In this document: positions 1 to 51,940 of the stretch, in pieces
How positions within the stretch are numbered: position 1 is the first letter of the stretch
Layout of the letters: each line of letters opens with the position of its first letter
Source of the DNA: Escherichia phage MLP1
Sequence record: NC_079176
Reading direction: 5' to 3' (one strand)
DNA length: 51,940 bases
Notes under the pieces: generated by a model
Seen by the model: only the letters and a program-made list of their open reading frames with translations
The model's database searches: none
Told to the model about the DNA's origin: nothing
Made by a program: the position numbers and the translations under genes

Positions 1-666
1 GCTGCTGCTGCCAGCTTAGCACAGGAAGCCACCATTGATGTGGTAACTGTAGAAGGCTTACAATCTCTGCTTACATCACCGGAAGGTGAAGCTGCTGTGA
101 TGAAGCGTTTCAAACTGATGAAGCTGGCTAAAAGCATTTACAACGTCTTAATTCTCGATAACACTGAGAAGTATGATACCAAGTCAATTGCACTATCTGG
201 TGTGAAGGATTTGATTTGGGAATATTTGAAGATAGTTGCTGCCGCAGTTGGTATTCCGGCTACACGTTTCCTTTCTGCATCTCCAGACGGTATGAATGCT
301 ACGGGCGAATCTGACCTCGTAAACTATATCGACTTGTTGACTGGCTTGCAGACTTCTGTGTTCGACCCTCGTTTAGATGTGGTAGACAAGATTGTCCAAG
401 CGCACTTTGGCATTGAAGAATATGACTATGAATGGTTAGATATCTTCCCTGAATCCAACGTTGAGAAAGCGAAGCGAGCTAAAGATTTGGCGTTCGCTAT
501 TGACCTACTGGTTAACAACGGAACTATTACCACACAAGTTGCAAACGAAGTCATGTTCCATTCGGGCGTGTTCGGAACTTGTGACCTCGGTAAGCCAAAT
601 CCTAAACCTCCTAACATCCAAAAGGGTAACGCAAGTGAAGCAAAGCCAAAACCTGGTTCAGCTTAA
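1..666 (+). CDS. virion protein, C-terminal fragment (possibly portal); 5' end outside window
   Basis: Frame open from base 1 with no start codon in window, stop TAA 664-666; sits directly upstream of scaffold and capsid genes; no diagnostic motif recognised. Confidence 0.4.
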   Translation, partial: AAAASLAQEATIDVVTVEGLQSLLTSPEGEAAVMKRFKLMKLAKSIYNVLILDNTEKYDTKSIALSGVKDLIWEYLKIVAAAVGIPATRFLSASPDGMNATGESDLVNYIDLLTGLQTSVFDPRLDVVDKIVQAHFGIEEYDYEWLDIFPESNVEKAKRAKDLAFAIDLLVNNGTITTQVANEVMFHSGVFGTCDLGKPNPKPPNIQKGNASEAKPKPGSA

Positions 667-748
667 CGACGAAGATACCGTGAATGAAGTAGTTTTGTTA
701 ACCGACAAGGCTACTCTAACGACCCGTCGTTTACGTGACTCTGGCGAA

Positions 749-1699
749 ATGATTGCAGAATGCACCATCGCTCGTACTGGCATTATGCTGTACAAAGCGA
801 AAGAACTTGGTGAGATTGCAAAACATCTGGACCCAGAATCTATTTGCCGTGTTCGCACCAAGCCGGAAGTATTATTTGATGAAGCAACCATTGAAGGTTG
901 TCGCTCAATTCCGGTTACTATCGGCCATCCAAAAGATGACGTTAACACGAAGAACAACAAAGAACTCCAGAAAGGGTTCATCGAAGGTCGTCCAGTTGCA
1001 GACGGTTCTTTCTTGGCTGCATCAATCGTTTTGAATGACGAGCAAGCCATCCGATTAGTTGATTCTGGCGTTGACCAAATCTCCCTGGGCCATAATGCCG
1101 AACTGGCTGTTGCAGAAGATGCTGATGCAGACTTCGACAAAGTTCGTATTATCCCCAACCATGCTGCAATTGTTGTTCGTGGTCGTGCTCAGACTACTCG
1201 CATTGGCGACTCTGGTGAAGAGATTTCCATTGTTGACAAAGCAACCTTTGATGTTGTTGAAGCAGAGCGTGATGCAGCATTGGATAAAGTTTCCACTCTG
1301 GAACAGAAGCTCGCTGATGCAGAAACTGCACGCCTATCCGATGAAGCCATTCAGGCTGAGGTAGACAAGCGTGTTGTTGCTCGTACAGCATTGCTCATTG
1401 ACGTTGCCCGTTTGGGTGATGAATTTTCCAAGCTTGATTTCTCTGGCAAGACTGATGCAGAAGTTAAGTTGGCTGTTGTTAATAAGTTGCATGACAAGGA
1501 CTTCGGTGAGAAGAGTGAAGATTACATCTCCGCTCGTTTCGATGCGGCACTTGAAGATTGTGATTCCATTACTTTGGGCGATGCCCTGAACCAATCTATG
1601 CAATTCACTGCTAAGAAAGATTCAGAAGCTCGTAAGCCTAAAGTTTCTATTTCCGAAGAAGCTAACAAACGTCGTTTAGAACGCTTCAACTCTTTATAA
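749..1699 (+). CDS. putative head scaffolding / prohead-maturation protein
   Basis: Between portal-like and capsid genes; C-terminal half acidic and helical (EAERDAALDKVSTLEQKLADAETARL); start uncertain (ATG 749, alternatives GTG 680 or TTG 695). Confidence 0.4.
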   Translation: MIAECTIARTGIMLYKAKELGEIAKHLDPESICRVRTKPEVLFDEATIEGCRSIPVTIGHPKDDVNTKNNKELQKGFIEGRPVADGSFLAASIVLNDEQAIRLVDSGVDQISLGHNAELAVAEDADADFDKVRIIPNHAAIVVRGRAQTTRIGDSGEEISIVDKATFDVVEAERDAALDKVSTLEQKLADAETARLSDEAIQAEVDKRVVARTALLIDVARLGDEFSKLDFSGKTDAEVKLAVVNKLHDKDFGEKSEDYISARFDAALEDCDSITLGDALNQSMQFTAKKDSEARKPKVSISEEANKRRLERFNSL

Positions 1700-1708
1700 G
1701 GTAAGACA

Positions 1709-2182
1709 ATGCCAAAGCAAGATTGGTCTATTAATACTGGTGCAGCATATGCGGGTGAGCAATATGGCCTGGCTACCACTAACTCTCAGCGACTGACTTT
1801 CAATGCTGAAACTGAAATGGCTAACTTTGGTTTAGCTGTTGTTCAGGGTACTGCTTCTAATCAGGTTAAGCCTGGTATTGGTGTCGACGGCACTGTTCTG
1901 GGCATTACTATGCGCCAGATTAACATCGAATCTGCAACTCGTCCTGGTGACGGTACTGTTGCAATCAAAGCTGGCTGGCCTCTGGGCGTTATGCTGTCTG
2001 GCCCAATCATGGTCAAACTGGTCACTGCAATCACTGATAAGAACATTGGTGTGTCTGCCACTGGTCAATTTGGTGGTGTTGGTGCTGGTTATACTGCCGC
2101 TACCAACCTGACTGCACTTCGCTACCCTGCTGCTGCTGGTGATGTTGTTCCGGTCATGATTAACGTAGTCCCAAAGTCGTAA
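1709..2182 (+). CDS. capsid-associated (decoration-like) protein, zero-frame product
   Basis: 157-aa ORF with AAGGT ribosome-binding site, immediately upstream of major capsid gene; ends at TAA 2180-2182 just after a slippery heptamer. Confidence 0.5.
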   Translation: MPKQDWSINTGAAYAGEQYGLATTNSQRLTFNAETEMANFGLAVVQGTASNQVKPGIGVDGTVLGITMRQINIESATRPGDGTVAIKAGWPLGVMLSGPIMVKLVTAITDKNIGVSATGQFGGVGAGYTAATNLTALRYPAAAGDVVPVMINVVPKS

Positions 2183-2475
2183 CGCCACCTCCAGCACCGA
2201 CCGTTACTGCGGTAGCGGCGGCTGTGACTGCTGATGCTTCAACTACGGATGCTACCGTAACTGTTGATAAACTGTTTACGTTTGCAAACTCTGTTGCTAG
2301 CGACTACAACTTCACTGTTGACCCAGCGGTCGCCGGAGTAACTGTGGCGGCTAATGGTACTATAACTGTTGCAACTGCAACGATTGGTACTGCGACTTCT
2401 GCAACAATCAAAGCAACTCATAAGACTGCTCCTGGTGTAACTGCTACTAAAGCAATCACCATTACGCACCCTTAA
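2170..2475 (+). CDS. Ig-like C-terminal extension reached by -1 frameshift from the 1709 ORF
   Basis: Heptamer C CCA AAG at 2170-2176 in zero frame; -1 frame opens at 2164 right after its own TAA 2161-2163 and encodes a Pro-rich linker (VVTPPPAPTVTA) then a Thr/Val-rich beta-type domain to TAA 2473-2475. Confidence 0.5.
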   Translation, partial: PKVVTPPPAPTVTAVAAAVTADASTTDATVTVDKLFTFANSVASDYNFTVDPAVAGVTVAANGTITVATATIGTATSATIKATHKTAPGVTATKAITITHP

Positions 2476-2519
2476 GTTTAATTGGCGTAGAATAATCTGC
2501 GCCTAATGGAATAAATTTA

Positions 2520-3527
2520 ATGCCAAAGATGATTAAACTGGCCGACGGTTCTGAATTTGAACTGAATGATGCCATCACCCGTATCCAGGACTCTGGCACC
2601 GTTGTTTTGAATGACGACGACGCAGTGTTCTTTCAACGTCAGCTTGAGTTCATTGAAGCTCAAACTTACGACACCCTGTATCCTGAACTGGAAGCTCGTG
2701 CTGCTTTCGGTGTTGATACTACTGGCGGCGCTGGTGTTAACACGCTGACCTACCGTTCATACAACCATGTTGGTAAAGCTCAGGTAATCAACGCCCGTGC
2801 AACCGACCTGCCGAAGTCTAGCATTTCTGGCAAAGAATACAGCGTAACTGTTAAATCAGTTGGTACTGCATTCGATTACGACATTGACGAAGTAGCATCT
2901 GCTGCTGTAACTGGTCTGCCGCTGGAAACTCGTAAAGCAAACGCTGCTATCCGAGGTTACGAGCAGTATGTTAACTCTGCTGCATGGTACGGCGACCAGG
3001 CTAACGGCTTCGTTGGCTTCTTCGAAAACCCAGACATTACCAAAGCAACTGTTGCTCAGGGTGCTGGCGCTTCTACTAAGTGGGTCGAGAAGACTCCGAC
3101 CGAAGTTATTGCCGACCTGACTGCTGCTGTGTCTGCAATGTATGCCTCTACTCTGAAAATCATGCGCCCTGATGAAATCTGGATGCCTGTTGAGCATGAG
3201 CAGTACATCTTCAACACCGCACGTTCTGAACAGTCTGATAAGACGATTGGTCAGTTCTTCATTGCCAACAACCAGTTCATCAACTCCCGTGACAAAATCA
3301 AGGGTCTGAACGCAATCAAAGGTCACGGCGATGCTGGTTCTGATTGCTTCGTAGTTGTTTGCCGCAATGCAATGGGCAACCGTACTTTCCGTCTGCGTGA
3401 GCCCCTGCCGCTGACCTGGCAACCAGTGCAGCTTCATGGCCTGATTTATGAAGTACCTGGCCGTGGTCGTTTCGCTGGCTTCCAAACGATGTATCCGGCA
3501 GCAATCTCTATCAACTCCGGCATCTAA
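2520..3527 (+). CDS. major capsid protein (putative)
   Basis: 335-aa ORF in capsid position after scaffold/decoration genes; host-like high-expression codon choice; followed by a stable hairpin. Confidence 0.65.
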   Translation: MPKMIKLADGSEFELNDAITRIQDSGTVVLNDDDAVFFQRQLEFIEAQTYDTLYPELEARAAFGVDTTGGAGVNTLTYRSYNHVGKAQVINARATDLPKSSISGKEYSVTVKSVGTAFDYDIDEVASAAVTGLPLETRKANAAIRGYEQYVNSAAWYGDQANGFVGFFENPDITKATVAQGAGASTKWVEKTPTEVIADLTAAVSAMYASTLKIMRPDEIWMPVEHEQYIFNTARSEQSDKTIGQFFIANNQFINSRDKIKGLNAIKGHGDAGSDCFVVVCRNAMGNRTFRLREPLPLTWQPVQLHGLIYEVPGRGRFAGFQTMYPAAISINSGI

Positions 3528-3534
3528 CAAAACA

Positions 3535-3554
3535 GGGCGGGACTATTCTCGCCC
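3535..3554 (+). other. stem-loop after capsid gene (8-bp GC-rich stem, loop CTAT); no U-tract
   Basis: GGGCGGGA/TCTCGCCC pairing read directly; may be an RNA stability or processing element rather than a terminator. Confidence 0.3.
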
Positions 3555-3574
3555 ACAACTTAAGAGAAATAGTA

Positions 3575-4015
3575 ATGCAGATTAAGAACAACGAATCCCG
3601 CAACCTTCAATTCTTCTTCTATAAGAAAGGGAAGTCTGGCAAATCTGAACTGGACTTTATTCATGTTCCTGGCGGCGCAACTGTAGAAATCGACGACGAA
3701 GTTTACAAGTCCCTTACAGAATCCACTACGGAAGTTGAAGAGCTGCGCGAAGAAGTGGTTCAGCTTGATGACGAGAATATCGGTGCTTCTGTTAAGACTG
3801 GTAAAGAAGCTCTGGTCATCAAGGAGTATTACAGCACTGGTAAAACTCGTAAAGTCAACCTGGTTAAAGAAGCAATCAAAGCTGGCTCTCTTTCCATTGT
3901 TGAACGCGTGAAAGTTGGTATGCCTGATATTGATGCTATCCTTGTTAAGAACGGGGTTGACGTCAAGGGTATGCCAGAAGATGTTAAACTGGCTCTCTAC
4001 GATAAGTTGGCATAA
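3575..4015 (+). CDS. hypothetical virion protein (head completion/connector region)
   Basis: 146-aa ORF between capsid and tail genes; start overlaps nothing, next gene starts on its stop (TAATG). Confidence 0.3.
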   Translation: MQIKNNESRNLQFFFYKKGKSGKSELDFIHVPGGATVEIDDEVYKSLTESTTEVEELREEVVQLDDENIGASVKTGKEALVIKEYYSTGKTRKVNLVKEAIKAGSLSIVERVKVGMPDIDAILVKNGVDVKGMPEDVKLALYDKLA

Positions 4016-4404
4016 TGATTACACTGACCGATTTGGTGAAACGTTATCCGGCTATGGCTGACATGACCCAAGGACGTTTTGATATCTTAGTTGAAGATGC
4101 AAAACTTGTAATGGGCACAATCGAATCGCGTTGGTGTGGGTTTTATGACCCAGCTATGGCATCACTTGTCGCGCATTGGTCTTCAACAATTGACGACATA
4201 ATGCCTGGTGATGCCGCAATGCCAGCTATGCCCGTAAGTCGTACCGATGTGGACGATGTACAGGTAGAGTTCAGCGACCGAATCGTTTCGACTATTCCAT
4301 ATATCGAAGCTGATTTCATGTCAACTGTGTACGGTCAACGTTATTTGCAATGGCGGCGCATGGCATTTGCTGGGCCGAGGGTAAGTCCTGGGTTCCAGTT
4401 TTGA
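4015..4404 (+). CDS. hypothetical virion protein (head-tail joining region)
   Basis: 129-aa ORF, position only. Confidence 0.3.
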   Translation: MITLTDLVKRYPAMADMTQGRFDILVEDAKLVMGTIESRWCGFYDPAMASLVAHWSSTIDDIMPGDAAMPAMPVSRTDVDDVQVEFSDRIVSTIPYIEADFMSTVYGQRYLQWRRMAFAGPRVSPGFQF

Positions 4405-4766
4405 TTAATCAACGCTTAGCTTTCAACAAATACACAACCACGGGTCGTCCTACTCTTGCAGTATACATAGAAGGTCATTACGACAATCTTAATAATTGGG
4501 TGGAAGACTCTTGGGAACCTCCGAAGAAGTTCCGCTGTACTCCTATTGCATATGGTGACAGGGATTCGGGTGTAGCTGGTCAACAGCTTAAAGCAACGGA
4601 TGTTGGTGAGCGTCAACCATCATTCATGAAGATTCATAGTCGTACTGAGATGCCGATGAAATCAATCATCACTGTTTACGGCATTCAGTATAAAGTCATA
4701 GCAATAAACGATTATGAAGATGCCGGATTCTTCTCTGTAATTGCCGCTCGTGTATTGGAGAAGTGA
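4401..4766 (+). CDS. hypothetical virion protein (neck region)
   Basis: Frame open from ATG 4350; TTG 4401 overlaps upstream stop (tTGA) and is the start chosen here; ends TGA 4764-4766. Confidence 0.3.
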   Translation: MINQRLAFNKYTTTGRPTLAVYIEGHYDNLNNWVEDSWEPPKKFRCTPIAYGDRDSGVAGQQLKATDVGERQPSFMKIHSRTEMPMKSIITVYGIQYKVIAINDYEDAGFFSVIAARVLEK

Positions 4767-5281
4767 TGGATATTCGACTCGAAGAACTACAGTCCATGAA
4801 AGAGATTGTAGATGTGTGTGTAGGTATTCCAAAGTTTACCTACAACATGCAAATCAATGCTCCCAGACCCCATGGGGAGTATGCCGCAATCAAATGTTTA
4901 TCAAGCACCAACCCAGGCTTTGACGAGAACAGGATAGTAACCATTGATGGTGAAGAAATGTTCCGTACTCGTGGTGTTCGTATTCTGACATTTGCAATAT
5001 TGTTTTCTCGTGAGGGTGATGAATTTATCAAGTTTGATAATTCGTTTTACCGTCCCGATGTTCAAGCCAAATTGAAGCAGGAGAAGTTTGCTGCTCTTGG
5101 TAAAGAACCTTTAAATCTTGCCACCATACAAATGGAAACCAATTGGGAAGTTCGCCAAGCGGTTAAAATGCAATTCAATATCATTCGTGAAGATTTGAGT
5201 CCTATCGGAGTCATGTCTGGCGCACATGTTGGTGGCAACTTCTATGATGGTAATACACTTATCACAACCAAAAAGGTTTAA
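4766..5281 (+). CDS. putative tail completion / sheath-terminator protein
   Basis: ATG 4766 overlaps upstream stop; lies immediately before sheath gene. Confidence 0.3.
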   Translation: MDIRLEELQSMKEIVDVCVGIPKFTYNMQINAPRPHGEYAAIKCLSSTNPGFDENRIVTIDGEEMFRTRGVRILTFAILFSREGDEFIKFDNSFYRPDVQAKLKQEKFAALGKEPLNLATIQMETNWEVRQAVKMQFNIIREDLSPIGVMSGAHVGGNFYDGNTLITTKKV

Positions 5282-5283
5282 TA

Positions 5284-6732
5284 ATGTCAATCCCAATTTC
5301 TGACTTAGTTCAGGTTGATATCGCAATCTCCCCGAACGCCATTGCGACTGATGGTTTTGGGCCGTTGCTCTTCCTGAGCAAAGAGTTTGTACCAACCGTT
5401 GATGTATATCCGGTTCGCTCGTATACCAGTTTGAAAGAAGTTCTCGCAGACTTCCCTGGTGGTGAGATTGCTAAAGCTGCTACCTCTTGGTACTCGCAGA
5501 AGCCAACTCCGAAGACTTTCCTGGTCGGTGCTATCAAGTATGATACTCTGACTCCAGCAACTCCTGCCACTGTTACTGCTGCAACTGCTGCTGTACTGGC
5601 AACGATTAAGCTGGAAACTGCTGCAACCTTGCAACTAAGTGCTAGCGGTGTTCAGTACGTTACTGACCCGATTGATTTCTCTTCTGCTGCCGACTTCGAC
5701 GAAGTTGCAAATTTGGTAACTACTGCACTGTCTTCTGTTGGCGCTGGTGTGACTGTTACTCAGGAAGCTGGTAAGTTTAAACTGACTACCTCTGCAACTG
5801 GCGCTAACGCAACTATCAGCAACGTTGGTGGTAAAGTTGGTGAAGTGTTGAAGCTGCAATCTTCTGACAGTGCAGTTATTGTTGCTGGTAAGAACGAGCT
5901 ATCTATCTCTTCCGACTTGTCTAATATTGCAGATGCTCCATTCAACTTCTTCTATGTAGGCCTTGACCGCCAGTATCGTGGCAAAACCTCTCCAGTAGAC
6001 AACCAAATGTCTGTGGCGAAGTGGTGTGAAGCATCTAGCAAAGTATTTGGCTGGGGTGATAACGACAAGAACATTCTTATCAACGGCACTGATAACAGCT
6101 TCCGTCGTGCTAAGAACCAGAACCTGCGTAACACTCTGTGTGTTTACGATGCTTCTGCGAATGGTGATGAATATCCGGAAATTTCTATCCTGGGTCGTGC
6201 ATCAACTGTCAACTTTAACGTTGCAAACTCTGTTCTTATTCTGGCATACAAGAAAGGTCCAGGTATCTCCACTGCTGACCTGTCTTCTGGTCAGGTAAGC
6301 GCACTGCTTTCTTGTGGTGGTAACGCATTCATTTCTGTTGCTGGCAACGTAATGTTCTACAACGGTCGTATGGCTGATGGCACATGGTTCGACTCCGTAC
6401 AGGGTGTTGAATGGCTGACTCAGAAAGTTCGACTGAACGTGTTCAACTTGTTCTACACCTCCAATACTAAGATTCCTTGGACGGACACTGGTGTAGCAAT
6501 GGTTAACCAGCAAGTAACCCTGGCGCTTGAACTCGCTAAGACTAACGGCCTCATTGCCCCTGGCTATGATAACGAAGGTGTCTTCTATCCAGAAGGCTAC
6601 AAAGTTATTTCTACTCCGTTAGAACTCTTGCAGTCGCAGAAGGGTGAACGTATTTGGGAAGGTACTTCCTTTATTGCTATCGGTTCCGGTGCAATCCAGG
6701 GTGCTGTAATCTCTGGCAACTTCATTCAGTAA
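5284..6732 (+). CDS. tail sheath protein (putative)
   Basis: 482-aa ORF followed by a 151-aa tube-sized ORF, a chaperone pair with frameshift and a tape-measure-like gene: the canonical contractile-tail order. Confidence 0.55.
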   Translation: MSIPISDLVQVDIAISPNAIATDGFGPLLFLSKEFVPTVDVYPVRSYTSLKEVLADFPGGEIAKAATSWYSQKPTPKTFLVGAIKYDTLTPATPATVTAATAAVLATIKLETAATLQLSASGVQYVTDPIDFSSAADFDEVANLVTTALSSVGAGVTVTQEAGKFKLTTSATGANATISNVGGKVGEVLKLQSSDSAVIVAGKNELSISSDLSNIADAPFNFFYVGLDRQYRGKTSPVDNQMSVAKWCEASSKVFGWGDNDKNILINGTDNSFRRAKNQNLRNTLCVYDASANGDEYPEISILGRASTVNFNVANSVLILAYKKGPGISTADLSSGQVSALLSCGGNAFISVAGNVMFYNGRMADGTWFDSVQGVEWLTQKVRLNVFNLFYTSNTKIPWTDTGVAMVNQQVTLALELAKTNGLIAPGYDNEGVFYPEGYKVISTPLELLQSQKGERIWEGTSFIAIGSGAIQGAVISGNFIQ

Positions 6733-6741
6733 GGGTGAACA

Positions 6742-7197
6742 GTGAAGCAATATTCGTTTTATAATACAGACCTCCTGATTGACGGTGCTCGTGTAGACGG
6801 TTTTCAGGCAGGGCAATCTGTAATTACGGCACGCTACAACGTGCCACAGCATGTTCCTGTTATGGATGCTTACGGCAAACTTGCTGTAGCAACCACTGCT
6901 GACCAGTCTGGGATTATCACTTTCCCACTGCTGCAAACGGCAGATTGGAACGAAATCCTCTACCAACGTGCACAGCTTTCTCGTGCAACTGGTTTGTCTG
7001 GTAACAAATCCCTCTGGGAACCTTTGCAGTTGCAGTTGGTTGACAAGATGGGTGATGTTCTGGTTAACGGTGTCAATGGTGCAATTCTGCAACAGCCAGC
7101 AATCGTTCGTGGTGTAACTTTCACTTCGAATATGTGGGCTGTGTTTGTAGAACGCCTTACCATCGTAACTGGCCAGTATCCAGAAATCGGCGTCTAA
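6742..7197 (+). CDS. tail tube protein (putative)
   Basis: 151-aa ORF directly after sheath; GTG start with AAGGGTGA ribosome-binding site. Confidence 0.5.
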   Translation: MKQYSFYNTDLLIDGARVDGFQAGQSVITARYNVPQHVPVMDAYGKLAVATTADQSGIITFPLLQTADWNEILYQRAQLSRATGLSGNKSLWEPLQLQLVDKMGDVLVNGVNGAILQQPAIVRGVTFTSNMWAVFVERLTIVTGQYPEIGV

Positions 7198-7213
7198 TAT
7201 AAGGTAAAAGAGA

Positions 7214-7672
7214 ATGGCTTGTGAACTTCGCCAACGCGAGTTGCAAGCCGACTCTGGTGATATAGTCTTGGTTGGTACACGACAACTCGGTGCCAGCCAG
7301 GCTCTTGACCTCCAGGTCGAGCTTGTTCAGAAACTCGGTATTTCGATATTCCCATTCGTTGAGAATAAATACAACTTTGCAGATATTATTCATTTGATGC
7401 AGCAAGGTGGAACTCATACGGAAGTAACAGAATTAATTAAACGTGTAGTGTGCATGGCAACCATTGATGGTGTCGAAGTTAATCCACGCACTATGCAGAT
7501 GAAGTACAACGGCAATCTAATGCTTATGCACCATGTGTTTGCATTTGTTCTTGAATCGAACTTCCTTGATTTTTTCAAGCAAGGGCTCGAACTCAACGAA
7601 CGCAGACAGTTGGAGGCGGTGGAAGCATCCAAAATGGCCGAGCAGAAGAATTCGAGTCCGGAAACGATTTAA
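7214..7672 (+). CDS. tail assembly chaperone (short form)
   Basis: Acidic 152-aa ORF between tube and tape-measure genes; contains slippery site T TTT TTC. Confidence 0.55.
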   Translation: MACELRQRELQADSGDIVLVGTRQLGASQALDLQVELVQKLGISIFPFVENKYNFADIIHLMQQGGTHTEVTELIKRVVCMATIDGVEVNPRTMQMKYNGNLMLMHHVFAFVLESNFLDFFKQGLELNERRQLEAVEASKMAEQKNSSPETI

Positions 7673-7848
7673 CTCAGAAGTTCCCGGAAATAAAATACTT
7701 CCTGCACCGTCCTGTAATAGAGGACAGTTCTCTCTGTTCTCTTAAAGAACTCTCGGACGGAACCTACTCTATTATGGATTTGTTAACTTTCCACGCAATA
7801 CTTGATTTGCGTAATGAACTAAAACCTAAAGAAGAAGACAATGGCTAA
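7570..7848 (+). CDS. tail assembly chaperone -1 frameshift extension (long form)
   Basis: -1 frame has TGA at 7567-7569 then stays open from the heptamer at 7570-7576 to TAA 7846-7848, overlapping the tape-measure start at 7841. Confidence 0.5.
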   Translation, partial: FFQARARTQRTQTVGGGGSIQNGRAEEFESGNDLTQKFPEIKYFLHRPVIEDSSLCSLKELSDGTYSIMDLLTFHAILDLRNELKPKEEDNG

Positions 7849-10800
7849 GAACTTAAAAGATTTAATGAAGCTATCCGAGGCCGAGCTAATCGGCATGGGT
7901 GCTCAATATGGTCTGTCCTTCAATCCCGGTATGCGCAAACGAGATATGGCTCAGCAACTTGAATCAAGTGCTGCGTCAGGTTGGATGGAAACAAATTCAC
8001 AGCTTTTGGGCGAACCAGATTCCCAAATGTACGAGGAGGAATCCTCTTACGGGACTTCTGATATGATTTCAGATGCAGCACACGTAGCACAGATGATTTC
8101 TGGTGCTGGGCTGACTGAAACATTCCATGCTGCAATGAACGGACCAGGACACCATGTAGAAGCAGTTCACGCATACATGGAACAACTTGGTGTATCCACT
8201 GATGATGTTTGGATGCACATGCCTAAAGCCAACCCCAACAAGTCGGAAGGACATTGGGGAATGCTTAATTCGTACATGCGAGATACTCTTGCAGGTCATC
8301 AAGATATTATGCCTGAACTTGCCGGACATTATACCGGCAATATCATGGATGAATATTCCACAAACCGTGGAGATATTGCCAAGTCGTTTGGTTATCTTGC
8401 CCACATGTATGTTGACCGTGAACAGTACGACAACCCAGACCGCTATGCACGAGATGTTTATCGTGTAGCCAAACGTTTAGAATCAGAATTGCCGCAAAAC
8501 TTCCGAGAAGTTGCTGCCGTATCTGCAATGAATGTAGGAAATAAGTCGGGGCCAAAACTTTCATACATGGATTCATTGCCTCAACTTGGTTCTGAATCTG
8601 TTGTTGGGGATATTCTACATCCTCGACAACCTCTTAACGCATCTGGTCTTCCGATGGGTTCGTTTGGTGGAGGCATTAAGGCTGAATATTCCCTATCTGC
8701 ATCCTTGTCTGGTTCTCCAGGTTGGTCTGATGTAAGCAAGACACTCTACCAAGATGTTTCTGGCGTAGTTAAATCTGCGGCAAAAGTTTATTCTGGTGGT
8801 GCTGAAAGAGGGATGAATGCGTATCGCACTCAATCTTCTGACAGGGATTTGATTCTGGACTCCGCCTCTCGTTATGCAGACATTGCAGACGTTCGTTCTG
8901 GGTACGATAACCTTAAGAAAGATATTGGCGATGACCCTCGTTACTCTGGTTCATCTATTCGTGGCGTTCTTGAGAATGCTCACCAATATAATGAAGCAGA
9001 AGTTTCTCGAACATTTGACCCTGCCGAACGTTTAAGAAATACTGGACCTACTGAACTTAGTACATCCAGTGAGTTTACGGCAAATTTAAATGAACCGACA
9101 AGTTGGAACTCTGCAAGAGATAGAAGAGAGTCTATTGCTATTGCAAATCTCGATAGTGCTAGCGTTGGACAGCATAGTTCGGTTAAGTACCATGATGCGC
9201 TCGAGCAAGGTACGCAGGAGTGGCTTGATTTTCGTAAGCAGTATGATATTACTGGCTCTACTATTGGTGATTATTTGGGCCACAACCCCGCAACCAATAA
9301 TAGCCCAATACATACAATGGGCGAAAAGATTGGCCTCACAGTAAGAAAGGATTCGCCACGAGCGCGTGAGAACTTTGAGCGTGGACATAGATTAGAGGCG
9401 TGGGCGAGGCCCAGGGTAGGTGAACGGTATGGGATTGAGATAACTGAAACTGGTGCAATCACAAACGACAACTACCCTGGCATGATGTACTCGCCGGATG
9501 GGTTAATTGGTGATGATGCTTTGTGGGAACATAAAGCTCCAAATAACTTTAAAGATTTGGAAACAACTCCAAACTACATGGACCAGATGCAACTTGGTAT
9601 GCATTTGAGTGGTCGTAGTCGCACACTGTTTACCCAAACTGTTGGTGAAGAATCTAGAAGTCAGTGGGTTGAAGCCGACCCAACGTGGTTTGAACGTAAC
9701 AAGAACAAGATTGAATCCTCTCAAGCACGTATGAATGCTGGCCGCGAGTTTATGGAAAGCTCCGACCTTGATGGCAAAGACCTTGTTAATGAAACCCGCA
9801 AAGTTATGTCCGGTGATGGGATTTGGGGCTATCAGACTCGTGACCACAGGGAAGGTGAGGGATACACTGCTGGCAAGCGCGGGATGGCTAAATTCAGTGC
9901 CACTGCTGGTACAGCCGATGACCCATTCATAGGCAACCGTACCAGTGCCGGAGTTGGCGAAGCTACAGCCTCTGCCGTAGGCTCTGACAGCACGACTGGC
10001 AATGACCTGATGGCAGTATCTGTCAAGAAAGGTATCCTCGCTGCTCAGGAAGAAAACAAGCTGCGTGGACAAGATGCTGACTTTGGTGGCGATGGTGGTC
10101 GTGGCGGTGGTGGTGGCTTCTGGGATACCTTCGATGCAAGCAGTTACGGCATTGGTGGAGGCGGTTCCGGTGGCGGTGGTCGTGGTGGTTGGAATGTTGG
10201 TGGCAGCTTCTCAGATGACTTCGGTCGTGCTGGTGGTGCATTGGCTGCTGGCGTAGCTGGTGGCAGCATAGGCTCACTATCCAATGGTGCAATGAATGCC
10301 CTCATGATGACCCCGTGGGGACGTGTGGCGGGTATGGCTATCGGTGCTACCCAGATTGGTAACGAGGCGCTCGAAGGTCTGAACGATTTCTACGGAAACT
10401 CTTTAGACGCTGGTGTCAATAACCCTAATGAATATTCTTCCATGTCACAGGGCTTGGAGATGTTAGGGCTTAATCAGCAACAAGCTGGCCGACTCAATCG
10501 AACCACACATAGTGCCTATAACACCCTCCTGAATGGCGACCCTAGCGGCGCTGTCAACATCGTTCAGGGAACCCGTGGTCTTATCACCATTGGCGACATT
10601 CGTGCGGCACAGGGCGACCCTGTAGCCTTAGCGCGGGTAATGCGTGAACGTGGTCAGGAGCGGGGCTGGAGTCAGGCTCGCATCGCTGGTGCTATGGAGA
10701 TGGCAGGACTGGATGGCATGGCTCGCGCCTATGACCGTACAGATTACAGCGTGAACGAGGCTCAGGAGAACGTAAGCCGTGGTGCCAACTCACAGTATGC

Positions 10801-11536
10801 CGATGGTATTGCACAGCTAGGAATAGCGCAGACGGAGCGTGCTGGGGTGCTGCCAGGATACGCAGTCCCGCAAGCTGCAATATCCTACGGGAGTTCATTT
10901 ATCGAAGCAGGTGGAGATGCGGCCAGAGTAGCGCGTACAGCGTCAAATGGTTTAGCTGATACTACCAGAACGGTATATGACTTTATCGCAGGAGAAGAGT
11001 CAGGAAACCGCGATTTGAACGCAGATGGTTCGGTGGTTACATCTCCGACTGGTGCCAAAGGTCGTATGCAGGTTCTTGATTCAACTTCCCGTGACCCAGG
11101 ATTCGGCGTTAAACCTGCCCGTGATAACTCACTGGAAGAGCGTGCTCGCGTTGGTCGTGACTACTATGATGCAATGCTCAAGCGTTACAATGGTGACGCT
11201 GAGAAGGCTATGGCGGCGTATACGGATGGTGCTGGAACTGTTGATGATGCTATCAACAATCACGGAACTGACTGGCTCAATGCTGTTCCTCTACAGGCAC
11301 AGAACCGCGTCAAGAAGTACCGCGAATGGGCTTCTCAAGGTGATTCTATTGCAGAAGGTGCAACTGGCTTCACCAGAAACGGACTGTCCTACGGGCAGAC
11401 ACAGGCCACTGTGGTTAACGTTGAAGTCAAAGCTACCGTAAACAATAAGCAAGCGTCTGCAACCGTGTCAACTCCGAACGGTCAAACTGTTACCCAAACA
11501 ATCAACATGGGTAATGGTGCAATGGAACGTAGATAA
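7841..11536 (+). CDS. tape-measure-like virion protein with internal lambda-exonuclease/YqaJ-like domain, Gly-rich segment and C-terminal lytic transglycosylase domain
   Basis: 1231 aa, between chaperone and baseplate genes. Near aa 450-580: EQGTQEW..R..YDITGS, SPDGL..D..WEHKAP, YMDQMQLGM (compare lambda Exo EQGDDAW..ITAS, SPDGL..LELKCP, YMAQVQYSM). aa 745-790 GGDGGRGGGGG repeats. aa 1050-1130: AGEESG, GAKGRMQV, AAYTDGAG (transglycosylase-like). Confidence 0.6.
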   Translation: MAKNLKDLMKLSEAELIGMGAQYGLSFNPGMRKRDMAQQLESSAASGWMETNSQLLGEPDSQMYEEESSYGTSDMISDAAHVAQMISGAGLTETFHAAMNGPGHHVEAVHAYMEQLGVSTDDVWMHMPKANPNKSEGHWGMLNSYMRDTLAGHQDIMPELAGHYTGNIMDEYSTNRGDIAKSFGYLAHMYVDREQYDNPDRYARDVYRVAKRLESELPQNFREVAAVSAMNVGNKSGPKLSYMDSLPQLGSESVVGDILHPRQPLNASGLPMGSFGGGIKAEYSLSASLSGSPGWSDVSKTLYQDVSGVVKSAAKVYSGGAERGMNAYRTQSSDRDLILDSASRYADIADVRSGYDNLKKDIGDDPRYSGSSIRGVLENAHQYNEAEVSRTFDPAERLRNTGPTELSTSSEFTANLNEPTSWNSARDRRESIAIANLDSASVGQHSSVKYHDALEQGTQEWLDFRKQYDITGSTIGDYLGHNPATNNSPIHTMGEKIGLTVRKDSPRARENFERGHRLEAWARPRVGERYGIEITETGAITNDNYPGMMYSPDGLIGDDALWEHKAPNNFKDLETTPNYMDQMQLGMHLSGRSRTLFTQTVGEESRSQWVEADPTWFERNKNKIESSQARMNAGREFMESSDLDGKDLVNETRKVMSGDGIWGYQTRDHREGEGYTAGKRGMAKFSATAGTADDPFIGNRTSAGVGEATASAVGSDSTTGNDLMAVSVKKGILAAQEENKLRGQDADFGGDGGRGGGGGFWDTFDASSYGIGGGGSGGGGRGGWNVGGSFSDDFGRAGGALAAGVAGGSIGSLSNGAMNALMMTPWGRVAGMAIGATQIGNEALEGLNDFYGNSLDAGVNNPNEYSSMSQGLEMLGLNQQQAGRLNRTTHSAYNTLLNGDPSGAVNIVQGTRGLITIGDIRAAQGDPVALARVMRERGQERGWSQARIAGAMEMAGLDGMARAYDRTDYSVNEAQENVSRGANSQYADGIAQLGIAQTERAGVLPGYAVPQAAISYGSSFIEAGGDAARVARTASNGLADTTRTVYDFIAGEESGNRDLNADGSVVTSPTGAKGRMQVLDSTSRDPGFGVKPARDNSLEERARVGRDYYDAMLKRYNGDAEKAMAAYTDGAGTVDDAINNHGTDWLNAVPLQAQNRVKKYREWASQGDSIAEGATGFTRNGLSYGQTQATVVNVEVKATVNNKQASATVSTPNGQTVTQTINMGNGAMERR

Positions 11537-11542
11537 GAAAGT

Positions 11543-11570
11543 GCCGGGATTCTTCTCGGCATTCTTCTTT
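11543..11570 (+). terminator. intrinsic terminator-like hairpin with U-rich tail
   Basis: GCCGGGA/TCTCGGC stem (one G-U), loop TTCT, then ATTCTTCTTT; directly after the tape-measure stop. Confidence 0.45.
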
Positions 11571-11611
11571 AACATTATTTGAATATGTATTAATTTCAAT
11601 AGGTGTATAAC

Positions 11612-12709
11612 ATGCCGTGGATGCGTGGTATAGAGATAGTTGTCTCAAGAAAGGATGACCCAGAAGCCAAGTCTGTGTTTAAAGCGCACAAGATTGATTT
11701 CACCATCCGGTCAACTGTTGGTTGGCCAGCAGATACTGCCGATATTACTCTATACAACCTGGGCGTCGATGAAGTTAAATTCCTTCAAGACAAGTCTTAT
11801 GGTGATATGTATATTGAAATTCGTGCAGGGTACTATGAAGACGAGCGTATTGTTAATGCTGGTCACAACAAGTATCAAAGCCCAAGTCAGATGAATTCGG
11901 AAGTAAGGATTGAGATTGGCCAAGTCCTGCCAACAATCTTCTCTGGCATCGTAACAAACGCAGTTGGATTCAGACGTCCTCCAGAACACGTAACACAATT
12001 GTTTTGTATCTCCAAAGCCTATGGTGCATCTACTGAATTTACTCAGATGAAAGATATTCCAAATGGCGCAACTTTGGAAGATGCCATTCGTTCTATGTGT
12101 GCGGATTATGGCTTCTCCACCATTTCATCTTTTGGTGTTGAAGAGTCTGTATTCAAAACTCAATTGAAGTTAGGTCGGGTATTTCATGACACATTCTTGG
12201 AAGAATTCCGAACCTTGCTTGGAGAATATAATTTACTATTCTCTGTAACCACTGGTGAGATTCAAATCTTTCCAGATACCTACGGCAATAAAGATGCTGT
12301 AGACAGAATGTCAAAAGACCGTGAACCAATCAAGCTGGATGCCAACCAGGTTATTGGGAACCCCATTGCTGGCATTGCAACATACTCATTGAATACATTT
12401 CTGAATGCCAGTTATCAGCCAGGGATGATTCTGGATGTATCTCCTTTGCTGGGAGAACAGTTGCTGGCGAATGGTGTTACTTCGGTAACTGGAAAGGGTG
12501 TTGTTCTTAACACAGACCAAAGCGTGTTCCGTTGGGCGATGGAAGATAAATACTTCATCACAGAAGTTGTCCACCATGGCTCAACCCATGAAACTGTTTT
12601 CCAAACAACCATCACTGCAATGCTTGGTGGCAATACTGCAATGGGCGGTAAAGAAGCGGCTTGGCAGCAAGCCTACTTAAACAGTGGAATGGCTATGGAG
12701 TCTTTCTAA
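11612..12709 (+). CDS. tail/baseplate protein (first gene after tape measure)
   Basis: ATG 11612 with AGGTG ribosome-binding site; position only. Confidence 0.3.
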   Translation: MPWMRGIEIVVSRKDDPEAKSVFKAHKIDFTIRSTVGWPADTADITLYNLGVDEVKFLQDKSYGDMYIEIRAGYYEDERIVNAGHNKYQSPSQMNSEVRIEIGQVLPTIFSGIVTNAVGFRRPPEHVTQLFCISKAYGASTEFTQMKDIPNGATLEDAIRSMCADYGFSTISSFGVEESVFKTQLKLGRVFHDTFLEEFRTLLGEYNLLFSVTTGEIQIFPDTYGNKDAVDRMSKDREPIKLDANQVIGNPIAGIATYSLNTFLNASYQPGMILDVSPLLGEQLLANGVTSVTGKGVVLNTDQSVFRWAMEDKYFITEVVHHGSTHETVFQTTITAMLGGNTAMGGKEAAWQQAYLNSGMAMESF

Positions 12710-13611
12710 TGGCATTAATTGATACAAGTCTTATCGGGGATGGATTGTCATCCCTGTCAAAAGCATTTAGCTACGGACATAATCCATCTGTAATCATGTG
12801 GTCAAATGGCCCATCGGTACAGAAAGAAGATGAAGGATTGTTTGGTAAAGCCTTTGGTGGCATTGCCAAGACAATGGAATCTCTTGTTATGTCTTCGGTT
12901 CCAGAGAGCTTCAACTCCTTCAAGTTTGATGCGATGGTTAGTGAAGAGCACGATGCTCAATCAATCGTTACCAAGTTCCCTGTAAGTTCGGGCTTCATGG
13001 TTAGTGACCACATCATCAAACAGAACCGAATCTTGAAGCTGACTGCTGTTGCAACAAACATGCAGAACGCCGCAATGTGGACTGCTTCTGTTCAGGGTTT
13101 ATCTGTTGCCACTGGTGCAATCTTTAACAACCCAATCATCCCAATCATTGGTGCTGCTGCTGGCGCTGTTGCTTCTGCATTTGAAACAAGCAACCGAATC
13201 CAGTCCACCTATGATTTGTTCAACAACTTCCGTTCTACCGGAACCAAACTATACATCTCCACCATCATTGGGCCTTATTTGAATTGCGTAGTAACAGGCA
13301 TTCGAACCAAGACCGACAAGATGACTTCTGCAATCCTGGCTGTTGAAATCACACTGGAAGAGTTGCAAGTTATCGGTGAAGATGTTCTGGCAAGCGAAGC
13401 CCGTAAAGCAATGCAGTCCATGACAGACTATTCCGAGTTTGGGAATATTGCTCAAAGTGCTGGAATAGGTGCTCTCGGTGGTGCTGGCATATCTCTCCCA
13501 GGTCTGGGTGCAGTTGGTGCTACGGCAGTGAGTCAGCTTGGTACGTTGAAAGATAAACTTGCCAAACTTGAATCTCCACTGTCCTCGGTTAAAGGAAGGC
13601 TGTTCAAATGA
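12709..13611 (+). CDS. baseplate hub-like protein
   Basis: ATG overlaps upstream stop (TAATG); Gly/Ala-rich hydrophobic C-terminal segments; position only. Confidence 0.3.
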   Translation: MALIDTSLIGDGLSSLSKAFSYGHNPSVIMWSNGPSVQKEDEGLFGKAFGGIAKTMESLVMSSVPESFNSFKFDAMVSEEHDAQSIVTKFPVSSGFMVSDHIIKQNRILKLTAVATNMQNAAMWTASVQGLSVATGAIFNNPIIPIIGAAAGAVASAFETSNRIQSTYDLFNNFRSTGTKLYISTIIGPYLNCVVTGIRTKTDKMTSAILAVEITLEELQVIGEDVLASEARKAMQSMTDYSEFGNIAQSAGIGALGGAGISLPGLGAVGATAVSQLGTLKDKLAKLESPLSSVKGRLFK

Positions 13612-13970
13612 CAGAACAACAAGCACTGCAAGAAATATTATCACTACTCCCACCAGGATATGTGAAGACTGTTCCATATGATATCTCAAAGGATGTATCT
13701 TTTGAGTTCCGTGGCATCACAGTCAAAATGTCTGCATTGTATTTAAACGAGTATTTGAACTGTTATATGTTTGACCTTGCTTGGGGTTCATCCGAAAAGA
13801 TTTATGGAATCCCTATTCGTGGTGGTATTGATATTCTTAAACAATACAGTACACCACTGCCGAACATGTACGTTACGAATACTGTAAGCCCAGGAGAAGA
13901 GGTTTACACTTGGCGACAAATGTTCCTCTTCATCGTAGATGCGAGTGTACTTGAACGTGGCGAGTCATAA
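13608..13970 (+). CDS. small baseplate-associated protein
   Basis: ATGA overlap with upstream gene; position only. Confidence 0.3.
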   Translation: MTEQQALQEILSLLPPGYVKTVPYDISKDVSFEFRGITVKMSALYLNEYLNCYMFDLAWGSSEKIYGIPIRGGIDILKQYSTPLPNMYVTNTVSPGEEVYTWRQMFLFIVDASVLERGES

Positions 13971-14730
13971 CAACGATGTAAAGTCTGCAACTGTTAACAC
14001 AGGATACCCAGGCCATATTTACAACTTCGATGCTGTATCTCAAACATGTGAGGTACAGCTTGCAATCGAAAACCTATTCACAGGCTACACCAATGCCTAC
14101 ACCCTGGAGAAGAAGAAGCGGCTCAGGAATGTTCCCGTACAATTCATTCAGGGTGGTGGCTGGAGTTTAACGCATCCAGTCCCAGATGGTACTCCTTGCT
14201 ATGTTCATTTTGCCCAACGTGGAATCGAACATTGGCTGGCAGAGAATAAAGATTCTGCTGGCATGGTTGGTGGAAGACCTGCCCCAGCATTCAGTCAGTT
14301 GTTCTCTCACAACTCTGCTGTGTGCATTATCGGGACACAACCAATTCCAGGTGCAATACCAGGATTTAATGCAGGAGTTACTGAACTCCGAAATGCAAGT
14401 CGTGACCAGCGTCTGACCCTTCATGGTGACGGAAAGGTAGAACTTATCACTGGTGCTGCAAAGATTACAATCACGAAAGATTCGGAGATAGTAATTGAAG
14501 CGACAGAAAAAGCGTCTGTTATCTCGCCGCAAATCCTTTTGGATGGGGACACTACAGTTACCAAATCACTCACAGTCCTCGGTGGAATGTCAGTGTCAGG
14601 TGGTAGTGGTGGAACGATGGCAATCACAGGCGACATGGTTCAACAAGGTACGTTCACCATTAACGGAGTTACGGTTAACGAACACACCCACACTAACCCA
14701 GAGGGCGGCGATGTAGGGCCGATGAAATAA
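13939..14730 (+). CDS. baseplate central spike (P2 gpV / Mu gp45-like)
   Basis: C-terminal HTHTNPEGG motif resembling the metal-binding apex of spike proteins; position before gp25-like and J-like genes. Confidence 0.5.
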   Translation: MRVYLNVASHNNDVKSATVNTGYPGHIYNFDAVSQTCEVQLAIENLFTGYTNAYTLEKKKRLRNVPVQFIQGGGWSLTHPVPDGTPCYVHFAQRGIEHWLAENKDSAGMVGGRPAPAFSQLFSHNSAVCIIGTQPIPGAIPGFNAGVTELRNASRDQRLTLHGDGKVELITGAAKITITKDSEIVIEATEKASVISPQILLDGDTTVTKSLTVLGGMSVSGGSGGTMAITGDMVQQGTFTINGVTVNEHTHTNPEGGDVGPMK

Positions 14731-15101
14731 TGGCTGGAAACTTACTACTAGATTCTAACCACGATATTATTATTGGTCGTGGTGCAACCAGGGTTGGTGG
14801 TGTAGAAGAAGTTGCTCAAATAGTTAAGTGCAGATTACTGACGGTGTTCGGAGAATGGAAACATGACCCGTCCGCTGGTCTTCCTTGGTTTGAGGGAATC
14901 TTCACTAAGACTGTTCGAACTGCTGACATTGAAGCAGCTATTGCCAACGTCATTCGAAGCACTCCTGGTGTTCAACAACTTATCTCTATAAATATTGATG
15001 CTGATTTCCGTGAGCGTGAAGTAGGAATTTCATTCATTGCTATCTCCGATTATGGGAATCTTGAGGATTACTTAACATGGCAACAATCCAGTACGGCGTG
15101 A
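14730..15101 (+). CDS. baseplate wedge protein (gp25 / P2 gpW-like)
   Basis: 123-aa ORF between spike and J-like genes, the conserved order. Confidence 0.45.
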   Translation: MAGNLLLDSNHDIIIGRGATRVGGVEEVAQIVKCRLLTVFGEWKHDPSAGLPWFEGIFTKTVRTADIEAAIANVIRSTPGVQQLISINIDADFREREVGISFIAISDYGNLEDYLTWQQSSTA

Positions 15102-16231
15102 CTGAAAACGGGTTCGTACAGAAGCCTGTTCAGGAAATCGTGTCGCACATTAATAGCAGATTCCTTAGCGTATTTGGTGCCAACTTCGACATTAGTCCGG
15201 AAGGTCCAGATGGTCAGGTTATAGGAATCATATCAGAAGAAATTTCCAAGTGTTGGCAACAGGCTGAAATGGTGTTCAATGCCTATCGTCCTGGTGCAAT
15301 GCAGAAGATTGGTCTGGACAACATCTGTGAACTAACCTTCACCAAACGACTGGTCAACTGGCCTTCTCGTGTTGGTGTTCGTTGTGCTGGTCAGGCTGGC
15401 ACTCTTGTCCCTGCTGGCTCTATTGTCAGTGATGGAACAATGGATTTCGAAACACAGTATGATTGCGTCATTCCAGGAACTGTTACGGCAGTGGCAACTG
15501 AGACTGGCGAGTATTATATTGCTGCCGACACTGTTAATAAAATCAATACACCAGTCGCAGGTTGGGAATCAGTTAACAACCCAGAGATTGGACAAACAGG
15601 TGTAGATTATGAGTCTGACCCAGCACTTCGTACTCGCCGTGACAGAACTACTGCGCACAGCGGCTCGGCCTTTGTTGAAGCTATTTACGCTGCACTCGCT
15701 GACCTTAATCTATCTTACCTTCGTATTCGTGATAATGATACCGGCGCTCCTATTGGGACTCAGCCTTCGGGTACAGTCTTTGTTGTCGTAGAGGGTGGAA
15801 CAGAAGACGAAATTGCTCGTCGAATATATTCAACCAAAACTGGTGGTGTTCCTACTCACGGGACCACATCTGTGTCTATTTATGACAGTAAAGGTTATCC
15901 GCACGAAGTTAAGTTCAGCCGCCCAGAAGATGCAACCATTTATGTAACTGGTACATTCAAGCGTCGTCCTGGTTCTAACATTAGTTCCAACGATGCTGCA
16001 CGCCAGTTGCAAACGGCTATGATGGATTATATCAACTCACTGAATCCAGGCGATTCTGTTATCTGGTCAGAGTGTTTCAAGCCTATCATGGATGCCACTA
16101 ATGGTGTTCAGGTTGATTCATTGTTCATTGGTACTTCTGCAAGTCCTGCTGGCATTGCCACAATCGAACTGGATATTGATAAGAAGGCAGAGGCCACAAC
16201 TGCATCTGTAATTTTCACTGAAACACCATAA
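15077..16231 (+). CDS. baseplate J-like protein
   Basis: 384-aa ORF in P2 J / Mu gp47 position; GAGGA ribosome-binding site. Confidence 0.55.
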   Translation: MATIQYGVTENGFVQKPVQEIVSHINSRFLSVFGANFDISPEGPDGQVIGIISEEISKCWQQAEMVFNAYRPGAMQKIGLDNICELTFTKRLVNWPSRVGVRCAGQAGTLVPAGSIVSDGTMDFETQYDCVIPGTVTAVATETGEYYIAADTVNKINTPVAGWESVNNPEIGQTGVDYESDPALRTRRDRTTAHSGSAFVEAIYAALADLNLSYLRIRDNDTGAPIGTQPSGTVFVVVEGGTEDEIARRIYSTKTGGVPTHGTTSVSIYDSKGYPHEVKFSRPEDATIYVTGTFKRRPGSNISSNDAARQLQTAMMDYINSLNPGDSVIWSECFKPIMDATNGVQVDSLFIGTSASPAGIATIELDIDKKAEATTASVIFTETP

Positions 16232-16239
16232 GGTTAATC

Positions 16240-16884
16240 ATGGCTGGTAAATCTGGTTTAGATATGCTGCTAATGCAGTATAGTGATTCTCCAAACTTAC
16301 GGGCATACATCCAGATTTTCCTGGACGAGTTAAAGCTCGTTCAAGATGCTCAAGAAGAGTCTGTTAAATATCGATACCTTGCTGATTCATTCGGCGTCAT
16401 GGTTGATGATATTGCATATCTCATTGGTGCCAGCCGTACTATCTATGGTGCTGCACCACTTGGGTACTTCGGCTTCTATTCTGACCCAAGTGCATTCCCT
16501 GCTGGAGATGACAATAATCCTGGCGTTGGTGGTGTCTTGAAGTCAGATGGTGACCGAGACTCTGGCGACTTTGTTCGTACCGACACTCAGCTTAAAGATG
16601 CGATACGTGCTCGTATTCGTAAGATTGTCGGAAGATGTACAATCGAAGAACTGATTGTTTATGTAGACCTTGTTCTTGGTCGTAATTTGAATCTTGAGAT
16701 TGTTGAAGGATTCCAAACACTACACTACCAAGTGCATAACACATTGTCAGTTGCTGAGAAAGTCTTGCTGGCCTACATGCTGCCAGACTTTAAACCTGTT
16801 GGCATCTCCATAACCCTTGCAGACAATGGTGGTGCTATTGACCTTCCATATGTTTCTAGAGTTTATCCACCGGAGAACCAATGA
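16240..16884 (+). CDS. baseplate/tail protein (P2 gpI / Mu gp48-like)
   Basis: 214-aa ORF after J-like gene, before tail fibres. Confidence 0.4.
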   Translation: MAGKSGLDMLLMQYSDSPNLRAYIQIFLDELKLVQDAQEESVKYRYLADSFGVMVDDIAYLIGASRTIYGAAPLGYFGFYSDPSAFPAGDDNNPGVGGVLKSDGDRDSGDFVRTDTQLKDAIRARIRKIVGRCTIEELIVYVDLVLGRNLNLEIVEGFQTLHYQVHNTLSVAEKVLLAYMLPDFKPVGISITLADNGGAIDLPYVSRVYPPENQ

Positions 16885-18080
16885 CAAATCGTTTGAATTA
16901 CCCAGAGTATTGGGCGCAGGATGGCGAAGCACTTGACCCCGACTTGGACACAACTGCACCATCCTATATTCCAAACCGATACGAAGATGTTGGTTGGGAA
17001 GCTGAAAAGCCCCCAGAACAGTGGCAAAACTTCTTAACTCAAATCACTGATGTTAAGATTCGAGAGATGTTGCTTGGTGGAATACTGCAATGGTGCGATA
17101 CCGTAACATACTCGCTTGGCGCTTTTGCATTAGTTGATGGTAAGATTTATCAGAAGCGGGAAGAGATTCCTGGAAACATAAGTCCCCCAACTTCTGGAAG
17201 TGGGTGGCAGGAAGTTCTTGAAACTAACCTTGTTCAGTATAATACCAAGGTTCAATATCTCAAGAACATGTTCAATGCCCACATGGCAGAACAGAACCCG
17301 CACAAAGATACTGTTGACACAATTGTTGATGGAACATACCTTCAAGATTATGTGTACGACAGGTTCGCCAGTGACGAACGAGTTACAACAATCCCGTATC
17401 ACATCTCCAGAACTGGTGCATCTGTTCACAGGGTAACTCCAGAACAACTTGGAACACTTCCAACATCTGGCGGAACTTTCACAGGGCCAATAACTTTCAT
17501 TGAAGAGGCATATGCTGGCAGTGGTGTTTCCCAATATGCACATCGAAATGATTCAACTGGCGTATTCGAACTGGTTAATGGAACTACTGCAATCGGTGTG
17601 GATAGTGGTGGGCATGCGTGGTTCATCAACTCTGCTGGCGCTTTTGAAATCATCACAGAAGCAAACTACAACAGCTTCAACATTAAGTATGGTAATCAGT
17701 TTGCACTTCCTGTGCCAATGCTCCGTGCCAACTTCCATGAAGATATTAATGATGCAGAGTCTGTTGGTTTGTGGACTGTTGAGACAACCATTGACCCAGA
17801 GTTTTGGTATGGTGGATTTAACATCTCCAACAATGGGTTGAAATTCTTTGGGCCGATTCTGAATATACCGACTACTGTGGTTGTTGTGGCTACTACCGAT
17901 GAAGTTGACGTGGTCATGCGAACTGCCAATGGAGATTCTTTCAACTTTCCTGACGGACTTGATTTGAAAGACTACATTGATAATAACTTATTTGCAGATA
18001 AGACTGTTATGGCTCTAAGATTCTTTGCCGTATATCCAAGACTTTCTGCTAACCAAATCTCTATGCTTGCGAGACGATAA
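16881..18080 (+). CDS. tail fibre protein
   Basis: Shares motif NPH..(T/V)..Q(L/A)G..P..GGT(F/Y)(T/S)GP(I/V)TF with the next gene, so the two are paralogues. Confidence 0.5.
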   Translation: MTNRLNYPEYWAQDGEALDPDLDTTAPSYIPNRYEDVGWEAEKPPEQWQNFLTQITDVKIREMLLGGILQWCDTVTYSLGAFALVDGKIYQKREEIPGNISPPTSGSGWQEVLETNLVQYNTKVQYLKNMFNAHMAEQNPHKDTVDTIVDGTYLQDYVYDRFASDERVTTIPYHISRTGASVHRVTPEQLGTLPTSGGTFTGPITFIEEAYAGSGVSQYAHRNDSTGVFELVNGTTAIGVDSGGHAWFINSAGAFEIITEANYNSFNIKYGNQFALPVPMLRANFHEDINDAESVGLWTVETTIDPEFWYGGFNISNNGLKFFGPILNIPTTVVVVATTDEVDVVMRTANGDSFNFPDGLDLKDYIDNNLFADKTVMALRFFAVYPRLSANQISMLARR

Positions 18081-19471
18081 TGTTAAGACCAAAACTTAAT
18101 AGAGTCTGGACTTCGAACAATGCCAACTTACGGCGTGACCCTGGGGATGCTAAGTATCTTCAAGGGTGGATTGCAGAAATCCCAACCTTCCAGGTTCTTA
18201 ACTATTTGCAGTATAAGGTTGACACTACTCTTCTGGCATTAGCTGAACGTGGTGTCTTCGAATGGGGAACTGATGTTCAGTACGGACTTGGTTCCCTTGT
18301 GTGGGACGATGCAACTCGAACTGTTTATGTTGCAACTGTTGGTTCCCCCAGTCGTACTCTTCGCCCTAGTCAGAACTTAGGGCAGTGGGCTGCAAGTGCG
18401 ATTCAAGTATCTCGTTATGACTACGACGATATTGTTAGTAAGATTTCTGCACACATTGCAGATGTTACTTCTAACCCACACAGACTAACAGCCAACATGA
18501 TTGGTGCATACAACAAAGCACAAATCGATTCGTTGATTGCTCAATATAATGCCCTTGTTGCGAGTCATGCCAACGACCGAAACAATCCCCATCAAGTAAC
18601 TGCTGCTCAGGCAGGTGCTGTACCTATCATTGGCGGCACTTATTCCGGACCTGTTACATTCCAGCAAGGTATGTTGTTTGATGCAAGTGGAACCACAAAG
18701 CTGTCATTCGGTCCTGCTGGCTTCTATATGCAGTCTGGTGATACACGTATTGGTCTGGATGCCAGTGGTGTTCCAGTTGTTGGCAAGGCTTCAACAAACA
18801 CCAACTCTCGAATCATTACTGATGCAACATTTGCAGAAGTTAAGGCTCGTGAAGAACCAAAGTATGCTGTACCAGAACCAAACTTCTGCCAGCATTTGAT
18901 TGGTGACTTCAACATCTACTACGGAAAGGGTGCAATTAACGCCCCCGATAGCTTGTACTTCAACAATGCTTACGGTGGTGCTTTGTATCGACCTGCTGGT
19001 CAAGATAATCTGGATGTGATGTATGAAGGTGTTGGATATGGTTTTATGGACTGCACAATCTGTGTAGACATTCTATCTAATACACCTCGTGCACCGAGCA
19101 GTGATGATTCTGTTGGTGTATTCTTTTCCTTAAATGGGTTGAATAACGAGAACATAGATTTCTATTTGCAGAACAAAGGGCAGCTTAATATTAACCGAAA
19201 TGCCTCTGGAGCTAGTGATTGGATTTACTATAATCTTCCTGCCCAGGTGAATCGTTGGTATCGTATTGTTGCAACTCTTAGCACAACCACTGGTCTTGAG
19301 ATTTATGTTGATGGTGTTCGTGTAGCCTCTGATACTTCTCAGAATGCTGCTGCTGCATGTGTCGGAAGATACCCACAGATTCACTATCGCCCAACATCAA
19401 GAAACTATGCGGTTCGTAACTTCCGAGTTTGGGATTTCAAGATGACACCAAACCAAGTGTCTACTTTATAA
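18080..19471 (+). CDS. tail fibre protein with C-terminal lectin/jelly-roll-like domain
   Basis: NNPHQVTAAQAGA...GGTYSGPVTF motif; C-terminal 200 aa look beta-rich. Confidence 0.5.
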   Translation: MLRPKLNRVWTSNNANLRRDPGDAKYLQGWIAEIPTFQVLNYLQYKVDTTLLALAERGVFEWGTDVQYGLGSLVWDDATRTVYVATVGSPSRTLRPSQNLGQWAASAIQVSRYDYDDIVSKISAHIADVTSNPHRLTANMIGAYNKAQIDSLIAQYNALVASHANDRNNPHQVTAAQAGAVPIIGGTYSGPVTFQQGMLFDASGTTKLSFGPAGFYMQSGDTRIGLDASGVPVVGKASTNTNSRIITDATFAEVKAREEPKYAVPEPNFCQHLIGDFNIYYGKGAINAPDSLYFNNAYGGALYRPAGQDNLDVMYEGVGYGFMDCTICVDILSNTPRAPSSDDSVGVFFSLNGLNNENIDFYLQNKGQLNINRNASGASDWIYYNLPAQVNRWYRIVATLSTTTGLEIYVDGVRVASDTSQNAAAACVGRYPQIHYRPTSRNYAVRNFRVWDFKMTPNQVSTL

Positions 19472-19480
19472 GGTAATGTA

Positions 19481-20833
19481 ATGGCTAAAGGTTGGTCATT
19501 TGGCGGCTTAGTTGCCGCCTTAAAGTCTGCTGCATTCTTAAATGCAGGTACTGCTCGTGGTGAGGTAATCACTGTTGGACAAAAGAATGCCCAGATTCCA
19601 ACCACAGCATTTGTAAGAAACTTCAACTTCAATACATACACTTTTGTAAATGGTGAAGTTCTCTACGTTGAGATGAACTCTGCTGTCAACGTTCCTCCAG
19701 AGTTGCAGAGGTGGGACTTATCTTCTGTAAGTGGTGCATATGTAATCATTACGGTTCTTGGTATATCTGATAACAGTAATGCGTCAATCTTGGTAACACA
19801 TGGTCAGGCAGCACGGCCTCCGATTATGTATTACTCTCAAGGCGTATCTGGCAGCAGGGCGTACACAGCACATGCTGTAATGACTTGTAAGAGTGCCTCA
19901 AACATGAACATTAATTTGCTTACAGGTGCCTCGGATGTTGGAATCTACTACCAAGAGTCTGATAGCGTAGCTGGTTCTGCTGGTGGTTATCCGGCAGCAA
20001 TGGCTGGTACTTTGGAAGTTCTTCCTGCGGCACATAATGTTCAGCAACGTTATACATCAATTTACGGTAACGTCTGGGTTCGAAGTCGTACACTGGATGC
20101 CTCCCAGAATTGGGCCAACTGGAGGGAGCTTGCGCGAGTTAACCAGCGTGACCGCACCACAGAAGTTGCTGCAATAGAGTTGTATAATAACACTCCGTTT
20201 ATCGACTTCCACTATGCAAACTCTGGTTTGGATTTTACTGCACGTCTTATCGCAGAGGGCTACAACCAACTTAAGTTACTTGGTACTGGTCAGGACTTTA
20301 AGCTTGATTTGCTTGGGCAGTATCGTGGCATAACTTGGGGTCGTGGTTGGGGTCAGGAGGCAGACGGCAACGTTCCTTATGGTGTATACAGTTGTCAAGT
20401 TGCACCAGACTCCTGGGTTCCTCTCGCAACGCTGAACACAATCACAACTGGACATGGATATGGCTCTTGGATTTCTTTCGGCGCTTACTCCAGAACAGCA
20501 AACTTCTCAAGTCCTGTAATCTCACGCCGAAGTGATGATGGAGCAGTGCACAACTGGTTATTCGGTCTTGATGGCAACATTGACTATACTGGTGCTGGTG
20601 GTCCTTTCCGATTTGCACGAGAGAATTGGGTTAACTCCTCATTCATGAGCGATATTCGTTTAGCATCCTACCAAGAAACTGCTGCATGGCGTGGTCCTGG
20701 CTACCGCGATGAATCTGGTTGGGTTCTTACAGCATCTTATAACACAACTTCTGATGAATTTATTGACTACGTTGGCCGTCGTAAATTGCAGAAATACATG
20801 AATGGAACATGGTATGACAGTTATTCTGTGTAA
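19481..20833 (+). CDS. tail fibre / receptor-binding protein (putative)
   Basis: 450-aa Gly/Ser/Tyr/Trp-rich ORF at end of tail module. Confidence 0.4.
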   Translation: MAKGWSFGGLVAALKSAAFLNAGTARGEVITVGQKNAQIPTTAFVRNFNFNTYTFVNGEVLYVEMNSAVNVPPELQRWDLSSVSGAYVIITVLGISDNSNASILVTHGQAARPPIMYYSQGVSGSRAYTAHAVMTCKSASNMNINLLTGASDVGIYYQESDSVAGSAGGYPAAMAGTLEVLPAAHNVQQRYTSIYGNVWVRSRTLDASQNWANWRELARVNQRDRTTEVAAIELYNNTPFIDFHYANSGLDFTARLIAEGYNQLKLLGTGQDFKLDLLGQYRGITWGRGWGQEADGNVPYGVYSCQVAPDSWVPLATLNTITTGHGYGSWISFGAYSRTANFSSPVISRRSDDGAVHNWLFGLDGNIDYTGAGGPFRFARENWVNSSFMSDIRLASYQETAAWRGPGYRDESGWVLTASYNTTSDEFIDYVGRRKLQKYMNGTWYDSYSV

Positions 20834-21344
20834 GTATGAGGGGTTTGTTGAGAACACAAACCTGACTGAAAACCAGCAAGTGCTCAAGGATGAGCACAAG
20901 ATTCTCTTCGGATGTGATAAGAGTGGAACATGCTGGTATAAGATTCGCAAATCTTTAAAAGATGGTACGGCCAAAGTTGTCTACGAAAATGATGGCTCTA
21001 TCCGACACATTGACTTTGGTCCTGGTGACACTGTGGCCACACCGCTTGGTGGGAACATAGTTGAATTGGATGCGCTGCCAGAAGGTGTCGCAGAAGAAAT
21101 GCACTTCTGGAAGTTTGATGGTAAGAAGTTTGTACCTCATACCGAGAACCGCATGCTGTTCAACAAGTTCCGTCAGGGTAAAGTAATCTCCCGTTTATCA
21201 GAACAGATTGCTCTGCTTGATAGTGTGTTTGAATTGAAGATGCAAGAGAAGGGTGATGAAGAGGCTCTTCTTGATTTGAAGAAGAAGCGCATTCTTGTAT
21301 CTCGAATGGACTTAACTAAAACAATCGACTGGAAAGAATTCTAA
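20814..21344 (+). CDS. putative tail fibre assembly protein
   Basis: About 176-aa ORF immediately after the distal fibre gene; start ambiguous (ATG 20802 or 20814). Confidence 0.3.
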   Translation: MTVILCKYEGFVENTNLTENQQVLKDEHKILFGCDKSGTCWYKIRKSLKDGTAKVVYENDGSIRHIDFGPGDTVATPLGGNIVELDALPEGVAEEMHFWKFDGKKFVPHTENRMLFNKFRQGKVISRLSEQIALLDSVFELKMQEKGDEEALLDLKKKRILVSRMDLTKTIDWKEF

Positions 21345-21685
21345 TGGATAGACAAACTTTCCAAATGGTTTGGGAAGCAATGCACCAGTATGGAGTTCTT
21401 CATGGACTCCTAGCTGGATTGACTGCACTCATTCGTGGGGCGTACGAAAAGGAAGGCTTGCTGAAAGCTATTCTTGATGCCCTACTTTGTGTAGTCATTG
21501 GTACGTTTGTTTTCTCCCTACCTGGCTTCGTGGACATATTCAAAGATGAACCGCGCTATGCCACAATCGCTGCAATGGTGATTGGTTTGATTGGGGCTAA
21601 CCTAATCATTACCACAATTCGAGATTGCTTCACTGCTGCAATCAAACAACTCAACCCACTCAATTGGTTTAAGAAGGCCAAATAA
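21344..21685 (+). CDS. holin (three predicted transmembrane segments, lambda S-like layout)
   Basis: Hydrophobic stretches VLHGLLAGLTALI, LLCVVIGTFVFSL, ATIAAMVIGLIGANLIITTI; IRGAYEKEG...LDALLC resembles lambda S LRGRYNGG...IDATMC; directly upstream of a hydrolase. Confidence 0.6.
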   Translation: MDRQTFQMVWEAMHQYGVLHGLLAGLTALIRGAYEKEGLLKAILDALLCVVIGTFVFSLPGFVDIFKDEPRYATIAAMVIGLIGANLIITTIRDCFTAAIKQLNPLNWFKKAK

Positions 21686-21700
21686 TGCAAACAAGGAACT

Positions 21701-22261
21701 ATGATGCCCTCAGCACAAGTTCTTGCATTTCTGTTGGTGAGTCTGTTTCACGCAAATGTCCCAGCTTCGGCTGGGGCAGTGAACGCCACTATTACAGAAT
21801 TTGCAAGTCAATCCTATTTAAATGGAAGTCTGAAACTATCTTCTTCACAACGCAAAGAGCTAGAATGCTATACTAAAGTAATTTGGTTTGAAGCTCGTGG
21901 AGAAAGCAAACATGGAAAGATTCTGGTAGCTAATGTCGTCCGTAATCGAATCAAATTCGGGAAGCCATTCGCTAACACCGTTTGCGATGTAGTTTATCAA
22001 CGCAACCAGTTTGCTTGGACAAGAGAAGTAAAGAAGAAGAATGCTCAATGGAAGAACATAGTTAAAACAAATTGGAAGACTGAATCAAAACAGGTTTGGG
22101 ACGCCATGAATGTGGCAATTAGCTTCGCACTGTTGGATGCCCCAGATGTAACCGATGCCACTCACTTCTGCACAGCTACAGAGAAATGCAATTTCAAAAG
22201 GGTTGTTGGAAGAGGAACCTACGGTGGACACAAATTTTATAAGTATTTAGGAAATAAATAA
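21701..22261 (+). CDS. SleB-type cell wall hydrolase with N-terminal signal sequence
   Basis: WFEARGE...VANVVRNR...NQFAW matches the conserved core of the SleB/Hydrolase_2 family; N-terminus [24 protein letters not shown] is signal-like. Confidence 0.55.
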
Positions 22262-22263
22262 TA

Positions 22264-23382
22264 ATGGCTTACACTACCTTTTCACAAACCAAGAATAACC
22301 AACTATTAGAACCAATGTTCTTTGGTCAGAACGTCAACGTTGCTCGCTATGACCAACAGAAGTATGGCATATTCGAGAAGTTGATTGAGAAACAATTGTC
22401 ATTCTTCTGGCGACCGGAAGAGGTAGATGTTTCACAGGACCGTATTGATTATCAGAAGCTCCCACCAAATGAGCAGCACATTTTCACCAGTAATTTGCGC
22501 TATCAAATCCTTCTGGACTCCATTCAGGGACGTGGACCTAACACAGTTTTGCTACCAATCGTTAGCATTCCTGAGCTAGAAACTTGGATTGAAACTTGGT
22601 CTTTCTCTGAGACTATCCATTCACGTTCTTACACCCACATCATTCGTAATATTGTTACAGACCCAAGCATTATCTTTGATGAAATCGTAACTAACGAACA
22701 CATCAAAGCACGAGCAATTGGCATCTCCCAATATTATGACGAACTTCAACAACTCACTGCATTATGGCAGTTGTTCGGAGAAGGGAACCATGCTGGTCAT
22801 GAAATTAGTCTGCGAGAGTTGAAGAAGAAGCTCTATCTGTGCCTCATGTCCATCAATGCACTGGAAGCAATTCGATTCTATGTCAGCTTTGCTTGCTCAT
22901 TTGCCTTCGCTGAACGTAAGCTAATGGAAGGAAATGCCAAGATTATTCGACTGATTGCACGAGATGAAGCACTACATTTGACCGGAACTCAGCACATGTT
23001 GAATATTCTGGCGAGTGGTAAAGATGACCCAGAAATGGGCGAAATTGCTCAAGAATGTCGTGAAGAATGCCAGAAATTGTTCGAAGATGCTGCTCAACAG
23101 GAGAAAGATTGGGCTGATTATCTGTTCAAAGATGGCTCCATGATTGGCTTAAACAAGCAAATTCTGTGCGGATATGTGGAATATATTACGAATATTCGTA
23201 TGCAAGCGGTTGGATTAGATGCTCCATTCAAAGGTGCAACTAACCCGATTCCATGGATTAACGCATGGTTGAATTCGGATGCTGTACAGGTTGCTCCACA
23301 GGAAACGGAGATTAGTTCATACCTGGTCGGGCAAATTGACTCCGAAGTTGATACCAATGCGCTCAGTGGATTCGAGTTGTAA
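22264..23382 (+). CDS. nrdB: ribonucleotide reductase class Ia small (beta) subunit
   Basis: Near-colinear with E. coli NrdB from [11 protein letters not shown] to the C-terminal R1-binding tail; radical Tyr context RSYTHII and iron ligands ([16 protein letters not shown]) present. Confidence 0.9.
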
Positions 23383-23440
23383 CGATTAAATGGGAGAAGA
23401 GATTCGATGCGTTAGCGTCGTTTCTCTTTGAGCTAGAATA

Positions 23441-23468
23441 AAATAAGTAAGTTTTCAATATTACTTAT
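23441..23468 (+). other. perfect 9-bp-stem hairpin (AATAAGTAA/TTACTTATT)
   Basis: Read directly; 10-nt loop; lies in the gap between nrdB and the RNAP gene. Confidence 0.3.
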
Positions 23469-23537
23469 TCCCAATATTGCTACAATATTTAAAGTAGTAT
23501 TAGGAATGCGTAAAGTTCAAAACCAAGTGGTACATGG

Positions 23538-23591
23538 TCGGTCAACTGTATCTGGACATGGATTCGTTCACAATCGGTCAGCTGTATCTAG
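23538..23591 (+). repeat. direct repeat pair TCGGTCARCTGTATCTRG, spacing 36 bp
   Basis: Copies at 23538-23555 and 23574-23591; palindrome TGTTCGAACA at 23600-23609. Confidence 0.5.
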
Positions 23592-23678
23592 CCGGAATTT
23601 GTTCGAACAGTGGTCCGGCTATGTTATAAAAATTTTTATATAATTTTTTTTTTAATTTTAAATATTGTTACGGAATTA

Positions 23679-23730
23679 ATGAGACTCGAATTGTTTCAAT
23701 ATTAACGAGACTCAATCTGTGACAATATTA
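23679..23730 (+). repeat. tandem imperfect 26-bp direct repeat (about 20/26 identical)
   Basis: atgagactcgaattgtttcaatatta / acgagactcaatctgtgacaatatta, back to back. Confidence 0.5.
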
Positions 23731-23899
23731 TAATTTTATTTTTGGGCCAGCGGGGAGGGGGAAGTTGTGACATTATTATTTTAAAATTTTTATCTCCGAG
23801 GAGGGGAAGCCCAACGTCCTATCGGACTTAAATACGGTCCCTACCCCCAACTTTTTCCTGTAGCCTATCGGCTTTCAAACAACACCAAGTTAGGTAGTG

Positions 23900-23921
23900 G
23901 GTCAAGGTCAAGGTCAAAGTC
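23900..23921 (+). repeat. (GGTCAA)x3 tandem hexamer
   Basis: ggtcaaggtcaaggtcaaagtc read directly. Confidence 0.5.
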
Positions 23922-23955
23922 TCCGTGCTGTGCTAACAATGGCACAGGTTTGTGA

Positions 23956-23972
23956 TATTAGTTGGACGTGAA
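23956..23972 (+). promoter_or_regulatory. copy of recurrent 17-bp motif (tATTAGTTGGAcGTGAA), candidate phage promoter
   Basis: Member of an 8-copy family with consensus CATTAGTTGGATGTGAA, all in + orientation; 67 bp upstream of RNAP start. Confidence 0.4.
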
Positions 23973-24038
23973 TTGTGTAATGGCTACGCTATTATAATCC
24001 GTTTCATTCAAATCATACACAATCTTGGAGACTTACAA

Positions 24039-25979
24039 ATGACTACTATCACTACTCAAACTATCAAATCTGTTGTTCCTGCTATCACTGCTCTGGTATA
24101 CCGTGCCAAAGAGAAGCAGAACTACATGGTTCCACAGACTTGTGCTATTGCTGCCTTAGCCATATTCAAGATGATGACGTCTTTCACGCGTGATGACGTT
24201 ATTCCTGCTATCTCGATGGTTGAACTGGCTTCTGCTTCCATTGCTGATGCCAACCGTTACAACAACGACTTAAAGTCAATGCACTATGTTGACCCAGCTA
24301 TCAACCTCATTGGTTTGGCTAAACACTTCGGTTTCATCACCATGAACGAAGACAAATCGTTCCAGATGACTGATGCGTGGGTTGAACTGGTTACAACCAA
24401 AGATACCTCAGTTCCATTCACTGAGCGGGTAACAACTGAATCTCGTCGTAAGCCTTTCGTTAAGGGTGGCAAAGTTAAGCCATCCAAGACTCTGAAAGCT
24501 GCAATCGAATTCCTGCAAGATACTGAATATCACGTTGATGCAACAATGGTTAAGGTTATCTCTTCCATGTTAGAACAACGTACATTTGGTGGCTTACAGA
24601 TGCCAGAAGCAATCCAGACTGAACTCCATGTTTGGAACAATGCTGTAGCAATGGTTGGTCAGGACACTCTGTTCTCTGACTACTTTGCTGATAACCGTGG
24701 TCGTTTATATCACGTAGCATGTGCTGGTCCTAACCCACAATCATCTGACTTTGCTCGTTGCCTGTATTCCCACAATGTTGAGAACACTGTGAGCAAGTTT
24801 AATGCTGATGGTTCAACAACTCTGGCATACAACATGTTCATGCTTGAGCTGGAAGATATTGCTGGTGGAGACTGGACTTCTGCAAAACGTTTAACTTATG
24901 TTGCACAGAATCCTGCTGGTTCTTTGGCTCGTATGCTGAACATGCCTAAAGGTGAGCGTCCTTCCAAGCCATTCACTTATGTTCGTCTGGCTCTGGATTG
25001 GTTCAAGTTTGAGACTACAGGTGAGTGTGATTCTCGTGTAGGCTTTGGCTTAGATGCTAAATGTTCTGGTACTCAATACTTGGCATTCATTGCTGGTAAC
25101 ATGGAGATGGCTCGTGCAACAGGTCTGGTTGATTCTGAGACTAAAGCATCTGACCCATACCAGTTATCTCTTCGTGAACTGTTGAAGTTATTAGACCGTT
25201 CTTCAATGAAACCATCCGCTGAAATTATGGATGAATTCTTGAATCCGAAAGCTGGTCGTAAGTTTATCAAGACTCCATACATGGCTATTCAATATGGTGG
25301 TGGTAAAGCAGCATTAACTGGTTCTTCTGACTTCATTGCATACATGACAGAAGCTCTCCAGATTCCTATGGAGAAAGCTGATGCATTTGCTGAACTGTGT
25401 GTTGAAGCAATTCATAACGCATTGGGTGCTAAGATTAACATGTTCATTGAGAAAGCTGCTGATGCTGCATACAACCGTTGTGTTGAACTCAACAAAGAGT
25501 ACATCACATATAAGCACACTGATGGTCAAGTTGTAATGAAGCCTTGCTTCCCATCTCGTGATGTTTGTGATGCATTCAGCATTCGTGTTGACTCTCAAAC
25601 TCGTGTCATCTTTGGTCAGATTCAGGAAGAGAAACCTTGGACCATTCGTGAGTCCAATCCGACTAAAGAAGAATTCAAACGTACCTTCGTTGTTAACTAC
25701 ATTCAAGGTATTGACGCATTGGTTGCTCGTACTGTTGCAGTCAAAGCTAAAGAAGCTGGTCTTCGTGGCTTTACTTCAATTCACGACTGTTTCCGTTGCT
25801 GCTTAGCTGATGCTCCACTCATGATGGAAGTAATTCGTTCTGCTTATATTGAAATCTTTGTTAATAATAATCAGTTTGAATCTCTATCTAAGCAACTTGG
25901 TGGCATCAACATGTACCATGAGAACATCGTAACAGAAGAGCTTCTGATGAGCGAACACGCTTACTACTTCTGTCAATAA
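24039..25979 (+). CDS. single-subunit T7-type DNA-dependent RNA polymerase, compact form
   Basis: DAKCSGTQY (T7 motif A DGSCSGIQHF), RKFIKTPYMAIQYGGG (motif B), FTSIHDCF (motif C, T7 IHDSFG); ATG 24039 has GGAG ribosome-binding site; ORF track's upstream start at 23952 has none. Confidence 0.85.
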   Translation: MTTITTQTIKSVVPAITALVYRAKEKQNYMVPQTCAIAALAIFKMMTSFTRDDVIPAISMVELASASIADANRYNNDLKSMHYVDPAINLIGLAKHFGFITMNEDKSFQMTDAWVELVTTKDTSVPFTERVTTESRRKPFVKGGKVKPSKTLKAAIEFLQDTEYHVDATMVKVISSMLEQRTFGGLQMPEAIQTELHVWNNAVAMVGQDTLFSDYFADNRGRLYHVACAGPNPQSSDFARCLYSHNVENTVSKFNADGSTTLAYNMFMLELEDIAGGDWTSAKRLTYVAQNPAGSLARMLNMPKGERPSKPFTYVRLALDWFKFETTGECDSRVGFGLDAKCSGTQYLAFIAGNMEMARATGLVDSETKASDPYQLSLRELLKLLDRSSMKPSAEIMDEFLNPKAGRKFIKTPYMAIQYGGGKAALTGSSDFIAYMTEALQIPMEKADAFAELCVEAIHNALGAKINMFIEKAADAAYNRCVELNKEYITYKHTDGQVVMKPCFPSRDVCDAFSIRVDSQTRVIFGQIQEEKPWTIRESNPTKEEFKRTFVVNYIQGIDALVARTVAVKAKEAGLRGFTSIHDCFRCCLADAPLMMEVIRSAYIEIFVNNNQFESLSKQLGGINMYHENIVTEELLMSEHAYYFCQ

Positions 25980-26020
25980 CATTAATTGGTCAAGGATGAC
26001 CACAAACTTGGAGACTTAAA

Positions 26021-26119
26021 ATGAATACTCAACAAATCAAACAAATCGAAAATTGTTTCAATCCTCACCACACTTGCAGCATGATTGATTTATCTCGTCC
26101 TACAGTGGGGGGAGACTAA
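26021..26119 (+). CDS. small ORF (32 aa), hypothetical
   Basis: Initiation region CTTGGAGACTTAAAATG is near-identical to the RNAP one (CTTGGAGACTTACAAATG). Confidence 0.3.
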   Translation: MNTQQIKQIENCFNPHHTCSMIDLSRPTVGGD

Positions 26120-26227
26120 AGACTTCTTAGAATTGTTGTCAGAATATAAACAAGAGTCGCATGTATTATTGCACGCATTCTTGCATAATTCTGGATATTT
26201 CGATACAGAGATACCGTTCTGATATTT

Positions 26228-26250
26228 GGGAGCTTCGGCTCCCTTTTCTT
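26228..26250 (+). terminator. intrinsic terminator (GGGAGC-UUCG-GCUCCC then UUUUCUU)
   Basis: Perfect 6-bp GC stem, UUCG tetraloop, T-run; read directly. Confidence 0.55.
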
Positions 26251-26275
26251 GTTTCAACTAGTCTTAAGGTTGTAG

Positions 26276-26292
26276 CATTAGTTGCATGTGAA
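26276..26292 (+). promoter_or_regulatory. 17-bp motif copy CATTAGTTGcATGTGAA
   Basis: 24 bp upstream of ATG 26316. Confidence 0.4.
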
Positions 26293-26315
26293 TAACAAAC
26301 AATTTGGAGAATATC

Positions 26316-26480
26316 ATGTTCACAGTTCATTATCAAATAGTCGGCAAGTTTGAGAATTACGAAGAGTGCAATACATTAGCTGAAGCTCGTGCATTTGCTG
26401 CATCTTTAAAAGATACGGTATATGTTGATATTGTAGATGGTGATAAAGAGTATCCACTTGTAGCACCTGCATTACACTGA
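26316..26480 (+). CDS. small hypothetical protein (54 aa)
   Basis: GGAG ribosome-binding site 7 nt upstream; preceded by motif copy. Confidence 0.4.
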   Translation: MFTVHYQIVGKFENYEECNTLAEARAFAASLKDTVYVDIVDGDKEYPLVAPALH

Positions 26481-26531
26481 TTCCCAATATTCGAGCAATA
26501 TTACTGCATGTAGTATTGCTCCGATATTCGA

Positions 26532-26548
26532 CATTAGTTGGATGTGAA
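26532..26548 (+). promoter_or_regulatory. 17-bp motif copy CATTAGTTGGATGTGAA (consensus)
   Basis: Exact consensus. Confidence 0.4.
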
Positions 26549-27412
26549 GTAACAGAATACGGAGAAGTATTCCGCATGTCATGTTGAAATCATTCTAGAA
26601 ACATTTCAGCATGTCAACTAAACACACAGTGTTGTAATGATGTGGCAATCATTGAACTCCCTGTCTTTGGCCAGACAAAGTTCCAGCAACCATGTGTGAA
26701 GTAGGAATATTATTCGAAACTGTTCTTCAACCCAAGCATGTTCACTTGTTTCCAATTGAGCTTCATCTCCTATTATCAAGGCCCACCCACAAGCCGGGAG
26801 ATAACTTTGGCAAGACTGGAACTTTTGGACATGCTTCTTTCTTTCAATCAGAATTCGAAAGAAGAGAAGAGGTCGGACAATATGGCAACAGAGCATCGAG
26901 ATTAGTCTCGTAGCCGCCCCGATTTTGAGCAACAAATATTGTGGCAATATTGTCATAGTATGGCATGTAAATATTGCTACAAATTAGCATGTTAGAATGT
27001 GGCAGAATTGTTAGAGGACTAATCACCTCGAAGATACAATTGTCTACCAATCCGGCATGTTAATTTTGTAACAGTATTTGTGCCAATTTCGCATGTAATA
27101 AATGTATCAATATTCACCCAATATTCTTGCAACCCGCATGAATACTGGCTTCCAGCCAAGCGAAGGCTTTATCATCGCATGTAAATATTGTGACAATATT
27201 GGGATAAAACCCTTTATTTATTTCTGTAGTTTTTGTATTAAATGGTCGGTTTTCCGTACCTGTTGCGCCACTTCTTGATGTGCCAAATACATTCAAGGTG
27301 GGAGTAAACCTGTAATTAATGATGCATGTTTGATTGTGACTAAATTCGTCTATTTGGCAGATGAATTGGTTGCAATTAAGCATGTCCATTTATCATTAGT
27401 TGCATGTGAATA

Positions 27413-27429
27413 AGACCAAATCTCTGTAA
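27413..27429 (+). promoter_or_regulatory. 17-bp motif copy CATTAGTTGcATGTGAA
   Basis: Read directly. Confidence 0.4.
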
Positions 27430-27698
27430 ATTCTGCTGAAATTGTGTGACAGATTTTAGAGAGATTATGTCTCCAAGCTAATCATTGTAGTTTTCGGCAC
27501 TTAATGTGTCACATATATAGCCTGTGAAAAACGTGTGGTTTATTGCTGGATTGCAACGCGCCCACCAGACTAGGAAGTCCATGATGGCGGCACACACAGG
27601 AATACTATATAACTCCCTGATTCTTTAAGGTGGATTAAGGTAATACAAGACCTCCACAATCGTTATGACGGGAGTTTTCTTTTAACTTAGGAGAATAA

Positions 27699-27950
27699 AT
27701 GGATACCATCAACAAACGTGCAAAATTTGCTGACCTGTCAGAAGGTCAAATCTTCACTTACAATTCTATCAAATGTATTAAGGTGGAAGGTGAGTGTGGT
27801 TTATACAACACTGTAAGATTTCATGACTCAAGCCGTGCATGTAAACTTAAAGACAGTGATGTTGTTGAAATTGAAATCGAATTAGAGCCAGATGGTTCAA
27901 ATGATGAAATCATTCTGCGTAAAACTGTTGGATACACTAAAGGATTCTGA
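27699..27950 (+). CDS. hypothetical early protein
   Basis: Strong ribosome-binding site TTAGGAGAATAAATG. Confidence 0.45.
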   Translation: MDTINKRAKFADLSEGQIFTYNSIKCIKVEGECGLYNTVRFHDSSRACKLKDSDVVEIEIELEPDGSNDEIILRKTVGYTKGF

Positions 27951-27951
27951 A

Positions 27952-28194
27952 ATGAATTATGCACTATATCAATATATCAATCGTGATGGTGTTGTTTCTC
28001 ATGCTTTGGTTAATACTAAAACCAGAGCAATAATGTTGGCAGACTTAATGTCTGGTGCATCAATTTACGAAAACAAGCTGGTGTGGAAGAATGCAGCGTA
28101 TCCTGAATACGTTTGGCAAGCAATCCAGAATGACAAACATCACAAAGTTGTGGCAACTGCCGCACATCCAGATTTCCTGAAAGTAAGAGGTTAA
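27952..28194 (+). CDS. hypothetical early protein
   Basis: ATG immediately after upstream stop; track start 27892 overlaps upstream gene. Confidence 0.4.
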   Translation: MNYALYQYINRDGVVSHALVNTKTRAIMLADLMSGASIYENKLVWKNAAYPEYVWQAIQNDKHHKVVATAAHPDFLKVRG

Positions 28195-28195
28195 C

Positions 28196-28384
28196 ATGGA
28201 CTTCATCGTCTACTTTAAGTTAAATGGTGTAGAGCAAAGTTTGTACTTCAATTCTTTACTTCGTTTGCAACAGTGGGCGGAGAAGTTTGTTGGTTATGAC
28301 TTTGATTACATCAACGCATGTACACCTGATGAACATGAGGAAATTGTGTTCAGTTCATTAAATCAGATTCTGGAGGCAAAATGA
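28196..28384 (+). CDS. hypothetical early protein
   Basis: 62-aa ORF, tight packing. Confidence 0.4.
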   Translation: MDFIVYFKLNGVEQSLYFNSLLRLQQWAEKFVGYDFDYINACTPDEHEEIVFSSLNQILEAK

Positions 28385-28554
28385 ACGACCAGCAATTCAA
28401 CACATTAATGCAGCAGATTAATCATCAAGAACTGATGAATGCCATCGAAGGCAAGAAGCCCGTCGAACGTAAATATCGTAAAATTGATAATTATATGCCA
28501 ACAATCATTGCATGTGTTGGTGTTGCCCTTGTTCTCTACTTCCTGGTGAAATAA
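28381..28554 (+). CDS. small membrane protein (57 aa, C-terminal transmembrane helix)
   Basis: ATGA overlap with upstream stop; IIACVGVALVLYFLV hydrophobic tail; below the ORF-track length cutoff. Confidence 0.35.
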   Translation: MNDQQFNTLMQQINHQELMNAIEGKKPVERKYRKIDNYMPTIIACVGVALVLYFLVK

Positions 28555-28641
28555 TGGATATCGTAAAGAAATTAGTATTCTGCATTTTAATGTTTCCTCT
28601 GGTGCTGCTCGTTATGGGCAGCTTCATGTACTTTAACTAAT
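28555..28641 (+). CDS. tiny hydrophobic peptide (28 aa)
   Basis: MDIVKKLVFCILMFPLVLLVMGSFMYFN; starts on upstream stop. Confidence 0.25.
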
Positions 28642-28656
28642 ACCTTAGGAGTTATT

Positions 28657-28920
28657 ATGGCTACCAAAACAGGCATGATGATTGTCCCAAGCCGTAATAA
28701 CTCTTTAAGCGGCTTTACACCGTATCGCATCTATCGTGTAATCTCAGGGACTGGCGAAGCGAATCTTTCAGAAGTTGCTTTGAAGCTAGGCAGGATGGTC
28801 CACTCCGACATTTCCTGTAACGTGCTCGACGATGAGGGAAAGATACGATTTGTTACAATGGATTTCTTCCGTGAATTTAAATTAGAATCTGAATTAGGAG
28901 TTTTGTACCATGAAATTTAA
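28657..28920 (+). CDS. hypothetical early protein
   Basis: 87-aa ORF with AGGAG ribosome-binding site. Confidence 0.4.
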   Translation: MATKTGMMIVPSRNNSLSGFTPYRIYRVISGTGEANLSEVALKLGRMVHSDISCNVLDDEGKIRFVTMDFFREFKLESELGVLYHEI

Positions 28921-29137
28921 ATGTGTTGCTTCCACCAAAGACTACGTTCCAGTTGGCCTAATCATCGAGGGTGAAGCTGTTTCACCTTTGGAATTTAAAG
29001 TTACCAAATCTGCTGAGGAGTTCTCTCCAGCATTTCGTAAAGGTGCTGTTGTTCCTATGAATGGTGCATTCTGGACATGGCAGCGTGACCATCGTGCAGA
29101 GTTTGCAGATATTTGTGGACAAGGTGTATTACAATGA
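28910..29137 (+). CDS. hypothetical early protein, paralogue A
   Basis: MKFKCVASTKDYVPVGLIIEGEAV resembles the next gene's N-terminus. Confidence 0.4.
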   Translation: MKFKCVASTKDYVPVGLIIEGEAVSPLEFKVTKSAEEFSPAFRKGAVVPMNGAFWTWQRDHRAEFADICGQGVLQ

Positions 29138-29364
29138 CAAAGTTTAAATGTGTAAAATCGTCTTCTTCATCTGAATACGCTCCGAAAGTTGGAGATGTGA
29201 TTGAAGGAGAACTAATCCACATACAGAGAAAACATGGAATAGACTCTCGAATAGTTATTTCGAATGTTGGAGACCGAATAGCTGTAAATGGAAGACCTTA
29301 TTGGAGCATTGGTGAAAAAGTTCCGCTAAAAGGTAGCATCTGGATTTGGAAAGAAGTCAAATAA
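29134..29364 (+). CDS. hypothetical early protein, paralogue B
   Basis: MTKFKCVKSSSSSEYAPKVGDVIEGELI; ATGA overlap; AAGGTG ribosome-binding site. Confidence 0.4.
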   Translation: MTKFKCVKSSSSSEYAPKVGDVIEGELIHIQRKHGIDSRIVISNVGDRIAVNGRPYWSIGEKVPLKGSIWIWKEVK

Positions 29365-29427
29365 TTTCCTCAACCATTCTTATAATGAGAGTGGTTGCTG
29401 AATATTATTAATTAACTTGGAGCATTT

Positions 29428-29715
29428 ATGAAACAACGTACTCGTTTACAACGTGACCCAGCCACAGGTCGCTTGTTGCCAGCATACTTGAAAGTTGGTG
29501 ACTTAGTTTACACTCGCGACTTTGCTTTTGATATTTGCCCAAGCAAAGTTTATGTAGTTCTTGCCACCAGCCTATCAAAGCCCAAAGTGCTGTTTGGTGC
29601 ACTTGAGCCAATTCAGTTGACCGGAACTCAATTTGTAATTAAAGATGAATCTGGTTGTAACCGTATCTTCAATCTCGAAGGTGGTTTGTCTAAATGGGAG
29701 AAAATTAAGCAATGA
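29428..29715 (+). CDS. hypothetical early protein
   Basis: 95-aa ORF with GGAG ribosome-binding site. Confidence 0.4.
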   Translation: MKQRTRLQRDPATGRLLPAYLKVGDLVYTRDFAFDICPSKVYVVLATSLSKPKVLFGALEPIQLTGTQFVIKDESGCNRIFNLEGGLSKWEKIKQ

Positions 29716-29999
29716 ACAAGAATTCGATTTTACGTTATGTTGGTGAAACCAATCACTACTTCACCAAAGGTAAGAAATACAAAGTCGTCGCTGGTCGTGG
29801 TGACGGTGTTCCCCGCAACAATGGTACACTCGGTGCGTATATTCAATCTCATTTGGGTTTTGTCGTTAATGATGATAACCTCAATTTATCTTATCGTACA
29901 TTCTCCAATTTGTGGGAGCTTGTGAAAGATTCTGGCGAAGTAAGCTGGTATAAGCCTGAATCAAATATGGACCCAATTCCTATTTCAAAGGTGATGTGA
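29712..29999 (+). CDS. hypothetical early protein
   Basis: ATGA overlap. Confidence 0.4.
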   Translation: MNKNSILRYVGETNHYFTKGKKYKVVAGRGDGVPRNNGTLGAYIQSHLGFVVNDDNLNLSYRTFSNLWELVKDSGEVSWYKPESNMDPIPISKVM

Positions 30000-30002
30000 G
30001 GA

Positions 30003-30107
30003 TTGAATATTAAATACCTAATACTGACACTTACTATTAGCGTTGCTATACTTACGATTGTTATAGGCTTTGCCAACCTGCTGCTATTACAAGCAGGAAT
30101 ATAAACT
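30003..30107 (+). CDS. possible tiny membrane peptide (34 aa, TTG start)
   Basis: Hydrophobic LILTLTISVAILTIVIGFANLLLL; non-ATG start, weak support. Confidence 0.2.
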
Positions 30108-30158
30108 GGCGCGTTAAATTAACAAGGAGCATTCATTGAGTGTTCCTGATTAATTCAA

Positions 30159-30175
30159 CATTAGTTGGATGTGAG
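30159..30175 (+). promoter_or_regulatory. 17-bp motif copy CATTAGTTGGATGTGAg
   Basis: 75 bp upstream of the SSB-tail gene. Confidence 0.4.
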
Positions 30176-30249
30176 AGAGACAAAGCTATTCCGTGGTTAG
30201 CAATGTCGCTGAAACTTAAACCGTAAATTAACTTAAGAGAATCTTAATC

Positions 30250-30627
30250 ATGGCACAATATTCAGACGTAAACACTGGCATCATCGGTTCCAATGGCTTC
30301 AAGAAAGACCCAAAACATCCTGACGTTCGTGGACGTATTAACGTTGACGGAATCTGGTATTGGGTGTCTGGTTGGAACAAGCAAGCCAATGGTAATGAAT
30401 TTACCTCGCTGGCACTCACCATCATGACTCAAGAACAGGTCGATGAAATGTTGCGTAAGCGTGAAGAGAAAGCTAAAGCCAAAGCTCAACCTCAAGCCGC
30501 AGCTCAACAGCACCAGCAAACTCAGCAACCTACTGCACAACAGCAAGCACCTGCCCAGCAACAGCCTCAGAGCAGTAACTATAATCCGAACGAGCCGAAA
30601 GACTTCGACGACGATATTCCATTCTAA
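30250..30627 (+). CDS. small protein with the host SSB C-terminal tail (ends DFDDDIPF)
   Basis: Last 8 residues match the E. coli SSB C-terminal tip; preceded by a Gln/Ala/Pro-rich low-complexity linker and a 70-aa Trp/Gly-rich N-terminal domain. Confidence 0.6.
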   Translation: MAQYSDVNTGIIGSNGFKKDPKHPDVRGRINVDGIWYWVSGWNKQANGNEFTSLALTIMTQEQVDEMLRKREEKAKAKAQPQAAAQQHQQTQQPTAQQQAPAQQQPQSSNYNPNEPKDFDDDIPF

Positions 30628-30640
30628 TTGGAGATGCCCT

Positions 30641-30760
30641 ATGAAAATTTTATGTTTTATAGGGCTACATAATTGGGAGATTTCTCATACAAACGATTAT
30701 GTAACCTTTTGGGTGTGTAAGCACTGTTCAGTAATGCGTGAGGAATATCATGGCAATTAG
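30641..30760 (+). CDS. small Cys/His-containing protein (39 aa)
   Basis: LCF..H..H....CKHC; below ORF-track cutoff. Confidence 0.25.
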   Translation: MKILCFIGLHNWEISHTNDYVTFWVCKHCSVMREEYHGN

Positions 30761-31655
30761 TGTTATCGAAATACCTGCAAATTTGGTCAAAACTGGCGAT
30801 GTTGTATTTCATGATGGCAGAGGGTATCCGATTGTCCACATCAACAGACTTAGTGATGTAGTTCAGCTACAACACTCTGGCGGATTCTTTAATTTTGAGT
30901 TGGGCCGTATAGTCAGAATATTAGACAAACGTCCCACTACAGAATCTTTTACAAAGCCTACCACAACCCGTGCAGTATTGGCGCATGAAGTACGACCTGG
31001 GAACATCTTATCTTACGGAATCAGATTCTTTGAGATAAAGGAAGTTAAAGACCTTGGGGAAATACCTGAAAATGTGGTTCGATTAACCCATGTAACAGGA
31101 TACTTTGACTTTTCACCCAACCGCATAGTCCACATTGTTAATACGCCACCAGCACAGGAAACTCCTACGGTGAAGTTCGATACTCAGATAAAGCCAGTAT
31201 TCCTTCCATATGAGGAAGCAGTGAAACCATTCTCAGATGAAGAGGATGTTAAAGGTGCTGATGTGGAAGTTGGTGATGTTATCTGGTTTAAGGGTAATTG
31301 GGCAACTGTTACAAATGTGTACAAGCACCCAAACTCACCATACAATAAAGTCAATATCGAACACGGCGACGTAAAAGGTTTGCAAGTACGTCTGGTATTA
31401 ACTGGAACTTATTCAAGAAAGGTAAGAGCAGTAATGGAAACTTTAAATATCCAAAATGCAATCGAAGCACAACGTATTCTTCTGCAAAAGCTAGAGCAAA
31501 TGCTTGACTTACAGCAACTTGCACCAACAGCAGATGGCAAGATTGCAATCGGCAACTGTAACATTCGCGTGGACAAGGCATCAATCGTTAAAGCCGCACG
31601 GGATGAAATGAAAGTTGCCGCAAGCAAATCCGCAGAGCTTATTAAGAAGCTGTAA
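30750..31655 (+). CDS. hypothetical protein (about 301 aa)
   Basis: ATG 30750 with GAGGAA ribosome-binding site; track start is GTG 30738. Confidence 0.45.
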   Translation: MAISVIEIPANLVKTGDVVFHDGRGYPIVHINRLSDVVQLQHSGGFFNFELGRIVRILDKRPTTESFTKPTTTRAVLAHEVRPGNILSYGIRFFEIKEVKDLGEIPENVVRLTHVTGYFDFSPNRIVHIVNTPPAQETPTVKFDTQIKPVFLPYEEAVKPFSDEEDVKGADVEVGDVIWFKGNWATVTNVYKHPNSPYNKVNIEHGDVKGLQVRLVLTGTYSRKVRAVMETLNIQNAIEAQRILLQKLEQMLDLQQLAPTADGKIAIGNCNIRVDKASIVKAARDEMKVAASKSAELIKKL

Positions 31656-31699
31656 TTAACAGAGGTCATTCCACTTCGAGTGGCCTCGATTAATTATTA

Positions 31700-31709
31700 G
31701 GGGGGGGGG
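31700..31709 (+). repeat. poly-G tract (G10) in the Shine-Dalgarno position of the next gene
   Basis: Counted directly; 4 nt upstream of ATG 31714. Confidence 0.6.
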
Positions 31710-31713
31710 AATT

Positions 31714-31935
31714 ATGGCAAGTTATTATGCGACAATGCTTACACGAGATTTGAAAGGTGAGTTGAGCGATGCTTGTGGTAGCTTTGGAAATATAGCTATC
31801 GACGGAAGACTGACTTTGCAAAATGCTATTTCAGTTGCTAGAGAAAGTCTTTCAAAAGAGAGTGGATACGAGGGATTTAAAATAGAACTCTTATCCAGAC
31901 CTTGGGCATATAGAAATCCACTTGTAACGAAGTAG
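31714..31935 (+). CDS. hypothetical protein
   Basis: 73-aa ORF. Confidence 0.35.
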   Translation: MASYYATMLTRDLKGELSDACGSFGNIAIDGRLTLQNAISVARESLSKESGYEGFKIELLSRPWAYRNPLVTK

Positions 31936-31937
31936 TC

Positions 31938-32288
31938 ATGAAAACTTTATACATTGCACTAACAATTTTGTTTGGAGTATTCGCATTCAAATCAGAAGCA
32001 TCTGTTCGCAGCTTCCAGTGTGGCGGGTACAAAATGTCCGTTGAAACAATTACAATGAGCCAGCCGCTCATTGCAACAATTTCTTTGCACGAAGGTACTT
32101 GGATTGAGATTCCAGATAACGGAAACCCCAACCCAATGTCAACAGTGTTTTACAATACACAGAGCAGTAAGCTGGCCTTAGTTGGTGTTGACGCTGAGGA
32201 ACGTTTGGTGCTGCAGATTTACCGTGACATTGACTTCTTTCATGCCAAATTTCCATTGTTATCAACCTATTGTAAGGAAGTTAAATGA
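31938..32288 (+). CDS. secreted/periplasmic hypothetical protein
   Basis: N-terminal signal-like MKTLYIALTILFGVFAFKSEASV. Confidence 0.4.
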   Translation: MKTLYIALTILFGVFAFKSEASVRSFQCGGYKMSVETITMSQPLIATISLHEGTWIEIPDNGNPNPMSTVFYNTQSSKLALVGVDAEERLVLQIYRDIDFFHAKFPLLSTYCKEVK

Positions 32289-32518
32289 CGTCATCCGAAT
32301 TTACCATTGATGGGGTTCAATACCTGCTGGAATCCAATTGCGAGTATCGCCATTGGGCAGTAATTCACGACCGAGTTGTAAAATACTTGGAACGTGTGGG
32401 GAAGGAAACTGCTAAACCTATGTTGTTTGAGGCAACAGTTATTGGAACAACCTCAATCAATAAGGAGTTAGTATCCTTCAAATTAACCATTCACCCTAGT
32501 GGGAATAGCTTTCAATGA
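32285..32518 (+). CDS. hypothetical protein
   Basis: ATGA overlap. Confidence 0.35.
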   Translation: MTSSEFTIDGVQYLLESNCEYRHWAVIHDRVVKYLERVGKETAKPMLFEATVIGTTSINKELVSFKLTIHPSGNSFQ

Positions 32519-32790
32519 TTTCAATTGACCAAGTTCCAGTTGAGTTGAGTAAGGCAAAAGGTAAGTTGGACAATGCCAAATCCGACTTGTCGACCTTTGA
32601 TTTAAATGCTCCAGCCGATAAAGTTAAAGTTTTCATCGACTGTATTGACGGATGGGTGCTTATTGAGCATGGAGTCCTTCGAGCATTACTTGTTGATGAA
32701 GTTGCCAAGGCTCAGAAAGCATTTGATGAACTTGATAACCTCAACACACTGTTAAACAATACTTTAAACGATGCGTTAAAGGGTAAATAA
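32515..32790 (+). CDS. hypothetical protein
   Basis: ATGA overlap; helical and charged. Confidence 0.35.
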   Translation: MISIDQVPVELSKAKGKLDNAKSDLSTFDLNAPADKVKVFIDCIDGWVLIEHGVLRALLVDEVAKAQKAFDELDNLNTLLNNTLNDALKGK

Positions 32791-33185
32791 TGAATGTTAA
32801 GCTCGGTCAACGTTCTTTAGACCGACTTAAGGGAGTAAATCCTTCATTAGTTGCAGTTTTCAAACGGGCATGTGAAACCATGCCTTTTGATGTAACTGTT
32901 TTGGAAGGTTTACGCTCTTATGAACGTCAACAAGAACTGTTAAAGCAGGGTGCAACCAAAGTTTCTGTTAGCCGACACATGTCAGGCAACGCTTTGGACA
33001 TTGCACCATATCCAATTGACTGGAATGACCTTGAACGATTCCAAATTGTGGCTGAACACATGTTCAAAGCCGCAGAAGAGCTTGGAATTACTATTCGTTG
33101 GGGTGGAACATGGGAACGTTCATTCACTAAGCCAGTGAAATGGGCTAAATTCCTTGACGCACCTCATTTCGAACTTCCAGCATAA
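32790..33185 (+). CDS. peptidase M15 endolysin (L-alanyl-D-glutamate peptidase, T5-type)
   Basis: SRHMSGNALDIAPYPIDWNDLERF and GITIRWGGTW align with T5 endolysin GDAIDFAPYINGKIDWNDLEAF and GIKLRFGADW. Confidence 0.7.
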   Translation: MNVKLGQRSLDRLKGVNPSLVAVFKRACETMPFDVTVLEGLRSYERQQELLKQGATKVSVSRHMSGNALDIAPYPIDWNDLERFQIVAEHMFKAAEELGITIRWGGTWERSFTKPVKWAKFLDAPHFELPA

Positions 33186-33205
33186 CTTCATCAATGGAGC
33201 ATCCG

Positions 33206-33484
33206 ATGGAATATCAGGAAATACCGAAAGAATTAGAGCGTATGCAGGAGCGTACGTCTCGTGCAGAGGCAGAACTCCACCAACATTTGTCAAATCATGT
33301 GCAAGATTCCCGTAGTCTGAGACACGAAATTGAGGTTGGCAGATGCTGCTATCTAGTAACATATGAAGAGAAGACCGCCATCCTGGACATACTAGTAAAG
33401 GGCGGGAAAGGGCGAATCGAACAGCTCAAAATCCTTAATATGGAACTTCAAGGTATGTGGGAGAAACTCAATGCAAAACGATAA
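33206..33484 (+). CDS. hypothetical protein
   Basis: ATG 33206 has GGAG ribosome-binding site (track start 33194 lacks one). Confidence 0.35.
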   Translation: MEYQEIPKELERMQERTSRAEAELHQHLSNHVQDSRSLRHEIEVGRCCYLVTYEEKTAILDILVKGGKGRIEQLKILNMELQGMWEKLNAKR

Positions 33485-34019
33485 CATTACTAAAGCAGTG
33501 GAACAACTTAAGTCCTGGCGTAGAGATGAAACATTATTGGTTCGTTTCTACACAGGCGAAACTAATTCTGAATTTGAAGATGCGTGGATTGATGGTCTGG
33601 CATGGCGGCTCTATGACTTCAACATGTCAGAATATTTGCACGAAGAATATGGCATCGAGTACCCAGAAACAGGGACTTATGACATTCTCGAATCAAACGA
33701 AGAAGATGTTACAGAAATTTGCTTTGTTGATGGACTGTTCAGCATTCGCAGATATGACAAGTTCAACGAACTGCTTACTGACACTGACTTGGATATAATT
33801 CTTGCTGCATTCCGTAGCGATGAAATTGACATTTTCACTGTTGACGACTTGAACGACATGTTCATCACACGTTGCGACTCAATTGCAGACTATTTCAAGC
33901 AAAGTGAAGCACTGGATATTCCAGACCGCCTTGCACCATACATTGATTGGGAAGCAATTGTGAAAGACTTCGGCAGTGACTACATCTTCTCCGAAGGAGT
34001 ATTGTTCTTAAATGTGTGA
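33471..34019 (+). CDS. ardA: ArdA-like antirestriction protein (acidic DNA mimic), tentative
   Basis: Strongly acidic 182-aa protein; C-terminal YIDWEAIVKDFGSDYIFSEGVLF resembles the ArdA C-terminal block as recalled from memory. Confidence 0.45.
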   Translation: MQNDNITKAVEQLKSWRRDETLLVRFYTGETNSEFEDAWIDGLAWRLYDFNMSEYLHEEYGIEYPETGTYDILESNEEDVTEICFVDGLFSIRRYDKFNELLTDTDLDIILAAFRSDEIDIFTVDDLNDMFITRCDSIADYFKQSEALDIPDRLAPYIDWEAIVKDFGSDYIFSEGVLFLNV

Positions 34020-34248
34020 TTTAAATATTAACTCGGTCAAGCCAGAAGATATTCTCTTCCACCAGCCACGCGGCCACTACTATCGAATCCTGTTTGCTAC
34101 AAAGATTAAAACTCACTGCGGTCAGTGGGTAGATGGTTTTGCTTACCAGGAAGTTAAGAAGTATGGAAATCATACTTTCTTTGGTGTTGATTCGATAATT
34201 TATTCAAGACCAAAGGAACTGTTTGACTCAGATTGGAAAACACTATAG
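34012..34248 (+). CDS. hypothetical protein
   Basis: 78-aa ORF overlapping upstream stop. Confidence 0.35.
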   Translation: MCDLNINSVKPEDILFHQPRGHYYRILFATKIKTHCGQWVDGFAYQEVKKYGNHTFFGVDSIIYSRPKELFDSDWKTL

Positions 34249-34318
34249 TTCCAGGCGGGTTTCTTCGAAGTGCCAAGCGGGTTTTGTACTCGCATTGGCC
34301 TTCGGCTTTAGTCTGAAA

Positions 34319-34334
34319 CATTAGTGGGATTTGA
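34319..34334 (+). promoter_or_regulatory. diverged 17-bp motif copy (CATTAGTgGGATtTGA)
   Basis: Shares TCTGAAACATTAGT upstream context with the 34463 copy. Confidence 0.3.
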
Positions 34335-34462
34335 TTCTGACCTCTTAGGGAAGAAAGGCATTATACACCTATCGCCAAATGGGTGTCAAGAACTTTCTTC
34401 ATTTATTTTAATTTATTCTTATTATTATTCTTTTTGTTTGGAATATTGGAATAATTCTGAAA

Positions 34463-34479
34463 CATTAGTTGGAATTGAA
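34463..34479 (+). promoter_or_regulatory. 17-bp motif copy CATTAGTTGGAaTTGAA
   Basis: Lies in an 860-bp ORF-poor gap, about 630 nt upstream of the next gene. Confidence 0.35.
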
Positions 34480-35112
34480 GAAACAACATCATGTAAGCAA
34501 ATTGACTTCGTGTAGAAATCTACACTGGATTACAGGTTCGATGCCTGTGGGAAGTTAGTTTGCTTTCAGATGGAATGTTTCCATCAAATACACTTATCTT
34601 TTAACATAGGCCAAAGGGCCAGAATACTTCTTCGCAGAAGCTATCCACTTGTTATAGGTCAATGTATTGGGATGAATTGGTACTGAATAAGCAAGCTGTT
34701 AGGGCTGAATAATTAGAGGGTTATGCCTCATGCTTATGTTAGTCATTCGAAAATAGGTTTGTGCCACAAGCCGCTGGTGCTCCGAGAAAGTCGGACAAAC
34801 AGGGCTTAGAGTGGCATATTCCACACAAAACCGAGCCACCAGCTACGCCAACGCTGGGATTTGGGTGAATGTATTGGGGGAGGATTATAAAGCCTCTGTG
34901 GACTGTATGTGAATCCTAAGCACCAGTTGCCGAAGGGCTACAGGACGCACCCTAACGGGAATAATCCTCCACCAATGCAGTTATCCAGAATTGACACAAA
35001 CGGTAGGCAGCGGCCCGATTTTCGGCCTTCCTGCGCTACTCTGTGGCCTGTTTCATGGCCAAAAGATGAGAAGAGAAGTCACAAACACTGAATCGAAAAT
35101 TGGAGAGTTCCT

Positions 35113-35433
35113 ATGATTCGCAAGCATTCTGCTAAAGTTTTGACATTAAGAAATGTATTAACGTCCGTTCTAAGTGGGGAAGGTGAGGAAGAAACAATCC
35201 ACTTCGTCCTTGTTGGTGGACTTTGGTACTACAACGGCACCAACGACTTTACAGTAGGAATTTCGGAGAAAGATGGGTTCTGGAAGCACACTTTCAAAGA
35301 CATACTCGAAAGCAGTGCTAAATACACACTTGGGGAAGTTAAGAAATACTTCTACCTCGGGCCAAACAAGTCCATGCAAATTGCAACTCGCGAGTGGACA
35401 ACTAACCAAGAAGTTTACGGAGTCCCATTTTGA
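35113..35433 (+). CDS. hypothetical protein
   Basis: GGAG ribosome-binding site. Confidence 0.4.
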   Translation: MIRKHSAKVLTLRNVLTSVLSGEGEEETIHFVLVGGLWYYNGTNDFTVGISEKDGFWKHTFKDILESSAKYTLGEVKKYFYLGPNKSMQIATREWTTNQEVYGVPF

Positions 35434-35720
35434 ACTTACAAGACAAATCCAAAGAAGAGTTGATTGAGATTATCCAGAAAGAGCACGAACTCGCTGGCAT
35501 CACAATTAACTTTGAACTCCAGGCAATGCAAGCTGTTGCTTTGGGTCATGGCCTAATGGCTACACTCATTCATGCCAAGAATGTGTTAGGCGTTAACGAC
35601 GAAAAATACCAAATTCTGGAGAAAGCTGCGCAAGAGCGGATTTCGCAGTGCTTGGTTACATTAGTTGATTTGGGAATCGACGCAGAAACTGCGAACAAAC
35701 GTATCCTACAAGGCCACTAA
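35430..35720 (+). CDS. hypothetical protein (TTG start overlapping upstream stop)
   Basis: tTGA overlap, same coupling pattern as at 4401. Confidence 0.3.
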   Translation: MNLQDKSKEELIEIIQKEHELAGITINFELQAMQAVALGHGLMATLIHAKNVLGVNDEKYQILEKAAQERISQCLVTLVDLGIDAETANKRILQGH

Positions 35721-35721
35721 A

Positions 35722-36396
35722 ATGTCTTATCATGATGATGACAAAGAGATTGCACTATCAACGTGCAAGCAATGGCTCAATGATAATGATGCCGTCTATC
35801 TTGCCAAGGAAGATGTTATCATTATGTGGGTCCATTTTAATCCAGAATCGAAGCGCGGTGAGTGGCAACGTTACAAGATGAAAGAGGCTTGTCGCATAAT
35901 TAAAGCCACACGCGCTGGCTTCTCTGCTATGAAATATATCAAGCCAGAGATGCTGATGCTTGCTGCACAGGAAGAAGAACGTGCATATAAGCAAGCTGTT
36001 AAATCCCGTTCAACTGTTCCTCCAGAGTTCTTTAATTTGGAGCGCGCTGGTCACTTCAACAATTTAGAAATGTTGACACTGTGCCTGTTGCAAGAATTAG
36101 TTGGAAGAGGACAAAACATTGAAGCTGTTTGCCTTGGGGAACTCATGAAAGAGTTGTTCTTGACAAAGGGCTTTGCTGTACCAAACCGAACTTTACGCTG
36201 GAAATTGTTGCGAGCAGTCGCGCAAGAAGCTGGTGTAGTTGTTCGTGACAGAACCAACCGACTTACCATTACGGGAGTTGGGCGTTTTGTAGCAATCCAG
36301 ATTGAGGGTTATGACGAATCAATCATCACTGAACTCACTGTCGCTGAGACAAAGGATTTGGTAATCAAAACAATCGAACGATTCAATATGTATTGA
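35722..36396 (+). CDS. hypothetical protein (224 aa)
   Basis: ATG directly after upstream stop; track start 35665 overlaps upstream gene. Confidence 0.4.
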   Translation: MSYHDDDKEIALSTCKQWLNDNDAVYLAKEDVIIMWVHFNPESKRGEWQRYKMKEACRIIKATRAGFSAMKYIKPEMLMLAAQEEERAYKQAVKSRSTVPPEFFNLERAGHFNNLEMLTLCLLQELVGRGQNIEAVCLGELMKELFLTKGFAVPNRTLRWKLLRAVAQEAGVVVRDRTNRLTITGVGRFVAIQIEGYDESIITELTVAETKDLVIKTIERFNMY

Positions 36397-36426
36397 GTCG
36401 TTTGTTAAATCAGAGCAGTCCTGACA

Positions 36427-36443
36427 CATTAATTGGATGTGAA
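36427..36443 (+). promoter_or_regulatory. 17-bp motif copy CATTAaTTGGATGTGAA
   Basis: 78 bp upstream of ATG 36521. Confidence 0.4.
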
Positions 36444-36520
36444 AAGAGAAAGGCTCTTTAATTTTATCTACAGTCACGTCACCGTGGCGTGCAAAACTAT
36501 TTAATATAAGGTATATACAA

Positions 36521-36859
36521 ATGGCTAAGATTGTAACCGTAACTCAGTACGAAGCTAACGATGGTTCCCTGTTCCTGAGCGAAGCTGAGTGTAACGCACA
36601 CGATTTTAAACTGGAAAACGGCGCTAAAATTGATGCTGCTGTTGAAGCGTTCGCAAACACCAACAAACTGATTGACCGTTCTCGCTCAATGCAGACCAAT
36701 ACCGCTGCTGCATTCCTGGCATTCTATCTGCCGTGGGTTGAAGCCGGTTGTCCGGAAGTTGAACGTGTTGCGTTCGACACCGTGAAAGAAGTTAAGGTCG
36801 AAGAAGAAGCTGCTGTTGCAGTAGCAGAAGCTGCTGTTGAAGAAGCTCCGGTATTCTAA
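36521..36859 (+). CDS. abundant-looking small protein with acidic C-terminal tail ending in Phe
   Basis: Codon choice like highly expressed E. coli genes (CTG, CGT, GAA, ACC); C-terminus VEEEAAVAVAEAAVEEAPVF; motif plus AAGGT ribosome-binding site upstream. Confidence 0.5.
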   Translation: MAKIVTVTQYEANDGSLFLSEAECNAHDFKLENGAKIDAAVEAFANTNKLIDRSRSMQTNTAAAFLAFYLPWVEAGCPEVERVAFDTVKEVKVEEEAAVAVAEAAVEEAPVF

Positions 36860-37724
36860 ATCGATCTGGCGTGCACTGGAAGTTGTCCGGTGCTGCCTTG
36901 AACCCATTCCCAAGAGTGAGTGGGCTTCAATGAGCATTCTTGTGATTAGAGTTGGGAGGTAGGCCGATGCCCAATCTCGTGGCCCCGACAAGAGTGTTCA
37001 TTGAAGTAGTTTTCTGAGTCTTACGACGGGCCTAAACTGCCTGAAGTTATTGCGACTGTTTTATTCATTTAAAATAAATGCAAACGATTCTGAAATGCGA
37101 GTTGCAGCTTAATTAAATTTAAGTTCTCTCCGTGGTCTTCCAATCCCATGTAACCAAATTTGGCGCATTGTGGCTTCGAGATGTGATTAATAAATCGGAG
37201 CAATAATTAATTTGTATTCTGCGATGTAATGCAGACTTAAGTCCCTCAGTGCGCGTAGGGATGTGACAGAGTACAAACTTAATTATGCAGTTGGATATTT
37301 CCGGAGGACGGACGAGCACACTGGAATGTCTTCAATTGGTTTAGTGTGAGAAGCTATGCCAATGTGGAACGTAACTCCTTGAGGAAGTGCTCCTTTGGAT
37401 TTCCCTCCACACAGGAATCTCAAGCCTGTGGCAGCGACTTCGAAGCTGCACTGTATAACCTAATTCGCCCTAAAGTGAATTGCCCTGAGTATGGAAATAA
37501 ACTGCTCTAACCAATGGTTTCCACAACGGTGGAATAAATTAGGTTGCCTGTTGGTACTTGGGTTCAACACCTGCTTGCACTCGCAAAGTAGTGCCTCGTA
37601 CCTGAGATGAAGTGAGTCGGGACCATCAATCCACGGCAGGCCGAAGATACCAAACAGGCGGCTCACTGATTCTACAAGCCTCGCAGTTCGGGAAAACCTG
37701 CGTTACCAAAACCCACCAAATTTT

Positions 37725-37817
37725 GGACGAGTAGCTCAGAAGGTCTGCTCCAGAGCTTAGTCAGGTAGAGCAATCTGTTCGACAGATGTGTCGTTGGTTC
37801 GAACCCAACCTCGTCCA
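37725..37817 (+). tRNA. tRNA-like gene with insertion; isotype undetermined
   Basis: Perfect 7-bp acceptor pairing GGACGAG/CTCGTCC, canonical T-arm GTTGG-TTCGAAC-CCAAC, UA at positions 8-9, D-arm TAGCTCAG...GGTAGAGC split by about 22 nt; candidate anticodon stem ATCTG/CAGAT encloses only 5 nt. Confidence 0.45.
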
Positions 37818-37843
37818 CCCTTAACAACAAACATGGAGTCCTC

Positions 37844-37984
37844 ATGGATTTTGATGCACTTGATAACTTAGACTTCGGTGCTGCCGAAGAGGCAATTGAA
37901 GAACTTAAGAAGAAGCAGGACGAAGAAGCAATCGTTCCTGGTGCTGGTGATAACGACTGCTCAAGTGGTGCGTGTGCCATCTAA
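37844..37984 (+). CDS. small acidic peptide (46 aa), hypothetical
   Basis: GGAG 5 nt upstream of ATG; below ORF-track cutoff. Confidence 0.3.
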   Translation: MDFDALDNLDFGAAEEAIEELKKKQDEEAIVPGAGDNDCSSGACAI

Positions 37985-37992
37985 GGTGATTC

Positions 37993-38229
37993 ATGCAACA
38001 GCTTAAGGCAATATTTCTTGGCGTCTTGACTGCATTGGGAATTCTATTTGCAGTGTTCCTCAAAGGCAGAAGCTCAGGCAAAGCCGAGGAGCGTCAGGAA
38101 GCCAAAGAGAAGCAATTCGATTCGTTAAAAGAATCTATCGAGATTAAATCGCATGTTCAGAAAGAAGTGTCTAGCAGTTCTGATAGCAATGTCGATAGTG
38201 AGTTGCTCTCAAAGTGGGTTCGTAAGTGA
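37993..38229 (+). CDS. i-spanin (Rz-like) candidate
   Basis: N-terminal transmembrane segment AIFLGVLTALGILFAVFL then charged helical region; overlapped by a lipoprotein ORF. Confidence 0.5.
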   Translation: MQQLKAIFLGVLTALGILFAVFLKGRSSGKAEERQEAKEKQFDSLKESIEIKSHVQKEVSSSSDSNVDSELLSKWVRK

Positions 38230-38365
38230 TTACTGCTTGATTGCACAACCAATCTATTTGGATGTTGCAGAAGTGAAAGTTTTGTCGCGCGAAACCAAAA
38301 CCCAGATTTTAGTCCACAATGAAACGTGGGCACAAAAGTGTTCTAACTTACCCGACAGTGAGTGA
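38153..38365 (+). CDS. o-spanin (Rz1-like outer-membrane lipoprotein) candidate
   Basis: Signal peptide with lipobox-like IVSC; starts inside the i-spanin gene in another frame. Confidence 0.5.
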   Translation: MFRKKCLAVLIAMSIVSCSQSGFVSDYCLIAQPIYLDVAEVKVLSRETKTQILVHNETWAQKCSNLPDSE

Positions 38366-39215
38366 ACAAATGCTCGCCATCGCATAAACAACATTTGGCA
38401 GTCCGGTACGGGACTTTAAATACACGTATATTATAGTCGAGGGAGTGTGCGACTTTAAATAACGAGACTCTAGCTACTTGTAGCATAGTAGGTGTAATTC
38501 CTGCAATTGCTCTGGGCATAACAATTGAAATTGCTGCCTCCGAGGACGGAAGCCCCGTATTGAATGCGTGAAATTCAGGTAGTCACTTCCTAGAACAGTG
38601 GCCGGGAACAGACCTAGACAAAAGTGCTTGAGAACGTTAGCTCTGTCTTGCCAGCATTAATGGCACGTTGGCCGCGTAAAGGCCACAGCGTCTGACCAAC
38701 GTATCGGCCACCAAATTCAATGGATTCGTAGAGTTAATGAAACCTGCACGATGGGATAGGGATGAAGCATCCGAGGCCGACTGTGTAATTGTGAACGCGG
38801 AGTTCACCGAATCCACCATTTTCCAAACAGTTATGCCTCTGTTCAAAAGGCTCAAGTTAGCGTCTGGCATACCGTAGCGATACGGCTCAGTTGCGCTGAT
38901 TGTGATGTGTCGAAAGAAAGTTCAGGCTTTCATTTGAGCTACTCCTCTTCTCGAAGTTAGCTGGATTCAAAATCCAGACTATGTTCCTATTCACATGAAA
39001 TATGCAAGCCAGGGTTCTTAATATCTGACATAGGTATTAAGCGGGTTTATACTTTTCCCCGATGGTCCCCATAAACAAGGCTGATTCACTTGGGCGGTTC
39101 GAATCAAATTTAATAAGTGTCTTGGCCGCAGTGGAAACACCATTTAAGCCAATATATTGTAATGTTCGTAATAGTCCACGTCAGGGCACTTACTTAAATT
39201 TAACTGGAGAGAAAC

Positions 39216-39437
39216 ATGAAAACTGCTGAAATTGCCGAAGAGATTTACAAGGCCGTAATAGCCAACCAAATTACCAGTGAAGTCCTGCACCTGAATCTTG
39301 AAGAAGTTCGCAATGCCTTTGGTGGTTTTGCAATCTTGTCAATAGAAGCTGCGGAAGCACTAACAAACACGTACAATCAGCGCGAATATGAAAAGCGTTC
39401 TGTACTAAATGCGTCGCTACAGGCGTCATTAAAATAA
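39216..39437 (+). CDS. hypothetical protein
   Basis: GGAGAG ribosome-binding site. Confidence 0.4.
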   Translation: MKTAEIAEEIYKAVIANQITSEVLHLNLEEVRNAFGGFAILSIEAAEALTNTYNQREYEKRSVLNASLQASLK

Positions 39438-39494
39438 TACCATTGTTATGGTGCGGAGCTAATTAATCTCCCACCATATGAACCGGAGAGCAAA

Positions 39495-40145
39495 ATGTTT
39501 ACTGTCACACTCGTTGACCACATGGGCAGCGACCTAACAACTGTTAATGCTGCGCGAGTTTCTTACGGTGCAGAGTCTCACGAAATGTCGCTGCGTGACG
39601 AGAAGTTGATTGAATTTCTTGCCAAGCATAAACACATTACGCCGTTCCGTCATGCACAAGTAACTCTTCGTTGCAAAGCTCCAATCTTCATTGCACGTCA
39701 GCTTGGCAAACACCAAACTGGCTTTAGTTGGAATGAAGTAAGCCGTCGCTACAAAGATGGTGAAGCAATCGAAATCGAATTCTTCATTCCAGATACTGTG
39801 TTTGGTCGTCCTGAAAAGTTGATGACTCAATCTGCACAACCATTGCCACAAGATTTTGCTGATGACATTAAATATCGTATGGAAAGCCATAACAAGGCTT
39901 GCATCGCAGAATATGAAACGTTACTTGGTTTGGGGATTGCTCCAGAGCAAGCTCGCATGGTGTTGCCACAATCCATGATGACTGAATGGGTTTGGACTGG
40001 CTCTCTTTATGGCTGGGCATCTATGTATAATCAACGTTCCCACAAACATGCACAGTATGAAGTTCGCTTGTTTGCGGAAGAAGTGAGTAAAATTATGTCA
40101 GAACTATTTCCGGTTTGCTGGAAGGCTCTGACCAACCAGGAATAA
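39495..40145 (+). CDS. thyX: flavin-dependent thymidylate synthase
   Basis: ThyX signature RHAQVTLRCKAPIFIARQLGKHQTGFSWNEVSRRY. Confidence 0.85.
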   Translation: MFTVTLVDHMGSDLTTVNAARVSYGAESHEMSLRDEKLIEFLAKHKHITPFRHAQVTLRCKAPIFIARQLGKHQTGFSWNEVSRRYKDGEAIEIEFFIPDTVFGRPEKLMTQSAQPLPQDFADDIKYRMESHNKACIAEYETLLGLGIAPEQARMVLPQSMMTEWVWTGSLYGWASMYNQRSHKHAQYEVRLFAEEVSKIMSELFPVCWKALTNQE

Positions 40146-40150
40146 TATAA

Positions 40151-41914
40151 ATGAACGTCAAGCAATGTGTTGCCAAGATTAAGCACGATGTACCAGACTG
40201 TAAATCCACATCTGGCAAGTCTTTACAGGTTTGGTTGAATGTCGATGAAGCTGGTAATAAGAACTTCTCTGGTTACTGCTTTGCCTGTGGCGTTCTCGTT
40301 CCGAATCCGTATGGCAATAATCCGGAGAATATTCCGGAAATCAAAGTCAAGACTCCAGAAGAAATTCAGGAAGAAATTGACGAAGTAACCTCATGCCCTC
40401 CATTTGATTTAGACCATCGCAGTATTGAACCAGAATTCTGGAAAGCTGCTGGTGTTCGTCTACTCTATTCAGAGTTTGATGGTAAGACTCCAAATGCTTT
40501 GGCACATGGATATACCAAGAATGGCAAACTTGTTCGCTGGAAGATTAAACTTCTGAACAAGAAAGTTATGTGGTCTGTTGGCGATACTCAAGGCAACGAC
40601 CCATACAACTGGATGGCTGCAAAAGCTATTGGCGGTAAGACACTGTTCATCACAGAAGGTGAAGAAGACTGTATCGCATTGCGTCAAATCCTCAAAACTA
40701 TGAACCGTGGTGGTGCATATGAAGATTTGGATTTTGCTGTAATTAGTTTGAGTGATGGGAGCGATTCCGTACACAAATGTTTGTCACCAGTTGCAGAAGA
40801 AATCAAGCAACGTTGGGAACAGGTTGTTATCGTATTTGATGATGATGAGCCTGGTCGTAAAGCTGCAAAGGAAGCATGTCGTTTGCTGCCTGGTGCAATG
40901 ATTGCCACACTCCCTGCCAATGATGCCAACGACTGTTTGAAACGTGGCTTGCTGAAAGCTACTCAGTCTGCTGTTGTGTTCCGTGCTGCTCGTCCTCTGC
41001 CCACAGCTCTTGTAGATAAAGAACTCCTTCTGGAGGAACTTGATGACGAAGTTGAACAGGGTGTAGATTATCCTTGGACTAAGTTAACCGATTTAATGTT
41101 TGGTCAGCGTCGTGCCGAAGTTATCTCAATCGGTGGTGCAGAAGGCGGGGGTAAGACTACACTATCTCGACAGATTGTGCATCACAATATCATTCAGCAT
41201 GATTGGGGAGTGTTTACTGCATACATGGAGGAAACTCCTGCGGAAACATTACGCCGTATGGCTGGCCTCAATGACAACTTGCCGTATTGGGAACCTGCGT
41301 TTACTCGTGAAGACCCTCGATACGATGAAGCGAAGTTCCGTCAAACTGCTGCGAAGATGCTTCATAACATGGAGATTTGGGACCGCAAGCAAGCCGGAGA
41401 AGACCCATATGAAACTTGGGATGGGTTAAAGACGATTCTTCGTCAGATTGGTCCAGACATTGATATGTTTGTTCTTGATAACTTAACCTACTTATCAGAA
41501 GGGATTTCTGCCTCAGAGAAGAACGACTTCTTAGGCAAGCTGTATGCAGACATTACTAAGCTGGCAGACCAATACCAGTTCCATGTCAATATCTTGTCGC
41601 ACCTTAACCCTGTGGCAAAAGGCCAGCGACCTCATGAAGATGGTGGACGAATCAAGAAGTCAGACTTTACTGGCTCTCGTGCTGCTGCTAAATATTCTCA
41701 TGGTATGTTTGGCTTTGAGCGTAATAGTCAGGCAGTAGACCCAAACTGCTCAATCATTCGTTCCATCAAAGCTCGTAAGAGCGGTAAGACAGAAGGCTTC
41801 AAGACGTACTATGACTCAGACTCCGGTCGAATCATTCAACGTTCTTGGGACGACTCCCTGTTCGAAACCAAAGAGATTGTTCAACTTACTAAGAAGAACG
41901 GTCCACATCAATAA
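40151..41914 (+). CDS. DNA primase-helicase (T7 gp4-like)
   Basis: N-terminal zinc-ribbon cysteines (CKSTSG, YCFACG), central primase-like region, Walker A GGAEGGGKTTLS in the DnaB-like C-terminal half. Confidence 0.8.
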   Translation: MNVKQCVAKIKHDVPDCKSTSGKSLQVWLNVDEAGNKNFSGYCFACGVLVPNPYGNNPENIPEIKVKTPEEIQEEIDEVTSCPPFDLDHRSIEPEFWKAAGVRLLYSEFDGKTPNALAHGYTKNGKLVRWKIKLLNKKVMWSVGDTQGNDPYNWMAAKAIGGKTLFITEGEEDCIALRQILKTMNRGGAYEDLDFAVISLSDGSDSVHKCLSPVAEEIKQRWEQVVIVFDDDEPGRKAAKEACRLLPGAMIATLPANDANDCLKRGLLKATQSAVVFRAARPLPTALVDKELLLEELDDEVEQGVDYPWTKLTDLMFGQRRAEVISIGGAEGGGKTTLSRQIVHHNIIQHDWGVFTAYMEETPAETLRRMAGLNDNLPYWEPAFTREDPRYDEAKFRQTAAKMLHNMEIWDRKQAGEDPYETWDGLKTILRQIGPDIDMFVLDNLTYLSEGISASEKNDFLGKLYADITKLADQYQFHVNILSHLNPVAKGQRPHEDGGRIKKSDFTGSRAAAKYSHGMFGFERNSQAVDPNCSIIRSIKARKSGKTEGFKTYYDSDSGRIIQRSWDDSLFETKEIVQLTKKNGPHQ

Positions 41915-41980
41915 CAGAGCTTCTACGCTGCATGGTTCGCCCACCAGCGTAGACCTCACCAAATCCATTGGAGCCATACT

Positions 41981-43915
41981 GTGTTGTATCCTTGGGAAAG
42001 AATGTATGCCAGCGACATTGAAACAACTGGTCTGTTGGAGCAAATGCGTAAGCAAGCTGCCCCACGTCTTCACAACATTGGGCACATTGATGTTCAAACT
42101 CGTGAAGAAGTCGTAACAGAATGGACTGACCGTAAATCCATTCAAGCATTCCTGGACTCAGGTCCAACATTAATTATGCACAACGGCGCAACCTTTGACT
42201 TTGAAGCATTGAAGTTCTTGGGTTACGACGTTTCAAAATGTACACTAATTGATACTTTGTTTATCAGTTGGTATCTGCAACCTCGTCGTGTTAAGCACGG
42301 CTTAGAAGGTTATGGAGAAGAGTTTGGTGTGCCGAAACCAGTCATTGATGATTGGGAAAATCAAACTCAGGAAGAATATAACCATCGTGTGATGGAAGAC
42401 TGTAAGATTCAGTTGAAGCTGTGGGAACAGCAATATATTCAACTCCTTAAGATTTATAAAACTCCTGGCGAAGTTAGACGTTTTATTGAATACCTTATGA
42501 CCAAAGCTCGTCAACAAGTTATTCAACAACGTACTCGCTGGAAGCTGAACATTGAGAAAGCATTGGCATTTAAGGCCAAACTTGAACCAATGATTAAAGA
42601 GAAGACGGATGCGTTGGAAGCATCAATGCCCCGTGTTCCCGAATATGTCATCAAGTCGCGCCCTGCCAAATGCCACAAGTTAAATGGACAGTTGTCCTCA
42701 ACTGGTATGAAGTGGAAAGCTGTCTGTGATGCAAACGGTTTGGACTGGAAAGACCCAGACTTGCACATTAAGGTGCTCAAGGGTTACAAAGAACCTAACG
42801 CTGGTTCACACGTACAAATCAAAGACTGGTTATTTGGCCTTGGTTGGGTTCCAGAAACCTTTAAGTTTGACCGTAACAAAGAGACGGGCGAGACTCGCCA
42901 GATTCCTCAAATCACGGTTAAGGATGAAGATGGCAATCCTGAAATCTGTCCGAGCTTGCATAAGCTGGCAGAAAGAAACCCCGAATCTGGTATTCAACAT
43001 CTTATTGGGTTGGGCGTGTATAAACACCGTCTGTCTGTTGTTAACGGTTTCCTTCGCGACGTCGATGAAGATGGATTCCTTACTGCGCGATGCGGTGGCC
43101 TTACCAATACTCTACGTCTTAAACACCGCGAACTTGTTAACCTCCCTTCTATTCGTGTATTTGGCGGTGAAGAACTCCGTTCATTGCTGGAAGCGTTTCG
43201 TGAAGACTACGAACAGCTAGGCTCTGACTTGTGTTCACTGGAAGACCGTTGTAAACACCACTTCCAATGGATGTATGACCCTGAATATGTTAAGAAGCAG
43301 TTGGCACCAGACTATGATGCCCACCTTGCAATCGGCGTAATCGGTGGATTCATCACTGAGAAAGAATCTCAGGACCATAAGGATGGAATACAGAAATGTA
43401 AGCAACGTCCAATGTTTAAGACCACTAACTATGCTTGCCAGTATGGTGCTGGTATTCCAACTGTTGCTCGTTCTGCTGACTGTGACCAATCAACGGCTGC
43501 ACGTCTGCATAAAGCATATTGGGACCTGAACTGGTCAATCAAAGAGATTGCTGCTAACACTAAAGTCATCACAGTTGATGGCCAGATGTGGCAACAGAAT
43601 CCAGTAAACAAATTCTGGTATTCTCTGCGTACAGAGAAAGACCGCTTCTCAACATTGTGTCAGGGTACTGGTGCATATGTGTTTGATATCTGGTGTAACA
43701 ACATCATTGCAATTTGTAACGAACGTTGGGGTTGCGACCCTCTGTTGTCCGGACAATTCCATGATGAATTGATTCTGCAAGTTAAGAAAGGTTTCCGTGA
43801 TTTGTGGACGGACTTGCTTAATGAGGCAATGGAACGTACCAACAAAGAACTTAAACTTAACCGTGATTGTGCATGTGATGTGCAGTTCGGTGATAACTAC
43901 GCGGAGATTCACTAA
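41981..43915 (+). CDS. DNA polymerase, family A, with 3'-5' exonuclease domain
   Basis: Exo I DIETTGL; motif B FKTTNYACQYGAG; motif C QFHDELIL; start may be ATG 42002. Confidence 0.85.
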   Translation: MLYPWERMYASDIETTGLLEQMRKQAAPRLHNIGHIDVQTREEVVTEWTDRKSIQAFLDSGPTLIMHNGATFDFEALKFLGYDVSKCTLIDTLFISWYLQPRRVKHGLEGYGEEFGVPKPVIDDWENQTQEEYNHRVMEDCKIQLKLWEQQYIQLLKIYKTPGEVRRFIEYLMTKARQQVIQQRTRWKLNIEKALAFKAKLEPMIKEKTDALEASMPRVPEYVIKSRPAKCHKLNGQLSSTGMKWKAVCDANGLDWKDPDLHIKVLKGYKEPNAGSHVQIKDWLFGLGWVPETFKFDRNKETGETRQIPQITVKDEDGNPEICPSLHKLAERNPESGIQHLIGLGVYKHRLSVVNGFLRDVDEDGFLTARCGGLTNTLRLKHRELVNLPSIRVFGGEELRSLLEAFREDYEQLGSDLCSLEDRCKHHFQWMYDPEYVKKQLAPDYDAHLAIGVIGGFITEKESQDHKDGIQKCKQRPMFKTTNYACQYGAGIPTVARSADCDQSTAARLHKAYWDLNWSIKEIAANTKVITVDGQMWQQNPVNKFWYSLRTEKDRFSTLCQGTGAYVFDIWCNNIIAICNERWGCDPLLSGQFHDELILQVKKGFRDLWTDLLNEAMERTNKELKLNRDCACDVQFGDNYAEIH

Positions 43916-44160
43916 TGCGTGTTTTAGCTCTATACGACAAACAACAGATGGAACTTCATCAAGCGGCTGGAGATATTCCGGCCACAGAATTGGCGGTGTC
44001 TGCAATTGAGATGCACGCCTCGGCATTATTTGGAAGTGATTATCAGGGCGATATTACCTATGAAGGTGCCCTGAAAGCATTAAAGGAATCGAAAGATTTC
44101 GCAGTAACACAATCTATCCTGTCCGACCTGGACATTGACTCTCACATTATTGAAATTTAA
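43915..44160 (+). CDS. small acidic hypothetical protein
   Basis: ATG overlaps polymerase stop; Asp/Glu-rich. Confidence 0.4.
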   Translation: MRVLALYDKQQMELHQAAGDIPATELAVSAIEMHASALFGSDYQGDITYEGALKALKESKDFAVTQSILSDLDIDSHIIEI

Positions 44161-44171
44161 AGGTACTCAAA

Positions 44172-45035
44172 ATGGCATTTGCTGCTCCTACTCTGGCCTC
44201 GAACAAGACTCCTTCTGCTGCACCATTACTGGAAGCGGGTGGTTATCCTGCTCGTGTCTGCCGTATTATCGACCTGGGCTTACAGCCAGGCTCTGCTAAA
44301 TATCCAAACCCATCTCTGAAACTTCTGGTCACTTTCGAGCTGCTCGACGAGTACATGAAAGAAGTTGATGGCAATGGTGCTATGGTCATGGTCCAAGACC
44401 CGGACGAAGATGACGGCGTAATGATGGCGAAGAATCTTGAAGACAAGCCGCGTTGGTTTGACTTTGAGTTTACCTACAACGCTGACGGCTTCATGGGTGA
44501 CAACTCTCACATCTACAAATTCGCTAAAGCGATTGATGCGCTGGAAGTTAAACAGAATCTGGAACAAGGTATTCAGGGCCACCCTGCTAAGAACCTGCCA
44601 GATTGGTTGACCGAGCCTCTGGTTGTTGGCATTGTTCAGTATACCAAGCAGTCTGGCAAGAATGCTGGTCAGGTTGCAAACAAGGTTGCTACCTTCTCCC
44701 CAATGAAGTCTAAAGAGAAGAAAGAGGCCAAAGCTCTGGTTAACCCGACTGTGTTCTTCGACATGTCTGAGCCAGACCTAGAAGTGTTCAACAAGCTGCC
44801 TGGTGGCGATTCTCCTTACGCAATCAAGAACCGCATTACTGGCGGTGTTGACTTCTACAAAACCAAACTGTCTGTCCTGTTGGGCGGCAAACCTGCTGAT
44901 GATTCTGTTCCGAATCAGGCTTCTGATGAAGAGGTTGATGCAGCAATGAAGGCTGAACTGGAAGCTCAGGCTGCTGCAAAAGCACAGCGTGAAGCGGAAG
45001 GTGGTGCTGCTGGCGGCACTGGAATGCCGTTCTGA
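44172..45035 (+). CDS. abundant-looking replication-module protein, possibly ssDNA-binding
   Basis: Host-like optimal codons; Ala/Glu-rich C-terminal region ending GTGMPF; sits between polymerase and exonuclease; no diagnostic motif. Confidence 0.3.
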   Translation: MAFAAPTLASNKTPSAAPLLEAGGYPARVCRIIDLGLQPGSAKYPNPSLKLLVTFELLDEYMKEVDGNGAMVMVQDPDEDDGVMMAKNLEDKPRWFDFEFTYNADGFMGDNSHIYKFAKAIDALEVKQNLEQGIQGHPAKNLPDWLTEPLVVGIVQYTKQSGKNAGQVANKVATFSPMKSKEKKEAKALVNPTVFFDMSEPDLEVFNKLPGGDSPYAIKNRITGGVDFYKTKLSVLLGGKPADDSVPNQASDEEVDAAMKAELEAQAAAKAQREAEGGAAGGTGMPF

Positions 45036-45045
45036 TTATGTAATT

Positions 45046-45069
45046 GGCTCCTTCGGGAGCCTTTAATTT
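45046..45069 (+). terminator. terminator-like hairpin (GGCUCC-UUCG-GGAGCC then UUUAAUUU)
   Basis: Same UUCG-tetraloop architecture as the 26228 hairpin. Confidence 0.4.
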
Positions 45070-45082
45070 GGAGCTTACCAAA

Positions 45083-46105
45083 GTGAGTAAGAAACGAGTA
45101 TTGTTGCTGGTAGACGGCGACATGGTTGCATTCAGCCACTGTGCTGCTGAAGAGTACGGCAAAGACCCCGAAGATATTAACTTTGCTAAGATTCAAATGT
45201 CGATGGATTCTAAAATGGAATTCCTCGCCAAACGTGCTGGTGCTACGGAAGTAATTACTTTCATCTCCCCATCCAAAACAATGCGTAACGAATTTGCTCC
45301 TGACTACAAGGGCAACCGTGAGGGCGTATGGCGTCCAGAAAACCTTAAGAATGCGAAAGCACATCTCATGGTTGCATGGAACGGAATGTGGATGAAGGGT
45401 CTGGAAGCAGATGACCTTCTGGCTGTTTTCGCTCGCCATGAATACGAAGCAACAATGGGCAAACGAAATGAGATTAAGAGCCTCACGCGTATTGGTCCAT
45501 GCACACATGATGAAGTTTGGATTGCGTCGCTTGACAAAGACTTGCGCCAAATCGGACAATTCGGTGACACTGGTCCAGTAATCAAACATTACCAATGGGA
45601 GCGTGAATCTCAGGGTATTGGTGAGAAGATTGTAATCCCGAAGGATTATGGTGAACTCAAACTAATTATCAAAGACAACGGTAAATCTAAGAAGAAAGAA
45701 GTTAAAGGCTGTGGCCCTAAATTCTTCTTGCATCAACTCCTTATTGGCGACTCAACGGATAACGTTATGGGTTGCGGTGTGTTGGAAGAGAAGATTTACA
45801 AGACTGGTGCTAAGGCTGGAGAAACATACTTCCGTCGAAGTGGTGTCGGTGCTGTCGAATCTTTCGAACTTTTGGATAAGACCACTACTTATGCAGAAGG
45901 TTTGAAGAAAGTTATTGGTGCATTTATCATGCGATTCGGTGACGGTTGGGAAGAAGAGCTTCTCAAAGTTGGTCGTCTTGTGTACATGCACCATCAAATT
46001 GATGATGGGAATCTTGTTCGCTTGTGGCACTACAAAGGTGTCATTGACCGATTCCATCTTAAAGAGAACCGTATAATCCCTCATGCAGAGTATCTCCAGA
46101 AATAA
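45083..46105 (+). CDS. 5'-3' exonuclease / flap endonuclease
   Basis: N-terminal KKRVLLLVDGDMVAFS typical of the 5' nuclease family; GTG 45083 with GGAG ribosome-binding site, downstream of the hairpin. Confidence 0.7.
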   Translation: MSKKRVLLLVDGDMVAFSHCAAEEYGKDPEDINFAKIQMSMDSKMEFLAKRAGATEVITFISPSKTMRNEFAPDYKGNREGVWRPENLKNAKAHLMVAWNGMWMKGLEADDLLAVFARHEYEATMGKRNEIKSLTRIGPCTHDEVWIASLDKDLRQIGQFGDTGPVIKHYQWERESQGIGEKIVIPKDYGELKLIIKDNGKSKKKEVKGCGPKFFLHQLLIGDSTDNVMGCGVLEEKIYKTGAKAGETYFRRSGVGAVESFELLDKTTTYAEGLKKVIGAFIMRFGDGWEEELLKVGRLVYMHHQIDDGNLVRLWHYKGVIDRFHLKENRIIPHAEYLQK

Positions 46106-46116
46106 TTGGAGTTGAA

Positions 46117-46641
46117 ATGGCTTACGGTTATTGCGGTACGGAAGCCAAGTTTGTTTCTTGGCTCCAGTCTGCTATTCGCAGTGTTTGGTCTAAACATCCA
46201 AGCAAGCTATCTCTTATCCAGGCTCGACGTGTGGCATTGAAAGTTGGTACATCCAATAAACCAATATTCCACATTCAGTGTTATCACTGTAAGAAACTGT
46301 ATAAGTTGAAAGAGATTGAAGTGAACCACAAGAAACAGGTTGGAGGACTTCTTAAGTTAGAAGACCTTCACCGTTTTGTGGACAACCTTTTATTGGTTCA
46401 GCCAGAAGATTTGGAACTGCTGTGTCATGATTGTCATGGCATCATCACATACATGGAACGATATGGAGTATCTCGACGAGATGCAGTCATAGAGAAGAAG
46501 TGTATCGCCTTTGCCAAATTGAAGGATGACGAGCAAATTGCCAAGTGCAAACTCGCCAAGATTGACCCAATCCCTAAAACCAAAATCGGACGTAAGAATG
46601 CTGTCCGAGAATACTTGAGACTGAATCTTAATGACTATTAA
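46117..46641 (+). CDS. HNH endonuclease (putative homing endonuclease)
   Basis: CYHCKK...EVNHKK...LCHDCH. Confidence 0.7.
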   Translation: MAYGYCGTEAKFVSWLQSAIRSVWSKHPSKLSLIQARRVALKVGTSNKPIFHIQCYHCKKLYKLKEIEVNHKKQVGGLLKLEDLHRFVDNLLLVQPEDLELLCHDCHGIITYMERYGVSRRDAVIEKKCIAFAKLKDDEQIAKCKLAKIDPIPKTKIGRKNAVREYLRLNLNDY

Positions 46642-47386
46642 GCTTCTCGATGATGGTACAAAATATACGAAGGCCCATGCTCATGATTGGGAAGACCCAG
46701 AATGTCAAATCAAAGGACGCTGCGAACTCTTCATCAAGATTGACGGAATTCGAGCTATCCGTAATAAAGCAGGTGGTGTCTGGAGTCGTAATTCCAAACC
46801 CTTACCTCATTTATCGCACCTGGAGTTCAGAGATGCTGAGATATTCCGTAATAGTTGGAATGAGACTTCTAGCATCCTCGGTCGTATTGACCCGCCTACG
46901 GTCGCACTAACCCAAGAAAACGTGTATGAGCTTAGTGATGGTGCTGTTGACCCACGCTTGTACATCGGCTGGTGCAAAGACCCAAGCAATGAAAACCTTA
47001 AGGCATTGATGGATAAATATCTGGCGCTTGGTCATGAAGGTATTATCGTCCGCGATGCAAAAGGTAAGTGGTGGAAGATTGTACCATACAAATACGCCGA
47101 TGTGAAGATTACTGGTATGAAAGAAGGTACTGGTGCTCTCAAAGGTATGTGTGGCTCTATCTCCTCTAACTACGGCAGTGCTGGCTCAATGGTGAAAGAT
47201 TGTCTGGCAGACCACGGTATTCCAGAATCAAACACTGCAATCCGCAAGTGGCTGTGGGAACATCGTAACGAGCTAGTTGGTTCGATTATGCAAGTTCGAT
47301 ATCGTGAGAAGACAGAGGCTGGTAAATTCCGCTTCCCTTCTTTGGTTCGCCTTCGCACAGATAAGAGCGAGGAAAGTTTTGATTAA
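46631..47386 (+). CDS. ATP-dependent DNA ligase (minimal type)
   Basis: Adenylation motif I KIDGIR. Confidence 0.65.
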   Translation: MTIKLLDDGTKYTKAHAHDWEDPECQIKGRCELFIKIDGIRAIRNKAGGVWSRNSKPLPHLSHLEFRDAEIFRNSWNETSSILGRIDPPTVALTQENVYELSDGAVDPRLYIGWCKDPSNENLKALMDKYLALGHEGIIVRDAKGKWWKIVPYKYADVKITGMKEGTGALKGMCGSISSNYGSAGSMVKDCLADHGIPESNTAIRKWLWEHRNELVGSIMQVRYREKTEAGKFRFPSLVRLRTDKSEESFD

Positions 47387-48005
47387 GCGTTTAGCTGTCA
47401 TTCTTAATGGCCCACCTGGCTGTGGTAAAGATACAATTGCCAACAAGATAGTTGCTGCCGAGGAACTTTTCTTTCTCGGTAAGCGCCGATTCACTAAACA
47501 CCAGTTTAAGGATGCCCTGTATGAGCATACTGCCAAACACTTTCAAGTCGATGTGGACAAGTTTATCCACTATGCTTCGGACCGTGACCTCAAAGACTCT
47601 ATCTCCCTTGCAGGTCTTGGTGGCAGAACACCTCGTCAAGCTCTTATTCACGCTAGTGAAGACATCTATAAACCTCGCTACGGACAAGACTACTTCGGTA
47701 AGGTTGAAGCTGCTCGTGTTGAAGAACTCACGGGGCGTATGGGTGGCGTTATTAATGTCATTTATCCCGATGGCGGTTTTGGCGATGAAGTCGTTGCCAT
47801 TGAGTCTGCTTATGATTTTGTCATCATTGTTCGTTTGCATCGTGATGGTTTTGATTTCACGGGCGATTCTCGCAGATACATCAACCTCCCAAACACACCT
47901 ACCCGCGTAACAGTGGATGAACATCTAATTGATGGTAAGGTGGATGATTACGTATTCAAAGTGTTCAACTGGATTGAACGCATAACTTATCAAGTAGAGA
48001 AATAA
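47379..48005 (+). CDS. deoxynucleoside monophosphate kinase (T4 gp1-like)
   Basis: P-loop LNGPPGCGKDT (compare T4 gp1 GVKRSGKDT); TTG start with GAGGAAAG ribosome-binding site. Confidence 0.55.
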   Translation: MIKRLAVILNGPPGCGKDTIANKIVAAEELFFLGKRRFTKHQFKDALYEHTAKHFQVDVDKFIHYASDRDLKDSISLAGLGGRTPRQALIHASEDIYKPRYGQDYFGKVEAARVEELTGRMGGVINVIYPDGGFGDEVVAIESAYDFVIIVRLHRDGFDFTGDSRRYINLPNTPTRVTVDEHLIDGKVDDYVFKVFNWIERITYQVEK

Positions 48006-48007
48006 CC

Positions 48008-48460
48008 ATGTCTTGTATGACCCAAGTTGTTGCAGTTAAACGAGTACACCCTAATGCGAAATTACCTGTGTATGCTACAGCTGGCGCTGCTGCTGCTGAT
48101 GTTTGTACTGTATCCGATACCACTGTTGTTATCAATCCCGGCTCTTCTGTTGTTGTCGATACTGGCCTCCAGTTCGAAGTACCAATTGGGTACGAACTCA
48201 AAGTGTATAGCCGTTCTGGTCACGGCTTTAAGTCTGGTATTCGCCTTGCAAACTGCACAGGCATTCTGGATTCCGACTATCGCGGTAATCTTATGGTTAA
48301 GCTGCACAACGACTCGGACACAGCCTTTGTTATTCAGCCGGGCGAACGTGTTTGTCAAGTGCAAGTTAGTAAAGCTACTCAACACCATTTCGTTGAAGTT
48401 GACCACTTAAATTCCACTGTTCGTGGTGAAGGCGGGTTTGGTTCAACTGGACGAGTTTAG
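48008..48460 (+). CDS. dut: dUTP diphosphatase
   Basis: AGAAAADV, SRSGHGFKSGIRLANCTGILDSDYRG, GERVCQ, RGEGGFGSTG. Confidence 0.85.
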   Translation: MSCMTQVVAVKRVHPNAKLPVYATAGAAAADVCTVSDTTVVINPGSSVVVDTGLQFEVPIGYELKVYSRSGHGFKSGIRLANCTGILDSDYRGNLMVKLHNDSDTAFVIQPGERVCQVQVSKATQHHFVEVDHLNSTVRGEGGFGSTGRV

Positions 48461-48489
48461 TAATTAGTAACTAATTGGAACCTATCTGA

Positions 48490-48816
48490 ATGAAACTGTC
48501 CTCACCTGTTGTAAATAATCGCAAAGTCAAGTTTGCATATTTGAAATCCACCGTCACTTCAACTGGCGGTGGTACTTATCTCACCCGTGCACTTGCAACG
48601 CGCAATGAAACAGGTGCGGATGTTATCGTTTTCATGCTTCCTCGTGGTGAAAATACAATCAAGAACGTCGAACGTATCAAGCGTGGGCGCGAAGATTTAA
48701 TGTCGGCTGTAAAGCCGCTGATACTGCCATTTAAGATTGTGGTGGTTGTTGGTTCTACCCAACAATATCTTGAAGATTTCTTTAAAGATATGGATTGGAG
48801 CGATATTAAATATTAA
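48490..48816 (+). CDS. hypothetical protein
   Basis: 108-aa ORF upstream of terminase. Confidence 0.35.
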   Translation: MKLSSPVVNNRKVKFAYLKSTVTSTGGGTYLTRALATRNETGADVIVFMLPRGENTIKNVERIKRGREDLMSAVKPLILPFKIVVVVGSTQQYLEDFFKDMDWSDIKY

Positions 48817-48831
48817 GCGGCACGCATAATA

Positions 48832-48860
48832 GGGAGGCTATCCGGCCTCCTATCTTATTC
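48832..48860 (+). terminator. terminator-like hairpin (GGAGGC/GCCUCC) with U-rich tail
   Basis: Read directly after the 48816 stop. Confidence 0.35.
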
Positions 48861-48870
48861 GGAGTCGCTT

Positions 48871-49056
48871 ATGCGCACAATTCAATGTAGTAACTGTCAT
48901 TACGAAGTGGCAGAGGATGATTTCATCACTCAGCAATGTCCTATCTGTGATTCATTCATGCCACTAAATCGGCTGATTTTAAAAGCTGATTCTAGTTTGG
49001 GCAACATCATTCGCATCAATCCCGTGCAAACTCAGCCATTAGTGGATTGTGATTAA
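48871..49056 (+). CDS. small zinc-ribbon protein
   Basis: CSNCHYEV...CPICDSF. Confidence 0.4.
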   Translation: MRTIQCSNCHYEVAEDDFITQQCPICDSFMPLNRLILKADSSLGNIIRINPVQTQPLVDCD

Positions 49057-49075
49057 AACCAAAGAGAACGAATCA

Positions 49076-51094
49076 ATGTCAAAGACTGATGACCTCGGGC
49101 CGGAGTTTAATGATACAGTAGCCTCGTATCTTGCCAAACACTACGGTGACGTATTAAAAGTCTCAAGAGAAAGATTCTGCATTCTATCTTTGCCATTGCT
49201 CCGTCGATATATTTCAGAAAATACTGCAATAGTTGACAGCTATGAAGAACAAATTCAAGCAGAGTTAGAAGGCCAGGGTCTGGAAAACGATGCTGTATTG
49301 CGTTCCGTTTTCCGAGCACAACTTGAGCGCCTTCGCTCTGGCGATAAGAAAGATTCAACTGCGTATGCCGACGAGTTGAAGAAAGGAATCCAAGCTGGTG
49401 TATCGGACCGTGTAGCTGGTTCGACTTTAGAAGAGCCAACTTCTGAACACGACAATACACAAGAGCTTGTTGATAAAATCCTTTATGACCCACACAACGT
49501 TGACCCATCTGTAATCCCAGCCAAGGTTGCAGAACAAGTCCGTAAAGTTTTGATGAAGAGTTTTGAAGCCTTCGGTAAATGGCAGTTCCATATTCAAATG
49601 GGATTCCCATTCCAATCTCAAGACTTTCACGATGTAATATTCAAAGTAGGGCAGAAAGTTGTTGACGGTGAGATTGACCGACTAATTGTCACCATTCCAC
49701 CACGACATTCTAAGACTCAGCTTATGAGTATTGCCTTGCCACTGTATTCATTTTGCCACAATGAATCGAGCCACAACATTATCACCTCCTATGCAGAAGA
49801 CGTTGTATTGGAATCTAGTGGTTACATCCGTGCAGTAATGCTGGACCCACTGTTCCAACGTATATTCCCGAAGGTGAGAATCGACCCTAACAAACGTTCT
49901 CTTGAACGCTGGGGTACGACCAAAGCTGGAGTTATGCACGCAGTACCGACTGGTGGTAAACTGACTGGTAAAGGTGCTGGACTTCTTGTTGCAAACTATT
50001 CCGGCAGCTTTGTGGTGGATGACGTTATCAAACCAAAAGACGCCTACTCTGACACAGTTCGAGCAGAAATCAACGACCGATTTGATAACACATTTATGTC
50101 CCGTCTTGCCAATGATGGGTGCATAACCGATTCTCGTGGAAACCAAATTAAGTGTTCTCGTACTCCAATGGTTATCATCATGCAGCGAGTTCATGACCAA
50201 GATTTAGTTGGTTATATACTCCGTGGTGGTTCCTCTGACAAATACCATTATCTCAACATCCCAGCGATTATTGAGAAAGGTGTTGGCAGTGCTCAGTGGT
50301 ACGACAAATTAATTAAGAAGCAGAACTACACTCATGCTATCCCTATTCTCTATGATTTGAACAGGAAAGAAGAGAAGTCTGCATTGTGGCCTTCACGTAA
50401 GAGTTTAGAATCTCTGGAGGCAATGAAAGAGTCCAACCCATACACATACAATTCACAGTATGCTGGCGACCCGTCTGCTCAAGGCCATGGCCTTGTTAAA
50501 GAAGACTGGTGGCAAGAGTATGAGCCAGACGCTTTCGACAGAAGTCGCATAGTTAGAAGTTTCATTACCGCTGACACGGCATCAACTGCCAAGTCTTATT
50601 CTGACTATTCGGTCCTTAAGCATTGGGGCGTGACTAAAGAGCGTGATGTATATTGTTTAGATATCATGCTTGGCAAGTTTGAAACTCCAGAACTCAAGAC
50701 TGCTATCATCGACTTCTGGAACAAATGCAACAAGTTGGATTTGAAATCTGTGGGCTGCATTCCTCGTGCTTTGTACATGGAAGATAAGTCTGCTGGACAG
50801 TTCTTGAACCAACAATTTATTAGAGATGGGAGTGTCCGAGTTTTACCACTGCCTCGTGATGGCATTAACGGTAATGACAAGGTAACTCGATTCCTTAACG
50901 CAATCCCATATTTCTCCCAAAAGAGGATATTCTTCCCTGCTGGTCATGAACACATTGACCACGTTAGACGTGAAATACTTGGATTCACTTCTTTGGGTAG
51001 TGGTACTGGACACGACGATTGTGTCGATAACGTTTCAGATATGGTTGCAATCGAATTCTCCGGCCCAAGTGCCAACTACTCGGCATGGATGTAA
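49076..51094 (+). CDS. terminase large subunit
   Basis: Walker A-like TIPPRHSKT and C-terminal nuclease-type ITADTASTAKSYSDYSV; long N-terminal extension. Confidence 0.7.
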   Translation: MSKTDDLGPEFNDTVASYLAKHYGDVLKVSRERFCILSLPLLRRYISENTAIVDSYEEQIQAELEGQGLENDAVLRSVFRAQLERLRSGDKKDSTAYADELKKGIQAGVSDRVAGSTLEEPTSEHDNTQELVDKILYDPHNVDPSVIPAKVAEQVRKVLMKSFEAFGKWQFHIQMGFPFQSQDFHDVIFKVGQKVVDGEIDRLIVTIPPRHSKTQLMSIALPLYSFCHNESSHNIITSYAEDVVLESSGYIRAVMLDPLFQRIFPKVRIDPNKRSLERWGTTKAGVMHAVPTGGKLTGKGAGLLVANYSGSFVVDDVIKPKDAYSDTVRAEINDRFDNTFMSRLANDGCITDSRGNQIKCSRTPMVIIMQRVHDQDLVGYILRGGSSDKYHYLNIPAIIEKGVGSAQWYDKLIKKQNYTHAIPILYDLNRKEEKSALWPSRKSLESLEAMKESNPYTYNSQYAGDPSAQGHGLVKEDWWQEYEPDAFDRSRIVRSFITADTASTAKSYSDYSVLKHWGVTKERDVYCLDIMLGKFETPELKTAIIDFWNKCNKLDLKSVGCIPRALYMEDKSAGQFLNQQFIRDGSVRVLPLPRDGINGNDKVTRFLNAIPYFSQKRIFFPAGHEHIDHVRREILGFTSLGSGTGHDDCVDNVSDMVAIEFSGPSANYSAWM

Positions 51095-51095
51095 T

Positions 51096-51308
51096 ATGGC
51101 GGTAATCACTCGATTAGATGCCCGCTCACGCAAGAACAACTCCCTCCAGATTCAAGATTTGGAAGGGAACATTCTGTGTGTGATTGAGGCAGTTTCTACC
51201 ACAGAGAGTGACTGTGTTAAGTTAAAGCACGAGTCAAATCTGCGACTCCACACCTCCGACAACATTCAAATTGTTAAAGGTAATGGAACTGTTCTAAGGA
51301 AGAAATAA
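51096..51308 (+). CDS. hypothetical protein (70 aa)
   Basis: ATG 2 nt after terminase stop. Confidence 0.35.
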   Translation: MAVITRLDARSRKNNSLQIQDLEGNILCVIEAVSTTESDCVKLKHESNLRLHTSDNIQIVKGNGTVLRKK

Positions 51309-51940
51309 TGACTTCCAAAAAGAAAAACAATCTCTCTGTTAAAGTTGCAGATGGGTTAGAAAACCTTGTAACGGGGTTGGGCGGTCAGGCAGATAAGTCT
51401 ACTTTTAACCAGTGGTCTTTCTCCAATAAGAACGCGAACTATCGCGAACTAATGAACCGCTTCCGTGAGGATTGGGTATCGCAGAAAGTGTGTACCGTTA
51501 TTCCTCAAGACATGACGCGTAAGTGGCGACATATTGATAGTGAAGAAGGGCGCAAAGCTGATAAGAAACTTCGTATCCGCAAACTGTTCCGTGAAGCATA
51601 TCAATGGGCCAGACTGTATGGGACTTCATTTGTATTACTCGACCTGAAAGGGACGGGTAAACTTGATACACCATTGCGTCTGGATAACTTGAAGACTGGA
51701 TGTATTAAATCCATGAGAGTTATTGACCGCTCACGTTTATTTGCCGCAGGAACTATGGTGCTGGACCCTCTAAGTCCTCACTATGGTTTGCCAGAATATT
51801 ACACTCTGGCAGGGTATCCCGGCTATATCCATTACACTCGTTTCCTTCGGTTCGAGGGTACTGAACTTCCACTGTTCGAATTCCAACGTAACATGTGGTA
51901 CTCTGATTCGGTACTTATTCCACTGCTGAAAACGATTGAC
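51307..51940 (+). CDS. virion protein, N-terminal fragment (possibly portal); runs off window end
   Basis: ATG overlaps upstream stop (TAATG); frame open for 211 codons to the last base; position after terminase. Confidence 0.4.

What the first reader, a model, noticed from the sequence alone, without database searches (positions are those of the whole stretch)
2164..2475. Programmed -1 frameshift adding an Ig-like domain to a capsid protein
The 1709 ORF ends 4 nt after the heptamer C CCA AAG (2170-2176). The -1 frame has a stop at 2161-2163 and is then open through a Pro-rich linker and a 75-aa Thr/Val-rich beta-type domain to 2475. This is the classic way phages attach Ig-like decoration domains to a fraction of capsid subunits. 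The alternative is an independent GTG-initiated 83-aa ORF at 2224.
Basis: seen in the sequence. Interest (0 to 1): 0.55.

Follow-up and report, generated by a model that had tools for sequence, protein, structure and literature searches.

The report
Frameshift adds Ig domain to cement protein
In this phiEcoM-GJ1-like E. coli phage, a slippery sequence at the end of the capsid cement-protein gene very probably makes some ribosomes slip back one base and add an antibody-like (Ig) surface domain, a known phage trick that no record or paper I examined reports for this phage family.

Summary
C CCA AAG lies at 2170-2176 in the zero frame of ORF 1709-2182, 3 nt before its TAA. The -1 frame has a stop at 2161-2163 and is then open to 2475.

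The 157-aa product is a capsid cement/decoration protein (Pfam PF22758, the E217 gp24 family). The major capsid protein is encoded at 2520-3527.

Comparative evidence from 48 distinct related loci:
- 26 have an in-frame CCCAAAG/A heptamer plus a -1 ORF of about 100-200 aa that fills the gap before the capsid gene.
- 20 have neither.
- The codon before CCA encodes six different amino acids but always ends in C.
- At least five different Ig-like modules follow the same site, always in the -1 frame.
- No extension has a conserved start codon.
- The Pro-rich linker upstream of GTG-2224 evolves as coding sequence.

AlphaFold (pLDDT 90) gives an Ig-like fold whose first strand lies upstream of GTG-2224. 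No in-frame cement-Ig fusion was found anywhere.

No conserved stimulatory RNA structure was found for this lineage, so frameshift efficiency is unknown and no protein evidence exists.

Verdict: a new, unannotated member of a known kind. Confidence about 0.87; interest about 0.42.

The parts
1709..2182 (+). Capsid cement/decoration protein gene, zero-frame product 157 aa (16.0 kDa)
   Evidence: Pfam PF22758 Phage_cement (E217 gp24/Pam3 gp6), E 1.5e-16, 61.2 bits against a cut-off of 27. PHROG 563 'virion structural protein', 4e-26. It lies between the DUF2213/Pa193_gp24-like gene and the major capsid gene, as in all relatives.
2161..2163 (+). Last stop codon (TAA) in the -1 frame upstream of the slip site; 5' limit of the -1 open frame
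   Evidence: There is no ATG/GTG/TTG in the -1 frame between here and 2224.
2170..2176 (+). Slippery heptamer C CCA AAG (X XXY YYZ) in the zero frame
   Evidence: Identical and in frame in 25 further distinct loci (CCCAAAA in L034/L054), while the flanks diverge. One of the three most efficient -1 heptamers in E. coli (PMC4066793; PMC5009743).
2180..2182 (+). Zero-frame stop codon TAA, one codon after the heptamer
   Evidence: In all relatives the stop lies 0 or 1 codon after the heptamer.
2176..2199 (+). Pro-rich linker (VVTPPPAP), read in the -1 frame after the slip
   Evidence: In one search, 68% of pairwise differences in the stretch between the zero-frame stop and GTG-2224 fall on -1-frame third positions, and synonymous codon pairs (354) outnumber non-synonymous ones (187). 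In one search these residues carry no secondary structure in the AF2 model (residues 1-8).
2200..2475 (+). Ig-like (Big_2-type) domain in the -1 frame, with its stop codon at 2473-2475
   Evidence: AF2 with alignment A3: pLDDT 90, pTM 0.77, nine beta-strands starting at residue 9. Foldseek: the Ig-like domain of T5 pb6 (5ngj, E 3.6e-4), invasin and phi29 gp8; in BFVD, 'Bacterial Ig-like domain protein' and Ig-bearing major capsid and tail proteins. PHROG 13745 'Ig domain containing protein', 1.7e-7.
2224..2226 (+). GTG proposed as an independent start (rejected)
   Evidence: Weak Shine-Dalgarno pairing (-3.1 kcal/mol), and neither the codon nor its position is conserved among relatives. It lies inside the modelled domain, at residue 17, after strand 9-12.
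2520..3527 (+). Major capsid protein gene (context; 3' limit of the extension module)
   Evidence: PF09950 Major_capside, 2.4e-47; PHROG 264 'major head protein', 2.3e-84.

Best explanation
The cement-protein gene (1709-2182) is decoded in two ways. Most ribosomes read ...GTC CCA AAG TCG TAA and release the 157-aa cement protein. By homology this protein forms trimers on the outside of the capsid at three-fold and quasi-three-fold positions.

A minority of ribosomes slip back one nucleotide when tRNA-Pro and tRNA-Lys occupy CCA and AAG, re-pairing with CCC and AAA. They then read GTC GTA ACG CCA... in the -1 frame. The result is a 255-aa protein: the cement domain (residues 1-156), a Pro-rich linker (VVTPPPAP), and a roughly 90-residue Ig-like domain.

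Because only the slipped fraction carries the Ig domain, the capsid would display it sub-stoichiometrically on the cement lattice.

Shown by computation: the sequence anatomy, conservation of the site, coding selection on the linker and domain, absence of an independent start, and the Ig-like fold.

Inferred: that slippage actually occurs and how efficiently; that the long form is built into virions; that the C-terminus points outward; and that the Ig domain acts as a weak adhesin for carbohydrate or other surfaces.
For: 1. Anatomy.
2. The heptamer is in frame in 26 of 48 distinct related loci. All 26 have a -1 ORF of about 96-195 codons that fills a gap of 297-630 nt before the capsid gene. 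Twenty loci with gaps of 15-72 nt have neither feature.
3. Selection acts on the nucleotides. The codon before CCA is GGC, GTC, GCC, CTC, ATC or TCC: six amino acids, always with third-base C. From this phage's own codon usage, the chance of that is about 6e-5 if the six are treated as independent (my arithmetic on the counts).
4. At least five unrelated or distantly related Ig-like modules follow the same site, always in the -1 frame and always open across the heptamer. They are the GJ1 type, PP101/L034 type, Orgeat/L025/L030 type, L032 type and Fifi44/L033 type. Flopper (L024) and L050 carry two tandem Ig copies.
5. None of 23 extension ORFs has an ATG near its N-terminus. The first GTG/TTG lies at codon 10-81 with poor Shine-Dalgarno pairing. 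Depositors and gene callers chose at least six different starts or annotated nothing.
6. The linker upstream of GTG-2224 evolves as -1-frame coding sequence, yet no start codon exists between the -1 stop at 2161 and 2224.
7. The first strand of the AF2 model (residues 9-12) lies upstream of GTG-2224.
8. C_CCA_AAG is one of the most shift-prone heptamers in E. coli.
9. Adding Ig-like domains to phage structural proteins by frameshifting is established for T3, A2, A118, A500 and PSA.
10. The same phage has a second classic -1 site in its tail-chaperone gene.
Against: - There is no protein-level evidence. No proteomic or structural paper on this phage group that addresses the product could be found or read.
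- No conserved downstream stimulatory structure exists. The window's downstream 84 nt folds no better than shuffles (z = -1.0). The consensus fold is -3 kcal/mol with almost no covariation. In per-lineage folding the window gives z = -0.97.
- Without a stimulator, heptamers in the E. coli reporter study gave only 2-10 times a background of about 0.05%. The Ig-bearing fraction could therefore be very small.
- Proteus phage Myduc has the -1 extension but a non-canonical G GCA AAG. Tandem slippage therefore cannot be the whole story in every lineage.
- Related sequences share ancestry, so the 26 positive loci are not 26 independent events.
Confidence: 0.87

Rival explanations
1. The Ig-like ORF is an independent small gene started at GTG-2224 (83 aa, 8.2 kDa) or at another non-ATG codon, and makes a free Ig-like protein.
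For: GTG-2224 exists, and gene callers and depositors annotate such ORFs (83 aa in PYps16N, 70 aa in ST32, 90 aa in BSBP01/SSEM1/Y2). Shine-Dalgarno sequences in this phage are weak in general.
Against: - The start is not conserved. The first GTG/TTG is at codon 57-59 in 4HA13 and phiA050, 81 of 97 in Fifi44, 59 of 96 in L033, 52 in L034 and 33 in PM1. Those starts would delete most of the domain.
- Shine-Dalgarno pairing at GTG-2224 is -3.1 kcal/mol, and 0 to +1.2 at many of the alternatives.
- The linker upstream of GTG-2224 is under coding selection in the -1 frame.
- The first strand of the AF2 domain lies upstream of that codon.
- This reading does not explain the nucleotide-level conservation of the heptamer, or why every module replacement kept the -1 frame open across it.
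Confidence: 0.05
2. Termination-reinitiation: ribosomes finish the cement protein at TAA 2180-2182, scan on, and restart at a nearby -1-frame codon, giving a separate Ig protein coupled to cement-protein translation.
For: The zero-frame stop lies within 0-1 codon of the start of the -1 coding region in all lineages.
Against: In the window no start codon lies within 41 nt of the stop, and in other lineages none within more than 150 nt. Coding selection begins immediately after the heptamer. The heptamer's third-position conservation would serve no purpose under this mechanism.
Confidence: 0.03
3. Untranslated relic: an ancestral in-frame cement-Ig fusion suffered a frameshift mutation, and the downstream frame is decaying, untranslated sequence.
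For: No experimental evidence shows that the extension is expressed. L052 shows that the module can be lost.
Against: - The -1 ORF stays open in 27 distinct loci spanning cement-protein identities of 52-99%.
- 63% of differences in the Ig part fall on third codon positions, and synonymous codon pairs (1938) outnumber non-synonymous ones (1236).
- Modules have been exchanged and duplicated while keeping frame.
- No in-frame fusion exists among 90 close homologues or 50 family representatives drawn from 1.84 billion proteins.
Confidence: 0.03
4. The -1 shift happens mainly by single-tRNA (P-site tRNA-Lys, AAG to AAA) slippage while the A site waits on the adjacent stop or a slowly read codon (a 'shifty stop'), not by tandem slippage. 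The product would be the same; only the kinetic route would differ.
For: The zero-frame stop follows the heptamer directly in Fifi44, Navette, Orgeat, SSEM1/Y2 and Myduc, and after one codon elsewhere. Myduc lacks the XXX half (G GCA AAG TAA) but keeps A AAG plus the stop and the -1 extension. No conserved RNA stimulator was found.
Against: The strict conservation of the third-position C before CCA in 26 loci argues that P-site re-pairing of tRNA-Pro on CCC matters. That is the signature of tandem slippage. In the window a sense codon (TCG) lies between the heptamer and the stop.
Confidence: 0.15

Closest known systems
Phage T3 gene 10 (major capsid 10A/10B) and Lactobacillus phage A2 / Listeria phages A118 and A500: -1 frameshifting that extends a capsid protein C-terminally (an Ig-like extension in T3 and A2)
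   Same: A slippery site at the extreme 3' end of a head-protein gene; a minor, longer product; an Ig-like extension in T3 and A2; sub-stoichiometric display on the capsid (PMC5009743; the rationale for sub-stoichiometric display is also stated for K1F gene 10b in PMC13370021).
   Different: There the carrier is the major capsid protein itself. Here it is an accessory cement/decoration protein (PF22758) that binds the outside of the shell (PMC10329688). No stimulatory structure was identified here.
Ig-like domains on tailed phages (Fraser, Yu, Maxwell and Davidson, J Mol Biol 2006; cited from my own knowledge and listed in the references seen)
   Same: Ig-like domains of the Big_2, I-set and FN3 classes are appended to the C-termini of structural proteins, often through programmed frameshifts, and are exchanged horizontally. 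Here I-set/Ig_2/Ig_3-like and Big_2-like modules alternate behind one site.
   Different: As far as I could find, the Chaseviridae cement protein was not among the described carriers. Here one conserved slip site serves several interchangeable modules within one virus family.
E217 gp24 / Pa193 gp25 / Pam3 gp6 cement proteins (Pfam PF22758)
   Same: The zero-frame product matches this family over its whole length. Gene order is the same: portal, DUF2213/Pa193_gp24-like gene, cement gene, major capsid gene.
   Different: E217 gp24 is 211 residues, is modelled in full (residues 1-211), and no frameshifted extension is described for it. Sequence similarity is too low for a direct PDB sequence hit.
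T4 Hoc (capsid decoration protein made of Ig-like domains)
   Same: Ig-like domains displayed on the capsid surface by a non-essential decoration protein. The Orgeat, L025 and Myduc modules match the Ig_2/Ig_3/I-set families.
   Different: Hoc is a separate, conventionally translated protein that binds hexamer centres. Here the Ig domain is fused to the cement protein, and only through recoding.
E. coli dnaX, IS911 and IS3 -1 frameshift signals
   Same: A heptamer ending in A AAG, decoded by the shift-prone E. coli tRNA-Lys. C CCA AAG is one of the three best heptamers in that system.
   Different: Those signals have defined stimulators: an upstream Shine-Dalgarno-like element and/or a downstream hairpin or pseudoknot 5-8 nt away. 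None is conserved here. Only some lineages (Fifi44/L033, L030) show a strong hairpin.

Membership tests
Programmed -1 ribosomal frameshift site | X XXY YYZ slippery heptamer in the zero frame of the upstream ORF | tested here: met
   C CCA AAG at 2170-2176, in phase with ORF 1709-2182.
Programmed -1 ribosomal frameshift site | -1 frame open across the heptamer and carrying sequence under protein-coding selection | tested here: met
   The -1 frame is open from 2164 to 2472. Differences fall on third codon positions in 68% (linker) and 63% (Ig part) of cases, and synonymous changes outnumber non-synonymous ones.
Programmed -1 ribosomal frameshift site | Heptamer conserved across relatives beyond what the amino-acid sequence requires | tested here: met
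   Found in 26 distinct loci. The preceding codon encodes six different amino acids, always NNC. CCA is used for Pro in all of them. The heptamer is absent from the 20 loci without an extension.
Programmed -1 ribosomal frameshift site | Stimulatory element (downstream hairpin/pseudoknot at 5-9 nt, or upstream Shine-Dalgarno-like sequence) | tested here: not met
   Window: MFE z = -1.0, and the first paired base is 16 nt downstream. Consensus fold -3.05 kcal/mol. I saw no Shine-Dalgarno-like sequence within 20 nt upstream. Strong hairpins occur only in other lineages (L008, L033, L030; z -4.2 to -4.6). This feature is common but not obligatory for the class.
Programmed -1 ribosomal frameshift site | Trans-frame protein product observed | not testable with these tools
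   No proteomic data were found for this phage group.
Pfam PF22758 Phage_cement (E217 gp24 / Pam3 gp6) | Profile match above the curated gathering score over the full domain | tested here: met
   61.2 bits against a cut-off of 27; residues 4-152 match profile positions 4-146 of 146.
Pfam PF22758 Phage_cement (E217 gp24 / Pam3 gp6) | Beta-tulip fold forming trimers at three-fold axes on the capsid exterior | not tested
The property is taken from PMC10329688 by homology only. No direct PDB sequence hit.
Ig-like domain (bacterial/phage Big_2-type) | Seven-to-nine-stranded beta-sandwich that superposes on known Ig-like domains | tested here: met
   AF2 pLDDT 90, nine strands. Foldseek: 5ngj T5 pb6 (E 3.6e-4, TM 0.61), invasin 1cwv, phi29 gp8; in BFVD, 'Bacterial Ig-like domain protein' with TM 0.73-0.76.
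Ig-like domain (bacterial/phage Big_2-type) | Match to a curated Pfam Ig or Big family above its cut-off | tested here: not met
   The window's extension has no Pfam Ig/Big hit; its only match is a sub-threshold one to GBD_Hemicentin (E 0.042, 14.2 bits against a cut-off of 27). It does match PHROG 13745 and 33551, 'Ig domain containing protein'. Sister modules reach Ig_2 above its cut-off (L025 type, 28.2 against 27), and Ig_3, I-set and Big_2 below theirs.

The most novel reading that the evidence does not exclude
The conserved C CCA AAG plus adjacent stop at the end of the Chaseviridae cement gene works as a fixed 'recoding socket'. Unrelated Ig-like modules are swapped, duplicated or deleted behind it by recombination. 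Frameshifting, rather than in-frame fusion, is obligatory, because a fully Ig-loaded trimeric cement lattice cannot assemble. The site may work without any RNA stimulator, with the neighbouring stop codon serving that role.
Probability: 0.3. Interest if true: 0.6.

Novelty: new member of a known kind. Interest (0 to 1): 0.42.

Why it matters
- Annotation. Every record I examined for this phage group either leaves the region blank or calls a short 'hypothetical' or 'Ig' ORF with an arbitrary non-ATG start. The correct feature would be a join(1709..2176,2176..2475)-type recoded CDS. The group holds more than 60 phage genomes, and 13 inspected records carry the extension.
- Biology. It extends the frameshift-appended Ig domain from major capsid and tail proteins to a cement/decoration protein. 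It also gives a clean natural series for asking what the domains bind and why they are kept sub-stoichiometric: the same slip site, at least five interchangeable Ig modules, one duplication, one deletion remnant and no in-frame fusion.
- Application. Chaseviridae members (Erwinia, Pectobacterium, E. coli and Yersinia phages) are being developed for biocontrol. A natural low-copy display site on the cement protein is a ready-made position for capsid display or for altering how phages are retained on surfaces.

Tried and rejected
- Independent GTG/TTG start: rejected on start-codon scatter, Shine-Dalgarno energies, linker selection and the structure model.
- Stop-codon read-through: rejected. 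The zero frame past TAA hits another stop after 10 codons and does not encode the domain.
- Transcriptional slippage: rejected from the sequence. The runs are only C3 and A3, whereas known slippage needs much longer homopolymers (established knowledge).
- Sequencing or assembly error: rejected. The same frame arrangement appears in dozens of independently sequenced genomes and metagenomes.
- Downstream stimulatory structure: searched by single-sequence folding, consensus folding of nine sequences and per-lineage folding with shuffles. Nothing convincing for the window's lineage.
- Natural in-frame cement-Ig fusions: searched with the fused product and with the cement protein against 1.84 billion representatives. 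None found.
- Direct PDB sequence homologue of the cement protein: none.
- Single-sequence AF2 of the extension: too poor to use (pLDDT 58). Repeated with an alignment.
- Literature on virion proteomics for phiEcoM-GJ1, ST32, PP101 and the PYps phages: nothing relevant. The original phiEcoM-GJ1 paper is not held.
- Relatives with longer zero-frame tails (...PAK...QPK): suspected of using alternative slip sites, but they have no extension and no heptamer.
Full report
**1. What the window is**

The 2-kb stretch around the finding is 94.6% identical to Escherichia virus TH24 and Yersinia phage PYps16N, and 88% identical to Escherichia phage phiEcoM-GJ1. These are myoviruses of the family Chaseviridae, subfamily Cleopatravirinae.

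Gene order at the left end of the window:
- end of the portal gene;
- a DUF2213/Pa193_gp24-like gene (461-1699);
- the 157-aa ORF (1709-2182);
- a 337-nt stretch with no ORF of 100 aa or more;
- the major capsid protein (2520-3527, PF09950);
- head-completion genes, tail sheath (5284-6732), tube, chaperone, and a 1231-aa tape-measure-like protein.

**2.

- C CCA AAG is at 2170-2176 in the zero frame (GTC CCA AAG TCG TAA).
- The zero-frame stop is at 2180-2182.
- The -1 frame has TAA at 2161-2163 and is then open to the stop at 2473-2475.
- Slippage would give a 255-aa protein ending ...VMINVVPK-VVTPPPAPTVTAVAAAVTADAS...ITITHP.
- Of 18 in-frame X XXY YYZ heptamers in the window's 48 crude genes, only two are followed by a long -1 ORF: this one, and the tail-chaperone site at 7570.

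**3. The upstream protein is the cement protein, not the major capsid protein**

It matches Pfam PF22758 (Phage_cement, E217 gp24/Pam3 gp6) over its full length, at 61.2 bits against a cut-off of 27. It also matches PHROG 563.

In phage E217 the homologue is a beta-tulip trimer. It sits at the icosahedral and quasi three-fold axes on the outside of the capsid and links neighbouring capsomers (PMC10329688; similar for Pa193).

**4. The extension is an Ig-like domain**

- It matches PHROG families named 'Ig domain containing protein'.
- A single-sequence AlphaFold model was poor (pLDDT 58).
- With a 13-sequence alignment the model reached pLDDT 90 and pTM 0.77, with nine beta-strands.
- Foldseek places it with the Ig-like domain of T5 tail-tube protein pb6 (5ngj, E 3.6e-4), with invasin and with phi29 gp8. 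Among viral models it matches 'Bacterial Ig-like domain' proteins and Ig-bearing major capsid and tail proteins.
- The first strand (residues 9-12 of the extension) lies upstream of the GTG-2224 codon (residue 17). A GTG-initiated product would therefore lack part of the fold.

**5. Comparative test**

I collected the cement-to-capsid interval from:
- 19 GenBank phages;
- 27 IMG/VR contigs;
- 12 metagenome contigs;
- 4 Logan contigs.

After removing duplicates there are 48 distinct loci.

*With the heptamer and the extension: 26 loci.* Each has CCCAAAG (CCCAAAA in L034/L054) in the zero frame, 0-1 codon before the cement stop. Each also has a -1 ORF of 96-195 codons that is open across the heptamer and ends just before the capsid gene.

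*With neither: 20 loci.* These are the Nefertitivirinae and several Cleopatravirinae-like contigs, with gaps of 15-72 nt. Two of them (L043, L063) were flagged only because the capsid gene itself happens to lie in the -1 frame.

*The two real exceptions are informative.*
- Proteus phage Myduc has the -1 Ig extension behind G GCA AAG TAA, which keeps only the A AAG half.
- L052 keeps the heptamer and the start of the linker (PKAVTPPAPAPTICS*) but has lost the Ig domain. It looks like a deletion remnant.

**6. Selection acts on the nucleotides of the heptamer**

In the alignment the heptamer is the most conserved island, while both flanks vary.

The codon before CCA is GGC (7), GTC (3), GCC (3), CTC (2), ATC (1) or TCC (1). 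That is six different amino acids, all with C in the third position. In this phage's own structural genes, NNC is a minority choice for five of the six amino acids and never a majority: 11% for Val, 29% Gly, 15% Ala, 20% Ser (TCN), 15% Leu (CTN) and 42% Ile. The product of those frequencies is about 6e-5. This is my arithmetic, it treats the six classes as independent, and it is only a rough guide.

**7. The module behind the site is interchangeable**

At least five sequence types follow the same heptamer:
- the GJ1 type (window, GJ1, ST32, 4HA13, Faunus, Navette, SSEM1/Y2, phiA050);
- the PP101/PM1/L034 type;
- the Orgeat/L025/L030 type, which matches Pfam Ig_2 (above its cut-off for L025), Ig_3 and I-set;
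- the L032 type;
- the Fifi44/L033 type.

Myduc adds a sixth type behind its variant site.

Phage flopper (L024), L050 and P0082 carry two tandem copies. In every case the module is in the -1 frame. If these were independent genes, neither the frame nor the openness across the heptamer would need to be preserved through such replacements.

**8. There is no independent start**

- None of 23 distinct extension ORFs has an ATG near the N-terminus.
- The first GTG/TTG is at codon 10-18 in some and at codon 33-81 in others (PM1 33, L034 52, 4HA13 57, phiA050 59, L033 59, Fifi44 81 of 97).
- Shine-Dalgarno pairing is weak or absent.
- Depositors accordingly annotated nothing (GJ1, PP101, Fifi44, Navette, Orgeat, phiA050) or ORFs of 45, 70, 83, 87 or 90 aa. 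Metagenomic gene callers chose six different starts.
- In the window the -1 frame has no ATG/GTG/TTG between the stop at 2161-2163 and GTG-2224. Yet that stretch evolves as coding sequence in the -1 frame. After excluding the two codons that overlap the zero-frame tail, 463 of 684 pairwise differences (68%) fall on third positions, and there are 354 synonymous against 187 non-synonymous codon pairs. The Ig part shows the same pattern (63%; 1938 against 1236).

Only ribosomes arriving from the cement ORF can translate that stretch.

**9. Mechanism and what remains open**

C CCA AAG is one of the three most efficient -1 heptamers in E. coli. It reaches 54% with a strong pseudoknot. In that study, heptamers without a stimulator gave only 2-10 times a background of about 0.05% (PMC4066793; PMC5009743).

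I found no conserved stimulator:
- The window's downstream sequence folds no better than shuffles (z = -1.0).
- The consensus fold is weak and lacks covariation.
- Per-lineage folding gives strong hairpins only in the Fifi44/L033 lineage (starting about 6 nt after the heptamer, z about -4.5) and the L030 lineage.

The zero-frame stop always lies 0-1 codon after the heptamer. That placement may itself favour slippage, and together with Myduc it keeps a single-tRNA 'shifty stop' route open as a variant. The efficiency, and hence the number of Ig domains per capsid, is unknown.

**10. No in-frame fusion exists**

- Ninety close homologues of the fused product all cover only the cement half.
- Apart from two low-complexity hits, the 50 family representatives found in 1.84 billion proteins are 124-187 aa.

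In this family, therefore, the Ig domain is attached only through the -1 frame. That fits the idea that full occupancy is not tolerated on a trimeric, interlocked cement lattice. This last step is inference.

**11. Comparison with what is known, and novelty**

Appending Ig-like domains to phage structural proteins by programmed frameshifting is well established. Examples are T3 and A2 (-1), A118 and A500 (-1), and PSA (+1) (PMC5009743; Fraser et al. 2006, from my own knowledge). The logic of sub-stoichiometric display through the frameshifted product is used in engineering phage K1F (PMC13370021).

What is new here is the carrier (a PF22758 cement protein), the virus family (Chaseviridae), and the clear picture of one conserved slip site serving several swapped modules. 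I found no paper that reports it. No database record I examined annotates it as a recoded gene. It is a new member of a known kind.

**12. Verdict**

Confidence in a programmed -1 frameshift that produces a cement-Ig fusion is about 0.87; what is missing is protein-level proof and a measured efficiency. Interest is moderate (0.42). A specialist would not be surprised by the mechanism, but would value the corrected annotation and the natural module-swap series.

Noticed in passing
window 7570-7576 (within ORF 7214-7672; -1 frame open to 7846-7848): A second in-frame slippery heptamer, T TTT TTC, followed by a 92-codon -1 ORF whose stop overlaps the start of the 1231-aa tape-measure-like gene (7841). 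The position and layout match the classic tail-assembly-chaperone (lambda G/GT-type) -1 frameshift. In phiEcoM-GJ1 the homologues are annotated separately, as 'tail assembly chaperone' gp60 and an overlapping 'hypothetical protein' gp61, not as a recoded gene.
   Followed up: partly
L024 2062-2649 (phage flopper), L050 2062-2649, protein P0082: In some close relatives the -1 extension holds two tandem copies of the GJ1-type Ig domain (195 codons), which widens the gap between the cement and capsid genes to 630 nt.
   Followed up: partly
L052 2065-2112 (metagenome contig OGVK01000246.1): The heptamer CCCAAAG and the first 13 codons of the Pro-rich linker are kept, but the Ig domain is absent and the capsid gene follows 42 nt after the cement stop. 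This looks like a deletion remnant and suggests the Ig module is dispensable.
   Followed up: no
L008 (Fifi44) and L033, 7-65 nt after the heptamer; also L030: Strong lineage-specific hairpins begin about 6 nt downstream of the slip site (MFE -27.6, -30.8 and -26.4 kcal/mol; z -4.6, -4.5 and -4.2). The inner stems of L008 and L033 differ in sequence. These could be stimulators in those lineages; the window's lineage has none.
   Followed up: partly
L013 1965-1974 (Proteus phage Myduc): This phage has a -1 Ig-like extension (113 codons, overlapping the capsid gene start) behind a non-canonical G GCA AAG TAA. That suggests slippage of tRNA-Lys alone next to the stop codon.
   Followed up: no
protein P0090 (155 aa, 845-nt ENA contig): An ORF with a ThyX-like N-terminal part (PF02511) runs directly into GJ1-type linker and Ig sequence (...TPVPLVTAVSTAVTADASTADATVTVDKLFTFANSAASD). 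It is either the same Ig module in a different genomic context or a chimeric assembly.
   Followed up: no
window 461-1699: The DUF2213 gene upstream of the cement gene is annotated 'head maturation protease' in RefSeq relatives. Its Pfam family (PF09979) is now named after Pa193 gp24, which the Pa193 cryo-EM paper proposes is a scaffolding protein seen under the five-fold vertices. The protease label may be wrong.
   Followed up: no
window 28195-30249, 37981-39494, 34020-35112: These are the largest stretches without any ORF of 100 aa or more in a crude ORF map (2055, 1514 and 1093 nt). They probably hold small early genes or regulatory regions. Not examined.
   Followed up: no

What the first reader, a model, noticed from the sequence alone, without database searches (positions are those of the whole stretch)
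7570..7848. Tail assembly chaperone -1 frameshift at T TTT TTC
The -1 frame has TGA immediately before the heptamer and then remains open for 90 codons, ending 5 nt into the tape-measure gene. This is the conserved two-product chaperone arrangement of long-tailed phages.
Basis: partly seen in the sequence, partly recalled or inferred. Interest (0 to 1): 0.45.

Follow-up and report, generated by a model that had tools for sequence, protein, structure and literature searches.

The report
Conserved tail-chaperone −1 frameshift site
This phage makes a short and a long version of its tail-assembly helper protein by letting some ribosomes slip back one base at a TTTTTTC motif; the trick is textbook for long-tailed phages, but it is not annotated in any of the 21 related database records I inspected.

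Summary
The window is a phiEcoM-GJ1-like myovirus (Chaseviridae, 97.5% identical to Yersinia phage PYps23T). The gene order is sheath (5284-6732), tube (6742-7197), chaperone G (7214-7672, Pfam Phage_TAC_15) and tape measure (7841-11536).

T_TTT_TTC (7570-7576) lies in the G reading frame and is the only slippery heptamer or tetramer from which a −1 shift gives a long product. The −1 frame then runs 90 codons to TAA at 7846-7848, giving a 211-aa GT protein.

In 25 of 26 related loci, down to about 31% protein identity, the same heptamer sits in the same register. One locus has G_TTT_TTC. Synonymous sites are scrambled elsewhere in the gene, yet the two Phe codons are TTT and TTC in 20 of 20 sequences. 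The −1 part shows coding periodicity, has no conserved start codon, and corresponds to Pfam DUF6889.

I found no conserved stimulatory RNA structure. Transcriptional slippage at the T6 run would give the same protein and is not excluded.

This is a new member of a known kind. None of the 21 GenBank records inspected joins the two reading frames.

A second conserved −1 site (C_CCA_AAG, 2170) extends the capsid cement protein.

The parts
5284..6732 (+). Tail sheath gene (context)
   Evidence: Pfam PF11863 (DUF3383 / E217_gp31_N), E 1.2e-54, and phrog_205 'tail sheath', E 2e-91. Annotated as tail sheath in relatives.
6742..7197 (+). Tail tube gene (context, directly upstream of the chaperone)
   Evidence: phrog_280, E 1.8e-28. 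Weak hit to Pfam PF11681 (KPP10_Orf10 / Phage_Tube_PhiTE). Annotated as tail tube protein in PYps23T and Mangalitsa.
7214..7672 (+). Chaperone gene G, zero frame, 152 aa (short product)
   Evidence: Pfam PF21822 Phage_TAC_15, 54.1 bits against a cut-off of 22. phrog_11820 'tail assembly chaperone', E 1.3e-57. The N-terminal MAC is conserved in almost all relatives.
7567..7569 (+). TGA stop in the -1 frame immediately before the heptamer
   Evidence: It means the -1 frame can be entered productively only at or after 7570. It is not conserved in relatives.
7570..7576 (+). Slippery heptamer T_TTT_TTC in zero-frame register (GAT TTT TTC = D-F-F)
   Evidence: it is the only in-frame heptamer or tetramer in the productive interval. 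It is the only TTTTTTC in the window. It is conserved in 25 of 26 loci. The two Phe codons are TTT and TTC in 20 of 20 sequences, while another conserved Phe uses TTT 10 times and TTC 9 times.
7570..7672 (+). Dual-coding overlap: the variable C-terminal tail of G (zero frame) and the Arg/Gly-rich linker of GT (-1 frame)
   Evidence: substitutions per codon position are flat (0.48 / 0.46 / 0.56). AGGG at 7582-7585 is invariant. That invariance is largely explained by a conserved Gly in the zero frame together with a conserved Arg in the -1 frame.
7576..7848 (+). -1 frame segment 'T': 90 codons plus TAA. With 7214..7576 it gives the 211-aa GT product
   Evidence: The protein is conserved across the family. 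In the window the first ATG, GTG or TTG in this frame is at 7774.
7669..7845 (+). Conserved T domain (L..FP...YL.R.....C....L.DG..S..D...H..LDL), which includes the Pfam DUF6889 match
   Evidence: Pairwise differences per codon position are 0.39 / 0.25 / 0.65 in the -1 frame. 17 of 18 family members hit PF21829 DUF6889, best E 1.8e-9; the window's own sequence scores only E 0.071, below the cut-off. The model shows a disordered linker followed by about 55 helical residues, pLDDT 65.
7583..7591 (+). 5' arm of a candidate long-range stem (GGGCUCGAA), 6 nt after the heptamer. Unconfirmed.
   Evidence: It pairs with 7650-7658 in the minimum-free-energy fold. About 2% of shuffles give an equally good duplex. 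It is seen only in the close clade, both arms are identical there so there is no covariation, and it is not found family-wide.
7650..7658 (+). 3' arm of the candidate stem (UUCGAGUCC). Unconfirmed.
7841..11536 (+). Tape-measure-like gene (context). Its ATG overlaps the end of T (ATGGCTAA).
   Evidence: annotated as tape measure protein in PYps23T. phrog_19855. Pfam SLT domain at aa 1066-1142 and YqaJ domain at aa 460-592.

Best explanation
Gene 7214..7672 encodes the tail assembly chaperone of a Chaseviridae myovirus. It yields two proteins from one start codon.

Most ribosomes read straight through to the stop at 7670-7672 and make the 152-aa G protein. A minority slip back one base while tRNA-Phe occupies both the P site (UUU, 7571-7573) and the A site (UUC, 7574-7576). 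Both tRNAs re-pair with UUU UUU. Translation then continues in the -1 frame from 7576 to the TAA at 7846-7848, giving the 211-aa GT protein. GT consists of the G domain, an Arg/Gly-rich linker and a small helical T domain (Pfam DUF6889).

By analogy with lambda gpG/gpGT, the shared G part should coat the tape-measure protein and the T domain should recruit the tube protein, with neither product ending up in the virion.

Shown here: the sequence anatomy, the chaperone homology, the coding constraint on the -1 frame, and nucleotide-level conservation of the heptamer. Inferred: the slippage itself, its efficiency, and the binding partners.
For: Anatomy.
- The heptamer is in register, TGA precedes it in the -1 frame, and 90 open codons end at the tape-measure start.
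- It is the only in-frame heptamer or tetramer in the productive interval.

Identity and context.
- G matches PF21822 Phage_TAC_15 at 54.1 bits against a cut-off of 22, and phrog_11820 at E 1.3e-57.
- The gene order is sheath, tube, TAC, T, tape measure, in the window and in relatives.

Comparative evidence.
- A tblastn search with the fused protein finds 108 phage records; every one of the 59 listed Chaseviridae rows has the match split into two pieces in different frames.
- Of 26 loci examined, 25 have T_TTT_TTC in register at the end of the conserved N[FY]xDFF motif. It is followed by an 85-106-codon -1 ORF that ends at or near the tape-measure start.
- Around the site the mean column identity is 53%. 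TTTTTC and AGGG are the only invariant blocks.
- Synonymous codon choice is scrambled at other conserved residues (top codon share mostly 28-60%, with two exceptions at 95%; F109 uses TTT 10 and TTC 9). F120 is TTT in 20 of 20 and F121 is TTC in 20 of 20.
- The codon before the heptamer varies in amino acid (GAT, AGT, GCT) but keeps T as its third base.

The -1 frame is coding.
- Differences per codon position are 0.39 / 0.25 / 0.65.
- Invariant residues lie upstream of any start codon. Potential starts vary from genome to genome.
- Gene callers truncate the ORF at inconsistent points inside the conserved domain.

The heptamer is known to be shift-prone.
- U_UU.U_UU.C is shift-prone in E. coli, belongs to the efficient H_HH.U_UU.Y class, and is used by IS elements (PMC4066793).
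- P2 E/E+E' uses TTTTTTG (PMC3091744).
- A GTTTTT motif is conserved in the chaperone genes of Vandenendeviridae and Andersonviridae (PMC12846349).
Against: - There is no experimental detection of the long product for this phage or, as far as the searchable literature shows, for any Chaseviridae member.
- No conserved stimulatory RNA structure was found. Single-sequence folds have z-scores of +0.39 and +0.73. RNAalifold predicts no pairs. A 9-bp long-range stem occurs only in the close clade and shows no covariation. There is no Rfam hit.
- One relative, Faunus, has the non-canonical G_TTT_TTC.
- No natural in-frame G-T fusion was found among 27 T homologues, all 48-115 aa.
- T and A runs of 6 or more are purged from the whole window and the phage encodes a T7-like RNA polymerase. 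An extra U added during transcription would give the identical protein and cannot be excluded from sequence alone.
Confidence: 0.85

Rival explanations
1. Transcriptional slippage. The RNA polymerase, whether the phage's T7-like enzyme or the host's, adds one extra U at the T6 run in a fraction of transcripts. Normal translation of those mRNAs then gives the same 211-aa GT protein.
For: - The site is a homopolymer run.
- T and A runs of 6 or more are almost absent from the window: 2 places, against 78 +/- 10.5 overlapping matches expected. That could reflect a slippage-prone polymerase.
- The window encodes a single-subunit RNA polymerase (PF00940, E 1.1e-17).
- The protein product would be indistinguishable from the ribosomal one.
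Against: - The run is only 6 T, and 5 T in Faunus. It is never longer in any of the 26 loci. Known slippage sites usually need about 8-9 identical bases; this figure is from my own knowledge and was not tested here.
- The zero-frame register and the final C are strictly conserved. Tandem tRNA slippage requires both; polymerase slippage requires neither.
Confidence: 0.08
2. The downstream ORF is an independent small gene, as several GenBank records annotate it (37-73 aa 'hypothetical protein'). It would be translated from its own internal start codon, and the heptamer would be incidental.
For: Records for phiEcoM-GJ1, 2KOFFS, PM1, Myduc, SppYZU05, BUCT696 and pAh6-C call a separate small CDS there. 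Pfam holds it as a stand-alone family, DUF6889.
Against: - There is no conserved start codon. In the window the first ATG, GTG or TTG is at 7774, downstream of most invariant T-domain residues.
- Called starts fall at different points inside the conserved block and replace conserved residues with Met.
- The -1 frame stays open back to the heptamer in all 26 loci, including stretches annotated as intergenic.
- Independent initiation does not explain the frozen synonymous sites of the heptamer.
Confidence: 0.04
3. Artefact: a homopolymer sequencing error in what is really one ORF, or a chance open frame in a non-coding spacer.
For: Homopolymer runs are error-prone in some sequencing chemistries.
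Against: - The same T6 and the same two-frame layout appear in 25 independently sequenced genomes and metagenome contigs.
- The zero frame always continues for 14-36 more codons to its own stop.
- The -1 segment shows coding periodicity and conserved residues.
Confidence: 0.01

Closest known systems
Phage lambda gpG / gpGT tail assembly chaperones (Levin et al. 1993; Xu et al. 2004, 2013, 2014; summarised in PMC5009743)
   Same: There are two products from one start by a -1 shift at a heptamer. The gene lies between the major tail (tube) gene and the tape-measure gene. The -1 extension ends at the tape-measure gene. The long form is expected to be the minor one.
   Different: - This is a myovirus, not a siphovirus.
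- The heptamer is T_TTT_TTC, not G_GGA_AAG.
- The shift is 31 codons before the G stop (14-36 in relatives), so G has a private, poorly conserved tail.
- No sequence similarity to lambda G or T families was detected.
Phage P2 gpE / gpE+E' (Christie et al. 2002; described in PMC3091744)
   Same: It is a contractile-tailed phage. The -1 shift occurs at a poly-T heptamer (TTTTTTG), between the tube and tape-measure genes. No downstream hairpin is found.
   Different: The last base is C, not G. The proteins are larger (152 and 211 aa against 91 and 142 aa). No Pfam match to P2 E families was found; G is Phage_TAC_15 and T is DUF6889.
TAC-N / TAC-NC locus of Vandenendeviridae (Pakpunavirus, KPP10-like) and Andersonviridae, with an invariant GTTTTT motif (PMC12846349)
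   Same: These are myoviruses with a related structural module; the window's tube protein gives a weak hit to the KPP10_Orf10 family. The downstream piece is routinely mis-annotated as a hypothetical protein. A poly-T slip motif sits at the end of the conserved N-terminal chaperone domain. Faunus carries exactly G_TTT_TTC.
   Different: It is a different phage family. Here the canonical full heptamer T_TTT_TTC is the rule, in 25 of 26 loci. I did not test homology between the T domains.
-1 frameshift sites with defined stimulators (dnaX, IS911, IS3; PMC4066793)
   Same: The same tandem-slippage heptamer logic applies. U_UU.U_UU.C is itself used by some IS elements.
   Different: No upstream Shine-Dalgarno-like element can be read in 7550-7569. 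No conserved downstream hairpin or pseudoknot was found.

Membership tests
G/GT-type tail assembly chaperone with programmed -1 frameshift | The gene pair lies between the major tail/tube gene and the tape-measure gene | tested here: met
   Sheath 5284-6732, tube 6742-7197, G 7214-7672, T to 7848, tape measure from 7841. The same order is seen in 21 GenBank loci and 4 metagenome loci.
G/GT-type tail assembly chaperone with programmed -1 frameshift | The upstream ORF is a tail assembly chaperone homologue | tested here: met
   PF21822 Phage_TAC_15 at 54.1 bits (cut-off 22). phrog_11820, E 1.3e-57.
G/GT-type tail assembly chaperone with programmed -1 frameshift | The second ORF is in the -1 frame, overlaps the 3' part of the first, and has no start codon of its own | tested here: met
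   The -1 frame is open from 7570 to 7845. The first possible start is at 7774. Start positions are not conserved across relatives.
G/GT-type tail assembly chaperone with programmed -1 frameshift | A slippery X_XXY_YYZ heptamer in zero-frame register inside the overlap | tested here: met
   T_TTT_TTC at 7570-7576. It is the only in-frame heptamer or tetramer in the productive interval.
G/GT-type tail assembly chaperone with programmed -1 frameshift | The heptamer and the two-frame layout are conserved in diverged relatives, beyond what the protein sequence requires | tested here: met
   25 of 26 loci have the heptamer. TTT and TTC are used in 20 of 20 sequences, whereas synonymous sites are scrambled elsewhere.
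G/GT-type tail assembly chaperone with programmed -1 frameshift | The -1 segment is under protein-coding selection | tested here: met
   Pairwise differences per codon position are 0.39 / 0.25 / 0.65. There are 11 invariant residues in the T alignment.
G/GT-type tail assembly chaperone with programmed -1 frameshift | Both products are made in a fixed ratio, both are needed for tail assembly, and both are absent from virions | not testable with these tools
   This needs immunoblot or mass spectrometry of infected cells, plus genetics.
G/GT-type tail assembly chaperone with programmed -1 frameshift | The G part binds the tape-measure protein and the T part binds the tube protein | not testable with these tools
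   Inferred from lambda (PMC5009743). The T-domain model has modest confidence (pLDDT 65) and matches only members of its own family.
Pfam PF21829 (DUF6889) | Score above the family gathering threshold of 23.9 bits | tested here: inconclusive
   The window's own T segment scores 13.3 bits, E 0.071. However, 17 of 18 aligned orthologues match at E of 1 or better, best 1.8e-9. Database homologues carry a precomputed PF21829 annotation.
P2 gpE / gpE+E' protein family | Sequence homology to the P2 E and E' proteins | tested here: not met
   There are no Pfam hits other than TAC_15 and DUF6889, even at E up to 10. The resemblance is one of mechanism and gene position only.
-1 frameshift with an RNA stimulator (hairpin or pseudoknot 5-9 nt downstream) | A conserved downstream structure supported by covariation | tested here: not met
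   Fold z-scores are +0.39 and +0.73. RNAalifold predicts 0 pairs. Anchored duplex test: mean z -0.47 across 18 sequences, and about -2.4 only in four near-identical sequences. No Rfam match.
Programmed transcriptional slippage site | A long homopolymer run (typically 8-9 or more), with no requirement for codon register | tested here: not met
   The run is T6 in 25 loci and T5 in one, and is never longer. Register and the final C are strictly kept. The length threshold is from my own knowledge.

The most novel reading that the evidence does not exclude
Chaseviridae may rely on stimulator-free, sequence-autonomous frameshifting at two sites in one structural operon: T_TTT_TTC in the chaperone gene and C_CCA_AAG in the cement protein gene. 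The genome has otherwise been purged of A and T runs. The invariant context around the chaperone site (N[FY]xDFF nascent peptide, AGGG 6 nt downstream) might then act as a new kind of stimulator, or set an unusually high GT:G ratio, rather than being a by-product of dual coding.
Probability: 0.1. Interest if true: 0.5.

Novelty: new member of a known kind. Interest (0 to 1): 0.28.

Why it matters
The mechanism is the classic tail-chaperone frameshift, so it does not change any concept. Its value is practical.

- None of the 21 Chaseviridae GenBank records I inspected joins the two reading frames. The T segment is either left as "intergenic" or called as a 37-73-aa hypothetical protein with an arbitrary start.
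- Pfam holds that same segment as a family of unknown function, DUF6889.
- Recognising it as the frameshift-encoded C-terminal domain of Phage_TAC_15 chaperones corrects the annotation of a whole phage family. That family includes therapeutic and biocontrol candidates against E. coli, Yersinia, Erwinia, Pectobacterium, Aeromonas and others.
- It also provides a clean natural example of U_UUU_UUC use without an evident stimulator.

Tried and rejected
1. **Downstream stimulatory RNA.** Single-sequence folds were not better than shuffles. RNAalifold on 18 sequences gave no pairs. An anchored duplex test showed that the 9-bp stem 7583-7591 / 7650-7658 is limited to four near-identical sequences, with no covariation. 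Rfam gave no match. I keep the stem only as an unconfirmed candidate.

2. **Invariant AGGG (7582-7585) as a signal.** It is largely explained by a conserved Gly in the zero frame overlapping a conserved Arg in the -1 frame. The choice of A over C is free in only about 5 sequences, which is too few to argue from.

3. **Natural in-frame G-T fusions.** These would prove that the two parts form one protein. A profile search with the T domain found 27 homologues, all 48-115 aa, and no fusion.

4. **Fold of the T domain.** The AlphaFold model is of modest quality: pLDDT 65, a disordered linker followed by four helices. Foldseek against viral models found only the same ORF in phiEcoM-GJ1 and PM1. Profile searches of GT and of T against PDB sequences found nothing significant.

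5. **Promoter or terminator in 7673-7840.** This would suggest a true intergenic spacer. Only weak consensus matches appeared, at the rate seen in shuffles.

6. **Literature.** I found no paper describing this frameshift in Chaseviridae and no paper mentioning DUF6889.

7. **TGA before the heptamer as a functional feature.** Rejected, because it is not conserved.
Full report
**What the window is.** The region 5200-11600 is 97.5% identical to Yersinia phage PYps23T. It is 80-96% identical to a set of Escherichia, Yersinia and Shigella phages of the family Chaseviridae (subfamily Cleopatravirinae, phiEcoM-GJ1-like myoviruses). The window also encodes a T7-like single-subunit RNA polymerase at 23952-25979 (PF00940).

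Around the finding the + strand carries these genes:
- a tail sheath gene, 5284-6732 (PF11863, phrog_205);
- a tube gene, 6742-7197 (phrog_280, with a weak PF11681 hit);
- a 152-aa ORF, 7214-7672;
- a 1231-aa tape-measure-like gene, 7841-11536, with an SLT domain and an embedded YqaJ domain.

**Check of the observation.**
- TTTTTTC is at 7570-7576. The zero frame reads GAT TTT TTC (D-F-F), so the motif is in X_XXY_YYZ register.
- The -1 frame has TGA at 7567-7569 and is then open to the TAA at 7846-7848.
- After the slip there are 90 sense codons (7576-7845). The last one ends 5 nt into the tape-measure gene, whose ATG is at 7841.
- It is the only in-frame heptamer in the gene. Its two overlapping tetramers are the only in-frame Z_ZZN motifs in the interval where a -1 shift would give the long product.

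**Is it chance?**
- Only 3.0% of in-frame positions in long + strand ORFs have 90 or more open codons in the -1 frame.
- Of 41 in-frame XXXYYYZ heptamers in ORFs of at least 100 aa on both strands, only two are followed by a -1 ORF that runs past the zero-frame stop. One is this site. The other is at 2170.
- TTTTTTC occurs once in the 51.9-kb window, against 17.9 +/- 4.0 in dinucleotide-preserving shuffles.
- This depletion is not specific to the heptamer. T or A runs of 6 or more occur at only two places, 7570 and a T10 run at 23644-23653. That gives 6 overlapping TTTTTT matches, against 78 +/- 10.5 expected.

So the genome avoids such runs in general, and the only one kept inside a gene is at this site.

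**Identity of the upstream ORF.** ORF 7214-7672 matches Pfam PF21822 (Phage_TAC_15) at 54.1 bits, against a gathering score of 22. It matches PHROG 11820 "tail assembly chaperone" at E 1.3e-57 over its full length. Together with its position between the tube and tape-measure genes, this makes it the tail assembly chaperone.

**Comparative evidence for the frameshift.**

A tblastn search with the fused 211-aa protein finds 108 phage records. Hosts include Escherichia, Yersinia, Shigella, Erwinia, Pantoea, Pectobacterium, Proteus, Aeromonas, Shewanella and Vibrio. In every one of the 59 listed Chaseviridae rows the match is split into two pieces in different frames; the sixtieth row, an unrelated Caudoviricetes contig, matches only part of the T domain in a single piece.

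I fetched 21 of these loci. I also fetched four more divergent metagenome loci, found through homologues of the T domain.

- In 25 of the 26 loci (window included), T_TTT_TTC is present in zero-frame register at the same place. That place is the end of the conserved motif N[FY]xDFF, which closes the conserved G domain.
- It is followed by a -1 ORF of 85-106 codons that ends at, or a few bases from, the tape-measure start.
- The exception, Erwinia phage Faunus, has GAG TTT TTC. It keeps a homologous -1 ORF.

Around the site the nucleotide alignment has a mean column identity of 53%. The only invariant blocks are TTTTTC and AGGG.

Codon usage gives the strongest test.
- At most residues conserved in 90% or more of 20 non-redundant sequences, synonymous codons are scrambled, with the commonest codon holding 28-60% (C3 and N116 are exceptions at 95%). 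Another conserved Phe, F109, uses TTT 10 times and TTC 9 times.
- F120 is TTT in 20 of 20 and F121 is TTC in 20 of 20.
- The codon before them changes amino acid (GAT Asp, AGT Ser, GCT Ala) but keeps T as its third base.

This is selection on the nucleotides of the heptamer, not on the protein.

**The -1 segment is a coding sequence without its own start.**
- Downstream of the G stop, pairwise differences per codon position in the -1 frame are 0.39 / 0.25 / 0.65, the signature of purifying selection on a protein.
- The alignment has 11 invariant residues in the pattern L..FP...YL.R.....C....L.DG..S..D...H..LDL.
- In the window the first ATG, GTG or TTG in that frame is at 7774, downstream of most of these residues. 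Across relatives the possible starts are scattered or absent.
- Gene callers have produced ORFs of 48-115 aa that begin at different points inside the conserved block, with Met replacing conserved residues.
- In the overlap region the periodicity is flat (0.48 / 0.46 / 0.56). The G-only tail varies in length (14-36 codons) and in sequence. The overlap therefore encodes a poorly constrained G tail and an Arg/Gly-rich GT linker.

**What the T domain is.**
- 17 of 18 orthologous T segments match Pfam PF21829, DUF6889, a 40-residue family of unknown function. The best E-value is 1.8e-9. The window's own sequence is below threshold, at 13.3 bits against 23.9.
- The 27 homologues found among 5.8 billion proteins are all short fragments. 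The four whose contigs I read lie in the same gene order: terminator, sheath, tube, TAC_15, DUF6889, tape measure with YqaJ.
- DUF6889 is therefore best read as the C-terminal half of the frameshift-encoded T domain of Phage_TAC_15 chaperones. No paper in the library mentions it.
- A structure model built on 28 sequences gives a disordered first 28 residues and about 55 helical residues, at modest confidence (pLDDT 65).
- Foldseek against viral models returns only the same ORF from phiEcoM-GJ1 and PM1. PDB sequence searches return nothing significant.
- I found no natural in-frame G-T fusion.

**Mechanism.**

The most likely mechanism is tandem -1 slippage of two tRNA-Phe molecules from UUU UUC to UUU UUU. 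Both re-pair fully in the new frame.

In E. coli, U_UU.U_UU.C is among the heptamers that shift above 0.1% without any stimulator. It belongs to the efficient H_HH.U_UU.Y class and is used by IS elements. U_UU.C is the second most shift-prone tetramer (PMC4066793). That last point also makes the Faunus variant G_UUU_UUC plausible.

The closest precedents are these:
- P2 E/E+E' at TTTTTTG, with no downstream hairpin (PMC3091744);
- the conserved GTTTTT motif at the end of the TAC-N genes of Vandenendeviridae and Andersonviridae (PMC12846349);
- lambda G/GT. There the shared G part binds the tape measure, the T part recruits the tail tube protein, the ratio is about 30:1, and neither product is in virions (PMC5009743).

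The roles I assign to G and T rest on that analogy and were not tested.

**Stimulators.** I found none that is conserved.
- Folds of 7570-7690 and 7577-7640 are no better than shuffles (z +0.39 and +0.73).
- RNAalifold on 18 sequences predicts no pairs.
- There is no Rfam hit.
- No Shine-Dalgarno-like element can be read in 7550-7569.
- A 9-bp long-range stem, GGGCUCGAA at 7583-7591 with UUCGAGUCC at 7650-7658, starts 6 nt after the heptamer. It is found in the window, phiEcoM-GJ1, 4HA13 and PM1, where about 2% of shuffles do as well. Both arms are identical in those four, so there is no covariation. The signal disappears across the family (mean z -0.47).
- The invariant AGGG is largely accounted for by a conserved Gly (GGG) in the zero frame overlapping a conserved Arg (AGG) in the -1 frame.

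**Rivals.**
- *Transcriptional slippage* at the T6 run would produce the same protein. The scarcity of A and T runs and the phage's own RNA polymerase give it some colour. Against it, the run is never longer than 6 and is 5 in Faunus. The codon register and the final C are also strictly kept, and only ribosomal slippage requires them.
- *An independent small gene* is contradicted by the lack of a conserved start and by conserved residues upstream of any start.
- *A sequencing error or a chance ORF* is excluded by 25 independent sequences with the same layout and by the coding signature.

**Novelty.** The kind is textbook. What is new is the family.
- None of the 21 GenBank records I inspected carries a joined CDS. 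The T segment is either unannotated or called as a separate hypothetical protein.
- I found no paper describing the site in Chaseviridae.

**Seen in passing.** A second, equally well-conserved -1 site lies in the capsid cement protein gene (1709-2182, PF22758).
- C_CCA_AAG at 2170-2176 sits two codons before the stop.
- It opens a 99-codon -1 ORF, a Pro-rich linker followed by a Thr/Val/Ala-rich domain, which fills the otherwise empty gap before the major capsid gene.
- The same heptamer and ORF occur in PYps23T, phiEcoM-GJ1, 4HA13 and SSEM1. In SSEM1 the piece is annotated as "Ig domain containing protein".
- C_CC.A_AA.G is the most efficient heptamer measured in E. coli (PMC4066793).

Noticed in passing
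window 1709-2475 (+), heptamer at 2170-2176: There is a second likely programmed -1 frameshift. The capsid cement protein gene (1709..2182, Pfam PF22758 Phage_cement, E 1.5e-16) has C_CCA_AAG in register two codons before its stop. The -1 frame then runs 99 codons (a Pro-rich linker plus an Ig-like-looking domain) to TAA at 2473-2475. This fills the ORF-free gap before the major capsid gene (2520) and gives a 255-aa fusion. The heptamer and a 99-100-codon -1 ORF are conserved in PYps23T, phiEcoM-GJ1, 4HA13 and SSEM1. None of these records joins the CDS; SSEM1 calls the piece 'Ig domain containing protein'.
   Followed up: partly
window 7841-11536 (+); YqaJ about 9218-9616, SLT about 11036-11266: The tape-measure-like protein (1231 aa) carries an embedded YqaJ-like (RecE/lambda-exonuclease-type) nuclease domain at aa 460-592 (E 5.9e-11), a Gly-rich low-complexity stretch, and a C-terminal SLT lytic transglycosylase domain. 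The YqaJ hit recurs in the equivalent gene of the metagenome relatives. A nuclease fold inside a tape measure is unusual and I have no explanation for it.
   Followed up: no
whole window; T10 run at 23644-23653 (+): Homopolymer T or A runs of 6 or more are almost absent. TTTTTT gives 6 overlapping matches at 2 places, against 78 +/- 10.5 expected, and there is no A6 on the + strand. The only run other than the frameshift site is a T10 about 300 nt upstream of the T7-like RNA polymerase gene (23952-25979).
   Followed up: no
related loci L002, L003, L006, L008, L014, L017, L020; Pfam PF21829: GenBank records call the T segment as separate hypothetical proteins of 37-73 aa with inconsistent starts. 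Pfam DUF6889 appears to be built on such fragments. In PYps23T and 2KOFFS the tube gene is also annotated with a late start (336 nt, against 456 nt elsewhere), and pAh6-C has a truncated G (110 aa).
   Followed up: partly
search hit H24, PP952070.1: A record labelled 'Staphylococcus phage Pel53' (host Staphylococcus hyicus) matches this enterobacterial Chaseviridae tail module at 80.5% nucleotide identity, as close as phiEcoM-GJ1 does. The host label looks doubtful.
   Followed up: no
window 7838-7848 and the equivalent positions in relatives: The T stop overlaps the tape-measure start as ATGGCTAA in many relatives, or as TGATG / TAATG in others. This suggests possible coupling of tape-measure initiation to termination of GT translation. 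The overlap is absent in a few distant loci, which have gaps of 10-18 nt.
   Followed up: no

What the first reader, a model, noticed from the sequence alone, without database searches (positions are those of the whole stretch)
9190..9640. Lambda-exonuclease/YqaJ-like nuclease domain embedded in the tape-measure-like protein
Residues about 450-600 of the 1231-aa protein carry EQGTQEW..R..YDITGS, SPDGL..D..WEHKAP and YMDQMQLGM in the same order and spacing as lambda Exo. A PD-(D/E)XK 5'-3' exonuclease fold inside a protein sitting in the tape-measure position is unusual and suggests a nuclease delivered on infection or acting on the phage's own DNA ends.
Basis: partly seen in the sequence, partly recalled or inferred. 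Interest (0 to 1): 0.7.

Follow-up and report, generated by a model that had tools for sequence, protein, structure and literature searches.

The report
Lambda-exonuclease domain inside phage tape measure
The tail "tape measure" protein of this coliphage, and of its whole family (Chaseviridae), contains an intact lambda-exonuclease-type DNA-end nuclease domain, so these phages probably carry a DNA-processing enzyme into the cell in their tails; nobody has tested this.

Summary
Residues ~448-657 (nt 9182-9811) of the 1231-aa ORF 7841..11536 are a YqaJ/lambda-Exo PD-(D/E)XK nuclease domain. Evidence: Pfam PF09588 E=6e-11, above the curated cut-off; family profile vs LHK-Exo 1e-38 and lambda Exo 2e-25; AlphaFold pLDDT 93.6 with TM 0.71-0.78 to LHK-Exo.

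The counterparts of lambda R28, E85, D119, E129, K131 and Q157 are R465, E519, D553, E563, K565 and Q582. All are invariant in 77 orthologues, and the domain is the best-conserved part of the protein.

The gene lies between the tail assembly chaperone (with its -1 frame extension) and the baseplate hub, which is the tape-measure position. It also carries a C-terminal SLT domain.

The window is Escherichia phage MLP1 (Chaseviridae). The fusion occurs in both subfamilies and in an uncultured relative. Some RefSeq records already call it "exonuclease/yqaJ". No paper discussing it was found.

Best explanation (inferred): a virion-borne 5'-3' exonuclease that leaves the tail just ahead of the DNA and acts on linear DNA ends, most likely the phage's own 2.3-3 kb terminal repeats.

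Verdict: a new variant of a known kind, of moderate to high interest. Function and delivery are untested.

The parts
7214..7672 (+). Tail assembly chaperone gene directly upstream
   Evidence: Pfam Phage_TAC_15 E=2.9e-14; phrog_11820 E=1.3e-57
7570..7843 (+). -1 reading frame open across the chaperone stop codon up to the start of the big ORF (likely frameshift extension of the chaperone)
   Evidence: Three-frame translation. phiEcoM-GJ1 annotates an overlapping gp61 at the same place. The slippery site was not mapped.
7841..11536 (+). 1231-aa multidomain protein in the tape-measure position (MLP1 gp13)
   Evidence: ORF list; 100% identical to Escherichia phage MLP1 QNG97_gp13; phrog_19855 'virion structural protein', full length, 1871 bits
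7841..7990 (+). N-terminal ~50 residues, possible Rho_N/helix-extension-helix-like motif (weak)
   Evidence: 5 of 20 orthologue N-termini hit Pfam Rho_N, best E=0.003; Rho N-domain chains in the PDB at E~0.4; pLDDT 70-82
8066..8986 (+). N-terminal folded block (res 76-382), mostly helical, function unknown
   Evidence: AlphaFold pLDDT ~80-90; no Pfam hit; no PDB fold match beyond the nuclease and SLT hits
9182..9811 (+). YqaJ / lambda-Exo-type PD-(D/E)XK nuclease domain (res 448-657): the finding
   Evidence: Pfam PF09588; PDB profile hits; AlphaFold pLDDT 93.6, pTM 0.89; Foldseek TM 0.71/0.78 to 3SYY and 0.69/0.65 to lambda Exo
9203..9259 (+). N-terminal motif EQGTQEW..R465..YDITGS (counterpart of the lambda Exo E18-Q-G...R28 5'-phosphate pocket)
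   Evidence: Q456, G457, W461, R465, T471, G472, S473 invariant in 77 orthologues; role of lambda Arg-28 from PMC11611040
9383..9409 (+). GHRLEAWAR helix carrying E519 (counterpart of lambda E85)
   Evidence: G515, H516, E519, R523 invariant; alignment to lambda Exo
9491..9541 (+). Catalytic core SPD553GL...WE563HK565AP (PD...ExK)
   Evidence: Y550-G557 and W562-K565 invariant in 77 orthologues; D, E and K also kept in the Nefertitivirinae orthologues and in the uncultured relative
9575..9601 (+). YMDQMQLGM motif (counterpart of lambda Y154-M-A-Q157-V-Q)
   Evidence: Y579, D581, Q582, Q584 invariant
10061..10240 (+). Glycine-rich, low-complexity, poorly conserved linker (res 741-800)
   Evidence: Composition scan; pLDDT <50; lowest conservation in the protein
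10223..10849 (+). Gly/Ala-rich mildly hydrophobic segment followed by a conserved helical region (res 795-1003)
   Evidence: Hydropathy peak at res ~800-818; helices with pLDDT >90 at 845-1000; shared with the Nefertitivirinae orthologue
10967..11341 (+). SLT lytic transglycosylase domain (res ~1043-1167) with the E1053-S1054 motif
   Evidence: Pfam PF01464 E=6.8e-7, above cut-off; E1053/S1054 at least 90% conserved; Slt/MltD fold matches
11603..12709 (+). Baseplate hub gene directly downstream
   Evidence: phrog_196 E=2.8e-46
23967..26266 (.). Stretch equivalent to the direct terminal repeat of the close relative PYps23T. These would be the physical genome ends, the proposed substrate. It contains the RNA polymerase gene 23952..25979.
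   Evidence: PYps23T 1-2339 equals 52531-54869 at 100% and maps here at 96%; the repeat was shown experimentally for PYps23T (PMC8762354); RNA polymerase phrog_414

Best explanation
SHOWN. Residues ~448-657 of the tape-measure-position protein are a true, apparently catalytically competent member of the YqaJ/lambda-Exo family of Mg-dependent 5'->3' dsDNA-end exonucleases. The domain is an ancestral and strongly constrained module of this protein in both Chaseviridae subfamilies.

INFERRED MECHANISM. The protein is built into the tail lumen as the tape measure. Its C-terminus (SLT domain) sits at the tail tip, and its N-terminal half, nuclease included, faces the head next to the leading DNA end. 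On infection it is expelled ahead of the DNA. The SLT domain cuts peptidoglycan. The Gly-rich and hydrophobic middle helps to cross the envelope. The nuclease domain refolds at or in the cytoplasm; three tape-measure copies could form one lambda-Exo-like ring. There it engages a 5'-phosphorylated linear DNA end, most probably the phage's own 2.3-3 kb direct terminal repeats. Resection would leave 3' tails that can anneal, giving circles or concatemers, and that are poor substrates for RecBCD. Functionally this would resemble phage Mu protein N (gp43), a tail protein that enters with the DNA and circularises it.
For: Identity: Pfam YqaJ above cut-off; profile vs LHK-Exo 1.4e-38 and lambda Exo 2e-25; AlphaFold pLDDT 93.6 and TM 0.71-0.78 to 3SYY.

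Active site: R465, E519, D553, E563, K565, Y579 and Q582 are invariant in 77 orthologues of 43-91% identity. They are kept in relatives of 26-32% identity and in the Nefertitivirinae.

Constraint: 28% of columns are invariant in the domain, against 3-10% elsewhere. 29 of the 50 invariant columns lie in 17.5% of the length, p=5e-11.

Tail and virion context: the order sheath-tube-chaperone(-1 frame)-ORF-hub is seen here, in a distant uncultured genome and in ZPAH14, SppYZU05, VPs20 and PVN03. The 4HA13 orthologue gave the second most abundant peptides, with 64-67% coverage, in phage-particle LC-MS/MS.

Substrate: genomes are linear, terminally redundant and non-permuted. A 2,339-bp exact repeat is present in PYps23T and was verified experimentally.

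Precedent: Mu gp43 accompanies the DNA into the cell and circularises it. The Mu tape measure is a trimer in the tube lumen with its C-terminus at the hub (PMC11915804). Lambda Exo is a trimer whose Arg-28 binds the 5' phosphate.
Against: There are no activity, delivery or substrate data for any orthologue.

A folded lambda-Exo-like ring (channel 15-30 A) is wider than a tail-tube lumen of about 4 nm (own knowledge). The domain would have to travel unfolded or as a monomer and then refold.

The 4HA13 preparation also contained the non-structural SSB at 62% coverage, so that mass spectrometry is not proof of virion location. Peptides were not mapped to the nuclease region.

No single-strand annealing partner is adjacent, and none was found among 10 early/middle ORFs tested.

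The phage has a separate T7 gp6-like exonuclease.

The terminal repeat carries the RNA polymerase gene, so deep resection of the entering end would transiently remove its duplex template.

No Pfam tape-measure family matches the protein.
Confidence: 0.4

Rival explanations
1. The nuclease works in the producing cell, not after ejection. The fusion protein is made late and in quantity. Before it is locked into tails, it would serve as a recombination or concatemer-processing exonuclease. The fusion would be a way to express the enzyme, and its presence in the virion would be incidental.
For: YqaJ/lambda-Exo enzymes normally act in replication and recombination. The phage replicates in a T7-like manner with terminal repeats that must be regenerated from concatemers. 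A folded ring cannot fit in the tube, so the domain may only be active outside it (inference).
Against: The fusion at the same internal position has been kept across both subfamilies and in relatives of 26-32% identity. No free-standing copy was seen in the annotated relative PYps23T. That argues the link to the tail protein is itself selected. A dedicated T7 gp6-like exonuclease already exists.
Confidence: 0.2
2. The domain is a delivered weapon against non-phage DNA. It would attack linear or nicked host DNA, competing phage or plasmid DNA, or DNA components of defence systems, as host takeover or counter-defence.
For: Virion-delivered enzymes that act before any phage gene is expressed are known (N4 virion RNA polymerase, P1 Dar proteins; own knowledge). 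The active site is intact. Condensed nucleoids and reduced DAPI signal were reported late in infection by the Carltongylesvirus Tiny (PMC13340011), but no cause was assigned.
Against: Lambda-Exo-type enzymes need a dsDNA end with a 5' phosphate, and the intact circular chromosome offers none. Only about three copies per virion would be delivered. Nothing links the gene to any defence system.
Confidence: 0.15
3. The domain is a non-hydrolytic DNA-end clamp or plug. It would hold the 5'-phosphorylated genome end in the neck or tail, or protect it from RecBCD after entry in the manner of T4 gp2 or Mu N, with the catalytic chemistry unused or suppressed.
For: The Arg of the 5'-phosphate pocket and the whole binding cleft are invariant. 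By analogy with Mu, the N-terminal half of the tape measure faces the DNA end. Mu N and T4 gp2 protect DNA ends (own knowledge).
Against: The D553, E563, K565 and E519 counterparts of the metal-binding and catalytic residues are strictly invariant even at 26-32% overall identity. That is hard to explain without catalysis. Binding-only descendants of PD-(D/E)XK enzymes usually lose these residues (own knowledge).
Confidence: 0.15
4. The domain is a chance resemblance, a mobile insertion (intein or homing endonuclease), or an assembly or annotation artefact.
For: The genome carries homing endonucleases. One relative, pAh6-C, has the gene split into two CDS.
Against: The E-values are far beyond chance. 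The domain sits at the same internal position in all 77 close orthologues, in both subfamilies and in metagenomic relatives. No variant without it was found, so it is not a recent mobile insertion. The pAh6-C split lies inside the domain, and the sister phages have a single ORF there.
Confidence: 0.01

Closest known systems
Lambda exonuclease / LHK-Exo / YqaJ (PF09588; exonuclease half of phage SynExo recombination pairs)
   Same: Same fold, same motif order and spacing, same catalytic D...ExK, the same Arg of the 5'-phosphate pocket, and the same Y..Q motif.
   Different: It is not a free-standing ~200-300-aa enzyme encoded next to an annealase in a recombination module. It is buried at residues ~448-657 of a 1231-aa tail protein, with no adjacent RecT/Red-beta-type partner. 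Oligomeric state and activity are unknown. It has a 9-residue deletion between K565 and Y579 relative to lambda Exo.
Tape measure proteins with embedded enzymatic domains (mycobacteriophage TM4 Rpf/peptidoglycan-hydrolase motif, PMC1796659; enterococcal phage tape measures with lytic transglycosylase, PMC10194240)
   Same: Same gene position and the same principle: an enzyme is carried inside the tail-length ruler and released at infection. This protein also has such a muralytic SLT domain.
   Different: The known embedded activities act on the cell wall. Here the extra domain is a DNA exonuclease whose substrate is inside the cell. No paper describing a nuclease in a tape measure was found.
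Phage Mu protein N (gp43, tube initiator / DNA circularisation protein)
   Same: A tail-lumen-associated protein that enters the cell with the DNA, acts on the ends of the linear genome and circularises it. This is the closest functional precedent for the proposed role.
   Different: There is no sequence or fold relationship. Mu N joins the ends non-covalently by binding them (own knowledge). It is the tube initiator, not the tape measure, and it has no nuclease motif.
T7 gp16 and other ejected internal proteins carrying an SLT domain
   Same: A large, multidomain, ejected virion protein with a lytic transglycosylase domain, in a phage that encodes a T7-like RNA polymerase (T7 gp16 from own knowledge).
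   Different: T7 gp16 is a head-core protein of a podovirus, with the SLT domain at its N-terminus and no nuclease. This protein is encoded in the tail module of a myovirus.
RefSeq annotations of the Chaseviridae orthologues ('exonuclease', note 'yqaJ', Aeromonas phage ZPAH14 YP_010656754; 'putative endonuclease', phage SKA49)
   Same: The same protein family and the same domain call.
   Different: These are automatic or name-only annotations that ignore the tail context. Most other records call the gene tail fiber, tube initiator, tape measure or hypothetical.

Membership tests
YqaJ / lambda-Exo family (Pfam PF09588, PD-(D/E)XK superfamily) | Significant match to the family profile above the curated threshold | tested here: met
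   43.3 bits against a cut-off of 22, E=5.9e-11, profile positions 1-149 of 150. Orthologues score 25-76 bits.
YqaJ / lambda-Exo family (Pfam PF09588, PD-(D/E)XK superfamily) | Sequence homology to structurally characterised members | tested here: met
   Profile of 32 sequences vs PDB: 3SYY 1.4e-38; 1AVQ/3SLP/3SM4/6M9K ~2e-25; mimivirus R354 5e-13.
YqaJ / lambda-Exo family (Pfam PF09588, PD-(D/E)XK superfamily) | Lambda-Exo-like alpha/beta fold | tested here: met
   AlphaFold pLDDT 93.6, pTM 0.89. Foldseek: 3SYY TM 0.71/0.78, rmsd 3.2 A; lambda Exo TM 0.69/0.65. This is a predicted structure, not an experimental one.
YqaJ / lambda-Exo family (Pfam PF09588, PD-(D/E)XK superfamily) | Catalytic PD...(D/E)xK residues (lambda D119, E129, K131) plus the upstream acidic residue (E85) | tested here: met
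   D553, E563, K565 and E519 are invariant in 77 orthologues, in 53 sequences including distant ones, and in the Nefertitivirinae. The lambda numbering was checked against a remembered lambda Exo sequence that reproduces the PDB alignment coordinates and the K131A entry title.
YqaJ / lambda-Exo family (Pfam PF09588, PD-(D/E)XK superfamily) | Arg that binds the 5' phosphate (lambda Arg-28) | tested here: met
   R465 aligns with R28 and is invariant. The role of Arg-28 is taken from PMC11611040.
YqaJ / lambda-Exo family (Pfam PF09588, PD-(D/E)XK superfamily) | Ring-shaped oligomer (trimer or tetramer) that encircles DNA | not testable with these tools
   Only monomer prediction is available. Three tape-measure copies per tail (Mu) would match a trimer, but that is inference.
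YqaJ / lambda-Exo family (Pfam PF09588, PD-(D/E)XK superfamily) | Mg-dependent processive 5'->3' exonuclease activity on dsDNA ends | not testable with these tools
   Needs biochemistry.
SynExo recombination module (exonuclease plus single-strand annealing protein) | Gene adjacent to or co-expressed with a RecT/Red-beta/Erf-type annealase | tested here: not met
   The neighbours are tail genes. None of 10 early/middle ORFs tested is an annealase, and none is annotated in PYps23T. Not every ORF was scanned.
Tail tape measure protein | Gene located between the tail assembly chaperone (with frameshift extension) and the baseplate hub / tube initiator | tested here: met
   The same order is seen in phiEcoM-GJ1, PYps23T, the uncultured genome L005, ZPAH14, SppYZU05, VPs20 and PVN03. 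It is the only large gene in that interval.
Tail tape measure protein | Present in virions | tested here: inconclusive
   The 4HA13 orthologue gave 64-67% coverage and was second in peptide abundance, but the non-structural SSB was in the same preparation. phiEcoM-GJ1 gp62 is annotated 'virion structural protein'; the original paper is not held.
Tail tape measure protein | Length that scales with tail length; extended helical ruler | tested here: inconclusive
   1231 aa x 0.15 nm = 185 nm. Without the nuclease and SLT domains (~335 aa) it is ~134 nm, against reported tails of 116-166 nm. AlphaFold shows several compact blocks and long disordered linkers rather than one long coiled coil.
Tail tape measure protein | Match to a curated tape-measure family profile | tested here: not met
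   Only YqaJ and SLT were found at E<0.1 in Pfam. PHROGs gives only 'virion structural protein'.
SLT lytic transglycosylase (PF01464) | Profile match above cut-off and the catalytic Glu-Ser motif | tested here: met
   29.3 bits against a cut-off of 21.3. E1053-S1054 are at least 90% conserved. Slt/MltD fold hits. No SLT hit in the Nefertitivirinae orthologue ZPAH14.
Intein / homing-endonuclease insertion | Sporadic presence or absence among orthologues; splicing or HNH/LAGLIDADG motifs | tested here: not met
   The domain is present in every orthologue examined, at the same position. No such domains were detected.

The most novel reading that the evidence does not exclude
The three tape-measure copies expelled from the tail could rebuild a lambda-Exo-like ring, anchored at the cytoplasmic mouth of the injection channel through their membrane-associated middle segments. 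The entering genome end would thread into this tethered ring. Processive 5'->3' digestion of one strand of the redundant terminal repeat would then act as a ratchet that helps pull in the first 2-3 kb. At the same time it would hide the end from RecBCD and create the 3' tail that anneals with the other repeat to circularise the genome. That would be a nuclease used as a DNA-entry motor and end-processing device built into a tail ruler.
Probability: 0.07. Interest if true: 0.85.

Novelty: new variant of a known kind. Interest (0 to 1): 0.6.

Why it matters
Tape measure proteins are known to carry cell-wall-degrading domains. A conserved, apparently active DNA-end exonuclease inside one implies two things. 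First, part of the tape measure reaches the cytoplasm. Second, the first enzymatic step on the incoming genome may be carried out by a structural tail protein before any phage gene is expressed. That bears on three open questions: how far tape measures travel during injection, how terminally redundant genomes are protected from RecBCD and joined early in infection, and what cargo contractile tails can deliver through their lumen. The last point is relevant to engineering tailocins and contractile injection systems. The system is easy to test. The phages grow on E. coli K-12 or UPEC, the catalytic residues are unambiguous (D553, E563, K565, R465), and the domain should be expressible on its own.

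Tried and rejected
- Chance match or degenerate domain: rejected by the E-values, the predicted fold and the invariant catalytic residues.
- Recent mobile insertion or intein: rejected, because the domain is present at the same site in all orthologues of both subfamilies.
- Looked for orthologues without the domain. Five proteins lack a precomputed PF09588 call; the sequences of all five (P0016, P0044, P0059, P0074, P0078) still contain the full motifs, so these are threshold effects.
- pAh6-C seemed at first to have a short 592-aa tape measure without the domain. In fact the domain straddles two annotated CDS, and the sister phages have a single ORF there.
- Searched for the same fusion outside Chaseviridae. 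In the best 150 of 31,711 profile hits, and in the top 50 BFVD fold hits, all proteins of 800 aa or more are Chaseviridae-type. Lower-ranked hits could not be inspected.
- P0201 (1446 aa) could not be placed on a viral contig.
- N-terminal block, res 76-382: no Pfam, PHROG-function or PDB match. The N-terminal Rho_N-like motif is only weakly supported.
- Annealase partner: none among 10 ORFs tested. The scan was not exhaustive.
- Literature: no paper combines Chaseviridae with YqaJ, or tape measure with nuclease domain and ejection. The founding papers on phiEcoM-GJ1 and vB_EamM-Y2 are not held, so an earlier remark there cannot be excluded.
- The second homologous-protein search, with the domain alone, returned only six stand-alone YqaJ proteins.
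Full report
**What is there**

The window is a circularly opened copy of Escherichia phage MLP1 (Chaseviridae, Cleopatravirinae, Carltongylesvirus-like). The 1231-aa product of ORF 7841..11536 (+) is 100% identical to MLP1 QNG97_gp13. Its DNA is 97% identical to the 'tape measure protein' gene of Yersinia phage PYps23T.

- EQGTQEW at residues 455-461
- R465
- YDITGS at 468-473
- SPDGL at 551-555
- WEHKAP at 562-567
- YMDQMQLGM at 579-587

**Is it more than chance?**

Yes, by every test applied.
- Pfam YqaJ (PF09588) matches residues 460-592 over essentially the whole profile, at 43.3 bits against a curated cut-off of 22 (E=5.9e-11).
- PHROGs gives 'RecE-like recombination exonuclease' at E=5.8e-21.
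- The single sequence finds the Laribacter alkaline exonuclease LHK-Exo (3SYY) at 2e-9.
- A profile of 26 tape-measure segments plus 6 stand-alone YqaJ proteins (alignment A2) finds LHK-Exo at 1.4e-38, lambda exonuclease (1AVQ, 3SLP, 3SM4, 6M9K) at about 2e-25, and mimivirus R354 at 5e-13.
- AlphaFold2 of residues 436-650 gives mean pLDDT 93.6 and pTM 0.89.
- Foldseek places that model on LHK-Exo (TM 0.71/0.78) and lambda Exo (TM 0.69/0.65) ahead of all other PDB folds.

**Active site**

I used a remembered lambda Exo sequence. It reproduces the PDB alignment coordinates and the K131A label of entry 3SM4. The correspondence is:

| Lambda Exo | This protein |
|---|---|
| E18-Q-G | E455-Q-G |
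| R28 | R465 |
| E85 | E519 |
| D119 | D553 |
| E129 | E563 |
| K131 | K565 |
| Y154/Q157 | Y579/Q582 |

The D-to-E-to-K spacing is identical. Arg-28 is the 5'-phosphate pocket that drives processive 5'->3' digestion, and K131 is the catalytic lysine (PMC11611040).

All of these residues are invariant in 77 full-length orthologues of 43-91% identity. They remain invariant when metagenomic relatives of only 26-32% identity are added.

The domain is the most constrained part of the protein. It has 28% invariant columns, against 3-10% in the other regions. In the broader alignment, 29 of the 50 invariant columns fall in the 17.5% of the length that is the domain (hypergeometric p=5e-11). This pattern is what an enzyme under selection for catalysis would show.

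**The rest of the protein and its context**

Upstream lie the sheath (DUF3383/phrog_205), the tube (phrog_280) and the tail assembly chaperone (Phage_TAC_15). Downstream lie the baseplate hub (phrog_196) and a Dit-like tube initiator. The -1 frame is open from inside the 3' end of the chaperone gene to the start of the big ORF, as expected for the usual chaperone frameshift product. This is the only large gene in the interval, so it occupies the tape-measure position.

A model of residues 1-1200 (mean pLDDT 71.8) shows beads on a string:
- a short N-terminal helical motif, weakly Rho_N/HeH-like
- a confidently folded but unidentifiable block at residues 76-382
- the nuclease at residues 448-657
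- a long disordered, glycine-rich linker at residues 665-840, with a mildly hydrophobic Gly/Ala segment near residue 800
- a conserved helical region at residues 845-1003
- an SLT lytic transglycosylase at residues ~1043-1167, with its Glu-Ser motif conserved

No curated tape-measure profile matches.

**Distribution**

Full-length orthologues occur in 78 phage records, all Chaseviridae-type, from Escherichia, Yersinia, Erwinia, Pectobacterium, Proteus, Pantoea and Aeromonas phiA050.

A profile search of 1.84 billion representative proteins found 31,711 YqaJ-type proteins. Among the best 150, every protein of 800 aa or more is one of these tail proteins or a distant relative with the same YqaJ(+SLT) layout. 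One such relative, P0098, sits between sheath-tube-chaperone and the baseplate hub in a 51.8-kb uncultured viral genome.

The second subfamily, Nefertitivirinae (Aeromonas, Shewanella and Vibrio phages), has a 1205-1276-aa ORF in the same position. It carries a YqaJ domain (Pfam E=1e-7 in ZPAH14) that keeps the R, E, D, E-x-K and Q residues. It has no SLT hit. The nuclease is therefore more widely conserved in this protein than the muralytic domain.

In pAh6-C the gene is annotated as two CDS, with the domain split across them. This is probably a frameshift error.

BFVD fold hits show the same picture: the only large viral proteins among the top 50 are from Chaseviridae.

**What was already known**

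Others call it tail fiber, tail tube initiator, tape measure or hypothetical.

In the searchable literature no paper combines Chaseviridae with YqaJ. None describes a nuclease domain in a tape measure. The two founding papers are not held. So the domain call exists in databases, but its meaning has not been discussed or tested as far as I can see.

**How it most likely works**

Shown:
- the domain's identity
- its intact and strongly constrained active site
- its fixed position in a tail-module protein across the family
- the linear, non-permuted genomes of these phages with 2.3-3 kb direct terminal repeats. The ICTV profile states this. An exact 2,339-bp repeat is present in PYps23T, and the repeat was verified experimentally. 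The 4HA13 repeat is 3,120 bp.

Supported by literature on an orthologue: the protein is abundant in phage particle preparations, with 64-67% coverage. The caveat is that SSB was also detected in that preparation.

Inferred by analogy with Mu: the Mu tape measure is a trimer in the tube lumen with its C-terminus at the hub, and the Mu tail protein gp43/N enters with the DNA and circularises it. On that model:
1. The C-terminal SLT end leaves first and cuts the wall.
2. The Gly-rich and hydrophobic middle helps to cross the envelope.
3. The N-terminal half, with the nuclease, leaves last, next to the leading DNA end.
4. There it could refold, perhaps as a trimer formed from the three tape-measure copies.
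5. It would resect the 5' strand of the terminal repeats. The exposed 3' tails of the two repeats are complementary, so they could anneal into circles or concatemers. They are also poor RecBCD substrates.

Confidence in this full chain is about 0.4. Confidence in the domain identity is above 0.95.

**Difficulties**

- A lambda-Exo-like ring cannot fit in a ~4 nm tube, so unfolding and refolding, or monomeric transit, is required.
- No annealase partner was found.
- A T7 gp6-like exonuclease exists separately.
- The terminal repeat contains the RNA polymerase gene, so extensive resection of the entering end has a cost.

**Rivals**

- Action in the producer cell before assembly (0.2)
- A delivered weapon against non-phage DNA (0.15)
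- A non-hydrolytic end clamp (0.15)
- An artefact or mobile insertion (rejected, 0.01)

**Verdict**

This is a new variant of a known kind: a tape measure carrying an embedded enzyme, where the enzyme is a DNA-end exonuclease. It is universal in one phage family, half-recognised by automatic annotation, and not characterised. Interest 0.6.

Noticed in passing
window 23952-26266: The single-subunit RNA polymerase gene (23952..25979, phrog_414) lies inside the stretch equivalent to the 2,339-bp direct terminal repeat of PYps23T. Virion DNA would therefore carry two copies of the polymerase gene, one at each end.
   Followed up: partly
L007 (Aeromonas phage pAh6-C, NC_025459) 4608-7741: Two CDS are annotated (gp10, 592 aa; gp11, 453 aa), overlapping by 7 nt. 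Sister phages have one ORF of 1205-1276 aa here. The YqaJ domain starts at the C-terminus of gp10 and continues in gp11, so this is probably a frameshift error in the record.
   Followed up: yes
window 7570-7843: The -1 frame is open across the stop codon of the tail assembly chaperone gene up to the start of the big ORF, consistent with a programmed frameshift product. The slippery site was not located.
   Followed up: partly
window 8066-8986 (res 76-382): A confidently predicted N-terminal block (pLDDT ~80-90) with many invariant His/Asp/Tyr/Gly residues (H126, H163, D78, D205, Y190, Y196) has no Pfam, PHROG-function or PDB match. It is an unknown conserved domain of the same protein.
   Followed up: partly
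window 7841-7990 (res 1-50): The N-terminus weakly resembles the Rho N-terminal / helix-extension-helix motif (5 of 20 orthologues, best E=0.003). This would be a possible nucleic-acid-binding or docking element, but it is not significant on its own.
   Followed up: partly
window 10646-11317 (res 936-1159): This C-terminal part is 44% identical to the 'lysis protein' of the 45-kb Caulobacter phages SR18, BL94 and RapA. A helical+SLT module is thus shared with unrelated phages.
   Followed up: no
PP952070.1 (Staphylococcus phage Pel53), match to window 8063-9934: A record labelled as a Staphylococcus hyicus phage is 88% identical in DNA to this coliphage gene and encodes a 76%-identical full-length orthologue (P0014). 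The host label looks doubtful.
   Followed up: no
L008, L009, L010, L011 (Nefertitivirinae-type orthologues): These orthologues keep the YqaJ domain. The only one scanned against Pfam, ZPAH14 (L008), has no SLT hit; the other three were tested only for the YqaJ domain. At least in ZPAH14 the muralytic domain is the dispensable one.
   Followed up: partly
window 44172-45035: A 287-aa ORF between the DNA polymerase and the T7 gp6-like exonuclease matches only PHROGs of unknown function (phrog_862). It was not examined as a possible annealing or recombination partner.
   Followed up: no
window 33471-34019 and 46117-46641: An 'anti-restriction protein' homologue (phrog_14321) and an HNH endonuclease (phrog_1985) are encoded in the early/middle region.
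   Followed up: no

What the first reader, a model, noticed from the sequence alone, without database searches (positions are those of the whole stretch)
10980..11340. C-terminal lytic transglycosylase domain and Gly-rich segment in the same protein
AGEESG, GAKGRMQV and AAYTDGAG resemble the catalytic-Glu, GLMQ and AYNAG blocks of SLT-type transglycosylases, and residues 745-790 are a GGGGS-like flexible stretch (nt 10080-10210). Together with the nuclease domain this is a three-function ejection-type protein.
Basis: partly seen in the sequence, partly recalled or inferred. Interest (0 to 1): 0.45.

Follow-up and report, generated by a model that had tools for sequence, protein, structure and literature searches.

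The report
Phage tape measure with wall-cutting domain
The flagged stretch is a real cell-wall-cutting (lytic transglycosylase) domain at the end of the tail tape measure protein of a known coliphage; this feature was already annotated in a sister phage, and the less-studied part is a DNA exonuclease built into the same protein.

Summary
ORF 7841-11536 (+, 1231 aa) carries an SLT-type lytic transglycosylase domain at aa ~1044-1170. It passes Pfam's own cut-off and has the SLT fold, and its E-S, GxMQ and AAYxxG blocks are conserved in 82-83 of 83 homologues. A Gly-rich linker (aa 745-795, 45% Gly) is conserved in composition in all 83.

The window is Escherichia phage MLP1 (Chaseviridae). The gene occupies the tape-measure slot: sheath, tube, chaperone with a -1 slippery site, this gene, then baseplate. 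So this is a tape measure protein, not a podovirus-style ejection protein, a tail fibre or a T4 gp5 analogue, all of which appear in public annotations.

It also holds a lambda-exonuclease/YqaJ domain (aa 446-660) with an invariant active site.

An exhaustive profile search with the middle region alone found only 40 clusters. All but one short fragment are large proteins of 770-1593 aa. Most of those tested keep the nuclease, and Pfam-level SLT hits were seen only in two nearer members. In one distant relative the SLT sits on the next gene.

The SLT domain was already noted in the phiEcoM-GJ1 gp62 record, so the finding itself is ordinary. The conserved tail-delivered exonuclease is the under-explored part; its role is inferred, not shown.

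The parts
7214..7672 (+). Tail assembly chaperone gene immediately upstream (context that defines the tape-measure slot)
   Evidence: phrog_11820 'tail assembly chaperone', E 1.3e-57. The homologue is annotated as chaperone in phiEcoM-GJ1 and 4HA13.
7570..7576 (+). Candidate -1 slippery heptamer T_TTT_TTC inside the chaperone gene. The -1 frame stays open to nt 7845, ending where the large gene starts.
   Evidence: Sequence read. The -1 frame translation is open for 91 codons. phiEcoM-GJ1 annotates an overlapping gp61 in the -1 frame. Frameshifting itself is inferred.
7841..11536 (+). Whole gene: 1231-aa multidomain tape-measure-slot protein (MLP1 QNG97_gp13; homologue of phiEcoM-GJ1 gp62)
   Evidence: ORF list. 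100% identical database protein P0001. Full-length match to phrog_19855 'virion structural protein'. It is the only ORF over 500 aa in the tail module.
7841..7975 (+). N-terminal ~45 aa helix-extended-helix segment (HeH/SAP-like by eye only)
   Evidence: AF2 helices 5-9, 13-22 and 33-45. Conserved in the family. No Pfam support, so this is resemblance only.
8069..8980 (+). Conserved, mostly helical N-terminal domain (aa 77-380), function unknown
   Evidence: AF2 block-mean pLDDT mostly 64-92, dropping below 50 at aa 152-168 and 320-332. Many invariant residues. No Pfam or NCBIfam match. No PDB fold match stood out beyond the nuclease domain.
9176..9820 (+). Lambda-exonuclease / YqaJ-type PD-(D/E)XK nuclease domain (aa 446-660). 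Catalytic residues D553, E563, K565; also E519, R465, Q582.
   Evidence: Pfam YqaJ 5.9e-11. TIGR03033 matches at 6.5e-10 but below its cut-off. PDB 3syy LHK-Exo by sequence, 2.1e-9. Fold match to LHK-Exo TM 0.78 and lambda exonuclease 0.66. Catalytic residues are 83/83 conserved and kept in 25 distant relatives.
10073..10225 (+). Gly-rich low-complexity linker (aa 745-795, 45% Gly, with RGG and aromatic-Gly dipeptides)
   Evidence: Composition. In all 83 homologues the best 30-aa window is 33-63% Gly, while segment length (47-75 aa) and sequence vary. The linker recurs just upstream of the middle region in about half of the distant relatives.
10226..10360 (+). Most hydrophobic stretch of the protein (aa 796-840): Gly/Ala/Ser-rich, only 2 charged residues. 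Candidate membrane-interacting segment.
   Evidence: Kyte-Doolittle maxima of 0.8-1.0 at aa 794-821, which is below the usual transmembrane threshold. Several Gly are invariant. Membrane insertion is inferred.
10361..10840 (+). Family-defining middle helical domain (aa 841-1000), among the best-conserved parts of the protein together with the nuclease core; function unknown
   Evidence: AF2 pLDDT about 70-94, above 88 for aa 850-980. Conservation 0.77-0.81 over aa 871-960. The profile of aa 793-1010 finds only 40 clusters among 1.84 billion representatives.
10970..11350 (+). SLT-type (family 1) lytic transglycosylase domain, aa 1044-1170: the finding itself
   Evidence: Pfam SLT 6.8e-7, above the gathering cut-off. 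Profile hits to solved Slt, MltD and Slt70. Fold matches to LtgA, Slt, MltD and a T7 core-protein chain. Fold matches to phage virion lytic transglycosylases and tape measures.
10997..11002 (+). Predicted catalytic Glu1053-Ser1054
   Evidence: E and S are each conserved in 82 of 83 homologues. They lie at the C-terminal end of model helix 202-215, which is aa 1041-1054.
11351..11533 (+). C-terminal tail (aa 1171-1231) with three short predicted beta-strands and a conserved ...VNV.I.A.VNN...ATV...GQTVTQ..N..G..RR end. Presumed anchor to the baseplate hub.
   Evidence: Conserved in alignment A1. AF2 confidence is low, pLDDT below 50. The anchoring role is inferred from the known topology of tape measure proteins.
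11603..12709 (+). Downstream baseplate-hub-like gene. In a distant relative its homologue carries the SLT domain instead.
   Evidence: phrog_196 'baseplate hub', 2.8e-46. 24% identity to the L003 514-aa protein, E 6e-23. The C-terminus of that protein aligns to the window's SLT domain (E 2e-6) and has a Pfam SLT hit.

Best explanation
The stretch encodes the C-terminal lytic transglycosylase domain of the tail tape measure protein of a Chaseviridae myovirus (Escherichia phage MLP1).

Shown:
- The gene lies in the tape-measure slot.
- The SLT domain has the family-1 fold and conserved catalytic blocks.
- A lambda-exonuclease-type domain with an intact active site lies in the N-terminal half.
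- A compositionally conserved Gly-rich linker and a hydrophobic Gly/Ala stretch separate the nuclease from a conserved helical domain and the SLT domain.

Inferred mechanism:
- Copies of the protein fill the tail tube, with the C-terminus at the baseplate hub and the N-terminus near the neck and the DNA end, as in other long-tailed phages.
- After sheath contraction the protein leaves the tube C-terminus first.
- The SLT domain locally cleaves glycan strands of the peptidoglycan, so that the tube or the tape measure can reach the inner membrane.
- The Gly-rich segment acts as a flexible, easily threaded spacer.
- The hydrophobic stretch and helical domain contact or cross the inner membrane.
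- The N-terminal half, including the 5'->3' exonuclease, enters with the leading end of the genome.

Most speculative step: the nuclease resects ends of the linear genome, which has ~3 kb direct terminal repeats. That would allow annealing into circles or concatemers, or make the ends poor RecBCD substrates.
For: Identity and context:
- 100% match to MLP1, with Chaseviridae relatives.
- Gene order is sheath, tube, chaperone, this gene, hub, spike, wedge. There is a slippery T_TTT_TTC with an open -1 frame ending at the gene start.
- It is the only long ORF in the tail module.
- It is annotated 'tape measure protein' in the PYps23T, PP101, 4HA13 (GenBank) and Mangalitsa records and 'virion structural protein' in RefSeq.
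- Distant family members occupy the same slot after Phage_TAC_15 and before Dit_like / Baseplate_J.

SLT domain:
- Searches support the domain and fold. E1053-S1054, Q1077, A1125-A-Y1127 and G1130 are conserved in 82-83 of 83 homologues.
- A separate endolysin and spanins are annotated in a relative, so this domain is not the lysis enzyme.
- The SLT module sits on the neighbouring hub gene in a distant relative. That fits a job needing only a location at the distal tail tip.

Nuclease.

Linker.

Topology of tape measure proteins (trimer, N-termini at the neck next to the DNA end, C-termini at the tip, ejected as a pilot): the 80alpha neck preprint 10.1101/2024.12.10.627806.

Genome ends: linear, non-permuted, ~3 kb direct repeats (PMC12842549; repeat_region in 4HA13).
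Against: - No match to any curated tape-measure profile in Pfam or NCBIfam.
- The predicted structure is a chain of compact domains, not one long helix. The protein is acidic (net -40), whereas the 80alpha tape measure is described as positively charged.
- A folded ~215-aa nuclease and a ~130-aa SLT domain are tight fits for a tail-tube lumen. How they are stored is unknown.
- The GLMQ and AYNAG blocks are variant (GRMQ, AYTDG). One lineage (P0045) has lost the E-S and GxMQ blocks, so the activity is dispensable at least there.
- The hydrophobic stretch is below the usual transmembrane hydropathy threshold.
- No annealing-protein partner is annotated in a relative.
- No experiment on this protein was found in the searchable literature.
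- The AF2 models rest on shallow alignments (23-24 sequences; pTM 0.41-0.43). Only domain-level confidence is good.
Confidence: 0.7

Rival explanations
1. It is a tail fibre (receptor-binding) protein, as many GenBank records and one paper call it.
For: It is annotated 'tail fiber', 'putative tail fiber' or 'tail fiber protein' in the phiEcoM-GJ1 (GenBank), PYps16N, ST32, DE15, Bp7 and Orgeat records. PMC8762354 calls the 1,224-aa PYps23T homologue the 'large main tail fiber protein'.
Against: The gene sits between the chaperone and the baseplate hub, not in the fibre cluster. Separate fibre genes lie downstream (18020-21675 of L001; window ORFs 16881-20833). Its content is two enzyme domains plus helical domains, with no fibre-like repeats or beta-rich shaft. 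RefSeq curators replaced 'tail fiber' with 'virion structural protein'.
Confidence: 0.03
2. It is a baseplate hub or tail-lysozyme protein (a 'T4 gp5 analogue', as the phiEcoM-GJ1 record suggests) that sits at the tail tip and does not measure tail length. The tape measure function would lie elsewhere or be absent.
For: The phiEcoM-GJ1 note reads 'probable T4 gp5 analog; contains hypothetical transglycosylase domain at C-terminus'. There is no curated tape-measure profile match. The predicted architecture is globular.
Against: A separate spike gene (13939-14730; annotated baseplate spike in relatives) and a hub gene follow it. There is no OB-fold, GH24-lysozyme or beta-helix architecture. No other candidate tape measure exists in the tail module. 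A frameshifting chaperone directly upstream is the hallmark of the tape measure gene. At 1231 aa for a 116-166 nm tail, the length is compatible once the enzyme domains are subtracted; this is a rough inference.
Confidence: 0.1
3. The SLT-like domain is a catalytically dead structural remnant, for example a peptidoglycan-binding or hub-docking module.
For: The motifs are variant: GRMQ instead of GLMQ and AYTDG instead of AYNAG. The Pfam alignment covers only profile positions 31-109 and misses the Glu block. One lineage lost the E-S and GxMQ blocks yet persists.
Against: E1053-S1054 is conserved in 82 of 83 homologues down to 41% overall identity. Q1077, Y1127 and G1130 are conserved likewise. 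The Glu sits at the C-terminal end of a helix, as in family-1 enzymes. The fold matches active enzymes with probability about 1.
Confidence: 0.1
4. It is a polyvalent effector packaged in the head and ejected like podovirus internal core proteins (T7 gp16-like), not a tail-lumen protein.
For: It is a multidomain enzyme fusion of the kind described for polyvalent proteins delivered with the DNA (PMC5512222). The SLT domain matches a T7 core-protein chain by fold (9jyy_I) and matches T7 gp16 weakly by sequence (6yt5_G, E 0.0086). Chaseviridae share a T7-like RNA polymerase.
Against: The gene lies in the tail module after the chaperone, in this phage and in distant relatives. Myovirus tails assemble separately from heads (established knowledge). 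The polyvalent-protein survey mentions neither YqaJ nor tape measure proteins.
Confidence: 0.07

Closest known systems
Tape measure proteins carrying a peptidoglycan-hydrolase module (mycobacteriophage TM4 Tmp, T5 Pb2; from my own knowledge of the literature, not re-read here)
   Same: A long tail-lumen protein encoded after the frameshifting chaperone, with a cell-wall-degrading domain thought to act during genome entry. Phage tape measures with LT_GEWL domains appear among the fold matches.
   Different: Here the lytic module is an SLT-type transglycosylase at the extreme C-terminal part. The same protein also holds a lambda-exonuclease-type nuclease and a Gly-rich linker. There is no match to curated tape-measure profiles.
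T7 gp16 (internal core protein with an SLT motif; Moak & Molineux 2000, listed in the reference list seen)
   Same: A virion protein with a family-1 lytic transglycosylase domain, expelled at infection to help cross the wall. Fold match to a T7 core-protein chain (9jyy_I) and a weak sequence match to gp16 (6yt5_G). In T7 the activity is needed only under some conditions (own knowledge), which parallels the SLT loss in lineage P0045.
   Different: T7 gp16 is a head-internal core protein of a podovirus with the SLT at its N-terminus. This protein is encoded in the tail module of a contractile-tail phage and has the SLT near its C-terminus.
Family-1 lytic transglycosylases Slt70 (E. coli), Slt and MltD (P. 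aeruginosa), LtgA (Neisseria)
   Same: Same catalytic fold and motif order: E-S, then GxMQ, then AYNxG-like.
   Different: A 7-residue insertion between the Glu and the GxMQ block, judged by eye against Slt70. Variant motif residues. No signal peptide, lipobox or superhelical U/L domains. It is embedded in a phage structural protein.
Lambda exonuclease / LHK-Exo / YqaJ family
   Same: PD-(D/E)XK fold, with TM 0.78 to LHK-Exo and 0.66 to lambda exonuclease. The catalytic residues D553, E563 and K565 and the N-terminal Arg (R465) are conserved.
   Different: Known members are free-standing ~180-290 aa recombination enzymes, usually paired with an annealing protein. This one is an internal domain of a 1231-aa virion protein, and no annealing partner is annotated in a relative.
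Polyvalent proteins of phages and conjugative elements (Iyer et al. 2017, PMC5512222)
   Same: Several enzymatic modules in one polypeptide, proposed to be delivered with the DNA. Lysozyme-fold domains are proposed to breach the wall at entry.
   Different: That survey mentions neither YqaJ domains nor tape measure proteins. No processing metallopeptidase domain was detected here.

Membership tests
SLT / family-1 lytic transglycosylase (Pfam PF01464) | Profile match above the curated threshold | tested here: met
   29.3 bits against a gathering score of 21.3, E 6.8e-7, aa 1066-1142. The family profile hits solved Slt, MltD and Slt70 at 1.7e-5 to 1e-4.
SLT / family-1 lytic transglycosylase (Pfam PF01464) | Catalytic Glu followed by Ser at the end of an alpha-helix | tested here: met
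   E1053-S1054 is conserved in 82 of 83 homologues. Model helix 202-215 ends at residue 214-215, which is E1053-S1054.
SLT / family-1 lytic transglycosylase (Pfam PF01464) | GLMQ-type and AYNxG-type blocks downstream of the Glu | tested here: met
   GRMQV has Q1077 in 82/83 and M1076 in 75/83. AAYTDG has A1126, Y1127 and G1130 in 83/83. The motif residues are variant (R for L, TD for NA).
SLT / family-1 lytic transglycosylase (Pfam PF01464) | Goose-lysozyme-like fold | tested here: met
   The Foldseek top hits LtgA, Slt, MltD and a T7 core-protein chain have probability 0.92-1.0. E-values are modest (from 8.9e-3) because a two-domain model was the query.
SLT / family-1 lytic transglycosylase (Pfam PF01464) | Cleavage of MurNAc-GlcNAc bonds with formation of 1,6-anhydro-MurNAc | not testable with these tools
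   Needs purified domain, zymogram and muropeptide LC-MS.
Tail tape measure protein | Gene directly after a tail assembly chaperone with a programmed -1 frameshift, and before the baseplate hub genes | tested here: met
   Chaperone 7214-7672. T_TTT_TTC at 7570-7576 with the -1 frame open to 7845. Hub-like gene at 11603. The same order is seen in distant relatives. Frameshifting itself is inferred.
Tail tape measure protein | Homology to curated tape-measure families | tested here: not met
   No Pfam or NCBIfam tape-measure hit for the whole protein or its parts. The only full-length family is phrog_19855 'virion structural protein'. Tape measure families are very diverse, so this weakens but does not exclude membership by function.
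Tail tape measure protein | Long, largely alpha-helical protein whose length scales with tail length | tested here: inconclusive
   Helical stretches at aa 77-380 and 841-1040, but with two globular enzyme domains. 1231 aa for 116-166 nm tails and 1279 aa for 132 nm in PP101 give about 1.0-1.3 A per residue. That approaches about 1.5 only after subtracting the enzyme domains.
Tail tape measure protein | Located in the tail-tube lumen and expelled at infection | not testable with these tools
   Relatives are labelled 'virion structural protein' in RefSeq. The original proteomics paper (PMC2223254) could not be read.
Lambda exonuclease / YqaJ (PF09588) | Profile match above threshold and PD-(D/E)XK catalytic residues | tested here: met
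   43.3 bits against a cut-off of 22. D553, E563 and K565 are 83/83 conserved and present in 25 distant relatives. Fold TM 0.78 to LHK-Exo.
Lambda exonuclease / YqaJ (PF09588) | Trimeric toroid that threads DNA; 5'->3' processive digestion from a 5'-phosphorylated end | not testable with these tools
   R465, which I take to be the counterpart of the 5'-phosphate-binding Arg28 of lambda exonuclease (own knowledge; no alignment to lambda exonuclease was inspected), is 83/83 conserved. Oligomer state and activity need experiment.
T7-type internal ejection proteins (gp14/15/16) | Encoded with head/core genes of a podovirus and stored in the capsid core | tested here: not met
   The gene lies in the tail module of a sheath-bearing phage. 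Only the SLT domain is shared, and weakly (E 0.0086).
T4 gp5-type tail lysozyme/spike | OB-fold plus GH24 lysozyme plus beta-helical spike; forms the puncturing tip | tested here: not met
   None of these domains was detected. A separate spike gene follows at 13939-14730.

The most novel reading that the evidence does not exclude
A lambda-exonuclease-type 5'->3' nuclease is an ancient, obligatory core of one family of myovirus tape measure proteins. On this reading it is carried into the cell next to the leading end of the genome. There it resects the long direct terminal repeats, or blunts RecBCD attack, so that the linear genome can anneal into circles or concatemers before any phage gene is expressed. 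That would make it a virion-delivered recombination enzyme. The SLT domain is then only a movable accessory of this machine.
Probability: 0.2. Interest if true: 0.65.

Novelty: already known. Interest (0 to 1): 0.28.

Why it matters
As posed, the finding (a wall-cutting domain plus a flexible linker in a large phage tail protein) adds nothing new. The domain was noted in the phiEcoM-GJ1 gp62 record and is picked up by standard profiles.

Two practical points follow:
- Public records, and at least one paper, label this gene a tail fibre. Host-range reasoning based on it is therefore misplaced.
- The same protein carries an exonuclease with an invariant active site, which persists in most of the distant relatives tested. 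Pfam SLT hits were seen only in two nearer members of the 14 scanned. If that nuclease is delivered with the genome, it would be an unusual example of a phage bringing a DNA-processing enzyme through its tail. It would also be testable with simple point mutants.

Tried and rejected
- Pfam and NCBIfam scans of the N-terminal 450 aa, the middle 317 aa and the C-terminal 68 aa found nothing usable. The only hit was a sub-threshold HTH_31.
- The first 50 aa look HeH/SAP-like, but Pfam gave no hit for three family members. This stays a resemblance only.
- A word-index search with the nuclease domain alone returned only small free-standing YqaJ proteins of 181-292 aa. It did not return even the Chaseviridae proteins, so it says little about other fusions.
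- tblastn of the distant relative P0138 against isolated phages found only Chaseviridae proteins and free-standing exonucleases, via the nuclease domain. That clade is therefore known only from assemblies.
- Literature searches for a nuclease or YqaJ domain in a tape measure protein found no description. The polyvalent-protein survey mentions neither.
- The original phiEcoM-GJ1 paper (PMC2223254) is not held. Virion proteomics therefore could not be checked.
- The 'tail fibre', 'T4 gp5 analogue' and 'podovirus-type ejection protein' readings were considered and rejected on gene position and domain content.
- A long tandem DNA repeat under the Gly-rich segment was looked for. Only weak triplet periodicity was found.
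Full report
**Observation**

- AGEESG is aa 1050-1055 (nt 10988-11005).
- GAKGRMQV is aa 1071-1078 (nt 11051-11074).
- AAYTDGAG is aa 1125-1132 (nt 11213-11236).

The Gly-rich stretch is also real. Aa 745-790 holds 22 Gly in 46 residues and aa 745-795 is 45% Gly, against 12% for the whole protein. At DNA level it shows only weak GGT/GGC periodicity, not a long tandem repeat.

- Pfam SLT scores 29.3 bits against a gathering score of 21.3, E 6.8e-7.
- PHROG lytic families score down to 1.2e-11.
- A profile of 24 family members hits solved P. aeruginosa Slt, MltD and E. coli Slt70 at 1.7e-5 to 1e-4, and T7 gp16 weakly.
- An AlphaFold model of aa 840-1231 has pLDDT 78-90 over aa ~1044-1170.
- Its best PDB matches are lytic transglycosylases (LtgA, Slt, MltD, Cj0843, Slt70) plus a T7 core-protein chain, with probability about 1 for the top 14.

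**What the window and the gene are**

The protein is 100% identical to hypothetical protein QNG97_gp13 of Escherichia phage MLP1. The DNA is 85-97% identical to Yersinia and Escherichia phages of the family Chaseviridae.

The gene order is:
- tail sheath (5284-6732),
- tube (6742-7197),
- tail assembly chaperone (7214-7672),
- this gene,
- a baseplate-hub-like gene (11603-12709),
- further baseplate and spike genes (annotated relatives).

Inside the chaperone gene there is a classical -1 slippery heptamer, T_TTT_TTC, at 7570-7576. The -1 frame stays open for 91 codons and ends at 7845, just where the large gene begins. phiEcoM-GJ1 annotates an overlapping ORF in that frame. This arrangement marks the tape measure gene in long-tailed phages (established knowledge). 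No other ORF over 500 aa exists in the tail module.

Public labels for the homologues are inconsistent. They include tape measure protein, tail fiber, tail tube initiator, virion structural protein, putative endonuclease and hypothetical. One paper treats the 1,224-aa PYps23T homologue as the main tail fibre (PMC8762354). The phiEcoM-GJ1 record already says 'probable T4 gp5 analog; contains hypothetical transglycosylase domain at C-terminus'.

**Anatomy**

From sequence, profiles and two AlphaFold models:
- aa 1-45: helix-extended-helix. It looks HeH-like but has no Pfam support.
- aa 77-380: a conserved helical domain of unknown function.
- aa 446-660: a lambda-exonuclease/YqaJ nuclease. Pfam gives 5.9e-11. 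The model matches LHK-Exo with TM 0.78 and lambda exonuclease with 0.66.
- aa 745-795: the Gly-rich linker.
- aa 796-840: the most hydrophobic stretch of the protein. It is Gly/Ala-rich with two charges and sits below the usual transmembrane hydropathy threshold.
- aa 841-1000: a very confidently modelled helical domain.
- aa 1044-1170: the SLT domain.
- aa 1171-1231: a conserved tail with short predicted strands.

**Conservation**

In 83 full-length homologues down to 41% identity, R465, E519, D553, E563, K565 and Q582 of the nuclease are conserved in all 83. E1053, S1054 and Q1077 of the SLT domain are conserved in 82, and A1126, Y1127 and G1130 in all 83.

The one exception (P0045) has lost the E-S and GxMQ blocks. 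The wall-cutting activity can therefore be dispensed with in at least one lineage.

The Gly-rich segment varies in sequence and in length (47-75 aa). In every homologue, however, its best 30-aa window is 33-63% Gly. That is the signature of a linker selected for composition rather than sequence.

**The wider family**

I ran an exhaustive profile search with only aa 793-1010, which contains neither enzyme domain. Among 1.84 billion representatives it found just 40 clusters. All but one short fragment are proteins of 770-1593 aa, with the match towards the C-terminal part.

Of 14 distant members scanned against Pfam, 10 have a YqaJ domain upstream of the match, but only 2 have a Pfam-level SLT hit. 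With a family HMM, 25 of the 34 newly retrieved members show the nuclease. All 25 keep E519, D553, E563, K565 and Q582. In about half of them a Gly-rich stretch again lies close upstream of the middle region.

Two distant members sit in the same genomic slot, after sheath or tube and a Phage_TAC_15 chaperone, and before Dit_like, spike, sheath initiator and Baseplate_J genes. In one of them the SLT domain is at the C-terminus of the next gene. That gene is homologous to the window's hub-like gene 11603-12709.

The conserved core therefore appears to be nuclease, linker and helical domain. The SLT domain is an accessory that can move between neighbouring tail-tip proteins.

**How it most likely works**

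In 80alpha the tape measure is a trimer. Its N-termini sit at the neck next to the tail completion protein and the DNA end, and its C-termini sit at the baseplate tip. It is thought to leave with the DNA as a pilot (preprint 10.1101/2024.12.10.627806).

Carried over to this phage, the inference runs as follows:
- The SLT domain and C-terminal tail sit at the distal tip and exit first after sheath contraction.
- The SLT domain cuts glycan strands locally.
- The hydrophobic stretch and helical domain reach the inner membrane.
- The Gly-rich segment gives reach and is easy to thread.
- The N-terminal half, with the nuclease, follows together with the leading genome end.

A separate endolysin and spanins are annotated in a relative. 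This supports an entry role rather than a lysis role for the SLT domain.

The nuclease's job is the least certain step. Chaseviridae genomes are linear and non-permuted, with ~3 kb direct terminal repeats (PMC12842549). A 5'->3' exonuclease acting on the ends could expose complementary single strands for annealing. It could also make the ends poor substrates for RecBCD; that last point rests on my own knowledge of RecBCD. Nothing here shows either role.

**Points against, or unresolved**

- No curated tape-measure profile matches.
- The protein is acidic, net -40, and is predicted as a string of compact domains.
- How folded enzyme domains fit in a tube lumen is unknown.
- The models rest on shallow alignments (pTM 0.41-0.43).
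- No experimental work on this protein was found. The original phiEcoM-GJ1 paper could not be read.

**Verdict**

The protein is a tape measure protein, not a podovirus-type ejection protein, a fibre or a gp5 analogue.

A peptidoglycan hydrolase in a tape measure protein is a known theme, and this particular domain was already annotated in a sister phage. The finding as posed is therefore already known and of low interest.

The conserved, catalytically intact exonuclease inside this tape measure family is recognised by standard profiles but, as far as I could search, is not discussed anywhere. It is the one aspect worth an experiment.

Noticed in passing
window 7570-7576 and 7573-7845: A classical -1 slippery heptamer, T_TTT_TTC, lies in the tail chaperone gene. 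The -1 frame stays open for 91 codons and stops at the start of the tape measure gene, like a G/GT-type chaperone pair. The window's own record was not checked for this annotation.
   Followed up: partly
window 10361-10840 (aa 841-1000): This is a very confidently modelled helical domain and among the best-conserved parts of the protein, together with the nuclease core. It has no Pfam, NCBIfam or PDB match. A profile of aa 793-1010 containing it finds only 40 clusters among 1.84 billion representatives, nearly all large proteins. Its function is unknown.
   Followed up: partly
window 8069-8980 (aa 77-380): A conserved N-terminal helical domain with several invariant His, Asp and Trp residues (D122, W124, H126, H163) and no recognisable family. 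It may be another functional module.
   Followed up: no
window 7841-7975 (aa 1-45): The N-terminus looks like an HeH/SAP-type DNA-binding helix pair, and it would lie near the DNA end in the virion. No Pfam hit supports this.
   Followed up: partly
L003 12069-13613: In a distant relative from a 76.5-kb assembly contig, the SLT domain is fused to the C-terminus of the hub-like gene after the tape measure, not to the tape measure itself. This looks like domain transfer between adjacent tail genes.
   Followed up: yes
protein P0045 (homologue, 54% identical; 5 member sequences): This homologue has lost the E-S and GxMQ blocks of the SLT domain but keeps the nuclease and the rest. It is a natural SLT-dead variant.
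   Followed up: partly
records PP952070.1 and PMC8762354: 'Staphylococcus phage Pel53' (host S. hyicus) is 88% identical in DNA to this coliphage gene, so the host assignment looks doubtful. Separately, PMC8762354 discusses the 1,224-aa homologue as the main tail fibre when reasoning about host range.
   Followed up: no
window 10001-12000: There is a local G+C rise to 0.506 with GC skew 0.125, against about 0.44 elsewhere. I suspect the Gly/Ala-rich coding (GGN/GCN) of this part of the gene rather than foreign origin, but this was not tested.
   Followed up: no
L005 1-3120 (Escherichia phage 4HA13): The ~3.1 kb direct terminal repeat of a relative contains the phage RNA polymerase gene. That gene would therefore be present at both genome ends, and on whichever end enters first.
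   Followed up: no
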